Positions 1 to 64,000 of a DNA stretch of 64,000 nt are shown here, piece after piece. Both the position numbers and the translations under genes were made by a program. This DNA comes from Lingula anatina. Its lineage: Eukaryota; Animalia; Brachiopoda. The stretch lies in the NCBI GenBank assembly GCA_051362555.1, contig CM120649.1, positions 248,001 to 312,000 of the forward strand, written 5' to 3'. How positions within the stretch are numbered: position 1 is the stretch's first letter; each line of letters starts with the position of its first letter. A model generated the notes under the pieces. That model saw only the letters and a program-made list of their open reading frames with translations, was not told the origin of the DNA and searched no databases.

Positions 1-42
1 CTACAAGCAAAAGTATCTTGCACCAAATAAGGCTGGTCTCAC

Positions 43-551
43 CTCAGGTCCCAGTTCAGCCAGTCCAGATATGGCCCCGTAATGTGAGGCGAGTGGGGCC
101 TTCTCATTCTGCAGGGTAGCACTCAACATCTTAGTAATGCGGGTCTGGATGCCATTAGTACTGGTACTAAAGTTTCTACAAACATTTAACAACTAATAAG
201 TTACTATCACAATGATAATGTCATATAGTATGTGTATTTGTATCAGAAATGCTTGACTTAATATATGCAGAACATTAATTCAACTGTGATTTTATTCATG
301 TTCATTTTTCAGTATACAAAACTGACGATCTTATAATAATTCATTATTTTGTAAAAAGATGAAAAATATAAAATAATAAAATCAAGTAACTTAACCACAG
401 CTAAACAAGAATAATAATAACCAAAAAAGATAAACTACAAATAGGATAAAAACTTTATATGTTTATCTATAAAAAATAATCATGCCAAGGATATTTCATC
501 AATTTACTTTAACCCAGGTTTCTTCAATGTATTAACATTCCATAATCATCA

Positions 552-585
<34 letters not shown>

Positions 586-3500
586 AGTCATTCTTTGCTA
601 GTGGTGCACTGCGGGGGGACCATAACAAGAATGTAATTTAAATTTAGATAGCCGACCAAATTCTCATGACATCGTTGTGTATGTTTCAATAACAAATCAA
701 AGAAGCTGCATGAGCAAGGAGGATGTTGTTATAAAAGCAAAAAAAGAGAAAAAGCAGAAAATATATCGAAATTACCCTCAAAATGGCGTCCTTTTTTGTG
801 GAATTTCGACCCTACCTCTATTTAGGAACAGTTTGTTTAGGGTTTGAATGAATTATTGAAGCAGGGAATACACCTACTGCAAGAAGATATAATAAACAGA
901 ATGTGCAAATGGTTATTTAAATAAAAATTTATTTGAAGTCACTGAAAAATGATCACAAAATTAGCTTAACTTACGATACATGCGGTGTCCCACCCCGATG
1001 AAAATTTCATCTAATCCTATCTTTCCGTATTAAAACTGTTAAATCGTCCAAAGTAGTATGTCGGTTAGTTTGTGTCACGAAATCCATGATAATATCAGTT
1101 TTCTTAAGAATTTCACATTTATTGCTCAGCAAGGTCGATTTTTCTTCACCGCGTCCCAATATAACGTTCGCAACGCTGAAACTTCAGAGATCGATTCTTA
1201 TCAGACGACTTTAAAATGCCGCGTGAAAATTATACATCGATAGCGATCTTCTTCCATACTCACTAACTGATGACGTCTTACACACGAATGGCTTCTTTTG
1301 CACACTAAAAAAACCAGCTCAAACTGGCGGGTGGCCCATTCTGATAACACGTCACGCAATGACGCTGTCGAGATAGGATGCAGGGCACAGGTGTAATTCC
1401 CTCGATTTAACCGTCACAGGATTGTTTATTGGGATCTTCTTTGTATGAAGGTGAGAAATAATGAGTTTCGTTTCATTTTTCTTCAATTGTTTCAACATAT
1501 TTGTGTACCGATTGATTTTTACCATTCTATAAGTAGGGTGACTTCGTCTGAACTTTCGTTTTGCGTCTGTGTCACATGGGGGACTAAAGGTCGGGGTCTG
1601 CCATATAGATAAACGTCCCAATAAAATATTCGCCCCGATAGATACGTCTCTATATATACACGTCTCAATAGATGTACGTCTCGTTAAATTTATGTTCCGA
1701 TAGATCCACCAACAGATTCCTATAAACCCACGTATCTTTAGATCCAGGTACCGCTAGATCCATCTATCTGACATCGTAATCGGCTAAAAGGCCCATATCA
1801 ACTTGCGTTGTGAAATTTAGAACACATTTTTATGTTCTTTTTTTGTTTTGTTTTGTTTAGAACACATTTACATGTAAATTCAGAACACTTTTTACGTGTT
1901 CGAATGTTGCATTTTGAGAACGCTTTAAACAGTGTTCTGACGCTAGAACAGTAATTAAGCGTTGTGAAATATAGAACACACTTTTGTTCTTTTTATGTTC
2001 TTTCACCGAGTATTGTGTGAAAACGATCTAGTAGAATAATATATTGCTGACTGCGTACTGCCGTTTTAAAGAAGTGCATTTTATGTACTGAGTAGTATAC
2101 CAACCATTTCGAGCAATAGTGTAGGCCTACCTGTAATGGATCTATCGGTATTTGGATCTAAAAATACGTGGATCTATAGGTATGCGGATTTAAAGGACGT
2201 GGGTTTATGAGGACGTCATATCTATAGGAACGCAAATATATAGGACAGCAGAAAAAATCGGATCTATCGGTATTTAAATCTAAAAAGACGTTTTTTCCGT
2301 TTTTCCTTTATGTATCTATCGGTAACGGGAGTATAGAGACGTGTAATATTTTGGGACTAAATTTTATCCGTACGTACCCTAAAGGTCATATTGAACATGG
2401 TGACGCGGTGATACCGTATTCATGTTCTCTTGTTCTCGAAAACTCAATCATCGAAATTGAATTACTTTTTTTTTAGTTTTGTCTTAAATTAAGCTGCTAC
2501 ACTGTATTCCGTGCGTTTAAAATTTAACCGTCTGTAAAAACAGCAATAATGGATTACTAGCAACACTTACGTTACGCAATGAAGCACCGAAAATGGGTGA
2601 AGAAAATGTGTCTCAGTAATGCGTGTTTGCCACTCATAATGCACTGTACTTTGTTTGAATAAGCAATAAACTATTTGTGATCTTAGGTTATCCATTGTTC
2701 GTTATCAGAGTTAACAGATTCTTTGTGTGATTTTTTTTCAGAATCCCAAGAGTGGATGCCTTAGTGAGCACAGAACAGATATCACCATTGGTCTACATAT
2801 GTCAGGAAGAATGTTATAATTATGAACTTTGTGTTACACTGAACTTCATTTTGTTAAATTTTGTATTTAACTGAACTTTATTGTGTTAAAATAATAATAA
2901 AAAAATAATATTTCTGATAAAAAACTACAATCTGGAACATTCTTTAGATCAACTTTGTTCAGTGTGTGTCCCATATGACAGAGTTACAGTAAATAAAATA
3001 TGTGCATTATTCCTCTGTGTTTGTCAATTCCATTTTAAAAGCATGTGAAAGTGGTGTGCCCCTCATGAATGAAGTGTGTATGGATAATAGCAAAAATATT
3101 GTTATTATTTACATGATTATAAAAAGTTTTTGTACCCGCGTCAATAACGTTACCGTGACCCACATATTCACCATTTTTATTAATTATGAAATGTGGATTA
3201 AATTCTTCAAAACCAGTTTTGAAGCATTGAGACAACACCCCCTTATGATTTAAACTAAAACTGAAAACATTCCATTAGACTTTCATTAGTTTGTGCAAAA
3301 TATATTACCCAGGGTAACGCGTCTTGGATTTGGTGGGTATAGCTGTTCAACTCTCCTGTGTGCCCTAAAAAGGGCAGCTGCTGTTTCCCTTTTTATGAAA
3401 TGATAAACTGTGATGGTGTAGCTATCACATCGCAAAATTACAGCTTCCCAGAGAAAGTTTGAAATTTTTGGTCAAATTCAACATTTTGTAACCACTAGCA

Positions 3501-6500
3501 AAGAATGACAGATTATTATTATAACTTACTTGCATGTCTGAGCTATCAATCTGGCAGCAAAGTCTCTGAGAGCCCAGTGGTTGTCTACATCTGGACGCAT
3601 ACACAGCTGTTTACTGACCACACATGTCAGAACTGCTGGGATCAGCTCATGTAACTGGAAAGTATGGACATAAATTAGAGATAGAAGAGAGAGAGAGAGG
3701 TGGACATGGACTTCACAGCATGTATTAAGTATGTATTAACAGCAAAGTGTGTAGGGCAAATATGGTACAATTCTTCCCAGCAGTAAAGTGGCTGCATACA
3801 TAACTGTTTACTGATAACACAGATAAAACCATGTTAAAATGGGTTTGTTGAAATAGAAAGCAGTCTCATAAAGTAGAGGTACAGAGAGGTGGAGGGGATC
3901 CTCTGTATCTTGTACCACCTGCTTAGTATGCGGGACCAATAGTTATGCAGAGTCCATTATACATTGTAAATTTACAGTGATGAAACATGGCATGACAATC
4001 TTTTCTATTTATGCTCTCTGCTTAATTCAATCAACAGCAACTCCAAAATAATAGGTTATTTTACAGAGTAACCAGACTAAAAAAACCTTAAAACTTCAGA
4101 TTTGAAACTTACATATTTTTCCAGGTACAAGTTGTGGTTGTCCATGAGAGATTTCACCATTCTCATCAGGTAGATAAGGAGGGCCAGGTTATTCTGGACC
4201 ACGTTTACTTTCACCTGTGGAATACAAAGATATACTGAGCATCATAAACACCCAAGGTCAGAAAATAAGTACAATCTGCTTGATATTCATTTCAAATTTG
4301 ACCCAGATGGCTCGTTTCCACTGATTACAAGTATTTAAATGTGGTAACAATAACTTACATTAACCTGTTTCAATTTAATCTGTAGCTTTAATTAATTATG
4401 ACTGTCACAAAGTGATGTAAAGCTAAACTGTACTCACTCCCTCTGAGATAAAAGCACTAAATCTTGGTAACATTTGGTGTAGACCGGGGTCGGTGGCTAG
4501 GCTGGTTAAGGCTTCCTGGAAAAAGAGAGATCTTTTTACACAAAAGCTGTATTCAGCAACAGGTGCTACCATTTAAATAGTTGTTTTTTCTTACATTTTG
4601 ACAAAAGATCATAAAACCTTGCAGAAAAATTAATGAAAAGCTCAAAATAAGATACTGCTGGTTTCAAAGACAGAAATGTCTCTCTCAGTATAGTGGAGCA
4701 GCTCCATGGTTTGAGTATCACTTTTTTCTTCTTTTCTATTTATACTCTTTTTTTTTTTTTTTTTGGACAAAATAACAAACAAATAAAAGTTCAAAATGTA
4801 TTAATAGGACCAAATGATACCCTGAGCTTCAGATAAAATGCATGCTACTTAGAAATTTCCTGTAACAATAAATGCTGAGCATCCAGTGATTCAAGTTTCA
4901 TGATTAAAATAGAATGACACCTGACACAGTTAACAGCCTCATTCAGTAGTTGTATTTGATGCAGTAAACTTCAGTCAAATACCCCTGAACTTCAGATTCA
5001 ACAAACAGGCATGTATGGATCAGCTATAAAACAAACTAATACCACTTACAGATCTTCTAGTTTCGTCTGCTCCTACACACGCCTCGGTGATCTCCTTGTA
5101 GTAAAGTTGTTGCTCCTAAAACATGAATATTATATCACTTCAGTTAGCTTTCAGTTATCAAAATAAACAGCATAATAATGCAAGTCATCCTAATTTCAAT
5201 CTTCTATATCTCTAAAGAAAGTTCACTCTCATGTTTCATTAAGAAAAGTCAATGTATTCCATGCTATTGCAAATATTTTGTTATTTATTTTTGAGTAAAT
5301 ATGGAATGTTACCACAGAGAACTCATACAGTGTCCAAACTTTTCCTTTTAACACATAAGTATTCACCTCTTGATTACATTTAAACAAACAGTGCAAAATT
5401 GAGAAACATTTAAATACAATTTTACAAGCAGACTTATATACACATACAAAAAAATTAATAAAATGAATAAATAAATAAAAAAAACATGGTGTCTCACCAC
5501 AGACAGTTCATGTGTTGCGTGTTGTTTCATCTTCACCAGATCTTTGGCTTTATGTTTGGCCCGCGCTATTTCCGCCAGAGGTTTTGGTTTCTGAAGTTTA
5601 TCATTGGACGCCTTAATACTGGGGTCGATACTCTCCAGCTTCTGGAGGTCTTTAGAAACAGGAGGAGGGTTCTCTGGAATGGCCGGCTGTTCACCCTCTA
5701 TACAAAGCCAATGAGCTGAAAATAAATAAATAAATAAATACACAGATAAATAAAATAAAAAATAATAATCAATACAGTAGACGTGTGTACGAGTTATGAG
5801 ACTACTGGAAATAAAGTATCAAATCTTTGCTTCATTCATATAAAATCAATGGTCCCTGATTGAACTGAAGTTTTTTTTTTTTAACAATATGTACTATGTT
5901 ACACTGTGTTTTTAACATGTGCATATTTCAAACTTTCTCAACAGTCTCAGGTATATATTCAACTCAAGCCAAAAAATAAAATTATGTGGTTCATCCCACG
6001 CACACTTTTTTTTTTTTGCTTGTGCAGCATTTTTAACTCTTCTAAACTTTTCCAGACTAATTCAGTATATAGTTCTTGGTAAACTAGATTATTTCTGTTC
6101 ACCTTTTAAAGAGACTTCAAGAGGGATCTTGGGCAGAGCACCATTAATGAGGTCCTGGAGATCCAACTCCTTCTCCTCCTGGAAGAACACCTCTCTGCCG
6201 CCACCGCTGGCGTGACGAAAGGGCACAAAGTCTGGCGCATTAAACCCATACAATGGCTAGAAATACAACATCACAATAACTGATTAATATTGAAACACTT
6301 TATTTTATATGCTGCAGTAACTAAATGTATGTATCACTGTGTGAAGAATTTCATGGTGATGTATCAGCATTTCCCAGATTCTCTAATAAAGGATTATAAA
6401 CAATGAAGCAACATCTATTTAATATATATAAAACTGACATTCATTCTAAACCCACCTCTACATTCTGAATTTTGAAGGCATTGTCAATGTCAGCGGGTGA

Positions 6501-6951
6501 CAGCTTTCTTCTTTTACCATGCTGCATTAATTTGACAGCTTCCTGAAAGATGGAATATATGTCTACATCAGAAAGACAGCCAACCTGTCTCAAACCCCAC
6601 CAAATGCCAGTGAAACTAAAACTGATGTAAAATTGTGTAAAAGTTTGGTTACTTTTACTTTTAAATTTTTATATATCCTCTTGTTCTGCTTTTGGAAGAG
6701 CAAACTTATTTACATATATTTGACATACATTTCATTAGCTAAGTAAACATCAATACTGTTATTATTTTCACCATCATTATCATCACAACCTGTATAGTCA
6801 TCTTGAGTCGGTAAGTAACATCCTCTGCCAGATGTAAAGAAGCCTCATCCTGCAGTCCTGAAACTCCAACAGATTCTGCAATGGCTTTCATCGACTCATG
6901 GGACAAGATACTGTGTTTCTTGGCACTCCGAACCTTTGCAGGGTCTGCCAT
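43..6951 (-). CDS. TAF6: Transcription initiation factor TFIID subunit 6, first 9 coding exons (gene continues beyond the left edge)
   Basis: GT-AG exons in consistent phase: 6790-6951, 6456-6542, 6103-6256, 5498-5715, 5050-5115, 4438-4515, 4113-4214, 3530-3654, 43-175. Translation gives the histone H4-like fold ([12 protein letters not shown]...AEDVTYRLK...[25 protein letters not shown]) and the TAF6 signatures [78 protein letters not shown] and [15 protein letters not shown]. Probable 5'UTR intron with acceptor at 7040-7041 and donor at 7338-7339. Confidence 0.97.
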
Positions 6952-7339
6952 GCTGTCTGTCTTCAGTTCCCAACCTTGTTTTCTAATTCATGATATTTTT
7001 TATCAATTTGGTGTCGCGTAACGCCTCTTCATGCGATGTCTGAAATTTAAGCATTTTATTTTATTCGAAAAAACTGATTTAACTTTTAAAGATTAACATC
7101 CAACTTTCACAAAGAAACTATTAGAAAAGTTCAGCAATCTAAAATGTGCTAAGAAACACTTATTTCAACGTTTTAATTCTTAATGTTACGGACAAATCGT
7201 TCATCAAATGAAAAGTACGTTTTTACTCATTAATTGTAAAATGTAATTTGTTCATTGATCACAGACTTTTGCGTCAATTTGCAATAAATAAAAAGTTTGA
7301 AATGCAACCAAAACTTGCTGACAAGGAGAAGCATATTAC

Positions 7340-7643
7340 CTTATTTCTCATGCACAGAGTGATTCTGTATTTCCTCGCGAAATTAATGTATATGCTCAAA
7401 ACATTTCACCTCCAAAACTGATTAAACCCGTTGTATTCATTCAGTGTCCACCATAGCTATCCCAGACACCCTCAAATGACGCGAGATTTCTTGTGTTGCT
7501 CAGAGGGACGAGATCGTGACGTCATGTAAACAACATGGAGGACCGTGTGTGATTGTATATAATTGTAGCAATACAAACACCGATACAATTTGAAGAACAA
7601 ACAAAGAACATCTCAAACTGAAAGCAATATTTATTCAACTCAG
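7340..7643. promoter_or_regulatory. Bidirectional promoter and divergent non-coding first exons of TAF6 and the CAP-Gly gene
   Basis: A minus-strand donor at ~7339 and a plus-strand donor CAG|GTGCGT at 7643/7644 face away from each other ~300 bp apart. Local CpG cluster with a GCGAGATTTC-type element (~7481) and a full CRE TGACGTCA (7517-7524). Short uORF ATG-GAG-GAC-CGT-GTG-TGA at 7535. Confidence 0.65.
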
Positions 7644-8286
7644 GTGCGTACTTATTTTCACTTTTATTTACACGAATTGTTACCTGATCTTAACTTAGGC
7701 AAATAAAAAATACAGATGATACAGGTACAGCAGTACGTAAGTTAATTGTCTAACTACCGGTACAGACAGGTGCCCGGTCTGATGTTCATAATATGGCTGA
7801 TGTAAAGTAGTATTATGGACGGTAATTTTACAAGCAAAAGTATCAGACGGAATATTACAGACTTGAGAAGCGTACTTACTTTTGTAAGACAAATGGAGAC
7901 TATATATTCACCTTGGGCATTGTGCTTGCTGCAGTATTTTTTTGTCGTACATGTACATGTGCATGTGCGTCCCACCAACATACATGTGTATATATGTAGA
8001 ACTACACTGTGTACCACAGCTACTTTTCCAAAATTTGGATAAAGTTCCTCTTAGATATACCGAGTATATATTCTACTGATGAGTGCCACATAAAATTATA
8101 ATTTGTCATAATTAATTTTGAAAGGGAGTGAACAATTTATACACTATGATTTGGTTCGTTCCTTCACACATACTCAATTTTTTTAAAATTCTGCTGTTCT
8201 GCTTTTAATCTTTCAGTGCAGTTTTAAAAAATACCATACATGAAATATGTTTCAATAAATATAAATTCCTCACATATTTTACAGGA

Positions 8287-8956
8287 ATGGTTCTCCACAG
8301 TAATATCAATGTAAACCAGAGAGTGGAGGTGAAGAGAAATGGCAGTATCTACACTGGCATGGTGAGGTACAAGGGTCCTCTGGTTACCCAGGCAGGAGAC
8401 TGGGTGGGAGTAGCCCTGGATGAGCCTGGTAAGAATATAGCTTGATATTCCCATGTTTACAGTGTAAGACCGCATTCACAACAAGTTGAGCCATGGCTCT
8501 ACAAATCAAGGAACGAAATATGGCGGACGTACATGAAAGAAAAACCGCCTAATCTTTTAATACTCTCTCCGCCTCTCACACACCTCCCCACACGTCGTCC
8601 CTGCGGGGGTACAGTCTTTAAATCTCGGCTCCATTGGGACGACACTGTAATTCAGTTTCATTTCATTGTATGTATACTATAGTAGTACCTGTGAAGTACA
8701 ACATTTTTTATCAGTAGATTCTGGTGCATAAGTTGTAATTGAATATTGTCATATTGTAATACATGTAAGTCCTTGTTATGATTTCAGCATGATCTCTTTT
8801 TCTGTATTATTTTGTCACTTGGGTTAATTCAGATTTGATTTTCATTTTCAGTTGGGACCCACGACGGGTTGTTCAAGGGAAGGAGGTATTTCTCCTGCAA
8901 AGACGGACATGGTATTTTTACTAGAGCTCAACAGATAAGGTTTATCCCCTTGACAA

Positions 8957-9002
<46 letters not shown>

Positions 9003-10436
9003 GTAACAATAAATAAGGTAAAATCAACAATATACATGTATATTAATATTTAAGAGAGAGATTATTATAAATTAAAAAGATTAGGAATATACATGATCAA
9101 GGGAAAAATGATATAAACACAGATTCTAATTGGTAAATTGCATTGTAATTACTTTGTTTTTATTCACAAAATTAATTTCTGTACAATTGGGTGTGGAGTA
9201 CATTCATTAAAGATATTTGATTTATAAAAGGAAACATATACACTGGCCAATTATATTGCCTGTGAACTATGGCAAATATTGGCAGATCAGTTTGTTTATT
9301 TTGTTCACCTTTTTGTTGTCTTGTAAACTAATTGGATACTCAGGGCAGTCTTGATATATTGATGTTGTTCCAGTTCATTAACACTATTGAAAACATCCAG
9401 AGAAGTCTGCTCCTCTGTAATTATATCTTTTGATTTGCTTCTTTTGATTTAATTCCACTTAATCAATACCAGCCATTCTTGGCTAATTATGACTATACGC
9501 AATCAATATCCCTGTCAAAGATTTTGATTTGAATTGTCAAATAAAATCTGCATTTCTTCTGTTAACCCCTATATTCCAAAAACCTTTTTTTCTAGTTTTG
9601 GTTTCCATGCTTTGAAAATCAGTGGCAGATCCAAATTTTTGTAAGGGGAGAAGTCACAAGGATGCAATATTTGACTTGTTTTGGACAAGTAGACTATGAG
9701 ATGTAGTGCACAGGCATAGGAAAATGACTTGCCTTTCCCCTATTGTGATCAATCATTATTCTATTGTTGGGAGAGGTCAAAGGGAGGGGGGGGGGACTTA
9801 ATGAGGGGCACCTGCAGCTAGCCCCTACACACGTACACACACACACAATTTTACCTGCAGAAAAATTTAACATATAGATATAGACAATTAATTTGTAAAT
9901 TTAGAACTTCATCCCATTCTTTAAGAATAGAGAAGGGTAGATATAGTAATATCCCTCGTAACCAAAGAATTTGTCAGTATTGCTCAAATGATAATGTTGT
10001 GGAAGATGAGTATCATTTTATTTTGATATGTAAATTGTACTCTGACTTTAGAAGAGTTTATATCAAACAGTATTACTGGCGAAGGCCATCTACTTTCAAA
10101 CTAGTACAGTTATTAAGTACACATAATGTTGCTGACCTAAGAAATTTAGCTAGATTCCTGTGTGCTGCCTCTAAGCTTAGAGAGGACACTATAAGTTTTT
10201 GAGTTGATCCAACAATATTTGTTTATTGGTATACTATATAATTACTATATAATACTAGCCTTATAAAGAAAAGTCACACTGCAATTTTTTTTTTTTAAAG
10301 ATATATAAGTCTGTCCATCCACCACTTTTTTAGGTACTCCAATATGTCAACAGTGGTTGCCACCTCCACCTACCACAAATGTTATACTTTCTATGGTTAT
10401 ATGCCTATGTCAAGTTGATTTGGCAATAAACTATAC

Positions 10437-10475
<39 letters not shown>

Positions 10476-11793
10476 TTGTTTTCCTGCTGAAGGTTATTTT
10501 TTATGCAGCAAATAGCCATAGCTGATATTGACATACTGTTTTTATTTACTTGCAGCCTGTACAATAAATACTACTGTGTCAGCAGGAAATCATATGTTGA
10601 TATATACTGTTTTTATTTACTTGCAGCCTGTACAATAAATACTACTGTGTCAGCAGGAAGTCATATGTTGATGAAACATTATTTGGCAATACATCAAGTA
10701 AGTAATTTTTTATCAAATTTATTCTTGTATATTGATTTATTATTAAAATTTACTAAGAATTTTGTTTTTCATTAAATGTGTTTGGAAGAATGAATATGTT
10801 ATAATAGTAAACCGTGAGTAAGTGCATTTCATTTTATGTCACATAAGTTTTATTATTAGTGGTTATTACTTTGGATTGTGTTAGTTGTGCCATATTCATC
10901 AATTGTTCCTGATTGTGACAAGAGCACATACAAGCAATACTCCATGTGAGCCTTCATATCTGTTAGAATTGTGACAAAACCACATTTATACACTTCTCCA
11001 TGTGAGACTTAATTCATATTTGTAAAGTTGTCGTATATTCTGATATTATTATTCTTAAAAATGCCAAACATGTATTTATTTTTTGACAATTTCAGAACCA
11101 GAGCCAGATGACAGGCCATATGACCCCATTTCTATCTCAGGTGACTACACTAGGAGAGCCAAGTCTGCTTTCTTTGACAGTAAGTTCAATATTTTTAATT
11201 TAAAAGAAATCATGTTTAAAATAAACAATTAATTAAGTTCAACTATCAAATATACAATAGAAGATAGACTTCATGCTTAACATTTGACTCAGCTGAAGTT
11301 TTACATATTCATGAAAAAAAATAGCCACATCAATCAGACTTAGTAATTTTATTTTGAACTGAAAACTGAGAACACTTTTGTTATGAAAATAACTTCAGCT
11401 GTTGTCCACTGTCACTTTAAAGCCTTCACAAGTTAATATGATAACTTTTAATGGCTGTCTGTTTTCTCCCCAGGTGAAGACATGTACGCCAGACCAAAGA
11501 GCTACCATTTGAGTCACAGAGTTAGTAACCGTATCCCTGCAGCCACCATGACACGCCCCTACACCTCCATGTCTCAATATTCCTACTACAGTACACCTAT
11601 CAGCTCAGAATATGCTCTCGACAGAGACTCCTTTATCTCTAGTCCATCTATCCCAAAGATTCACATGCCACATTCAGCTTTAAAGAGACAAGTTTCGCGA
11701 GGATGGGAGAATTCTCATTACGTGAGAGAGATGTCAGTGGCCAGTGGTAGAGATTCTGCTAAACTGCTTCAGTGGAATGATATCTCTGCATAG
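8287..11793 (+). CDS. CAP-Gly domain protein (~241 aa) with an SYVDETLFG motif and a Ser/Pro/Arg-rich C-terminus
   Basis: Phase-consistent exons 8287-8428, 8852-8960, 10627-10697, 11096-11179, 11474-11793 (726 nt). The N-terminus NQRVEV..GMVRYKG......[32 protein letters not shown] is a canonical CAP-Gly signature (GKNDG variant GTHDG). Confidence 0.9.
9881..10202 (+). mobile_element. 5'-truncated non-LTR retrotransposon (LINE) 3' end, in a CAP-Gly gene intron
   Basis: The frame reads ICKFRTSSHSLRIEKGRYSNIPRNQRICQYCSNDNVVEDEYHFILICKLYSDFR, the CxxC...EDExHF..xC zinc-knuckle-like C-terminus of LINE ORF2. Confidence 0.85.
10533..10672 (+). repeat. 71-bp tandem duplication that includes a 3' splice site
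   Basis: atactgtttttatttacttgcagcctgtacaataaatactactgtgtcagcaggaa(a/g)tcatatgttgat occurs twice; the AG acceptors end at 10555 and 10626. Confidence 0.9.
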
Positions 11794-12833
11794 GTCATAA
11801 TTATTTAGCTTTACACCAGTTTAATACATTTTGTCACTTAATTATATCATAATATTTATATTCATGATTCACTTACTGTGAGCTCAATTGTGTGAAATAA
11901 TTTGACCTATTCATAGTACTGCGGTACATGTACAATGTATGTAGGAGGTAAATGTCTGTTCTGTCCATTGACATCTTCACAAAACCTGTAGAGATGATTT
12001 AACTATGACTGTTATGATAATGATAATTGGAAATAAGGTCAAGTTGACATATGTTATATTAAAAAAATATGCATGTCAATGGCCATTTTTGGTCAACATA
12101 TGTTTAGAAGAAAAATTAAATAATTTATTTTTATAATGATTAGTTAATGAGCTGAATTTTAACTCTTTCAGTACATGTAGCTTTACAACATCTTCTAAGA
12201 GATGAAAAATTAAAATCATATTTGTTTTTTGTGTACATTTTTTTTTTCATCTTCACATCTTTTTTTGTCTTTTTCATCATAATTATGTTACTTCAATGTC
12301 AGTTATAGCAAAAGGTTGAACACCACTTACAAGTATTTTATTTTGCTTGTTAAGTTCAACAAATTGCTTCAAAGTAGATTATGTTTTTACTAATTTCAAG
12401 ACCTAAGTGGTCCAATAGATATAATACAAATATTTTAAAGTCATTGTTTGTTTAGATTTTTAAATGTGGATCACATTATCTTTGATGAAGTTCATTTATT
12501 AACTGATGTAATTATATGTACAGTGCTAGTAATTAGCAATGCAAAGAAAAATGTAGTGTTGGAAACTGTTTGAGAATTTAATCACTAAAAATGTAATGTT
12601 TTATTTATAAAAAGATCAAAGCCTTGGAAGGTGGCTTGCCTAGTTTACTAACCATTGGCCTCAGTAGCAATAAAAGCCAAAGACTTGCGCTTAGCAGGAC
12701 ACATAATATGCAATTGACCAGTTTTATGCCTCCAGTTATTTGAAAATAAAAGAGAAAAGTAATGGATGGGTGTTTTATTCCTTTGCTATGATTATGATTA
12801 TGATAAAAAGGACCCCCATGTATGTAGAGTTAT

Positions 12834-13055
12834 GAATGAGAACAAAGTCAATATCACACGTTTTATTCTAACTTTCGTATAAAGTTAAAATTTAACTAGG
12901 CGCGTTAAAGATATCACAAATTCTATAAATATGTTGTCTAATTGCAGGACTCAATACTGAACACACTGCATATAGGCCATAAGGGCTTAAGTGCATGGCA
13001 TGGTATGTAAAAGTACATATTTATAACATGCATTAATTATGTATAGTACCGGTGT
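12834..13055 (+). repeat. Non-coding block duplicated at 15692-15915 (local duplication within the membrane-protein cluster)
   Basis: Shared gaatgagaa...caatatcacacgt...atatcacaaattctat...aattgcaggact...ggccataagggctt...aaagtacatatttataacatgcattaattatgta. Confidence 0.85.
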
Positions 13056-14172
13056 GGCAGGAGTGCACGCCCTAGTAACGCAAGTCCGCCCGGACACTAA
13101 GTCCTGGGAATGCAAGTCCTAGGGCACGCATTGCTAGGAATGGAAGTCCTAGGACATACGTTACTAGGATTCAATGTTCGTAGGACGAAGACTCCCAAGT
13201 AATGCAAGTCCTGATGAGACGTGCGTTCCTAACATTTTAGTAACGCATGTCCTGTATGGTTAACAGCGAGAAATTACATGAATTAATGGAGGTAGATATA
13301 TACTAGTCTTAAAGATATAATAAACATTTACTTTATTTCATTAAAATGGCATTTTATTTTTAATATTTTACGAGGTTTTTATTTTCCGATAGGCAGTTTA
13401 TATGCATTTTAATAAAGTAACAAAAACAACACGGATTCCATAGTTTTTGCCTCATTTATTTTGTTATGTGTACTTTTCTTCTGGGAAACGCAAATTTTTA
13501 CATGTGTTAATACATCATTTTGGCGTACTCCTCCCTCAGTGCACAATATGTATGAACATGTTTTTTCCCGATATTTTTTTAACAGTATAAGGTACCATCC
13601 AAGGCATCTCTTCTTTTCCCCCTTTGCGATATATGTACATTATTTCATGTCCTTTTCTACTGGGGGCGTACCTTTTGTGTTTTGGCGCTTTGACGCTTAA
13701 AAAAAAAACACAAAAAAATTGTAAGTGTAATGATCAAGGAACACAAATTAGGCATTAAAAACACCGATACACATATTGTTACAATAAATAATACTGGCGG
13801 GTGGAGGGGGGGGGGGGTGAAGATCATGTCAATTGCAGGTCTCGAACCCAGGGGTCTAACAGGGGTCTAACAGTACATACATATATGCCTGTTGTAATTT
13901 AACTTATTATATACCGTGTTTACTCTCAGAAGCATACATGTATGCGCGAAAATAGTTTGCGATGAGTTGCGCCTCCTAAATTATACATCGATTTCTTAAA
14001 ATAAAAAAAGGGTCAGTGATTTTTGCCTATTACTATAAGAAAATGATATTTGGCCCAAAATTCCGTATAGTACACTGTATACTGGCACATGTACCATTGA
14101 GGAATTATCTCATCCCGTGAACTGTCTGGACCAGTTTTGCAATCAGATCATAGATTGCTCAGAATTATAATC

Positions 14173-15456
14173 TTATCCTAGCTCATTGTTTTTGATCGGT
14201 TGAAACACAGGTTGCCCCTGTCTTTCTCGCTGGACTAAGTAACAAATAAAAACTGCAGCAGCAATCAGAACGACAACGCCGATGATGATGCCAACAATGG
14301 CGCCGGTTGATAACTCCCCTGTCGTCTGCTTCATTAACAGAGGGGATTTCTTCGTAAAGAAGGTGCTGTCGGACCCCAGAGTTGTACAACTCAACCGAAA
14401 AAAGTCAATTATTGCTCTCTCCGGATGTTGGCACTTTTTCAGAAGTTCCCCAGTAGTTGCGTTCCGTACCATTTTCCCATCACTTTCCCGATAAGTGTCG
14501 CAGAATTCGCGTCCACCTGGTATGGCGGCTGGGCGACAGTCACTGCTGTTGGTACACGGTTCTCCAGTTCCAGTATAGCTTGCGTCTATCACGTAATATG
14601 GCTCGGTGACGTGTGACTTCCCATCAAAGAGATCACGAAAAGTGGAAGTCTTTGACCATACCCTCTGTAGTGCGATATCATCGCCATACTTTTCACCGTC
14701 AGGACCAGACAGGTTTCTGAATTCTCCCATAATTGCTTCCATCAGGTCAGGATAAAATCCGCGATGTGGAGTGACAAGATAGTTCCCATCATTATCTCCC
14801 CAATTAAATGGACCAAATGCTCCTAACTTAAGTATCTTTGTGTCCAGAACATCTCGGAGAAGCCCGGTGGCGTTGCTTTTGGATGGTACTGGGAACGCTG
14901 CGTAGTCGTCACTTTTGCACGTGCGTACCATAACCAGCTCAAAGGGCATATTGGCCAGGCGTGCTTTCTCATCGAGACCCTTCGTTTGCACCCTCACTAT
15001 CGCTGCATTCAGAGCTCTCGACAAGTCACGGCTTGATTTCTGTGGGGGTGCCCCATGGGGATGGGCGAAGGAGACATCCGGGACCATAAACATAGCACGT
15101 GGAGATATGAGCGTGCTGCTGAACACGTGCACATGCGCAGCATGGTGTTCTTCGGGTAGCCCAGATATCAGTCCTGCAATCAGTTTTCCATCTTTTACCA
15201 ACTTCAGCAAATCGTCAGTAGCCTTGCAACGAATTCCGAAGTATTCCTTCTCTCCGTCACATACGACAACCTGGACGTTGGGGGAAAGAACTGTTTTCAC
15301 AGACTGAAAGTTTGTGAGGGTTAAAAATCCAACCTTTTTATTATCGCCATCTTTGATCGCTTTTTGCAATTCTTCCAGTGTCTCTATGTCGTCCGCTTTT
15401 ACCGACGAAATGTTCAAGAAACTTACAAAACATATGACAAACAATGAAATCCCCAT
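14173..15456 (-). CDS. Type I membrane protein (427 aa) with a circularly permuted PBP type 2 (SBP_bac_3 / iGluR LBD-like) ectodomain, copy A
   Basis: Uninterrupted ORF. Signal peptide (..ISSVKA|DD); IETLEEL..KKVGF, LLKLVKDGKLIAG and DLSRALNAAIVRVQTKG (second-lobe and C-terminal helix motifs); then LRDVLDTKILKLG, GFYPDLMEAI, DLFDGKSH and IDFFRLSC..STFFTKK (first-lobe motifs); TM GAIVGIIIGVVVLIAAAVFICYLV; short tail RERQGQPVFQPI. The ORF call is secure; the fold call is motif inference. Confidence 0.85.
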   Translation of the reverse strand: MGISLFVICFVSFLNISSVKADDIETLEELQKAIKDGDNKKVGFLTLTNFQSVKTVLSPNVQVVVCDGEKEYFGIRCKATDDLLKLVKDGKLIAGLISGLPEEHHAAHVHVFSSTLISPRAMFMVPDVSFAHPHGAPPQKSSRDLSRALNAAIVRVQTKGLDEKARLANMPFELVMVRTCKSDDYAAFPVPSKSNATGLLRDVLDTKILKLGAFGPFNWGDNDGNYLVTPHRGFYPDLMEAIMGEFRNLSGPDGEKYGDDIALQRVWSKTSTFRDLFDGKSHVTEPYYVIDASYTGTGEPCTNSSDCRPAAIPGGREFCDTYRESDGKMVRNATTGELLKKCQHPERAIIDFFRLSCTTLGSDSTFFTKKSPLLMKQTTGELSTGAIVGIIIGVVVLIAAAVFICYLVQRERQGQPVFQPIKNNELG

Positions 15457-16112
15457 TTCTTTTGGTACCGTTGTAACTGCAAAATAATGAAGTTGACCCG
15501 GATATAAATATGGCCTTAACCACCTAATGATACTCGCTTTTAAACATTAACCCGTGATTCATTACGTTCCTCAAGCGTTTGCGTTAGGCACAGTAGGTCA
15601 GGCTTAAGGTAAATAGCGCTACAGCCCAACTACAGTTCGCTAAATTGCCTGATAAAAAGGATCGCCATGTACGGCATGGTATGTAGATTTAAGAATGAGA
15701 ATGAGTTCAATATCACACGTCTAACTTTGGTTTTAAAGTTAAAATGTACCTAGACTCGCTACGAATATCACAAATTCTATACATATATTGTATAATTGCA
15801 GGACTTAATACTTACATATATACTGCATATACATGTAGGCCATAAGGGCTTTAGTGCATGATATGGCATGTTAAAGTACATATTTATAACATGCATTAAT
15901 TATGTAAAGTACGGGGTATACGAAAGTGGTTGCTGGAAACATTTTGAGTATCATAACACTAGAAATATTTTTACCTCCAATATTTCAGTGTCTGTCTAGA
16001 AGCATTTTCATCAGGCAATGTGGCTACTCAGATGAATGGCCTCTATTCAGGGGATATACCCCAAACCTTCTGTTTTATGAAAAGTTTCAGACATAAATTG
16101 TTTTAATTGGCC

Positions 16113-16420
16113 TCTGCATTCTCCAATTATTACTTCCATCAGGAAGCCATGTGGAGTGACCCGATAGTTGCCGTCATTATCCCCCTCGTTAAATCAACCA
16201 AATGCCCCAAATATCCGCCACGTCACGAGTTTTTCGTTTAGCAACCAGATTAATACGACAACCTGGAAGTTGGATGCTAGTACTGTTTTCACAAACTAAA
16301 CGTTTCTATAGCTTAAAGATCCAACGTTTTTATTATCACCATTTTTATTGTTTTTATTCGATTCTTCCAATGTCTCTTTGACAAACCAAATGTGCAAGAA
16401 ACCACAAATGACATCGCCAT
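16113..16420 (-). pseudogene. Degenerate third copy of the permuted-PBP membrane protein gene
   Basis: Conserved start context (aaagaaATGG at 16420), then an early frameshift, ETLEES..KNGDNKNVGSLSYRNV*FVKTVLASNFQVVV, a large internal deletion, then GAFG*FNEGDNDGNYRVTPHGFLMEVIIGECR. Two in-frame stops; no TM region seen. Confidence 0.85.
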
Positions 16421-17222
16421 TTCTTTGGCTTACCTGTAACGTAAATGCGCAATGTAAAGTAACCCGGAAATAAATATGGCGTGTATAGCTTCTATAAACC
16501 ACTTAAAGTAAGTAAATGAAAAATACGCATACTTGACATTGCTGTCACGCACCAGTAAGTGCCGCAAATAATTACCTTACGTACCTGTACATGTCTTCAT
16601 TGTGTAGCACGATTAAATTTGATACACTGATAAGCAAAATAAAAATAGAAAAGTTTGTCGAAATTACACTTTTCCACAATATTCGTTTGTTCAAAGATTT
16701 GTCCCTGGTCACAGCTTATTTCTGGAAAATAATTTTTATTTCCCTATACGGAGCCTACTTTGAGAGTTCATAATGATAAGTGATGTTTTTTACATGTAAT
16801 GACAGCTTTACTCTATCATTTGCCCGGTTCATATTCATTGCCTCACAAGTGACCATCAGGAAATAAAGCTGCATGTGTTGTCGTATCTTCTATTCAAGTG
16901 TTTTATTTACTCCTTCACGTGCATAAAATAGTACTTGCAGGACTTTGTACTGATCAAATACGCCCTAAGATAGCGTTCTAGTACTTTGGAAGTACCGGGT
17001 ACCAGTAAAATTGCCTAAAACAGACACTTGCTGTATGTGTAACGTTGATAACGAGCATAGAAGAAATGTACAGAAAAAGTGTCTGTTTAGATATCTGAAC
17101 AACTCAGACACTATAAAATGTTTCTGCTTCATAAGAACATGTATATACATATATGCCTGCAGTAATTTAACTTATTATATACCGTGTTTACTCTCAGAAG
17201 CATACATGTATGCGCCAAAATA

Positions 17223-18883
17223 CAGACTTGACATTTAATATGGAATATTTCAGTTTCGAAGGTATGCCTAGGTGAAAATGCGTTCTTTTTTTTCACAAAC
17301 ACCGATCTCATATGAGATATGTGAATGAAAAAGTGTGAAGTCAGGTGTGTCGCTACCAATTAACTGAATATCAGGTTTGTTGAGCTGCTGCATTATGTAA
17401 TATGCAGTGATTTAATTGGGTAGTGCTCCTTTGGGCTGGTTAAAGCTTGGCTTTGGCAAAACATGGTTCTGTCAAAAAAGTATCTATATGTCTGCAACGA
17501 CTGCATAGAAGTATTTGAAATTTTGCATGCAAGTGGTCGGGTTTGCATTGTGTAAAATGAGCTATGCAGTGCTTTACGAATTTGTTAATCTGTGGCAGAA
17601 TGGCGCGAAAAAGACATGCACTGCCAGACAGATAATTGCGCCAAACGAAACGGTCCGCACAGTTTTATAGAGTAATGCCAAGACTGATCTACCTACACAG
17701 AGGCCACGCCCAATGTACTGAAATCTCACCACAAGGGTACAGGACCCACTGTCTTTCGGGATATGCTGTTGCAACTAAACAAAAACTACCCTGTCCGATC
17801 ATGTTGGGGGTAAATTGTCACCAAAATGCATTTTTCAAGGCCCTTAGCGAACACCAAACTGGTTTTAGCAGGTTAGAATACCAGACGACCTCCGAGGAAC
17901 CCACTGTCAATAGCTAAACATCGTTGTATGTTTCTCTAACGAATTGGGGACCTTGACTGTTTCTGGGTTGAACACTGAAATCTCGTGGCTTTCTTTATTG
18001 AGGTCAGTTTTCACCTGTACCGCCCAACAGCCAAAACAGAGTTTACAGACATCCAGAAGAGGCCAACGACGAAGCGTGCGCCGCGTATAAAGTGACTAAG
18101 GTCATTAACAGCGTCAGAATTTGGAGTGGATACCACATTGGTGCCAAAACACTAATGGTAGTCATCGACAAAATCCTGAACCAGGCGAAATAAAGAAATA
18201 ATCTGGGAACGATCTGGTTATCATTTGATAGGGGGCAACTTAGGAACAATTTTAGGTTGCACAGTGAGGTTGACAGTTCACACAGAGCACTTTTAATAGC
18301 AGATTAAGTACAGAACCAAGGGAACGAACAGCTACCTTGGTCATCAAAATCGCCATATTTGAACCACATAGACAATATGTGGGTAGACCATTACTCGCCG
18401 AATCAATGACCTACATGTCCTATAACAAAACAGGACCAAATTGGACAGTTTTTGACCGATGCCTGGAATGTTATTCCAGATTGAACTTTAAAAACCTAAC
18501 CCAAGGAATGCCTTGCCACTTGAGAGCGCTGGTAGCAGCCAGAAGAGGTCAAGCGTAACAGCGACCGTTACTGTGACTAGAGACTAACATGAGGGTCCTT
18601 TGTGGAGCGTGTGGCTCTTTTACAGACAATAATTTGAAAAATATGGAGGTCCAAAAAATCTCTTTTAATGGTTGTCGTAAGACATAGAATAGGCAATGTG
18701 TTTTTGTTTGCTTCTCTGGCGAATTCCATTAATGAACTGATATCACAATGACATCAGAGAGATAATTAAAAGATATTATAACACGATTTTAATCCTTATT
18801 TTCATTTATCAGTCAGAAAAATAGGAAAAAAACTGATGAAAAATGATTTGGAAAAAAATATTCCATATTAAATGTCAAGTCTG
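17223..18883 (+). mobile_element. Tc1/mariner DNA transposon (1661 bp) with decayed transposase
   Basis: Perfect 28-bp TIRs cagacttgacatttaatatggaatattt (17223-17250 and 18856-18883), TA duplications at 17221-17222 and 18884-18885, remnants LPWSSKSPYLNHIDNMW (WPSxSPDLNPIENxW motif, ~18331-18382) and RALVAARRGQ. The empty site is visible in the paralogous flank at 13953-13954. Confidence 0.95.
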
Positions 18884-19111
18884 TAGTTCGCGATATGTTG
18901 CGCCTCCTAAATTAAGTATCATGCATCGATTTTTTAAAACAAAAAAGGGTCAGTGATGTTTGCCTTTTACTATAAGAAAATTAGATTCGGTGCAAAAACT
19001 CTGTTTAGTATGCTGGCACGTGTACCATTAAGGAAATGTCTCAACCTGTTAATGGTCTGGACCAGTTTTTGAAATCAGATCATAGAGGATTGTTCAGAAT
19101 TAACCTTATCC

Positions 19112-20389
19112 TTATTCATTGTTTTTGATCGGTTGAAACACAGGTTGCCCCTGTCTTTCTCGCTGGACTAAATAACAAATAAAAACTGCAGCAGCAATCA
19201 GAACGACAACACCGATGATGATGCCAACAATGGCGCCGGTTGATAACTTCCCTGGCGTCTGCTTCATTAACAGAGGGGATTTCTTCGTAAAGAAGGTGCT
19301 GTCTGACCCCAGAGTTGTACAACTCAACCGAAAAAAGTCAATCCTTGCTCTCTCTGGATGTTGGCACTTTTTCAGAAGTTCCCCGGTAGTTGCGTTCCGT
19401 ACCATTTCCCCATCACTTCCCCGATAGGTGTCGCAGACCTCGCGTCCCCCTGGTATGGCGGCCGGGCGACAGTCACTGCTGTTGGTACACGGTTCTCCAG
19501 TTCCAGTATAGCTTGCATCTATCAGGTAATATGGCTCAGTGACGTGTGATTGCCCATCAAAGAGATCACGAAAAGTGGAAGACTTTGACCACACCCTCTC
19601 TAGCGCAATGTCATCGCCATACTTTTCGCCGTCAGGACCAGACAGGTTTCTGAATTCTCCCACAATTGCTTTCATCAGGTCAGGATAAAATCCGCGATGT
19701 GGAGTGACCAGATAGTTGCCATCATTATCTCCCCAATCAAATGGACCAAATGCCCCTAATTTAAGTTTCTTTGTGTCCAGAACATCTCGAAGGATCCCAG
19801 TTGCGTTGCTTTTGGATGGTACTGGAAACGCTTCATAGTCGTCACTTTTGCACGTGCGTACCATAACCAGATCAAAGGGCATATTGGCCAGGCGTGCCTT
19901 CTCATCGAGACCCTTGGTTTGTACCCTCACTATCGCTGCGTTCAGAGCTATCGACAAGTCACGGCTTGATTTTTGTGGGGGTGCCCCATGGGGATGGGCG
20001 AAGGAGACATCCGGGACCATAAACATAGCACGTGGAGATATGAGCATGCTGCTGAACACGTGCACATGCGCAACATGGTGTTCTTCCGGTAGCCCAGATA
20101 TCAGTCCTGCAATCAGTTTTCCATCTTTTACCAACTTCAGCAAATCGTCAGTAGCCTTGCAACGAATTCCGAAGTATTCCTTCTCTCCGTCACATACGAC
20201 AACCTGGACGTTGGAGGGTAGAACTGTTTTCACAGACTGAAAGTTTGTGAGGCTTAAAAATCCAACCTTTTTATTATCGCCAACTTTGATGGCTTTTTGC
20301 AACTCCTCCAGTGTCTCTATGTCGTCTGCTTTTACCAACGAAATGTTCAAGAAACATACAAAACATATGACAAACAAAGAAATCCCCAT
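19112..20389 (-). CDS. Type I membrane protein (425 aa) with a circularly permuted PBP type 2 ectodomain, copy B
   Basis: Uninterrupted ORF with ~26 amino-acid differences from copy A (~94% identical by manual count) and the same architecture. Flanks are also homologous (approx. 13875-15622 vs 17147-20593 excluding the Tc1). Confidence 0.85.
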   Translation of the reverse strand: MGISLFVICFVCFLNISLVKADDIETLEELQKAIKVGDNKKVGFLSLTNFQSVKTVLPSNVQVVVCDGEKEYFGIRCKATDDLLKLVKDGKLIAGLISGLPEEHHVAHVHVFSSMLISPRAMFMVPDVSFAHPHGAPPQKSSRDLSIALNAAIVRVQTKGLDEKARLANMPFDLVMVRTCKSDDYEAFPVPSKSNATGILRDVLDTKKLKLGAFGPFDWGDNDGNYLVTPHRGFYPDLMKAIVGEFRNLSGPDGEKYGDDIALERVWSKSSTFRDLFDGQSHVTEPYYLIDASYTGTGEPCTNSSDCRPAAIPGGREVCDTYRGSDGEMVRNATTGELLKKCQHPERARIDFFRLSCTTLGSDSTFFTKKSPLLMKQTPGKLSTGAIVGIIIGVVVLIAAAVFICYLVQRERQGQPVFQPIKNNE

Positions 20390-21526
20390 TTCTTTTGGTA
20401 TCCCCGTTCAGTACCGTTGTAACTGCAAAATAATAAAGTTGACCCGGATACAAATATGGCCTACATCTACCCACCTAATGATACTCTATAAAACTGTCGC
20501 ATAAGCGCTTTTAACTTTTAACCCATGATTTATAGCGTTACTCAAGCGTATACGTAAGACACAGTAGGTCAGCCTAAAGCTAAAAAGCGCTACACGATTG
20601 CAGGTTATTTGTGGTGGCATTCTTATACCAAGAAGTGTCAGCCCTTCACTTTGCTAAATTGCTTTAAGTAATTGCAATTTATAAACACACGTGTTAACTG
20701 TGGTTATTTACACCAATTATCTCCCTCCCAATAAAAGAGGAAACGACGCACTTTGGGCCACACTAAAGCATTATGCATTACTGTTAAATTCACCAAACTA
20801 TATTGTGAATTGTGATACTTCCATTTCCGCAATGGAGGGAGAGGCGGGGGGTTCGTGGTACAGATCTTAGTATCCACTCTTTTCTACATTTTATATTTGT
20901 ATACACTACTTTAATGTTTGTTTGGATATATATCTAGATAATCAATATTTAATTAGACGATAATTATACGGTATTACATTATTTTGGTGAAATCACCTGT
21001 TAGAGTTGTGCTCAAGCAAATGTGATTTTAACTGACTAAAATCAGTCGTTTTTCAGGCTCCTGTAAATATAAATGTAATTGTGTAATTCGCTCTTTGATA
21101 ATCGATACCTTATAGGCCTATAACTGTCATTTAGAAAAACAATTTCCTTAAGATGGAAATTTGGAATGACATATTTAATTTTTTTCTTGGAAAATGTATA
21201 AATTTAGTAAAAACAGTGTATGAGAACTTAAACCCAGTTTTAAATACGTAAATCATATAAACAAAAAAGTTGAACAACAGGCGCTTGAACCGCGTTTGCG
21301 CAATCACAAAATGTTAACACCCTTATCTTCTTGTATGAAAGGGTTGTTGCACCGTTACCAATGTAGTTAGTTGTTAATAATGTGAACAACGTAACACGTG
21401 ATTGCAGTCAATTACACATTGAAAAGTCCAGCAGTTAATCCGGGTATCGTTGTTCGATAGAGAGGCGTGTGCCGCGACGTGATGTCGATCTTGGGCGGCA
21501 TTCACAAACAGAGTCGATCCGCGGAT

Positions 21527-21980
21527 TAAGAGGGCATTTCGAACATATGATCCGCCGACTTAATGGCTGATCCTACTTAAAAGCAGTGCCGCTTGATCCC
21601 CTGATGGCCTCCCCCCTCCCTCCCCCCCTTCACACGTTCACACGCGGCATTAAACGTTTTAAATCTCGGCTTCAAGGTTTAATTGCAAAGCTCCTCTGTG
21701 TGGAGGCGGGGAGGCCATCAGAGAATTCGGTAGCGCTGCTTGTAAGTAGGGTCAGCCATATTTAGTCCGCGGATTTGTTCGTCCGCAGTCCACCTTGTTT
21801 TGAATGACCTCTAACAGATCAAATATGGCCGTCCCTCTTGAATGCTCGTCGCCTAATCCCCGTGGGTAATCTTTTCAGTGTCTATTAGGGGATTATGCGA
21901 CCAGCTTTCAAGTGGGTCGGTCATATTTGATCCGTGAATCTGTTAGTCCGTGGATCAACTTGTTCTGAATGTGCCCTTAG
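21527..21980. mobile_element. Foldback/MITE-like element with nested inverted repeats
   Basis: ~58-bp imperfect IR atggctga(t/c)cctactta(a/c)aagcag..ctgatggcctcccc (from ~21563 and ending ~21759), and outer IR taagagggcatt..gaaca / tgttctgaatgtgcccttag. Confidence 0.55.
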
Positions 21981-22685
21981 TAAACAATCAATTCAACAAC
22001 TTAACCAAATGGTGCACAGAGAGCGTTGACCCCTACAAAACCAAAAATGTTTTTCCACCTAGATGATTTATCGATAGTGTTAAACCTTGCCTCTGGCTAC
22101 CCAGACGGGCACGTGCTTTTAAGAAATTAACATAGCGTCTTGGTACCAGAATATACTCTACACGTATCCTGTGCCTGGTCATCGGAGTTCAATTTCTCCA
22201 AATTATTTGGTGCTATTGACGTCTTTTTGTGTGTATTCTGATTATATATTGCATGGTTGCAAGGCACCACTTGGTGTAGAAGATTTGATAAGATACATTA
22301 CATAACGCAATCGACATCAGATTTTTGGCCAAATCTACATACAACATTCTTATAATAGAAAACATAAATCAATAATTTAGCTGTAAGAATGCAGAATGAC
22401 TTATGTCTGAAGATTTAATGTATCTACATGTAAAAAACCCTTCTAATAAATGGATTTAGATAAGTAATAAGTTCGTCAATATAAAATGAAAATTTAAACG
22501 TTTTGGCCAAAGGTTTTCCACAGTATTAGTGATTTCCGTTCTCTTTGACTGACTGACAGTACAATGTGTCCTTGACTATTTGACAAAGCTGACAAACAAC
22601 AACCGTACGTTCACAGCACATTTATGCATTTTAATAATATTGATAATTAATAATTTTATTGAGCACAGAAATACTTTTACATTTA

Positions 22686-22688
<3 letters not shown>

Positions 22689-22761
<73 letters not shown>
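22689..22761. repeat. (TA)n microsatellite
   Basis: Uninterrupted TA run of ~36 units. Confidence 0.95.
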
Positions 22762-22764
<3 letters not shown>

Positions 22765-22860
22765 AACAGTTATGGTAGTAAATAAATGAAAAAAATGATT
22801 ATGGCGTTATACAATATACATTATAAAGAGATACAAGTAAAATGGTGGAGATCCTTTGTT

Positions 22861-23079
22861 TACGTAGATCGATTCAACTCTGTGGGGACTTTCGCTGAGT
22901 ACAATCAGCTTAACTGAATGGCGCCCTTACTCTTGTTTCCAATGTACCCGTATAATCACCAGCTTTTGCTTAACGTCAAGAGGAGGCGTGTTATTTAGTA
23001 AAGCTGATTGTACTCAGCGAGAGTCCCCACAGAGTTGAATCGATCTGCGTAGACCGATGGTGTCAGTGAGAATGGGGCC
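22861..23079. mobile_element. MITE with long terminal inverted repeats; family also at ~38627-38800 and ~60416-60640
   Basis: cgtagatcgattcaactctgtggggactttcgctgagtacaatcagctt is inverted at 23001-23050. Homologous copies share the terminus ggccccattcccac..ccatcggtcta.gtagatcgatccaact. Confidence 0.8.
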
Positions 23080-24846
23080 TGCAACCTTCTTGTGTGTTAT
23101 TTTAACATACTGCATCAAAATTTATTTTTACAGCCCATGCGAGGTATTGTTCCATCAAAGATAACGATATCAAAAGAGACTATATATGTACGTTAATCTT
23201 AACACCACTTCTGCTAGTTTTAATGTCATAAAGGTAGGTTGAAAGGATGAAAAATGACGCTTGAATTTGGCAAAGTACGGTATGGCTCATGTCTTATATA
23301 GACCTACCGCTAGCACCAATAGCCTCCGCCTTGGTGTGCTACTCTTTGAGCTCAGCCAATTACAGAAGCCTGCACAAAACGGATTCCACCGTATCATTCA
23401 TAGGGTATTAAAAGAAAGGTGAAGGGGTCGTCGTTGAAAAGAAAAGTGTTCAACTTAGACAACAGAACACAAAATATTATTGTCAACACAAGGAGATTCC
23501 TTTGTAGAGCCGCAAGTGCATCATACCTGACCTGTGTATCATACCTGATCTGTGGAAAGGTAGGTTCTGTAATAGTTCAGATGTAGCAGCACTGAATTAG
23601 ACGTAAAAATCCAACATTTTAAAGAAAATTGTGCAAAAAGAAAAGCAATATCTAAATTAAATATTGAGGGTGACTTTGTGTCACTGCGAGTATATGGCGA
23701 CAGCACTGTGCGCTCTCCGTAGGTAAGAAGTACACTTTGAATGCCAGGCCGTCAACGAAAGGTTTTGGTATCAGTTTAACTATTGTTTCCAAGTGCAAGA
23801 TGTAAGTGTGGATCATAAATAGAATTAATTAATTAATTATTGCAGGATGAACTAGAAAAGCATTGAGAGGAGGCAGGCCTCCACCAAGACAAATAATTAA
23901 CTAATAAGTAAACGTTAATTAATTCATGGATATAATAAAAATAACGTTTACTCAAACTAACAAATAAACTAACGAACTGAAGCAAAAACCAAATATCTCT
24001 GTCGGAAATAATCAAAGTACTTTACAATTAAACTATGGTCGTAGTCTAGAATTTTCAGTCGTGACATGGTTTAAAATTCAATAAACAGCAGAACTGTAAT
24101 GGTTAGATTGCTGTTAATGCTGTAATGCATGGTCCCTCAGAGAGCCCAATGCCACCGCAGATTTTCCAGCGGACTTTCATATTTTTTCTTATAAGACCCT
24201 TTAAGATATGCATTACCAAAACACATGCCATGTGTATGTGTTACTGTGTTTTACACTTAAATCTTCAGCAAGAAGATAGAAGACATCTTAGCTTAAAGAT
24301 GCATACAAAGTCAATTTTTTTTGTCACAGAAACCAACCAAATGCCAGCATATAGTTTCAAGTAGTATAACTAAGAGAATTACCAAAAGGCATTGTATAAT
24401 TTTACCCGAAAATGATGTTTGAACGGATTTTTCTGCTGGCATTCTAAGCTGTATGTCAATGGGGCAGGAAAGTAGGTCACGAAGGTAGGTTAAATTTACA
24501 ACCATAAATTTAAAGAAAGGAGCAGTCTAAAGGTCTTTTATGGCTCATCGAGTGATCTATTCAGTTTTTCCCTTGGCATGTCGAATTTATTTGAGTCATA
24601 TAAGAATCTAGTAGAAGCGGTTTACATGTGTTACTGGGAATCCAGGCTCCACCGATGCTCGGTTCGTATGTGCCTTTAATCCGGAACATCCTTATAGTAT
24701 AAACCTTGTCGAGATGAATGCTTGGAACTGCGTAGGATCCATTATTGTACACGTGTTTAATACTATATCTTATGGCTGTTAAATTGCAAAACTAGTGGTT
24801 CACTTTCTCTTACAATACAAAACAATTCATTATATATCCCTCTCAT

Positions 24847-24893
<47 letters not shown>

Positions 24894-25947
24894 TTAGAAA
24901 TTGTAATTTTGTTACTGCACTTTTTATCAAAAATAAAACACCGAATGATAATTGCACCACTGTAAACAAGAAACAGATCTTAAACTCTACCTAATGGAAT
25001 AAAGTTTTCCTTTTAAATCACTCGATTATATATTCTAAACATGTTTGGGCAAGACCGTTAAGATGCGTTTCACATTCAGATCACCACATCTAGGTACTAT
25101 AGCAACCGTTGCCAGATTAAAAGAAACTGTATTTAATTCTACCATTACTGCTTTATCATGTATTGAAGTTAGAACACGTTTTTCTGTATTTCATCTTAGA
25201 CCATTTGTCTGTCTTTTTTATTTATTTATTTTGAGACCAACCCCGAATGCGGTTATGTACCATTAAAAACACGGATCAAGTAGGGGAATGACGGAACATT
25301 TAAAATGAATAATTGAATGACAAGCAATGATTTGACGTGCAATTACAGAGAGAACAACAACTGTCATGTAACCGGAGAATTATCAGTACTATTTCTGTGT
25401 AGATATAATCATGGTAATAAGAAATATTATATGTATTGGCGTCAGATGAAACCGAGCTGCCTGGCTAATTAGGCTAATTAGGGAGATATCTTCTTTGGTC
25501 AGGTGGTTTATGATATTGGTACAGAAATAACTTGACCTGGAATCCTTTTTAAGAAAAATACAAGACCGACGGTCGCCATGGTCGGAAATATTGCATCTAA
25601 AATAGTATCATTGGAGGCAAAACCTTACGATATACAAAAACAATTGTGTCTGTGGCCTGCAACATTTCTAATAAACGCGTAAGCTTGCTCCAATGATTCG
25701 TATGTCATGATCGCCATTTTATGGATTCACAATCAGATGACTGGGTGGCATATCGAACAGAGATGAAAAGATTTAGATGACAAGGTTTCGGGAAACTTAA
25801 GGGTTTCAAGCGTTTTTGATAGGTTTCGAGTTTATAAGGTCAATGCCTTTCTGGCTCTTACCTGACAAAGTTGGAGAAGGGTGCATGTGTTGGTATTTTC
25901 TTTTGGCGTGCACTAAAAGGTTAAGAACCTGAACTAAACTGCTTCAG

Positions 25948-26031
25948 ACCTCGCCGAAAGACAGATGCGACAAAGTTAATTTCAAGATGGGCATATGTTT
26001 ATGACAATATAGTATCTTAGGCATGAAATCT

Positions 26032-26108
<77 letters not shown>

Positions 26109-26563
26109 TGCGTGTGTGACCGTCCGTTCTCAGGCCTAGATAGGATTGCTCTATTTCTGGCTACTTAGAAATACCACGAAATACAACTAAAACCAAATAA
26201 CGGCACTCTGTTTGAACCCGTACGTGTCTGATCGCATAGAGTTGCTGATCTTTACAAGAAAAGCAAACCTTCCAATGAATGAGACACGGGGATGAGTGAT
26301 GTTTGAAATATATCAATGTCTGTCCTTGTTTATCTTCAAATATCAGTCAATAACTCATATCGCGTGTGAAGTGTTAAAACAACACCATTAGTTCGACGGA
26401 CGGATAATAACAGTCCTCTCTCGCACGGTATTAAAGGATATGTGTATTTTATCATTTCCCCTTGCGACTGATAATTATAGAAGAAACACGCAGCTCTTAT
26501 TGAGATTAATAAACATATGCCCATCTTGAAATTAACTTTGTCGCCTCTGTCTTTCCGCGAGGT
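25948..26563. mobile_element. Non-autonomous element with ~55-bp inverted termini and an internal (CT)n(GT)n microsatellite
   Basis: acctcgccgaaagacagatgcgacaaagttaatttcaagatgggcatatgtttat is inverted (2-3 mismatches) at 26509-26563. Confidence 0.75.
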
Positions 26564-28650
26564 TAAGAGCCATGACGCTGCTTCCTAAGAACCAGTATAT
26601 TTGGTCTTACGTTCTTTTTAAATGTACCTTGAAGCATTCTCGTCTTATGATGCCAATTTTTTTCAGTATTTGTCTGAATCAGTTACCGCACTTCTTAGTT
26701 AATGCGCATGGTGACAAAAAGATATTCTACTAGAACAGGATCGTCACATGCACAAAAGACCAAGATACGTTACAAAAACACCTTCGGACTACCGCTCAAA
26801 ACAATCTAATTTTTCTGTGTGTAGCATATCCAAGGGTGATAGCAATGTAGATGGGCTTTTCACAGCCTGAAATACATTCAAACAGGTTGTTTGCACCCCA
26901 TGTAAACAATGGAATAAGAAGTGGTGAAACAAAAAAAAGTTAAATGGCATAAAGAACCCCAAAAATATTTGTTCAACAAAGACAGGGGTGGGAGGGGACT
27001 TTAAATCAATAAGTGCGTATTTTTACACTGATAAAGAACGCCGTGGAACTTCCTAAAGCATGTGATTCTAGAAAATGAAACACCCCCTCTGAATCAGCCT
27101 GTTACTCAATGTATAGATCGTTTCTAATTACTAAGTCTAATCGTTTGAAAATAATATTTGACAAAGGGATTCATGCCACGGTGATAAAATGTGTTCTGAC
27201 AGCTGTTTAAAAATGTTAATTTTAATTTTTTCTCAAAATTATTGGAAAATCGACCGACGTATATGAAGCTTCAAAAAATATAAAAAAAACATGTCTTTCA
27301 TGCTTTGTGTTCACGGTTTGACGTAAAAGATTTAAGGTATCGGGAAAATGTTCTTATGAAAATGAACAAATAACGCGGATGTTAATCGGAAGCTTGAGTT
27401 GAGAGTCCCATTTAACTGCCAGGACATGTACAACCATATCACTATCCTTTGGAGAGGGTCAGTGTGAGATTCTCTTTATAGAGCCATGGACACGTTCTAT
27501 AATGGCTTGTGTCATTAGCATTTGCTTTTGTAAGGTAGTAAAAATTAGTCATTGCAGTCCGTTTAAATACATTCCCACATTCAAGCATACCCATTTCCAT
27601 AGGTAGTAACCGTATACTTTTTTTTATATAAAACGTTTTATAATCGGGTATGAACAATGAGTTAATATCTACAATAAGCAGTATTATTATTTGTGCATTG
27701 TATAACAGGTTCGAGTTACATCTCAATCGTTATTGGACATTGTTGGTATCATTTGTGGTCGCTGCTGTTTCCTGATTCAATTATGGACTTAGATCAATGC
27801 TATCACTTTCTTTTTTGCTACAAGCTCTGTACGTGGTTTTATACAGTTATTGCTCTGTCATTAACTGAACCCCGTGAATACGATTAAAACGACGAACTGT
27901 GGATTTAACTTTGATCAGTTTTGGACGTGGGTCAAGATGAACAGTATCACTGGAAGCTTGGTTCTTTTGTTACGTACGCTAAATGTTATGCAATGGATAT
28001 TTATGATGTCGTTGTTCAAACATATCAGTATCGTTTTAATTGGAGGAATGCTAAACATTTCAGTTTCCAAAACTAATAGTTTCAGTATATTGAGAATTTG
28101 TGGTCTTTGGTGAAACAAATTCTACTATTAAAAATCAATTGACATCTATGATGGATTTATAAAGCGGTCTCGGAGACAGGAATATTGGCGTTGTGAGATT
28201 ATACACCTTTTGTTTTGTCTTAATGGTTATTTCATTTCATGTGAATAAGATCTTGGCTAACTGATTGCATTAAAACACGACAGGCAATTTGAAATTGACC
28301 TTGAATTGAAAGCGAATTTTTTTTAGTATCCAATGTTTTTTTAAAGAGAAATCATATTTGCAATTAAACACATAAAACTGTTTGCTCAGCTGAGCAAATG
28401 GTTGGTAAATCAAACATGGTTTGTAAAAATTGCCTTTCCATGTGATACTTCTTATGATTCTTGAAACCATCACATTCGTAAGAAGTCACATCATCTTAAT
28501 TTTGCCTTGACCAAGCAATGACGAGAAACACTTTACAGACAACTTAACTATGGCCTCCAGCAGCTTAAGAAATACATGTACCAACGGGAGTTCATTTAAC
28601 ACTTATGTAATCTTCACAAGACAGGAGTGAGGATTAACACATTTCTATGC

Positions 28651-28822
28651 TGATGACGTCAATGAGACAGGGGATTGATGACGTCAATGGAACAGGAGTT
28701 GATGACGTCAATGGGACAGGGGCTGATGACGTCAATGGGACAGAATTTGATGACGTCAATGGGATAGGGGACTGATGACGTCAATGAAACGGGGGACTGA
28801 TGACGTCAATGGGATAGGGGTC
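28651..28822. repeat. 24-25-bp minisatellite, 7 copies, each with a perfect CRE palindrome (TGACGTCA)
   Basis: Invariant tgatgacgtcaatg followed by a variable 10-11-nt purine-rich spacer. Confidence 0.92.
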
Positions 28823-28839
28823 CGATGAGAAGAAGGCCT

Positions 28840-29100
28840 CGTGTCCAAGCTCGCACCATGTACAATGTACCGTGCGCTAGTATTTAGTATGGGGTTGCAG
28901 CCTATTTCCATATTTTTATTAAATGAACGTATCATTGACCTTAGAGCTGCACGATACTTCCCCAGCCAAGAAAATGATTCAACGGTTGCTAAATACGGCT
29001 CTACACCATTCTCATTTGATTTCGACTTTAAAGTGCTTATAAAGCGGAAAACATCTGAAATCAAAAATGTCTCTATTACTAGGACTTCTTACATAGCGTC
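28840..29100 (-). mobile_element. Highly degenerate LINE ORF2 C-terminal remnant
   Basis: VEPYLATV...KYRAAL...EIG... followed by a frameshifted CTWC resembles the EPYL..KYR.AL..R...IE.G...CxxC tail of the LINE remnant at 9.9 kb. Confidence 0.4.
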
Positions 29101-30252
29101 TCGGAATAGGTATTCCTGCGGCAAACTGGAAATCGCTCAAGATCAAAAACATCTTCATTACTTCACACATGGCGTCTCAGGATTATGCAACTTTCCTAAC
29201 AAAGTCTCTGGATTACGCAAATCAATATCAATATGCATTTGAGCATTGAAAGGGCAACCCTAGTCTCATCCGTGCTTCTGTTTACATGAACCAAAGAATC
29301 GATGTCTTCATTGGCAATTATCTCACCTCTGTGATTTTTAATTAAATATAACGTTATAAAATACAACGCGCACATGGCACGTACCATTTTACTAATGTGG
29401 CTGAAGCAGACGACATACACTTCCGTCCGGAAATCGGTTATATTGTCGTCACAACGTCTGATAGAAATAGTATAACATATGGAACAGATTCTAAAACTAT
29501 CAAGCGTAAGAGGGGAGGGTCTGTCTGCCAACTAGTCTACCGGTTCCCTAGTCCGAACAGGTTGCTAAGCCAAACTGATGACGTAATTAGCCTGTTCACA
29601 GCCATGTGATCAATAACAAGATCTTAGCATTTATATCATGAAAATCAATTAGTGTTGTTCAGATATCTTATATATAAAAGTTTCAACAGAAAAGCGAAGA
29701 AAAGCATAATAAAGTCTCCACTTTTACCCAATCGGATCAAGAAAGGACCACATATATTCTATTGAAGCAAAAATGATTTGATAATTGATGTGTGAATGTG
29801 ACACGTACATGAACGACATGCAATACTGAAATAGTATGGCGAGCAAACAGAAATCATTTTAGTAATCTGAAAACTAAGACGATTATTAAACTACTGAGTA
29901 GTGCGCCTGAAATGGTTTTAATCTGCAATTTCCGATAACAGATAATCTAACATGGTCTTAAGCATTATAAAAATGGTCTTACTTACCATGGGCTGAGTTT
30001 GAGTTTAAGATCAAAAATGATCTTAACAGGGGATCAGTAAGACTATTAATTGACTGTCTTCCTAGCAAGTGGTCTGGTAATTTCCTCCCCTCACAGAGGG
30101 GGATACCTCCTCTCACAATGAAGAAATGTGTGACGGGAGATAATTGTTTAACAATTTAGTGTTAGGGAGTGTCGCTACCGTTATCTGAATATTCAATAAA
30201 GAGTGAAACACGGAATGCAGTCATCTGCCACCCCCACCCCCCACCCTCTCTC

Positions 30253-30286
<34 letters not shown>

Positions 30287-32339
30287 GATCTTATTACTCA
30301 ATAATCTGACCATTATTTGCCACACTGTCTCTAGAGATGTTGTAGAATGCTCAGCTATTGATGTAGATACACTGTTACCTTATTTGCAAACCAAATCAGC
30401 CGTCGAGACTGAGGGGAACCAAACCATTTAACTCTTTAGAACTATTAAGCATTTCTAGTCAGTTGTGACTATTTCAACAGTGATGAATTCAACAAGGGGG
30501 GGGGGGGGCAGACAGCAGAAGCACGTGCAACACCAAATGAGTCGCTATCACCCATACAGGCATCATTTAGTCGCGTTTAGTGTAGGCCAAGTTGTTTTTG
30601 TTTTTGTTTTGATATAATTATCATATTACCACAGGTTTCTGGTTATTGTAAATGAATAAATTGATAAACTCACATATATTAAAGCTACATACATCTCCTT
30701 ATTTTATGACATTAACGTTCTTTTGATTTGTAAAGCAATCGTGCACATTTATTTACAAAATCAATATTTATTAGCTGTGGCTATGACAAAAAAGAGATTT
30801 TACTCGAATCAAAGTCACCAACACTGAGGTTAAGGCACTTCCCATTAACTTCTATCTTCTCTTTTTGACACTTTCTGTTGAAATGCTATTGATGGATGAC
30901 GACATTTGGTTATAAAGTAGAAATCTCTATGATTCAATTACCGAAATATGCCTAGTTATGAATGTAGAATAGATCTAATTAGACAGATAAATGTCTTCCT
31001 TAATTGGAGTCTGGCTTAATTAATTACCCGACTGCCAATGGTATAATGGTACAGTTCAGACATGTAGTGCGTCTGTTTTAAAAGATGGTTGCGCTAAAAC
31101 AATATTCTTTATTTTATATTCATCCCCTAGCTTGCACACCCTCCCCCCCCCCCCCCCCCCCCATTAAAAAAAACCCAAAACTAAACCCCCAGACAAGGCA
31201 GTGATGGAGGACCAAAAAAGAGCCAAACCATGATGCTACCACCCATTTGGTTGGTTTTAGCATCGATCCAATAATAGCTTCTCTGCTTAAACAGTCATAG
31301 CGACTTCTGTACTACTTTTTAACTTACGACAATGTCCCTTTGTACATGTCATGTTTTGCTTTACGTAAAACCCGCTGATTTGCTTGTGGCGGGTACCAGC
31401 TGTATTAGGGGTACAGACCCATTAGCGCTCTGAGAAACCTCTGGCATGTTTGTCTCACTGCGAACTTGGGGACAACGTCTGCCCTTAGACTGGCCTCGCG
31501 AGCTTAAATAACGTCTATATCTAGGAGACATTTAACCGTTCTCTTGTTGATTCTACCCTTATTTTTTATTTGCCGTTGAATGGAATGACTCGGGTTAACG
31601 CAGTTTCAAAGAAAGGTTTAAATAAAAGGCAGAAAGATGTAAACATGAACTATATGAATGGAAGAAAAAAATGTTGTAGGATATAGAAACTAAGACACAA
31701 AAAATGAAAAAAAAAGAAATCAATAGGAAAGGTTTTAGCAATACTTAAAGCACAATTCTTTGTGCAAATATAAACTTTGTCCACTTCAACATGCAAACCA
31801 TTGGTATTCCTTTCACATAAAACACAAATGAATAAGATCGTGCGATGCATTTTTCAGTTTATTATTCATGAAATGGCACGTTGTCTTGTACCTTAGCCGA
31901 ACATTAACTGAGAAAATTAGCACTTTAGGCAGATTTTATTTGTTATTATGGAAGACGTTGGGCCTAGATTAACTCACTTTATTTTCATTACGAATAAATG
32001 TACCAAAAATTCAGGACTACTGGATAGGTATAGATATTTTCTGATTTATATTAATGCAAGTCTGTGGATGCGTTAAACTGTTCAGGTCATGAGAGCACGC
32101 GTCCTGTTTTGGTACACAAGCCATCCGGCACTTCTTACGAATATACATTCGTTAGACTCGCGGGATGGCTTCTAACACAAGCGTTAGAATAACCAGTCTA
32201 TTTAGAATAACCAGTCTAGACTGACCGAGCAGCCTTGCGAAGTAAATGTAACTTTATCCCACGTGGTAGTTATGTTGCTCTAAGTGACAAAGACAATAGG
32301 CTGACAGAATTACTCTTTTGTTCATATCTGTGTGATAGA

Positions 32340-32955
32340 GTGACCGGATGATGCAGTGTTATAGACTTGTGCCTCACCGGATTTCCCTATGGTACAGACG
32401 TAAGACTGACCGGATGGCACTTTGGTACAGACGTTAGACTCACCGGATGACCCTGTGGTACAGACGTTAGGCTGACGTAGTGCAGACTTTAGACTGGCTT
32501 GACGGCCCTGTGGTACAAACGTGAGACTGACGTGGTACAGAAGTTAGGCTGACGTAGTACAAACTTTAGACTGGCTTGACGGCCCTGTGGTACAAACGTG
32601 AGACTGACGTGGTACAGAAGTTAGGCTGACGTAGTACAAACTTTAGACTGGCTTGACGGCCCTGTGGTACAAACGTGAGACTGACGTGGTACAGAAGTTA
32701 GGCTGACGTAGTACAAACTTTAGACTGGCTTGACGGCCCTGTGGTACAGACGTTAGACTGACGTGGTACAGACGTAAGACTGACCGGATGACAATGTGGT
32801 ACAGACGTTAGACTGACATGGTACAGACGTCAAACTGACGTGGTACAGACGTGAGGCTGACGTGGTACAGACGTGAGGCTGACCTGGTATAGACGTTAGA
32901 CTGACCGGATGGCCCTGTAGTACATACGTTACACTGACCGGATTGCCCTGTGGTG
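32340..32955. repeat. Complex minisatellite (21-35-bp subunits) with a 77-bp higher-order repeat
   Basis: Subunit gtggtacagacgttagactgac; the 77-bp unit ttagactggcttgacggccctgtggtacaaacgtgagactgacgtggtacagaagttaggctgacgtagtacaaact is repeated 3 times from 32489. Confidence 0.9.
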
Positions 32956-35900
32956 CGATTCTCACACACGGATCAGAGCCTCGCGACCTCAAAAGAACAA
33001 AATAAAAGTACACTTGCTGTCTCATTGCTCAACTTTGAGTGGTGGTGACAGACCGCGTAGAGCCAGGAGTCATTGCTTACCGTCTTGCAGATTAATGTGC
33101 AACACAAGTACATGTGACAAGGGCAATACTTTCACATTAAACATATACAATTTTGGTTGTAGGAGCCGGGTAATTACGCCAATATTTCTTTCCCGAATAG
33201 TTACCCCCCCCCCCCCCCCACCATCATAATATGATTCTAAGTGTTTAAAGAAAAAAGTGAATCGTGCTGCACAAACCCAGATTTCCAGAAGAACAGTCCT
33301 TCAGATGTAACCTGGATGATATCTCTTGTTTAACTTATAGACGTTGGCTACTTGTGCAGATTGATCATGCCATTTGTTGGATTTTCTCTCGGTTTCCGTG
33401 TTTATCTACCTCTAAGAGAACGGATGACGTGGAAGTGGAGCGTGTTGGAAAGCTTAGTCTTAACATTTGGACTTATTATTTGAACCTTACTTTTTGGCTG
33501 AGATTACCAAATACGTTCAAGGATTTTTAAGTTCTTGATAAGAATTTTTGATTGACCGCCTCCTGACAGTTTTGAGCGTCAATGACGCAGGCGACCTAGA
33601 ATTTTGCATGTGTCCATCTTTTGTCGTGTTATACACCACATTAACACATAAATACAACTTAAATCTACATCAGCAGTTGTGTAGCGCACCAGATCTAGAT
33701 TAGCTGGTGTTCTTAATGTGGACACCTATTCATGGAGTTGCCGAGTTGGTCGTTAGTAGTGTTTGTTGTTTTTTGTTTCAAAATCCAATAAAACTGTGAC
33801 ACTGTTTATGAGTTTTGCTACCCCATAATTAAAAAGAAATCTGGTCTACCAATTTACAACACCAAAAAAGTGAGATTGTTTGAACTCCAAATTACAATAC
33901 ACATTTAGATGCAGCCATAAGCCATCTCGCTTAATGGACTTTTATACATCTGCATTGTACATTTTCTTTATTTTAAGCGGTTAATCGACTGAACATGATC
34001 TGTTCAAGAATTAATTTGCATGGATCAACATGTTGTTTGCTGGCAGACGTTTAAATTGAATACCAAAGGTTTAGATTTCTCCCTGTGCGCAGAGATCATT
34101 TGTAAGCATCAGAAATGTTTATCGTTGAATGGCAAATAAAGGAAATACCATCTGGTCTGGCCTCCCTGGAATCAAAGGATCGGCTTAACAAAGCCGCTTA
34201 GTAAACACGGTTCATCTAACTTGCTACAAGAAAATGAAAGAATACAACAAACTAAGTTAGAATACCTACATTTGTGCACTGTAAGTTACGTTTTTGACTT
34301 AAAAAGTGTTCTCTTGAGAGAAGGAATGCATATAATAAAAACGAAATGGCCAGTGTCGTGATCAGTAGTGGCACCGTGCACCTGATGAACACCTGTTAGA
34401 AGTACTTAACGACGATATTTCGTTAACTATGAATAACGCCAGTCACTAGATTAAGATTATCAGAAATCAAATTATTAGCCCTCCAAGCATTATACCATGC
34501 TTCATAACCCATTGTATTTGGCTTTCCCTCGGAGTGCCTTTATGATTTACGCCTTTGAAAGTTTATTCCAAACGATTATCCGGATACTTGAAAATGCCAA
34601 TAAATAAGAGATTTATGGTGATATGATCACAAAATTAGGGCTTTGAAAGCCTGTGTAATGATTTTATGGCTGAGTTAAACAGGAATTGATATCTCTTTGG
34701 AGATACTGGTATCTGCATAGAAAGCTCACATCGAAATGATTTTAATTGCGCAACAGTGATAATAAAATATTAAAGGCCTTTTCTTGTGTATTGTGTGGTT
34801 CGAAAGTCGCAGATTCATAGATCGAGGGATTGGAAATGATTTGAATTACTGTGATTTTTCCCTTGTTAAATATTTTAGATGAGAGAGTTACTGTATACAC
34901 TGTTTGATGAAGGACTGAAAATGATTTGAATGCATGTGCTTTATATCCCTTACATAAGCTGGATTTTTTTCAATGCGAAAGTTAATGTCTACACTGTAAT
35001 TGTTTGTATAATTTTGTCCAAAGGCACAGCACAGACAGCTGTGTCTCTTGTTTTCGTTCTCTAGCTAATTGTCTTACATACTAGAACAAAGGTGCGTCAG
35101 TTTGTAATATTCTTTTCTGTTCATATAACGTCAAAATGGAAAGAGAACCCAGCATTTCATTACAGCCACTCAAGTATCACTGTTTACTCTAAACTTCTAC
35201 TTTTCTCTGATCTATGATATCTCCATCTCTATCTACGGCATACGGAGGAATTTAGCCGTGAAAAACAAGACAGGCTATCCTCTCGTTCTTTACGTAGCTA
35301 CGTTACTGCGTTCAAGACAAGATATACCGGTGTACAGTACACCCGGTGGTAAACACAGCTGAACTTCTTAATGTGTGGCAAAATCAACGTTCAGAGTTGG
35401 TACATACATACATGTACGTGGTCACAAGTTGAGCACTGCACTACGGCGTCATCCAGCGTCATAATGTGTCCAGATCTTGACTAGGCGATAATAACCTCTC
35501 AAAAGCCTCTGTTTACCTATTACTTGTATTTTGCTATGAGTTCAACTAACAAGGCGAAACCTCATTAGACATCATCGATCACCGTTCATCACATCCACTC
35601 AAATATCTAATAAATCTTTCAAATCTCTCAATGCAAAGTTGAGACGCTGGTCGCCTTCTTAATGAGTTTACGTGACACATTGGTCTTGTTTAGTGACACT
35701 CTATAATCACTGAATTATTTACGATGTCTGCTGCCTCTGTACTGGGCTGTCTCTTGGTTTGTCTTTCACTAACTTGAGTTTTGACTCAAGGATCGGGATA
35801 AATGTTCATGAGTAAAAAATTTCACAAGATCAAATAAAAAGATGTAATTTATCTTGCCTACTACCGGTAGCAGACAATGACAACAGTGCTTGTTACTGGT

Positions 35901-36443
35901 TTGTACATCGTCGCTGCCACCTTTTCTTTCCTTCAGAGTTTAGTTTCCGATGAAGTAACATTTACTTTGTACTGGTATATGTTACGTTTCGTGATGTGGG
36001 CGAAAACCAGAAAGGTCCAAGGTACCACAAGGAGTGGTGTTTACTCACCCACCCCCACCCCCACGCCTAATAGGTGCCTCTCTTAGGATTATTTAAAAGG
36101 CCAAGCATAATTCTAGGACATTATCTCAGTACTGTTAACTCATTTCCAGAACAACCGATATGACAGTAAGACATATTTCTGGGACATCCGCTTGTCATGC
36201 CCAGCACTTATGGATAGAACAGATAAGAATATAAGTTTTGGGACATCCACTTCTTTACCAACTTTGTAAATGTGACCAATTCTCCCTTTAAGAGAATGAC
36301 ATTTCTTTTCAGACCCCTTCATGTGGAATTCACGTGTGTTTACCCGTTCTCTTAATTGATCTGATATTCTGTATGCGTGTCCAGGCCCCGATCCCCATAC
36401 CTCTGCCCTCCAACTGGATCACAATAAGCAGGCTGCGTGCGAG

Positions 36444-36634
36444 GCCGCCATTTGCTGGCAGTTCCCCCTCTCATATCTCGTGTCTCTTACTTACTGCGAT
36501 CACATCAATCTAACCTTGATGACGTCACGCTGGTATAAAAGGTGTCCAAGTATTCCAAGTAGCAATCATTTTCAGGGAACTTGATCACTGATAACTGTTT
36601 CTCAGACTGGTGTCCCCAGAGGACAATTAGCAAG
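36444..36634 (+). promoter_or_regulatory. Putative core promoter and non-coding first exon of the neuropeptide gene
   Basis: YY1-like GCCGCCATTT (~36444), full CRE TGACGTCA (36520-36527), TATAAAA (36534-36540), Inr-like TCATTT (36566-36571), donor AAG|GTGAAA at 36634/36635. Confidence 0.6.
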
Positions 36635-39028
36635 GTGAAAACGTTTCAAGTCACGCTTTTTTTATTGGCACAGAACAAACTTTCATCACCGTCACAGGGG
36701 GAGCTGCCAAGTGCTTACAACTATAAAAGAGCGATTGGAACATTTAGTAAGGAGTTTTTTAATCGGATTCAGGCTGGAAAGAAGGACATTTGGAATCTGG
36801 TGAACTTCTAGAAGTGCGGCAGCATCGACGAGTGGTTGACAAAGGGGAATAGGACGACTATAAATTAGGTAGGCAGTGAGCGTTTTAACGCAACTCTTAA
36901 GTCTTTCATCAGAACCAAAGTCAAAAGATTTTATTCTGTGCTGTTTTTGGCATTGATGCTTTTTGTTTGCTCCAAGTTTTGCAAATGGAAGAGGTCCTGC
37001 GCAGGACACATTCATTGATGCAATTTAGGTATTGTATGTACCATTAAAATGCGACCTTATTAGATTGGTTTTCCAAAGGTTTTGCCCAAAAAAAAATGAA
37101 TACTTCTGCTTTTACCGAAGATCTAATTGCGCCAAGCATTTGACAAGTTATGCCTCATGGGTAAAAACACGTTACGTTTCTTTAGAAATGATTTACTTTT
37201 TACCACCTTCACACGATGTCTAGAAAATGCACTTTTATTGACAACCTGTCACGTGGCGTAGTCTGTATCTGAGTAAAACGGTCCAAATTACTCACCTGAT
37301 TATTTGTAACAAATAACGTGAAGACTTGAGTTGGTGTTTGAAGGACATATCTTGAGCTGAAGCCAGTTTAGGTGGAAGGGAGGGCCAAACCCGGTTTAGG
37401 TTGAAGGCTGGCCCAAAGCCAGTTTAGGTGAAAGGCAGGGACAGCTCCAACCTCTAGTGTTGATACGATACCATTTAATTTATTGTCATTGTTACTCGCT
37501 AGCGGATCAAGGTTTTTACGACCATATTAACAGGTGTAAAACGGTTGTCATACAAATCTTAACCAGCCCCCCCCCCCCCCCCCCCCAATCACTGTGTTGG
37601 TTTCGTTAAACAGCTATATTCTTGTAGAACAGTTTCTTAAGCTATGTTATTGTAATAAACTTGTGAAGGTTATTTTGTCTATAGCTACTTATATTTGTTT
37701 TATATACTTATAGACGAAATATTGGCTGGTAAGACCAGACAAATATTAGTACCTGTAGAATCTTCACAAAGCTATATTCTTAAATTTAATGTAAACTTTC
37801 GACCCAAACTTTGGTCTACTTTAGGGCAGGATAAACCATAGAAGTTCCTTTAAACGCTGTAAGTAGGTATTGACCTGAAAAATAGCTATGACATGTTACT
37901 AAACAGGGCCGGTATTTCAAATAAATTGGCCTTGTCCTTGTGTCAAAGCGGGCACGTTTAGACCAAATAACGGACAATAGCTTTTGTGAAACGCGTCCCA
38001 TGCCAGAATCAGCTCCATCTAATTAACGACGATGACGTACTTACTGCCGATTGGCTGATTATCCCTTGCCATTTCAGGAAAGTATCCTGCGTGTAAATAT
38101 AGCCATCAGAGTCTATTGTGAATTATTGGTACCGACGAGAGGTCAAGAATGATAACTGTAATGAAAAGTGCAGTGAGACAAGTGATTGCTTGATCCATGT
38201 CAATGCCCATATTCAGATCCAACTCTTTAAATACGTTTAGAGCTTTCAGTGTGATTAAAAATCGAGTCAGCTTCTGGGATCACGACGTTCAGTAGTCCAC
38301 TATGAATGCGTAATGAAGACTTTAAACATTATACCTTTGTTTTCTCTGGCAAATAGTTCAGATTCTTGTAATACTGCTGGGCCTTAGCGTTGGAGAGATA
38401 ACTCAAAATGATAAGATAAAAACCCAGAGAAGCTACACCAAAACAAAGGAGTAGACGAGGGAATTTTCACCTGCATAGGGTTGGAAAATACCTCGATTTT
38501 GTCTCGTTTAGCTTGTTATACCGTGTTCCTTAGGAGGGACAAGAGAATTCGTGTATATTAGAAGCTATGGGAGACATGACATGTGCCGCCCACCCCCAAC
38601 CCCTGCTTCACCATTGAGTATATTTCTCCATTCCCACTGATACCATCGGTCTATGTAGATCGATCCAACTCTGTGGGAACTCTTGCTGAGTGCAATCGGT
38701 TTAACAGATTAATACGCCACCTGGCGTTGAGTAGAAATCAGAAAAGCTGGTGATTATACGAATGTGTTGAAACCAAGAGGCAGCGTGTCATTCAGTCTAA
38801 TAGCCAGGGTAGGTTCAAACATATGCTAACATGAGAGAAGGGTCAACAGGCATTGGTTTATGCTATTATTGTAAATACCGTCGAGACAGTCTCAAAATGA
38901 ACATCACAATACATGCGAACATTCTTTAATAACATGTAACCGGTTTGGATGAGTTTGCATTGCTATTCTCGTATGTGTTTGAACATACCACATGCTTCTA
39001 TACGTCCTGCGTGAACACGATACTACTA

Positions 39029-39083
<55 letters not shown>

Positions 39084-39274
39084 TTAATTTGCAACTTAAA
39101 TAGATGAATTTAATAATAAGATATAAAATAAAATTCAATAAATGAGAATAAGGTTAATAAAATTGTTAATTAAAAGTGTGAAGATGAAACAAAATATTTC
39201 GTACTATGAGGGTATTTAAATATACATGAAAATTAAGATTAACTCTAAACAAAATTAAACTAAAATTTAGATAA

Positions 39275-39560
39275 TTTGTATGAGTAGTCAGTGCCCAAGG
39301 TAGGAATGTCTTGGCAGATCTGATAGGTCTCAATTTTAACACGGTATATTTTTTTATCCAGGCAGTGTGATATATGACATAATTGTATTTGTCTCAGGCA
39401 GTAGATGATGTATTATGTGGTCCCTGTTGCTCATATTGTAGACTAATGTTTTTGTTGGGTCATCTCTCCTAATAACAAGTGTCAATAAGAGACCTTAATC
39501 TTAATATATTTGTCCCGTCTCATCTGACTAAGTTAATATTTAATCACTATAACAGGTCAG
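39275..39560 (-). mobile_element. Degenerate CR1/L2-group LINE 3' end, with an (ATT)n run downstream at 39029-39082
   Basis: Minus-strand remnants HIIHHLLPE...RPIRSAKTFLPWAL resemble the HPLHHLLP...RTxRxxxSFxP end of LINE ORF2. Confidence 0.45.
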
Positions 39561-40336
39561 GGAGTCATTAGACTAATTTGATTTCTTTGAAAGATGTACG
39601 ATGTGGCGTCTTTTCATTATATCAGTGTTGACACAGAGAGAGGACAGAAAAATTATTTCATTTCGATTACATTATCTTTATGTCACCGAATCGAAATAAT
39701 TAATTTTGATTAAGATTGAAAACAATTTATCAATCCACATCTTTGGATTTACGTGTTATTTGATAGTGCTTGGTATAATTACAGATCAGGTAACCTAATA
39801 TTCCTTTAAAGATTCGTGTAACGTTGCAGAATGGAAGGTAATTATGTTATTAAAAAAATCAAAGGAGTCTGTAATTAGGTACTTAGGTCGCCCACGTGGT
39901 GTTGCACACGTCTTTATGTACCACCGTGTCCAAACGATCATTAATAATCAAAGTTCTCAACATGCAATTGAACAATTTGTTGGATTATCTATCAATTAAT
40001 CTTGGGTACAATTGCAGGGGCGTGGTTGGAGCGGCAAATGTCTTGGCATTGTTAAGGTCTTAATTATTCATAACGCGCGAAATTGACTTATTAGGACCTC
40101 TAAGTCTACACGTGTTGTTTGAAAGGAAATGTGTAATCTCATATTTTCGATCTTTTTTTAAATTGGCACCCTTAACGCTATCATAACATATAACAACCTG
40201 TGTCCTGTCTGGATATTTGTCTCTACGATTTCAAGAAGAACCCTGTTTAAAATCCAAAAAGGTCAGCATCAAACTAAAAGTCCACACCAAATCCCGTCCT
40301 TGAACTGTCTTCGAATCCCCATGACTGCTATCTGTC

Positions 40337-40404
40337 ATGATTGAAACAAAGCGGCTGCTGTCACCTACAGTTCTTTTAATTTCTACGTTATCTATTGTCT
40401 GTCG
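40337..40404 (+). CDS. Signal-peptide exon of the neuropeptide precursor
   Basis: MIETKRLLSPTVLLISTLSIVC-CG|gtataa (phase 2) joins the phase-2 acceptor at 56341/56342 to give ..IVCRVNS|LDD, a good signal peptide with a VxS cleavage site. Upstream acceptor tttcaag ends at 40235. Confidence 0.7.
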
Positions 40405-40878
40405 GTATAAGCTTGAAACATACGTTGAAGTGAAACCATACAATGGACCTCATGGGTTAAGAGGTTTAATATCTGTGCTAAAATGTGGTATTAGCCATAT
40501 GTGGCGTAGTGCATGGTAAGAACCAATACCTTAATCCTCGCCACTACTAGCTTTTCAGGCTTTTTATATCTCTTTTCTTTAGCTTAAGAAGGGTCAAGAC
40601 GTTTTTGTTCTTTATTTTGGTGTTAGATAAATAAACAAACTCAAAGCACGTGGCTTTTTGCTAAAGTAATGGAATAGATCCATTTTATAAAACTATTCTC
40701 TCAATTGATTTGGTAATTTGAACTGTGTTAAATCAAACTTTATCAGTAAACTTTATACGAGTTTGTGATATCTGCGTGAACCGTGAATTGGTTTTAAAAG
40801 GAGGACAGAAAAAGTGTGAACCGTTGACACAACATCGCTCCATCGAACATCTCCATCCTTAGTTGCACATAACACCAG

Positions 40879-42146
40879 CGCCCGGTTGCACCAACAGGGC
40901 GTAAATTTACTCGGCTACGACTGTCGTAAACTGCAACGCCTGGCGTCCGTGCGCCAGGATTACACTCCCTGCTTACGCCCGTTGCACCAAGACAAAAACT
41001 GATCGTCGTAACTACGCCCAAGTAACGCTCCGTTGCGTCACTGGCCAACAATACGTGGATGGTATAATTGGGCAAATGAGGAGTTCTCAGCTGCAGTCAC
41101 AATGGAATGATGACATAAATAAACACAAAAGGAGCATTTCAGTGACGGAAAAATTCATGAGCTAAATTATTCCATTTTGATTTAGAAATAAGAACGTTAA
41201 AATACGTTAACTTTGCTGTTGCATTGGATATATAGCAATAAAATCGTAAATATATTCCGAATCAAAACATTATTATAGTGTGTTATGTATGCCAGATTAT
41301 AGTATGCTGTTGTAAATGAGAAAAACGCGTTGGAGGCAGTACGTATTTCTATTAATGGATTTGAACACCTTCACATTTGTTATCGAAACTATTGAGTCTG
41401 AAAATAATGCAAAAAAGCCAGCATTGCTTTCTTTTTATAATTTTACAACAGTGCCAACAATTTCATGACCTTTTTATCTATGGTTACACCGTGAGGTATC
41501 ATTTAATTCAATTAATCTTACATCTTGGAGATTGAGAAAAACAAGAGACCTAATACATATTATATGAGCCTTAAAATGTTGATATTTTAAGCTTTCGTCT
41601 CTATGTTTATATACAGTAAAATGTGAATGATATAAAATGTGATTAAAAAATGAATATGGTTAGTTATGGTTTGTCAAAAATTGTGAAAAGAATTAAAGAA
41701 ACCGTACTGCTGAGAGCCAAGGCATGTCGACATGAGTGGTAAGATTTAATTTGAACACATGCATATATACATGTACATGGCTACACACATAATGTATTTA
41801 ATAATCACTTATTTATATATATATATAATTAGTTGTTTTTTTTTAACCAGGCTATGCAGACGGAAGTTTTGTGTAAGAAACAAACAAATAACAACCCACA
41901 TAATCTACGTTAACTACGATAATTGTCACCAAACTCTCTCTGTGCCAGCCTAGCCATAGTGCAAAACGAGCTACGACCGACTTACTCCACCTAGCTAGCA
42001 GGCGTAAATTTACGACAAAGTTAAGACCGACGTAAACACTATTCCAGTTTGGTACAACTGGCTTTTCTCGGGCGTAGCATTTTGCGCCCGGTTTACGCCG
42101 GCGCAACTGCTACGCCTCATTTACGACCGGTTGGTGCAACCGGGCC
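40879..42146. mobile_element. Non-autonomous PIF/Harbinger-like DNA transposon (1268 bp)
   Basis: TIR (g/c)gcccggttgcaccaac at both ends, 3-bp CAG duplication (40876-40878 and 42147-42149), subterminal tacg/cgtaa repeats, AT-rich interior. Confidence 0.8.
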
Positions 42147-44396
42147 CAGGATATGTATAATCTACGATGATAATCTATCTTCAGTAACCAATTTGTTTCA
42201 GATCATTTAATTTTTAAGACCAATTAGTATCATCCTTTGCTATAACGTAACGTATATCCTTAATGGTAATATGTTTGCTTCCGTGTCATCAATAATACCC
42301 TTACTATTGGAAAAATGTCATAAATGTCGTATTGGTTACGACTCCGTGTTGTCATTAAATTGACTAAGTAAGTTTCATACTAGGAACATTAACACTTTGT
42401 CAATATTTGCTCTGTTCATGTGAAAAACGTACATGTCGTACGCAATGTGAGAACTATGTACGCACAAAAAACGGTGTACGCAAACAAGGCTGCAATACGC
42501 AAAATAATTACTACTGTCCGCAAAACATGACCCGCACACGCAAAGTCGTCGCTGTCGTACTAAATCCTGAAGTCCACAATACAATAAATGTCGCGAGTCA
42601 ACAGATCCCCATACACAAAAGAGATAAAGGTTAACAACTTCACAGAAATAAAACTGTAAAGACATATAGTTTTAGTTGAACTTTAAAAATAAAAAGTTGC
42701 ATTGAAAATGTCGTGCAACGTCAGGAACAGCGTTTAAAGAATTCGTTAAAAGTTTCCTTGGCGTTTTCTCAACGGTTTTACCTCGGGTTTACTCGGGTGA
42801 CTTGTGTTGAAATATTCAGGGTTTCTTTCTACATGAAGCCTACCGAGTATTTGTTTGCCTTTTTTTAAAAGTAATATGGTGGTCTGGTGACACCTGTTGG
42901 ACGTTTCAGCAGACTCCTTCCTCCGTCAGCAGGGGGGGGGGGATACTGAAGTCGTAGTCACCGTCGCGTGATACGGTTTGTAACATTTTAAGTTCCAAAT
43001 AAGAATTGTCAAAGACAGTTTTATGGTAATAATGTGTCATAGCAACTGAGTTTTGCTGTAATTTTGAATCTGCAGATGTTTGGGATACGATCTGTCGAAT
43101 AGCGAAAAGTGAAAGTTTAATCAAGAAGACTTTGTCAAGAATTATCACTTCCTTAACTTTACATCTGCCTGTATCAAGCTTCCTTCCGCCGGGGACCTAT
43201 GTCCACAATGGAACTTTAGCCCGACAATACCGTCTAAACCTTTAGTCCAAACGTTTAGTCTACTTTGCCTAAGTCACAGTAGTGGTTCAACTAAATGAAA
43301 CATAGCACTACTCTTGAAGACAATGCTAACGTTTCAGAAGAATTAATCAGTTAAGCTTGGCAGGAAGTAGACCAGTTTTGGGGTTTAACGTAAGACCAAT
43401 TTTCTGGGGTTTATTAAGTTTGTGGAAGTGTCCCATGTTGTCTTGGCTAGCTACCAGTAGACGAATTTCGTCTCACCTGCCACTGATGGTATTGTCTTCT
43501 TTCTCTCCGTTGGTTAATGAAATCAAAGGTGGTAATTAGATATTCCTTATTCTATTTTAGTCAGGCGACTGCAAGGAAATTAGCATTGCCGCATGGGAAG
43601 AAGAGTAGAATTCAATTGTGTAAGGCATTAATATAACATTGCAACAAATTCTATACCTATCTGTGTCCGGTATCACTTGTATTTCTATTCTGCTCTTCTG
43701 CTCCCAGTAATTGCAAGATGTCGCCTTTTTAAACAATTACAAATTGGTTCGAAATCAATTTTTTATACATGTTGGGAAGACTTGTGGCTTGGTTGTAAAT
43801 ATGTCGAGTTTTAAAAAGTTTAAATTGGCGCAATTTCTGTCAAGCGTTTCGAAAACCACACTGATGCCGACATATCTAGAACTGTTTTATTTTTCACCAC
43901 GTAAACAAGTCATCTTAAGAGGTTAAATAACAGTAAATAATCATTAGCATTCAAATCCGATTCAAAGTACACATATTATTACAGGTCGATTCTTGGAACC
44001 TCACATTTTACGACTGCGTAACCAAGCTTGGTTCGTTATTGAATACGAGAAGTAAACACCTTCACAACTGATATGCATAACAAAGTGTTTATATAAACAG
44101 GCATAAATATAACAGATTCTTCCCAAACCATTCAAAATACATTCGAATTCGTGCTAATAATTACCCATTTTATTCACAGTGAAAAATGACTGCCCGTTTC
44201 CGATGCCACTCTACCTCAGTGGCCATCTGTTGCAAATGGACTGCTTTCTTCAATCAGTGTTATTACGAAATCATTGTCTACACTAATGCGTTATTACTAG
44301 TAATTTGTAAAGAAGATTGAAATATTAACAGTTTGACGACGGATATATCAGCTAATTTATGAATAAAACATTTAATTTGTACAGCGGGTATTCTTA

Positions 44397-44977
44397 AGCC
44401 TAGATTACATTTGAAATGCGATGCCCGTACGGTGCACGTATGGTGTCCGTAATTCCTTTTCCGCACGGCGTCTTGAGTGGAGGTAGACGGTGTCCGTGCG
44501 TTTCAAATAGCAGTAGTGCCGCGAGAACACTGTACGTCAATTGCACAGTGGCTGAGAGGGCTCCGTATTTGATCACTTTTCAACCGAAAAACCGATCTTT
44601 CACGACCTGTCCACAAGGTCATGTTAGAGAAATGGCACGGCGACCGTATGTAATGTAGACATACTCGGCGTAGTCCCTTACGATGTCAAAAAAAAAAAAT
44701 GTACGGATAATCGTATACGATTTCATCGCACGGCGCCCATGGCAAATGTAATCTAGGAGTGCATTCCCAGAGATTTAGATCGATCCATCCGGATCGACCT
44801 AACTCCCTGGGGGTTCACGCTAAATTGCAGTTCGCCGAGCGCGCACGACAGTTAACTACCCCCTTGCAGCTTTAAGTAGGCAGGACAGACGCTTAAGCCG
44901 GCTAAGCTGACAGTAATCTAGTGAGACTCTCCACAGGGATAGATCGATCTAAAATCTGTGGGAATGGGGTCTAGGCT
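44397..44977. mobile_element. Nested PIF/Harbinger-like MITEs
   Basis: Outer element has TIR agcctagattacatttg and TTA TSDs (44394-44396 and 44978-44980). Inner element 44757-44971 (TIR cattccca.agattt(t)agatcgatc, TAG TSD) sits inside the outer right TIR. Confidence 0.8.
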
Positions 44978-46098
44978 TTAATGGGCGTTCAAAGCAGTAT
45001 GGCGCGTCACAAGGGTGTCTCATGGCTGAAGTAAATTTCTCCCATTATAATGCGTAATGCATATCGTCCCACAGAAAGGTCCTATTTATTCAATCAGTGT
45101 TTTTGCGGCAAGTTTTATTCAATAACCGCTGTCGTCCTAGGTATATATAGACAGAAAACCACTTAATTACGCAATGGTATGCCCTTTTCTATAGCTCGGG
45201 CTCTCCCTTCACGCTCAGCTTTCTAGAAGTGGTTGTTGATGCAATCTCTGTCTCTGCGGGCATGGCGTCTCTGTTGATTAAAAATAACTTGTTTGTATTT
45301 GTCACCAAAGACGTCATGAATCGCCACTGGCTCACTTAGGAGGTGAGTAAATCATAACAACAAACACGCTAAAAACATTCAGATTTGATATTGGATTGTC
45401 TTGCACGCGTAGGTGACAAATATCTTCGCTGTTGAGCTGGGATTGCTCACTCTCTTGTTAAGACTTCGTGGCCATCTGCGGCTGTATTCATGAACGATTT
45501 TGCCAACTGTTGCACGTATTTGTTTGTCACAACTGGAAACCCAGGAATTTCACGTACAATGCTAATGCATTTTAATAAATAATAATTTTAATTAACTTTC
45601 ATATTCCTTTAACATTTCTTTGTATTTTTACGGTTTGAATGTAAATTCTCCACCTTTGGGTATTGATATTGTAGAGTACACATATTAACTATTAATATTA
45701 TAGTATAATCAGGGCCACTTCAAAACGATCTATAGATAGGTAGATATAAACACCTTTGCTAGACTCCATCAACATTGAAAGGCATTCCATTTGCATCGGC
45801 GACATTCATTCAAGATGCAAACTACGGAGCAGTATGTTACACAAGAAAGAGTCCAAGTCGGTTTACCTTTCCCAAACCGCCATAAAGTCTCCAGATTAAT
45901 GTAAACTAAGCCGTGCCATTTGATCTTCAAAAGTACACACAAAGGTTTCAGAATACTGTAACTCATCTCAACAAGCCCATAACAGCTGCCCATATCAGTA
46001 CCAAATCACTTGCTTGTGTTAGTCATGCAGGTTTCCTATTGCATGAAATGGTGTAGCTATCTTTCTTCGTATCTTCTGCTGGGATTACGAAATGTACT

Positions 46099-46139
<41 letters not shown>

Positions 46140-47967
46140 GGGGGAGTTATGGTAAGATAATCTTGTTTCTTCACTCATCGGACGTACATCGTGTCTTCAT
46201 TAAAGCCATTCTTTTGTGACTACGTTAAAAAGTGCACCTCACAATGCCGATGGCGTGCATATCCCTTTTAATTGTTTCTCCACTATTTCCAGTAGAGTAT
46301 AGAATCAACATCAAACGTAATGAAATGTGCCTGTGATTCCATTAAGCGAATGGGAGTTCCTGGAATTTGTCAACATTTAATTAAAATCATCGTCATGATA
46401 CAAGAATTCAAGTTATGAAGTTCAGAAGTTTTTTTGTACTTTACTGGGAACTCCTTTTTGCTGCAAAAAATAGCTGTATGTTGTATCGCCACCCAAGTCA
46501 GTCAGCGCAGGTTTAATTAGGTTTAAGTTCGGTTACTGATTTGATTACGGATGAAGACATTTGTTTGTAATTTCATTTTTAAAACACACGTGCGGGTAGG
46601 TTTCCTCACTGGGTGTATATCGGCGAGTGATTTTGAACACTATTTGTGCAGAAATACTGAAACATTTGCCTCATTTATTACTGCTGCTATAGTAACATCG
46701 ACGAGATGGTGTCTCAAACGATTTTTCGTCTTTCACTATTCACTTTATTAATTTGTGATTGATGAAATCATGAACATTAAGCTTTGCAATACTCCGTTAT
46801 CTATCAAATTCATTCGTAAAAAAATTAGTTTGCCAAACTACGGATATATAGGCCTAGCAATTGGAAGTCATAATTGATAATAAAGTAAGTCATACCATTA
46901 TGAATATATTGTCATAGCAAACCTTTTCCCTTCGGTATATGAAGTGTAGATTGATAAGTCTTCAATAAAGTCTACTTTAATGCTTTTAGTAAGCAACAAT
47001 GAGATTCAGACACGACCTTTAGACAACTGCAAGATAATCAGCTCAGTGTACATTTGACTCTTAACTTTGTACACTAGATTAAGAACTCCATTTAATTCAG
47101 GGTGGAGACAGAGTTCAACGTTCATTCGATATGCTATGTCGCTATCACCATGGAATGTCTGAATATTTCCCAATGCAAATAACGAAACTGACAAGCCATG
47201 ATACATGTAAGAAGAGGACCAGCCGACAGAAGTTCAAATATTGAAAATTGTTCCCTTAGCGACGGCGTCTGCTGTGTAATTTAATTGCTGCAAGGTGAAA
47301 CGGTTGGACTACTTGTCCACTCAAGGCAAAGTAGATTAGCATCTTTTGTCTACAATAATGTCTGTTTAAAACAGTGTCACAGAATGAAATAAGAATGAAT
47401 GAAATAAGAGCTCGCGTAGGGAGTCTCACCTCACCCAAATTAAAAACCGACTTTCAAAGGCGCTATAAACCCACAATGCTTAGTAGGTCAACAGGTTTTC
47501 TTGCCTAGTTTTCCTTCACCCGAGTTCCTAAAAATTCCGTTATTGAAGAAAAATGGTACCTTGGGATGTGAAATAATGGACAATGGAAAAATCGGATTAT
47601 TAGCTGTTTTTATCGGTGAAAATTGTGCTTGATATTCAAAGATTTACATGAGTAAACGACAAGTCCGTCTCTTGGCCATATTTCTTTCAGTTTTAAAGTT
47701 TGATCGTAAATCATTAATGTGGTAATGGAAGACACAAAGTGAATCTCACAGCATTTTGGACGCGATTTAACTCGACAATTGAGAGAGGTTTGTAATAATG
47801 CAGTTGAAATAAAAACACCGTATTCACTGATACATGTATTTGTGCCGGAGTAACAGGAATAAATGGAAGTCCTCTAGGAACCGTCATCCGTTCCCCATTA
47901 CTCTGTACAGGTGACATTGGTCCCATATACAAACACCAATATTCAGATTAAACCTAACCTGTAGTAA

Positions 47968-48153
47968 CAGGCCCGTAGCCGGGGGGGGGGGGGGGGGGGG
48001 GGGGGGTTCGGGGAGTTCGAAAGAACTGCCCCTTTTGCTGGGAAAAGGTCCACTCTGGGTAAAATTTAACCTAGGTACATGAAGTTTTTATAGAAAAAGG
48101 TCCACTTTTTCAGAAAAAGAACCCGCCTTTTGAAATTGCTGGCTATGGGCCTG
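47968..48153. mobile_element. Short CAG-terminated MITE with a 5-bp TSD (hAT-like)
   Basis: TIR caggcccgtagcc / ggctatgggcctg, TSD AGTAA, internal poly-G. Confidence 0.75.
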
Positions 48154-49374
48154 AGTAATCATATGAGACCTGGACTTCCATTCCTAGGACTTCCATTCCT
48201 GTGACACCTGTATGTCACCGTTAAGTTAACTGCCACTTACAATCCCTGAGCATTGACATGTACACGTGGAAATGTGACGCTAACAACAGTGAAACAGCTT
48301 TTCTTGAACGTATGTGGAATGTCTATCAAAATGATGTTCCAATCTTGTTTATACAAAGGGATAGGAGACAGTCAATAAAAACATTGTAAAGAATTTCTGA
48401 TTTTTTTTATTAGGAAAACTCCGCTGCACTGTCTCTTGAACTACGCTACCTGAATATTTAATGGTATTTTTTTAATCTCAAAGCTTACGCAAGTCTTAGC
48501 TTCTCTTCCGATGTGATAAATCTTTGATTTTATAAAAAGGTTTGTACGCAGTAAAGCCATGTACCGCATGCCGCAAATGTTGTCAACGACTGCTTTTCGT
48601 GTACAACAAATTGACTGCAAATACACTGATTAAAAAGGAATATCGTTTATAATTACATCGACACCACATTAACGGTTCCGTATACCGGTTTTCTGTCAAT
48701 AACATGAAAAAAGACTGATATTTTACCATTCAATATTACGTGAGTTAACAATCAGACGTCATCATGGAATAGGGCTTTGGTAGACGCTGTAATCGTCCAC
48801 TTTACCCCGTGACGTGATCATTTGTCAGATCCCCCCCCCCCCCCTGTGTATTTCTTTAATTATTCACCACACCTACACGTCGTAACTCCGTAATACACTG
48901 TATAACGACTTCATAGATATCAGAACATCAGTGTGAGGGTGATAATAGACACGTGAGATAGGTCGTGAAAGCGGCAAATCGGTCAAATGATATTCCAACT
49001 TTGGAGTAGTCAGCTGTTCTTCTAGGAAAAACCAACATACAACCATACATACAACCAATAAGTCTTTCCAAAAGAAAACAATTACTTCACTTCAGTGTGA
49101 TGACAAAATCCTGAGGTCTAAAGAGATGGTCCAAAATAAAATCCCGTAGTCTAAGAGTATAGACGAGCCATCAGTAGTAGTTATGTGTGTTTGTGTGTGT
49201 GTGAGAGAGAGAAAGAAGCGTGGGGTAAAAAAGAAGTATTGTATACTGTAATTAACATTACCTAAGTTCAATAAAAAAAAAACTTTTAGTGTAAGTTACC
49301 TTTGAAAAAAGAACCAGTTTTCTTTCATCGACACCTCATCTACTACGGTCATGCCAGTTGTTTGATCATCACTC

Positions 49375-49544
49375 CGGTGTGACAGGAAAGGTTGTCCTAG
49401 GAAAAGAAGTTCGGGTTTCCTTATGATTAGTACAGATTAGGGCTAGTCGGAGTATTGGGGTTAGTGTGTGGGACGAATGTCACCTGTATAAAGTAATGGA
49501 GAACGGACTATGGTCCCTAGGGGACTACCATTCCTGTCACAGCG
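49375..49544. mobile_element. Short MITE-like element; related termini at ~13050 and ~48190
   Basis: TIR cggtgtgacaggaaaggttgtcc / ggactaccattcctgtcacagcg. Confidence 0.6.
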
Positions 49545-50280
49545 TCATTCTCGGCACTCTCCGCTCCTTCCTGGAATACCCTTTCCATGAAAACACCTCA
49601 TCAAACGCCACCAAAAGGTCAGACAAAACGCCCCGCGCACGTTGTCATGTGAATTAAATTATTAAGGAACGCTTAAGCTTTGTAGAACTTCCTCGCGTTA
49701 AACTTCTAAAAGGGCACCCCATTATCAGCTTTGCTTAACCAAAAACAAACAGTAAAGCCAACCGCCGATGGCGTTGATAGTGATCACGTATGTCTCCATT
49801 ACCAGGTGTACTGCCTAATGCTTCTAAGAACTCTGTCTTGATCTTATAACGATACTTAAGAGCATGCTCCCCGGGGGAACTTCCTACTCAGATGTGTTTT
49901 AAGGAATGTGCCACACCTGATGTTGGCCACGCGGCCTCTGATCAGGTGACCAAGAGGACAAATTAAGGGTGAGCGTCACAAATGACTCTTAACCAAAAAA
50001 TAGACTTAACATTTGGATTACAATTTTTGCTTACTTTGACGCTTGACTCCCCCCTCCCCCAAATCAACAGTAGACTACTAAATGTAACATTGCACCTGCT
50101 TTATAAAAATAGATTAATTGTAATGTTTTATACCAGAGATTTCATTATTGAGAACTTTTTAGACATATCCTGACTGGATATAGACCAATTTTTTGTGAAG
50201 TAACTCTCAGGTAGGTGTGGCCATGCATTCCATGTGGGTTCCAACTGTGCGCTCCTTACACCTACGTATACCACTCACCA

Positions 50281-50448
50281 CAGGGGCGTATTTAGACCGT
50301 CTTCTGGGTGTTCTGGAAGACGGTCAGATTTTTAAGTTAACATTGACGGGTATCTAATTTTTTCTGTCGGAAGACGGTCAAAAATGGAGGATGGATCAAC
50401 AAAGATAATTTGGAAGACTGTCAGAAAATACCTCTGGATCCGCCCCTG
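50281..50448. mobile_element. Short CAG-terminated MITE with a 5-bp TSD (hAT-like)
   Basis: TIR caggggcgtat / atccgcccctg, TSD CACCA (50276-50280 and 50449-50453). Confidence 0.75.
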
Positions 50449-50630
50449 CACCAGGCAGCCCAGGTGGAAGTCTAGCCGACCCACCCAGCTAGAACCAACC
50501 CTCTAACTGGGCCACAGATTGACTTTTCACACGATATTCACAGATCTGTCTTAAGATAAATAGACGGTCATTTTACTGTCTTTGGCTTTTACCCTTTTCC
50601 CTATATAATCTGTCACCCAGGTAACTAGAA

Positions 50631-51030
50631 CCCATGAGGCACCCATAAACAAGCAAGCGTAGAACTCAATGTCAACCCACACCGGTCCCATAGGGCACCC
50701 GTAACCAAACAAACATAGCATTCAGTGTAGACCCACATTGGTCCCATAGGGCACTCGTAACCAAACAAACATAGCATTCACTGTAGACCCACATTGGTCC
50801 CATAGGGCACCCGTAACCAAACAAACATAGCATTCAGTGTAGACCCACATTGGTCCCATAGGGCACCCGTAACCAAACAAACATAGCATTCAGTGTAGAC
50901 CCACATTGGTCCCATAGGGCACCCGTAACCAAACAAACATAGTATTCAGTGTAGACCCACATTGGTCCCATAGGGAACCCGTAACCAAACAAACATAGCA
51001 TTCAGTGTAGACCCACATTGGTCCCGTATG
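50631..51030. repeat. 56-bp tandem repeat, ~6-7 copies
   Basis: Unit cccatagggcacccgtaaccaaacaaacatagcattcagtgtagacccacattggt; copies near-identical. Confidence 0.95.
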
Positions 51031-54000
51031 GGGCCCAGAAGACCACGCTGACCGGAAAGAATAAAAAATAGAAAGCAATTATTTCACGTATTTAAATCGA
51101 ACATGTTCAACGTTAACTAATCGGTGTCCTGAAAACTGATAGCGAACTTCCTTTAAATAGAAGATTATAGATTTCTTTTGAAATGTTTTTATACGCAAGG
51201 AAAATCAAGATTCATTTCATCCAGTACATATGAAATTTCTTGTGACGTACGTTTATTACCCTGGTGTTCTGAAAGCCGCGCTAATCGACGAAATACAGGA
51301 TTTAAAATAAAAACAGGGGCTGAATAACACATAAACAATTATTAAAAGAACCAGATATCAATCACAGATTACACGTGACTCATTCAAACTTAATACTTAT
51401 TTTCCTTTGGGAAATATATTCAGCGCACTCTATGTCAGTTTCCGGTAGACGGCAATCTAATCAGGGGTTTGGTCCCACTACAAGGGCCACTTGCTTTCAG
51501 TAATCAGTACTTTCCGTTTCTTAATGCATTGAGTTTTTGGACAGCGTCCCGGGTTTCATGCCAAGCCAAGGCACTGCTGGGGAGTAAAAATGGACTGAAA
51601 TGTAATAACAGCCAATTATCTTATCTTTTTCAATACATTAAGCAAAAAGGAACCGCTGCAGTGATTGAATGTCTTGACAGAATATTGTTTCGTTTATTGA
51701 CGCCAAGATATATCCATGTGCCTTTTCTTATTTTAAAAAACATAAAAGTTACTAAAAAAAAACCAATGCAAAACACGGACCTTTTAATAGAGGAACATAT
51801 AAATATACGATTTCATGGAGAAAATCAGTTTTCATTCAAAAAGGTTAAAACGACCAGTTTCAGATGTCATATGCCTCATCGTTCAGATTTCAACAGTTTT
51901 AAGGTTTCTATTATGTAGAAACACGGTATTACACCAGTTTATTCACACTAAACGAGATCGGCCTTAGCCAAAACGTGCTATCGACATGTTTCATTATTAA
52001 TGCAATATTTCGATTTTCGAACTGCAATTATGGCAACACAATAAAAAGGAGAGTGAGAAAAAAACGTATCCACACAATAAAAATCTTATTAAACTCCATA
52101 TTAATAGTTACAACATTGAGGTTAATGACACATCAAATATGAAATGAAAGGCCTTAAGATGAACAATTCACTTAATTTACCCTGGGTACCGTCTTGGTGT
52201 TAATGAACCACCCCACATATATTGTTTCAATAAATGAGGCTTGCAAGCGTTTATTAATCCCAATGCGGAAAGGCCGTCATATTTCCAAGAAGGGTGGGGT
52301 TGCGCATGCGCATGTTAAATCATCGTCAACTTTGTAATAGGTATATAAATCAGTCACCTTGTGTAGCTTCATTTCCGACTTGTGGCTTGTCAATTTTTGT
52401 TATAACATACAGTGAATCGGTATATCACACAAAGTTTAAGTGGCATATCCCAAAGACCTCGCGAGAAAAGCCATTAGGTAGACATTCACTTTCAAAGTGC
52501 ACGTTGACTGGGACGCCGCTCGAAAGGTAAGACAAATTGTTGAGATAAAAATATGAATGTTGAACCTTGAGAAATTGTTGATAATTATTTTCTTTTTTTT
52601 AATTAAAATATAAAGTTTAAGCCAGGTGGGAAGGTAAAAGTGGCATGAAGGACAGAAAAGCTTTCTTGTCTTGTTTTTATCATTTTCTTTCTTTTTTCTG
52701 TTACTTACTGTAGAATTTCAGTGGTTTACGAATCTATTGTCGGTACGGGCTGCTGTTGGTTTTACTCTCGCCCGAGTAAAAGACAGAGTGTTGGTGTATT
52801 TCATCACTCCTGTCATGTGATACTATTTTTTGTTGCATATCTGTAGTAGTTATTAATGTTTCCTTGTCTAATATACATCTTTTAGTAACATGTAGCATTT
52901 TATTTTATTTTCCTTGTCCGATATCTCAAAACCATTTTTAAAAACTAAAATTAAATAGGAATAATGACAGGAACAGTTTTGACAGAACCAATTTGAGAAA
53001 ATTTCATTTTCTAATTTCATCCATATCATTGGTTTCCCTCTGCGAAATCCAGTCACAATATGGTCTTCCAAAACACCATCCCGTTCAGCAAGTACAAAGA
53101 TCCAATCAGACAACATTTGCTTAAAAACAAGTCTACGTGGACCAAATGTCATTGCAAAAATTGACCTTGGTCGATTTGAGGATTTCCGAACATGTAAATG
53201 TCTCTGAAGTCTCAAATGCGTCAAAAGAAATGCTTCAAACGAATTCAGGGAATAGCAGTCCCACAGTTTACCGTTTTGAAGTGCCACTTCCATGCTAAGT
53301 GAAAAATAATAGGTATCCCAAGAGCGAAAATATTGCCAGCGCTACCTCAGCTGCACCATAGGCAGAGCCGCCAACTGTATCGCTTTAAATGCTTCAGTCA
53401 CTTGGGTAACGGCCTATTGTGACACTGATAACTTCAATAAATTCCCAGTGTCATCATTTGACCTCTGAGCATTGATTAAATAAGTGATCTAGTTGTCCAC
53501 TGTGTTTTCCATTTACGTTATCGTGTTCTAATTTTTAAAGAAATACATTCTGGCTTTTTGCGCATGATTAGGATGACCTTGTCACAAATATACAAAATTG
53601 CAACGAGCTAGCAATAAAGATAAACGTTTTTACCTAGACATTTCTTTTTTAATTTTTTAAAAGTGAATTCAAGATAACTTTTTCACCTATGGAAATGCCA
53701 ACATGGGAGCAGGTTAAAACCTGAGACCAAGAGAAAGAGGGAGGGAGAGAGGGAGAGAGAGATGCACATTTTTGCCTAGTATATATTTACATGTAGCCTG
53801 TCATGTAAACGTCCCAGGAGTAGCGCTATTCTGTTTCAAGAACAGACGTGATAAAAGTGCATGAGTACGAATTCAATAAATGAAGGAAAAAAGAAGAAAA
53901 AGAAGATCTGTTTGTTATCGCCAACTTAAAATGTTCCACCAAGAAAGAGCAAGCGCTTATCATGATCTTGATATCATTTATCAGCAGTGTAACCAACTGG

Positions 54001-56341
54001 CACGGTGGATGTCTTAACTACATCAGTTACTGCCGATAATCTCGTCAGCCTAGCAAGCAGACTGCTTGTCTAAAACGAGTTACCGCCAAAAACCCTTTGG
54101 GACTTGCCATTCAAAGTATAACACAATGAAATTAACGTAACATTAAAAGGTTTCACGGTTAGTGTCTATGAGAGGTGATGACACAGTGGCTGAAATCACG
54201 ACTTGGTGTTACCTCACAAGTGACTTGAAGTCGTGGGCTAAATTGAGTTAAGTCTGCTAAACTTGGGAGTCAGACAAAATAAAGGCGACATTGTGGTATC
54301 GTTCTTTAAGTGCTCCAAAAGAAATGGATCCCCAACATATGTTGTTGATATATATACCTAGGTATGATACCGCTACAAATGTGAGATACATTAACTGTCC
54401 CGGCAATTAAGTTCTGTTGTATTGACTTGGTCTAAAGAGCATTAAAAAGAGGAAAACAGCATTTCATATTTTGTTGTTAAACTTACTTTGGCTCAGATTC
54501 TTAACTCGCTTACCTAACCTAAGAAAAACTTTAGACAAGAATTTGGCTCCTGCAGAATTATGCCTCTACAAACATACGAGTATCCACTCAACCTTACACT
54601 TGTACTTAATCAGGCTTGGTGAATATAAAGATTGTCATAAGAAAATTCAGAAATATATTTGTTTCTGTTAACAAAGTAAGTTCCCTCTCTCACACACTGG
54701 TAACCCCGACAAACGTCATCAGTTTCCATACGGGTTTGCAGCTGTATAGAGCAGACAACGCTCTTAGAAATGCCTCGTGCCTAGGAACGGCTCACACGCG
54801 AGGTTCCTTTTGAGATTCGTTTACCCAACTGCTAACCTCAGGCAAAAACACTAATCGTATTTTATGTGCACAAGAATCTGTTCAATGTACTCTCTGGTTC
54901 TGAGTCTGTCTCATCCCTGCTGTTCTTGAAGGAAACACAGGTTAGTGCAGTGGTTGGGACTGAAATTTTTAGGCATAAATATTCCAAATAGATATAAAAA
55001 AGATGTACCATTAAGTAAGCCGACGGGAACAGCATTGCTCTGTCCTTTTTTCATAAAAGAGATCGGATGTGGGTTTCAAAACAGTCTGCTAAGAAATCAA
55101 ATCAACAGTTTTTCTTGAGAAAGAACTTACTCGTAGTTTATAGTGTCTTTTAAGGAGGGAATGAACATTTATGCAGATATTAAGGGATGTCCAGCTGGTA
55201 TGAGATTGTTTTTGGTGGTATCCCAAAGGTTTGGAGACAAAGGAGCCAATGGGACTGTTTCAGTGAGCAAAGTGCATCGAAAAAAAAAAAGAAATAAAAA
55301 CATCCCAATGTTGATAAAAAGTTAATCTTTGTAACAAAGAGACGAAAGCTATGGCGTTTCACCACCTCCATACCAGAGACATCGAGGAACATATTTCACA
55401 ATTTCGTAATGGCCACCTGTAATAATTCCTTGTCTGTCATCAGTTTTAAGGCTAGTTTATTTTCATTACCATCTTTGCACCGATAATTCAGTTGCTTCTT
55501 GTCTTTTCAGGTAAAACACAGAAGGCGATATAAGTGCCTGTCGGAGGGAGATCTTATAGTTTTTGTAACAAAGTCATTTTTTATTTCCAGATATAACGAA
55601 CACAAAAGTACAGTATGCAGTGGAATAATCTGGTAATACCTATAGTATGTTGTTTGATCGCCATCGTAACAAGGTTTGTACAATACGGCTTTCATTCATT
55701 TTCCTTAACATTTGGTTATATTTTTTCTGTTTAAATTCCGGCAGTTCTTCTTCCGTCAGTTAAATACAATGTTTGAATTATACCACTGAGTAAGCATTAA
55801 AATGGTGGTGAACTTTGATTAAACCCTCGTAAGTCTACATTTAGTGGCCATTAAGTTCAAGGTAGCTATACTGAAAGTGCAGTTATTATGGCAAAATATT
55901 TATTAAATATATCTTATTAAAAACACACGTGTGTCTTATCACGCTAGCTGTAGCACCTCGGGTACGCAGCACCTTTCTCTTAGGCTATTTCATCATCATC
56001 ACATATGATCCAACATTACGTAGGACGAGCTCCTACATGTATTTTCTTCAGTAGGCTTTTAGAGCTAATTATCAAGTGCTTAGCTATACAAAACGGAGTA
56101 ATAATCAAAGTATAGCACACTGCATGTCCTAAAACAGCTGAGTGATTTAAAGGTACATTTTATTATATTTCTAGCAACGATCATGTAAGTTTACGGGTTC
56201 CGGGGGGATGTGAATTGAATATTACTGCCCTGTGTAGTTTAATTCCCATAAAAGTGTTTCGGTATCCAGTATACACAGACCTTGCAATAATTAAAATAAG
56301 GCTCTTCAGTAACATCATCATTATTATTATTATTATTACAG

Positions 56342-57035
56342 AGTAAACAGTCTTGATGACTCCAAAAAGAAGGTAGTAGAAAGACGTGACCTGGATACTC
56401 TGGGGTCGTCATTGCTCCGGAAACGCACTATGCTGGATACTGTGGGCAGTGACCTTCTGAAGAAGAGCTCAGAGGACAAGAGGACAGTGGACACCCTGGA
56501 CTCTAGCTTCCTAAGGAAACGCATGCTAGATTCCCTAGGAAGTAACCTCCTTCGTAAAAGGATGTTGGATTCTCTCGGCAGCAACCTCCTCCGAAAGCGC
56601 ATGCTTGATACCCTCGGGAGCGCGTTCATTAAGAAGTCTATTCCAAACCACGGTGACGTTGAGATGTTCGACGAACGCGCCCTTGATGAAATCGCCAGTA
56701 ACTTAATCGGACGCCGAGCCCTTGACGAGATTGCCTCCAGCATGTTTGGACGCCGAGCTTTGGACGAGATAGCAAGCTCGATGTTTGGTCGGGAGGTTAA
56801 GGACCTGAAGCCCAGTCAGCGACGCGAGTTGGACGAAATCGCCAGCAGGATGTTTGGACGACGTGCGTTAGACGAGATTGCTTCGAGTATGTTTGGACGA
56901 GCGTTGGATGAAATCGCGTCAAGTATGTTTGGACGGGAAGCGGGAAAGAACAGAAAGCAGGAAGATGAAGAAGGATTCAAAGCAACCCGTAATCGTCTGC
57001 AACAGACGCCACCAATGGAAGAGGAACGCAGCTAG
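56342..57035 (+). CDS. Main exon of a LASGLVamide-like (pedal peptide/orcokinin-type) neuropeptide precursor (~253 aa with the 40337 exon)
   Basis: Acceptor ttacag at 56341. Six basic-site-flanked non-amidated peptides (DLDTLGSSLL, TMLDTVGSDLL, TVDTLDSSFL, MLDSLGSNLL x2, MLDTLGSAFI) and six Gly-extended peptides (ALDEIASNLI-G, ALDEIASSMF-G x4, ELDEIASRMF-G). AATAAA at 57191. Confidence 0.9.
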
Positions 57036-60000
57036 GCAAAGAATGGAACAATGGCATAGTAATCTGCAATACATTTCCGAAATCTAAAATTAACTTATTT
57101 TTGTAACATGCGGGAAAAATTATCTGATTTTAAACTTTCATCATTCCGGCGTATCGTGACATACGCAAGCATGCGTGCAATGAAAATCTAAATAAATTAT
57201 GAAAATTTGATCTCAAAGGGTGTAAGTACTAGGAATAGAAGTAACGGAGGTGATGCTTTTTGGCAATCATATCAGATAAGTAAAACCTTAAGATAAGTAT
57301 TAGAATAATAAGAATATATTCAGGATATGAATGAGAACAACTAACATCACTTATACCATAAGTAAGTTAACTTTTAGACACAAAAATATAAGTAAGCTTT
57401 CGTCGATGTGATCTCTGTTGCTTTACATGCTATATATGCGATACTTCCTTAATTGTTTTTATGGATGACTTCTTTTAGATAGTAAATTTAGAATAGCTCC
57501 CGCTTAAATACCTAATGGCGTCTTTCTTAGTGTAAATTCAATGTACCAATCGAAAATGGTAAGCTTGTTTTTGATTCCTCATCCTACTGGCGGATCATTG
57601 GAGAAAGTAATAGAGGTTTGGACGGTATCGGATGGGGAAGCAAATGGACAAAACATTTTTCGCAACATTTCGATTCGATTTCCTTCAAGAAAAAAGGGAG
57701 AAGCGTTTACGGTATCAAGAATTACCCCAGCATCCAGACACTCTAGATTATACATGTATTGCCAAGCTTCTTGTCAGCTCATGTTCCACAGTTGTCTCCA
57801 TAGCTGAATTGCATATGTTATTTTTTTTCCAATTTTTATTCAAAGAATTAAAATAAACGATATCACTCTGTGATTCCGAGGGAGTTGGCGTACCCCAGCG
57901 GTTTCGGCATTTTAGACAATGATTTTTAGAACATAATTTAATGTTCTCATGTTCGTCCGAACAGTTACTTAAGTATGTGTATATTGGGAGTATTCCCTTA
58001 CAAGTAGCGCTTCACATTTCCTTCAAAAACTTGGAACTAATTACAAGATAATAATATATGCATTAATGGCATGTTGTAAATGGAAAAATGTCCTTGGATT
58101 TTTGTAGAATATTAGTTAGATGAACTAGGAGGAAAGATAACGACACGGACAATAAACTTTACTACTTCATTGTCTTCTCTCGCCGAAACTCACAAACGAC
58201 AATTTTCATTTATAAATTCCAGTTTTGTTTAAATTAATTGTATAAAGAAAGGTATATTGGACACACCATAAATTGAGGAAACACACCATTATTAGATACT
58301 GTTTCCGGCAACCGGCTCACGTCGCAAAAGTGACACGATGACGTAATACCTATTGGCAGCCATTATGTTGCCATAGATTTCGGCGTTAACAAAACAGCAA
58401 ATCGGAAATTTTACACAGTCATGTACAGAAAAGTAAATCAACCAGACATAGAACAACGATCATCAGCGGGAGATAGCCCCCGGCATTTCCTAGCTATATC
58501 CAAACCTACATGTATTTTGTCTTACAAAGGAACGATTTTGATAGTCAAGCAAAGCTTCTGTAGTTCTTTTTTTTCCGATACTTAAACACTTGTTTAATGG
58601 ATTTCCTCTGCTTTATAGACATTCGTCATTTACTTAGTTTTACGTCTAATACTGGTCAAACGTATGTACTTGGTAAGGCTTCCAAAGTACACCCAGATCA
58701 AATCAATATGCAGGCGTTAGAATCCTTTTTTTTTTCACGATAATTGAACAGCGCACCTTTGTAGAAGGCAAGACCAAGAACGCAACATTTGCAAATTAGG
58801 TCTAACCTTAGATAATTTATCTGGTAAGGGATGGGATATTGTTCTTTGTCATTTTAAGTTATTAATACTACTGTATTCATTAACGCTTGTCGCGTATTGT
58901 TTGATTATTAATAAAGGCGATTGCTTATTGCGTTTGACAAATGGTTTGATAGGATGAGATGAATTCATTGCCAGTAGCTTAACTGATACTCAAGAGACAT
59001 ATAAGAACACAGAGTTTATCTCAATTGGGAGATATTTGGGAAAAAATCTAAAAATGATATCAAGATTTATATTTACACTTAAAGAACATCATAAAACTAA
59101 TATTATTTCAATTACATATTGCTTGCTGTATTTCGAATATTACGAATTATTAAATTGCGATTGAAACCACTGTGACAATTCGAAAAAAAAGTTGGTCTAA
59201 CTTTGACGTAAGTCATGAACCAACAGTGTCTCCTAATTATTCAAGTAAACATTTTGAGAGGAATGCACAATGGGGTATGTTTGGTTAATTTTACCACCCA
59301 AAAATTTGGGTTTACAATAAAGAAAATGACGTTGTTCCTGGTGATATATTTGTTTTATCTTCTTGATTAGATTACAACTCTTCTAGCTTGTCAAAGAATG
59401 TCAGAATAGCGGCAATAAGATATATGTGTCAGGTCAAGCTAATGATGTGGCAATATAACAAAGTATTATTATAAGTTTTGAATCTAAAAACCATTTATAA
59501 TTTGCTAGACGCAATACGCCTCACTATCAAACCTAACTGTTCCTTGCATTGTATTTCTTCTAGTTGCGGACAAGACAATTTTTGAATAAAGCAGCACAGT
59601 GAACTTTAAAGATAAAATATCCGACTTGTTGTTGAGAATGTTCAGTGGCAGATTTGGGGGAGGGGGGGTCAGAGGAGTCCTGACGCCCCCCCCCCCCCTT
59701 CGATTTTTGAAAAAAAATCACACCAATGTTCCCCTCTTGAAATAAGAATTTGACTAGCAAAATCATAATTCTAAATACCAAGGGGCGCCGTTCGCCCTCT
59801 AAACACCATTTTTTTCGGGGCCCTTCGGTGACCCCTGAATGTCGACTGTACCTTGCTGAAGTGAAGTCGTTCTTATTTCTGCATCTCAATGTTTTAAACC
59901 AAATTTAAATCAATTTTTAAAAAGGCTTAAAAGATGAAAATATTCAAATGTATCATTATGCCTTATAACTTAACGATGAACATATTCAAGTTGATCATAA

Positions 60001-60042
60001 TGTTTAATAAAACACATTATACTTCTGTCCCAAAAGAAAACC

Positions 60043-60174
60043 TACCCTCTACCAGGGCGACATTGATTTTTCACAAGATATTTACAGATATGCCTTTAGG
60101 TAAATAGACATTCATTTCATTCTCTGGCTTTTTCAAATTTTCCCCCATAAAATCTGCCACCCTGGTAGAGGGTA
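60043..60174. mobile_element. Short MITE-like element; degenerate homolog at ~50497-50625
   Basis: IR taccctctaccaggg / ccctggtagagggta; the interior attgatttttcacaagatatttacagat..taaatagac matches the 50.5-kb copy. Confidence 0.6.
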
Positions 60175-61213
60175 AAGAAACCCCATGTTTCATCCAAGTC
60201 GTTCCAACCCCGTGAACAATTGTCGATGTAGACAGCAAACACGTGCTAACATGACGGTGTGAATTATTTCTTTATTAATGAGGAATATCTGTTTGATCGA
60301 CATTCCGACAAGAAATTAATACATTCTCTGGAGATATTCATGTGAATGGTGCCAATCGGTGGATAATTATCAACTCGTTAATCCGTTGTTTATTTTGGGT
60401 TGCACAACACCATAGGCCCCATTCCCACACACTCCATCAGTCTGCTAGATCGATCCAACTTCGCGGGGACTCTTGCTGAATGCAATCAGTTTAACAGACT
60501 AGTTTCCTACTGGCGTAAAGTCAAATACATTAACGCTGGTGATTATAAGAGTACGTGGGTAACAAGAGGAGTCGTGTCATTTATTTAAACTGACTGCGCT
60601 CAGCGAGAGTCCCAGCAAAGAAGTGTCTATCTATTTAGAAAGGTGTCTTCAAATGGGCTCATGGACACATACATGTGATCGTCTCAACGCGGCACATGGC
60701 TGGCAACGCGATGTATGCTAGTGTCTTTATAAATATATTCACTAAAGCATGGTACGATTTATTTAAAGCATAAAAAAGTCAATATGACAATACTTTTCCT
60801 CTGTAAGATTTCCATCTGTCATGACAAATGGATCATAATTAAGATCAAAATCAAGCTCTGCTCATGACCAAGAACTGTTTTATGCAAAACTGGGTTTATT
60901 CATGTCACGCTTGAGTAAATATTAAACCACTGTAATACATAAAATATGGAGCTCTGTTCGTAGATCCATTATTTGGCTCTAAGGGGTAGGCGCAGTAGGA
61001 TAAAGACATTTTATTTGAATTACAACAGTAGACGATAGCAATTCAACTATGAGTATAATATATAAGCACAGGGAAGTAGAAATAGCGAAGTGTTGTCTGG
61101 CTATGCTGTTTTGGGGTAAGGGGTAGTAGGTAGGTGGTAGTGGAGCACCGTAAGTAGCGGGAAATGTCTCTTGTGCACTCTCGTAGATCAGACATTGGTA
61201 GTGTAAGTAGGAC

Positions 61214-61972
61214 CTAAACATCACTATAGGCCAGTTCCTCGTCTGGTTCAGGCGTTATAAACTCTTTCACCACGGCAACCGGGATACGGAACGCCACCCG
61301 TCTCTTTTCTTTCTTGGATGATTCAGCAGCGTTTTTCTCATGGGATATGTCATGGGACCGGACCGTCTTGTCCCAGTTGAGTTTGTTCCGTTGGTCCAGA
61401 ACCTCAATGGGCTCATAGTCTGTCCCATGGCGCGCCATACCAGTGCCCGCATGAAGGCGCCCGGACCTGTGAGAAACCAGAATTCCATGGCGATGTCGAC
61501 CTCCCCCACAACCGTCTGCTTTATTCTCCGCAGGAGGTCCATCGACAGTTGAGAGCTGGCTATTAAAAACATCGTTGGGATTCACAGGCTTAATGCGCGA
61601 GTGAATCGGTGAAATGTAGAAACTGCACTGTCTTTCGCGCATGCGCTGTTTCCGCGTTGACCACGTGGCTGGATCGCTCTCCTCCGACTGGTCAGAACGC
61701 TTCCCCCATATTTTCTCCTTTTCTTTCTCGCGCAGAGTATGGACGTCGTATTTGCCGGAAAAACTCATCTTTTTGAGTCTGTTAATGGCAAACATCATAT
61801 TATCGTGCTCCTGTTGAATAAGACTCTGTCTCATTTTTCCGACGGAGTCGAGGTACTCCTTTTGGCGTTCGTGGACTCGGTTGTAAGCATCTAACCAGTC
61901 CGGTTGCCGAGTACGAATGGTCTCGTAACGGTCATGTGCGGGTACGGGGGTCTTAGGCCGTTTTGTTGCCAT
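61214..61972 (-). CDS. Uncharacterised basic 252-aa protein; single coding exon
   Basis: Long ORF that is GC-richer than its flanks, a helical/coiled-coil-like N-terminal third, and a strong upstream acceptor tttctttcag at 62067-62068 (5'UTR intron). No recognisable family. Confidence 0.7.
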   Translation of the reverse strand: MATKRPKTPVPAHDRYETIRTRQPDWLDAYNRVHERQKEYLDSVGKMRQSLIQQEHDNMMFAINRLKKMSFSGKYDVHTLREKEKEKIWGKRSDQSEESDPATWSTRKQRMRERQCSFYISPIHSRIKPVNPNDVFNSQLSTVDGPPAENKADGCGGGRHRHGILVSHRSGRLHAGTGMARHGTDYEPIEVLDQRNKLNWDKTVRSHDISHEKNAAESSKKEKRRVAFRIPVAVVKEFITPEPDEELAYSDV

Positions 61973-64000
61973 ATAGTTTCTATTGAGTTTGGCAGTGTTT
62001 CAAATTAAGTCTAGTTGGTTGACATTTCTATTGTGACAAAGCTACGAAAACGAAAAGAAACGCTTCCTGAAAGAAAAAACGTAGACATGATTTCAGATAT
62101 TTTTTGTCAATTGTCTTGAGAATTTTCATTTTGTGCATACATGTACATGTGCACAACATTTAACTTTTCCCTTTGGAACATCGTTTGTCTTTTTAATGGC
62201 CATAGCCTTATGTAAGAAATAAACGATGGTTTTATCATTTTTTTTAAGTTTCTTAAAATTTGATATACAGAGAAGATCAATATATTTCTTCCATATTAAG
62301 AACAAAGGGGTTCAAACTTTAAAGACACTTACTGTTTCAAACTGATGACATAATCCTTACATCAGATTATTTTGCACTCAGATGTCTTCCTGGCAATTGT
62401 CCACAACTTAAATTTTACCTGCTCAAGTCAATGAAAATCAAATCACTTCGTGGTAAAGATCTTATCTGCGTCGTCTTGGGATTCCCATCAGCGTGAAAAG
62501 CTCAACTCTATCAGTCAAACAAATCTCAGCAGCCAAAATTTGAAAATTTTCCACAGAATGTTTTTAACGCTGGTTACTTTTATATCGTGGTGCTATGCTA
62601 TTTAAACGGTCTGATATTTTCAGTTTACTCCAGAATCTGCTATACAAGGGAATTAATCTCCATATTATGCAATGTAATCGCGTTGTTAAGTACACGTCGT
62701 CATGGAGACCAGATAAAGAATAAAAGACTTTGCCTGTTGGGCTGCTTGCTTTGCTTGCTGTACTGAGAGACACCCTGCGTGTAACACGGTAGATCTGCCA
62801 AGACTTAAATTTTCCTCCCCGTCTTCAAATCAGAAATAAAAGAAGACTACAGTTATAGCGAATGGCAATTAACTTCAAGTATAAATGATCACGATCTTTG
62901 TACCCGGGGTTTGAAGGATACTCATGGCCTATTCAAATAACTGTAGAGAGCTGATAACGAAGAAAAGATCGGTTCAGTTAAGGAGAATGCTGTGTTGATC
63001 ACACATAAAAAAACACCCTGAGTCTAGAGCTCTAGGGTGATTGGCCTGTATAAAAAAATGAAAAAGAATGAAAAATTGTGTTCAGATTGTTTAATAAACC
63101 TATTTACATTTATTTGTCCATATGTACAAGTTTTTTAAAGGCGAGAGAGATAGAAGGGGGGAAGTTAGAGAGGGGGGGGGAGGGACTCTTCGAATTAACT
63201 TCGAATTCCACTGTTGTTCAGATAAAGAAAACGATATCTTTCGAAAACAACATTTCTTTAAATAAAGAGAGAAGTTAACATAATTAAGCTACATAAATAG
63301 GCTTACAAGCATCCCAAAAGTTGACAAGTTAAAATAAGTAAACACAATTATGCTACCTGTATACATGCATCTTAACAGTTGCAAGTTAAATATTCACAGT
63401 TTAAAACGTGTGCAAATATATATCCTCTTCACCTGAACTAGTCTCACCCTCACTGTTGGGTTTGTACACGCAACTTTCAAATAAGGCGACTTGTGACGTC
63501 ATTTAAAACTAAACCAGTCCCAGGTCAATTACGGTTTATGACGCTGTGGGTGATGTTCCAGGTGTAGTTATTGCCATATATAAGCCAGTTTTCCTTTATG
63601 TCGCTTACGGTTTATTAAGTACCACCTGTACACACTACATTCCTTTTACAATCTCATGGTTCTATTACCATTGTCTACACAAAGCGGCCAAAGAATGAGA
63701 AAATACATATTATCTCCCCAACTATTTAATCAATATAAAATAATAAAGCAGATCTATACAACAAACTGTAATTTACATCATCAGCGTCTAATGGTTGAAG
63801 TTCTAAATGTGTGAGATATTTTCCGTCAAACTGGCAGCACCAATGTCATTTTCATAAATGCTATCAACAACGTAACAGTAAGAACCGTCTCTCTGTCCCA
63901 GGGGGATGCCGTGGTCTTTTGAACCGATGTACGAGTAATCATACGTTTTATTTTCTAAATCACCACAGGAAACATGGGGCTCATGCTCGATTTGATTATG

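Follow-up and report, generated by a model that had tools for sequence, protein, structure and literature searches.

Analysis of a 64,000-nucleotide stretch of Lingula anatina DNA (hereafter the window) revealed genes whose products, as shown by sequence comparison, carry an ectodomain of the family-3 (type II) solute-binding protein type with its parts in the swapped order S2-helix-S1. An ORF check and sequence comparison identified two intact intronless genes arranged in tandem and one decayed third copy:

14173..15456, minus strand: copy A, intact intronless ORF (427 aa), with Ile at the family's Arg349 site
19112..20389, minus strand: copy B, intact intronless ORF (425 aa), with Arg349 kept (codon 19343-19345)
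16113..16412, minus strand: decayed third copy, interrupted by stops and missing a large internal part; the surviving pieces match residues 7-65 and 199-247

The two intact ORFs had been reported in a first-pass annotation and were found at these positions. All the motifs it listed occur in the translations except RIDFFRLSC, which copy B carries and which reads IIDFFRLSC in copy A. The two proteins share 93.7% identity (~94%) and the genes are under purifying selection (dN/dS = 0.18). Both are transcribed, with raw reads spanning the ORF without splice joints. The nearest database record is a Lingula anatina protein (98%), which carries the NCBI name "uncharacterized protein". Pfam and NCBIfam scans of both ORFs gave nothing above the curated cut-off, PF00497 included, in line with the earlier statement that the proteins belong to no described animal family.

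Both copies encode a predicted signal peptide (from hydropathy), an ectodomain and one TM helix followed by a tail of 19 aa. The hydropathy maxima lie at residues 1-21 and 378-412, and the predicted structure (mean pLDDT 88.6) places the TM helix at 384-412. The segments of copy A are as follows:

15394..15456, minus strand: predicted signal peptide, approximately residues 1-21 (hydropathy; model helix 4-14)
15082..15393, minus strand: block B, the S2-like lobe, residues 22-125 (canonical family-3 C-terminal lobe)
14881..15036, minus strand: block H, residues 141-192, the canonical C-terminal helix (DLSRALNAAIVRVQTKG) and linker
14341..14880, minus strand: block A, the S1-like lobe and first hinge strand, residues 193-372
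14416..14571, minus strand: four-cysteine insert, approximately residues 296-347 (sub-clade marker)
14233..14307, minus strand: single TM helix, approximately residues 384-408 (hydropathy and model)
14173..14232, minus strand: predicted cytoplasmic tail with the motif [RKH]ExxGxPxF followed by xx-hydrophobic (RERQGQPVFQPI)

The signal peptide proposed in the first-pass annotation agrees with the peak at residues 1-21 (a prediction), while the proposed single TM helix and tail of fewer than 20 aa are borne out by the peak at 378-412, the model helix and the 19 aa that follow the hydrophobic stretch. The protein is predicted to reside on the cell surface, anchored by one C-terminal helix. The linker of block H joins the old C- and N-termini and contains the invariant residues Cys180 and Pro191; invariant positions of block A are W219, G224, G233, R265, E285-P286-Y287 and C357. 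A predicted Cys180-Cys357 disulfide would staple the new linker to the hinge strand. The four-cysteine insert defines a sub-clade with Owenia, rotifers, Rigifila and Mastigamoeba. The tail motif was found in 72 of 194 family proteins, with a hydrophobic residue at F+3 in 59/67.

The S2-before-S1 order, already claimed from the ORFs, was confirmed by two comparisons. A PDB sequence search matched the Plasmodium protein PfVFT1 in reverse order (query 193-290 to chain 62-153, and query 17-119 to chain 182-275), as did profile comparison (E 2.5e-26 overall; two stretches of 8.2e-16 and 2.2e-7 in swapped order). Moreover, residues 21-174 align with residues 120-246 of E. coli GlnH, its C-half. When the halves were compared separately with seven E. 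coli family-3 proteins, the assignment held for the N-half (score 41.6; 40 column shuffles ≤18.4; reversed 13.5), but not for the C-half alone, whose score of 19.3 was below the reversed control (22.8) and not significant. The designation of the C-half as a putative S1 is based on PfVFT1 and the helix-S1-S2 relatives. PF00497 matched 1 of 30 family members (E 0.042), with the middle helix placed on the C-terminal end of the Pfam model.

A two-lobed clamshell (PBP2) fold, as claimed previously, is predicted. The window model contains two hinge strands (long strands 109-121 and 360-369), alignment A1 (30 rows) matched alignment A3 with E 5.6e-60, and the model of P0075, a helix-S1-S2 relative, matched family-3 structures across S1-S2 with Z 13-15.5 (e.g. 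6DET, model 77-292 to chain 10-212). Comparison with PfVFT1 gave Z 23.5 for the P0075 model (rmsd 4.1, 258 aligned residues) and Z 15.6-15.8 for the window model. At E≤0.001, Foldseek returned at least 500 matches for the P0075 model versus 9 for the window model, as would be expected of an order-dependent aligner faced with a permutant. When the window model served as structural query, PfVFT1 alone stood out, and the 50 matches listed contained no family-3 proteins. The top ESM Atlas clusters were SBP_bac_3 (0.86 and 0.91). LysR effector domains and OpuAC were matched in order (Z ~9), which could hint at a normal order, but these matches are read as pseudo-symmetry of the lobes, because sequence homology and the P0075 model fix the swap.

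The window protein shares its fold and recognisable blocks with SBP_bac_3 proteins (GlnH, HisJ, ArgT, ArtJ, GltI, TcyJ), but these have the order S1-S2-helix, whereas the window protein has S2-helix-S1, Ser in place of Asp179, and a C-terminal TM helix and tail. Unlike the SBP_bac_3 proteins of ABC transporters, it is eukaryotic and has no known cognate ABC permease.

The same fold, with the chain broken at the same hinge, is found in the ligand-binding domains of ionotropic glutamate receptors (GluR0, GLR3.4, AvGluR1, NMDA, kainate). Alignment to GlnH places the permutation point at the iGluR S1/S2 boundary, as had been proposed, likely because that hinge tolerates opening; we take the hinge at which the window chain opens and ends to be the site of iGluR pore insertion. 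However, iGluRs are built as S1, M1-pore-M3, S2 and M4, whereas the window protein lacks M1-P-M3-M4 and has the reverse order. The earlier report of no pore, M3 or M4 is consistent with the one hydrophobic segment after the signal peptide and with the unspliced reads. The "iGluR-like" lineage named in the first-pass annotation was not supported: the nearest kin are not iGluRs but eukaryotic proteins that lack a pore, PfVFT1 among them, and in many of these the bacterial-type S1-S2 hinge is uninterrupted. A remnant of iGluR genes, in which S2 of one was fused to S1-M1 of the next, is highly improbable and largely refuted. The position of the chain ends in the GlnH alignment would suit such an origin, and iGluR ligand-binding domains match the P0075 model (Z 11-14.5), but ABC-transporter binding proteins equal or exceed these scores. 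In addition, no iGluR is present among the 40 and 34 named matches listed or among the PDB sequence matches, 11 S1-S2 relatives have just 4-18 residues at the hinge, and the same TM helix and tail are common to both permutants.

Relatives were identified in Owenia, bdelloid rotifers, Rigifila, Mastigamoeba, a choanoflagellate, algae, dinoflagellates, Blastocystis and Plasmodium (PfVFT1); judged by these sequences, the family is eukaryote-wide and not animal-specific. A pore is present in none of them. The family comprises two permutants, S2-helix-S1 and (as in PfVFT1) helix-S1-S2, and tandems of each. Among 194 proteins, 99 are single S2-first, 18 single S1-S2 and 60 partial, 13 are tandems of the S2-first and 4 of the S1-S2 type, and none is a single protein in canonical order, these counts being biased by the S2-first query. 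Each permutant type retains one short canonical junction, and both carry the same TM helix and tail. In 18 of 35 tandem or S1-S2 relatives the terminal hydrophobic stretch lies ≤5 residues from the C-terminus, resembling a GPI signal without a cytoplasmic part. No description of a PfVFT1-like family was found in the largely open-access literature searched; the family is apparently undescribed, and the permutation of PfVFT1 itself may already have been noted with its structure.

PfVFT1 (PF3D7_0606800, PDB 5JKQ), a surface-associated protein of unknown function (PMC13199436), is a clear homolog over both lobes with the old termini joined likewise (helix before S1). It differs from the window protein (S2-helix-S1) in its order, helix-S1-S2, collinear with alignment A3 over 11-271. 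Neither the Arg nor the conserved cysteines are present in PfVFT1, which is reported to cluster with GPI-anchored proteins.

In the permuted family-3 proteins of Thermoplasmatota (loci L122 and L125-L131), too, the old C-terminal helix is joined to the old N-terminal strand, at a similar helix-to-strand spacing (46-48 residues versus 47-53 in the eukaryotic family). Across the joined-termini part alone, the eukaryotic profile matched 7 of 401 genomes (Thermoplasmatota permutants). However, the cut in these proteins falls at a third site within lobe A, and they carry an N-terminal lipoprotein-like anchor and mostly lie within 1000-residue open frames. A common origin is unproven, since the linker alone does not match (Thermoplasmatota versus eukaryotic family, score 8.7, equalled or beaten by 28 of 30 shuffles). 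Insensitive pattern scans found no close relatives in viral, metagenome or prokaryote genome contigs, or in any of five marine group II genomes.

We infer a duplication route for the permutation: a precursor with joined old C- and N-termini would have been duplicated head to tail and then cut at different sites, giving S2-helix-S1 (the window gene) and helix-S1-S2 (the PfVFT1 type). The spiralian members may reflect transfer into spiralians or ancient loss elsewhere. The family would offer a clean natural case of permutation by duplication, combining three block orders with tandems of two of these and a common membrane anchor, tempered by the recurrence of binding-protein circular permutation among prokaryotes.

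GlnH Arg97, which we take to be the carboxylate-binding Arg, aligns with position 349, occupied by Arg in copy B and 26/30 A1 rows, and by Ile in copy A and the NCBI Lingula anatina allele. Among 152 pattern matches, 139 carry Arg or Lys at this site, and Owenia keeps Arg. The position of GlnH Asp179, presumably the amine-binding Asp, is Ser98 (Ser in 24 and Thr in 4 of the 30 rows). Since Arg349 is kept but Asp is replaced, a textbook alpha-amino-acid grip is improbable, and the ligand would be a small polar, carboxylate-bearing solute; the class is a guess, because the aromatic and Asp contacts of GlnH are lost. The amino-acid or small-ligand binding proposed earlier thus agrees with the Arg kept in the family, but not with Ser98. 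Polar residues placed by alignment on the putative cleft side are invariant on both lobes (E285-P286-Y287 in 30/30; N49 in 29/30).

A receptor or scavenger role, as first suggested, remains the likeliest function. With somewhat better than even confidence, we regard the protein as a permuted family-3 surface protein acting as a stand-alone tethered scavenger of such a solute. The ectodomain would close on the small polar carboxylate-bearing molecule at the cell surface, and the captured solute would be held for a nearby transporter or carried in by endocytosis; the tail motif, from its look alone, may serve trafficking. Analogy suggests these uptake and trafficking roles: the diatom proteins ZCRP-B and ISIP2a are single-pass surface binding proteins proposed to concentrate metals for transporters or endocytosis (PMC9010474). 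The analogy is functional only, as ZCRP-B (NikA-like) and the phytotransferrin ISIP2a (transferrin-like) have other folds or families and metal ligands.

Scavenging is favoured over signalling by the tail of fewer than 20 aa and the 18/35 relatives with a GPI-like end; Ile at the Arg site in copy A and the NCBI allele, and the absence of Arg from PfVFT1, speak against it. A chemosensory or nutrient-sensing co-receptor, relaying ligand binding to a partner membrane protein or tail-binding adaptor, is a less probable alternative. The juxtamembrane motif is kept across both permutants and distant eukaryotes (72/194), loss of PfVFT1 stretches the 48-h parasite cycle to 52 h (PMC13199436), and the pore-less Schistosoma SmGBP, of mGluR type, provides a precedent for surface glutamate binding (PMC3206071). 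Nevertheless, the 19-aa tail has no catalytic domain, many relatives finish in a GPI-like stretch without a tail, and the window ORF list contains no partner gene nearby.

Ile349 in copy A and the NCBI allele, Ser in place of the amine-binding Asp, and the large cysteine insert adjoining the Arg site would also fit a surface protein (at least copy A) that no longer binds a small ligand and serves in adhesion or as a scaffold. We consider this rather unlikely, given that Arg is kept in copy B, Owenia and most relatives, that invariant polar cleft-side residues occur on both lobes, and that dN/dS is 0.18. Still more doubtful is the reading that the solute-binding fold here serves as an ecto-enzyme of the cyclohexadienyl dehydratase kind, invariant Glu285 (30/30) being the catalytic residue: AncCDT-1 (5T0W) is the top Foldseek match of the P0075 model after PfVFT1, and several dehydratases are listed, but these tie with ordinary binding proteins (E 8e-10 versus 2e-9).

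Soft-bodied aquatic invertebrates take up dissolved organic solutes, and the protein, if it is a scavenger, becomes a candidate for high-affinity uptake of this kind. An animal cell surface is predicted to bear a stand-alone bacterial-type solute-binding protein outside the glutamate receptors and transferrins. The orphan malaria antigen PfVFT1 now belongs to a family that includes tractable free-living organisms, and comparison with them offers a way to search for its ligand. More tentatively, and with considerable doubt, the family may be an ancient, overlooked group of eukaryotic receptors that capture solutes on their own, built from a bacterial-type binding protein and derived from an archaeal-type permutant, with two permutations and living tandem intermediates, in which a few spiralians harvest dissolved organic solutes and PfVFT1 is the parasite member; a ligand identified in a free-living species would then also explain this orphan vaccine antigen.

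Contamination was ruled out, as the flanks of the tandem copies are shared with AT-rich DNA bearing a spliced gene and a neuropeptide precursor, and the Owenia homologs sit on 35-39 Mb contigs. The decayed third copy (16113-16412) was absent from the first-pass annotation, as was a 1.67-kb terminal-inverted-repeat element located between copies A and B:

17218..18888, no strand assigned: element inserted 3' of copy B, in its flank and outside the gene, with terminal inverted repeats of 33 nt that are 97% complementary

Two tandem genes (copies A and B), a degenerate third copy and an inverted-repeat element were identified in the window:

14173–15456, minus strand: copy A, intact ORF of 427 aa (ORF listing and translation)
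16113–16412: third copy, deleted and stop-bearing (sequence comparison with the copies)
17218–18888: 1.67-kb element with 33-nt terminal inverted repeats, ends starting TACAG, in the 3′ flank of copy B
19112–20389, minus strand: copy B, intact ORF of 425 aa (ORF listing and translation)

Copies A and B are 93.7% identical as proteins and differ at 67 of 1275 bases, with 26 replacement and 38 silent codon differences (dN 0.028, dS 0.152); the duplicated stretches, 13953–15623 and 18884–20594, are 89.7% alike. Hydropathy analysis revealed two hydrophobic segments, one N-terminal and one C-terminal. The anatomy proposed in the first-pass annotation (predicted signal peptide, ectodomain, single TM helix) holds. 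The closest protein record is LOC106172641 of Lingula anatina (98%; “uncharacterized” in NCBI), followed by two Owenia fusiformis proteins (54% and 61%). The inverted-repeat element, which from its ends we take to be Tc1/mariner-like, contains no intact ORF, and many diverged transcripts map onto it. Reads of three runs skip from 13759 to 14120 in the flank 3′ of copy A, and the joint lacks splice-site ends; 13760–14119 is thus likely a 360-base indel polymorphism.

Reads of X1, X4 and X5, three RNA runs behaving as stranded, run one way over both ORFs, at low depth. Their direction is opposite to that of reads on a spliced plus-strand gene (11179–11474), and the RNA of both ORFs is therefore minus-strand. 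Coverage of 14104 to about 15460 came from three oligo-dT runs (180, 135 and 153 reads), in which no splice joint was seen; a fourth run gave 2 reads. Since most RNA reads are 90–95% alike to the window, they come from diverged individuals and are not separable between copies A and B.

Pfam and NCBIfam scans of the window protein gave no match above cut-off, and its sole clear PDB sequence match was Plasmodium falciparum PfVFT1 (PF3D7_0606800), with the order of the lobes swapped. In comparison with an alignment of seven E. coli family-3 proteins (canonical order S1-S2-helix), residues 21–174 aligned to GlnH 120–246 (probability 89.8, E 1.8e-6); the N-terminal half scored 41.6, and none of 40 shuffles exceeded 18.4. 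The C-terminal half alone (19.3) did not outscore its reversed control (22.8), a gap closed by natural relatives, which supply both block orders. In relatives of the helix-S1-S2 type, collinear with PfVFT1, the alignment with GlnH runs uninterrupted over the hinge (132 columns, E 1e-4), and this type is closely related to the S2-helix-S1 type of the window (E 5.6e-60). The model of a helix-S1-S2 relative (pLDDT 87.0) matched family-3 structures over S1-S2 at Z 13–15.5, glutamate-receptor domains at Z 11–14.5 and PfVFT1 at Z 23.5. At E≤0.001 Foldseek returned at least 500 matches for this model and 9 for that of the window protein (pLDDT 88.6). The latter also matches LysR domains in order (Z about 9), which we read as pseudo-symmetry of the predicted lobes. 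PfVFT1 itself (PDB 5JKQ) is circularly permuted relative to canonical family-3 proteins, with the C-terminal helix first. The permutation claimed from the sequence alone is thus upheld by the swapped PfVFT1 match, the N-terminal half and the relatives’ block orders, and we hold the family-3 fold and its permutation to be very nearly certain. Among family-3 solute-binding proteins the window protein represents a new topological variant, and it belongs to a eukaryote-wide family apparently undescribed in the literature searched.

Several searches, one contributing 150 of 200 matches, gathered 194 proteins. Among the matches listed, 99 are S2-helix-S1 single units, 18 are helix-S1-S2 single units, 17 are head-to-tail tandems (13 and 4, respectively) and 60 are partial; none of the 194 is a canonical-order single unit. 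In both types the old C-terminal helix leads into the old first strand through a new junction, which contains an invariant cysteine. The S1-S2 hinge is short in the helix-S1-S2 type (of 11 measured, ten have 4–10 residues and one has 18), as is the S2-helix link in the window’s type (median 4 residues). Both types could derive from a tandem precursor that was cut at two sites, which would explain why they share the new junction while each keeps one short canonical link. The window protein is cut at the hinge where iGluRs bear their pore, most simply because this site tolerates opening. No sign of descent from iGluRs was found, and the iGluR framing of the first-pass annotation did not hold.

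Permuted family-3 proteins also occur in 7 of 401 Thermoplasmatota genomes, with the helix-to-S1 order and similar helix-to-S1 spacing to the window family, but cut at a third site, unlike both eukaryotic types. They score no better against the family (38.0) than the E. coli proteins (41.0), and the linker alone gave no match between the two groups; a relationship is a lead only. Thermoplasmatota loci L122 and L125–L131 encode lipoprotein-like proteins, mostly in open frames of ~1000 residues, whose family-3 domain is cut within the S1-like lobe.

A look-up of 26 proteins placed the window order in Lingula, Owenia and the bdelloid rotifers Adineta steineri and Didymodactylos carnosus, and outside animals in Rigifila ramosa, Mastigamoeba balamuthi, the choanoflagellate Didymoeca costata, two dinoflagellates, Haptolina and Amorphochlora; records from predatory protists may be prey transcripts. 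The PfVFT1 order was found in Chloroparvula, Pyramimonas, Blastocystis and Cafeteria (UniRef name: family-3 domain protein). In a tree of 27 hand-chosen rows, a cysteine-insert sub-clade (support 100/97) holds Lingula with Owenia (98/95), the rotifer group, and Rigifila and Mastigamoeba with further rows (83/79). A weak branch (79/60) puts the four named animals on one side, with the choanoflagellate outside it. Transfer into spiralians is suggested by the intronless genes and the spiralian-only animal record, descent with loss by the amorphean and CRuMs neighbours, and we judge the two nearly even. In the rotifer gene models P0211 (Adineta) and P0212 (Didymodactylos), a t-SNARE (syntaxin-like) part and the binding protein form a single chain. 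These models likely represent merged adjacent genes in conserved synteny and not a genuine fusion, since the binding part of P0212 seems to have a separate signal peptide behind the syntaxin anchor.

Position 349 of the window protein aligns with GlnH Arg97, the carboxylate-binding residue. Of 152 pattern matches, 113 have Arg here and 26 have Lys (four of the remainder are off-target); copy B has Arg, and both copy A and the NCBI allele have Ile. The position of the amine-binding GlnH Asp179 is Ser98; E285-P286-Y287, W219 and two cysteines are invariant (30/30). Arg349, Ser98 and the invariant residues suggest that the cleft is likely kept and that the ligand pose probably differs from that of a textbook alpha-amino acid, the candidates being a carboxylate, a betaine-like zwitterion or an oxyanion.

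Among the matches listed, the TM helix with the tail motif [RKH]ExxGxPxF occurs in 48 of 99 S2-helix-S1 and 7 of 18 helix-S1-S2 single units, and in none of 17 tandems. A terminal hydrophobic stretch without the tail was seen in 18 of 35 relatives examined; because many relatives anchor in this way, capture is favored over direct signaling, and a scavenger role seems somewhat the better guess. The closest worked analogy is diatom ZCRP-B and ISIP2a (PMC9010474). According to PMC13199436, PfVFT1 is possibly surface-localized, with unknown function, and in its knockout the cycle takes 52 h instead of 48 h. Passages of PMC7972479 gave no information on the tail motif.

Elsewhere in the window, a 252-aa ORF (61214–61972, plus strand) has no Pfam match above cut-off. 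The expressed spliced gene fragment upstream, at 11179–11793 (plus strand, opposite to the copies), has a GT..AG intron of 294 bases. A predicted neuropeptide precursor exon (56340–57035, plus strand) carries six (A/E)LDEIAS..G peptide repeats, most flanked by basic sites, and several MLD(S/T)LGS.. repeats followed by RKR, which supports the animal origin of the window.
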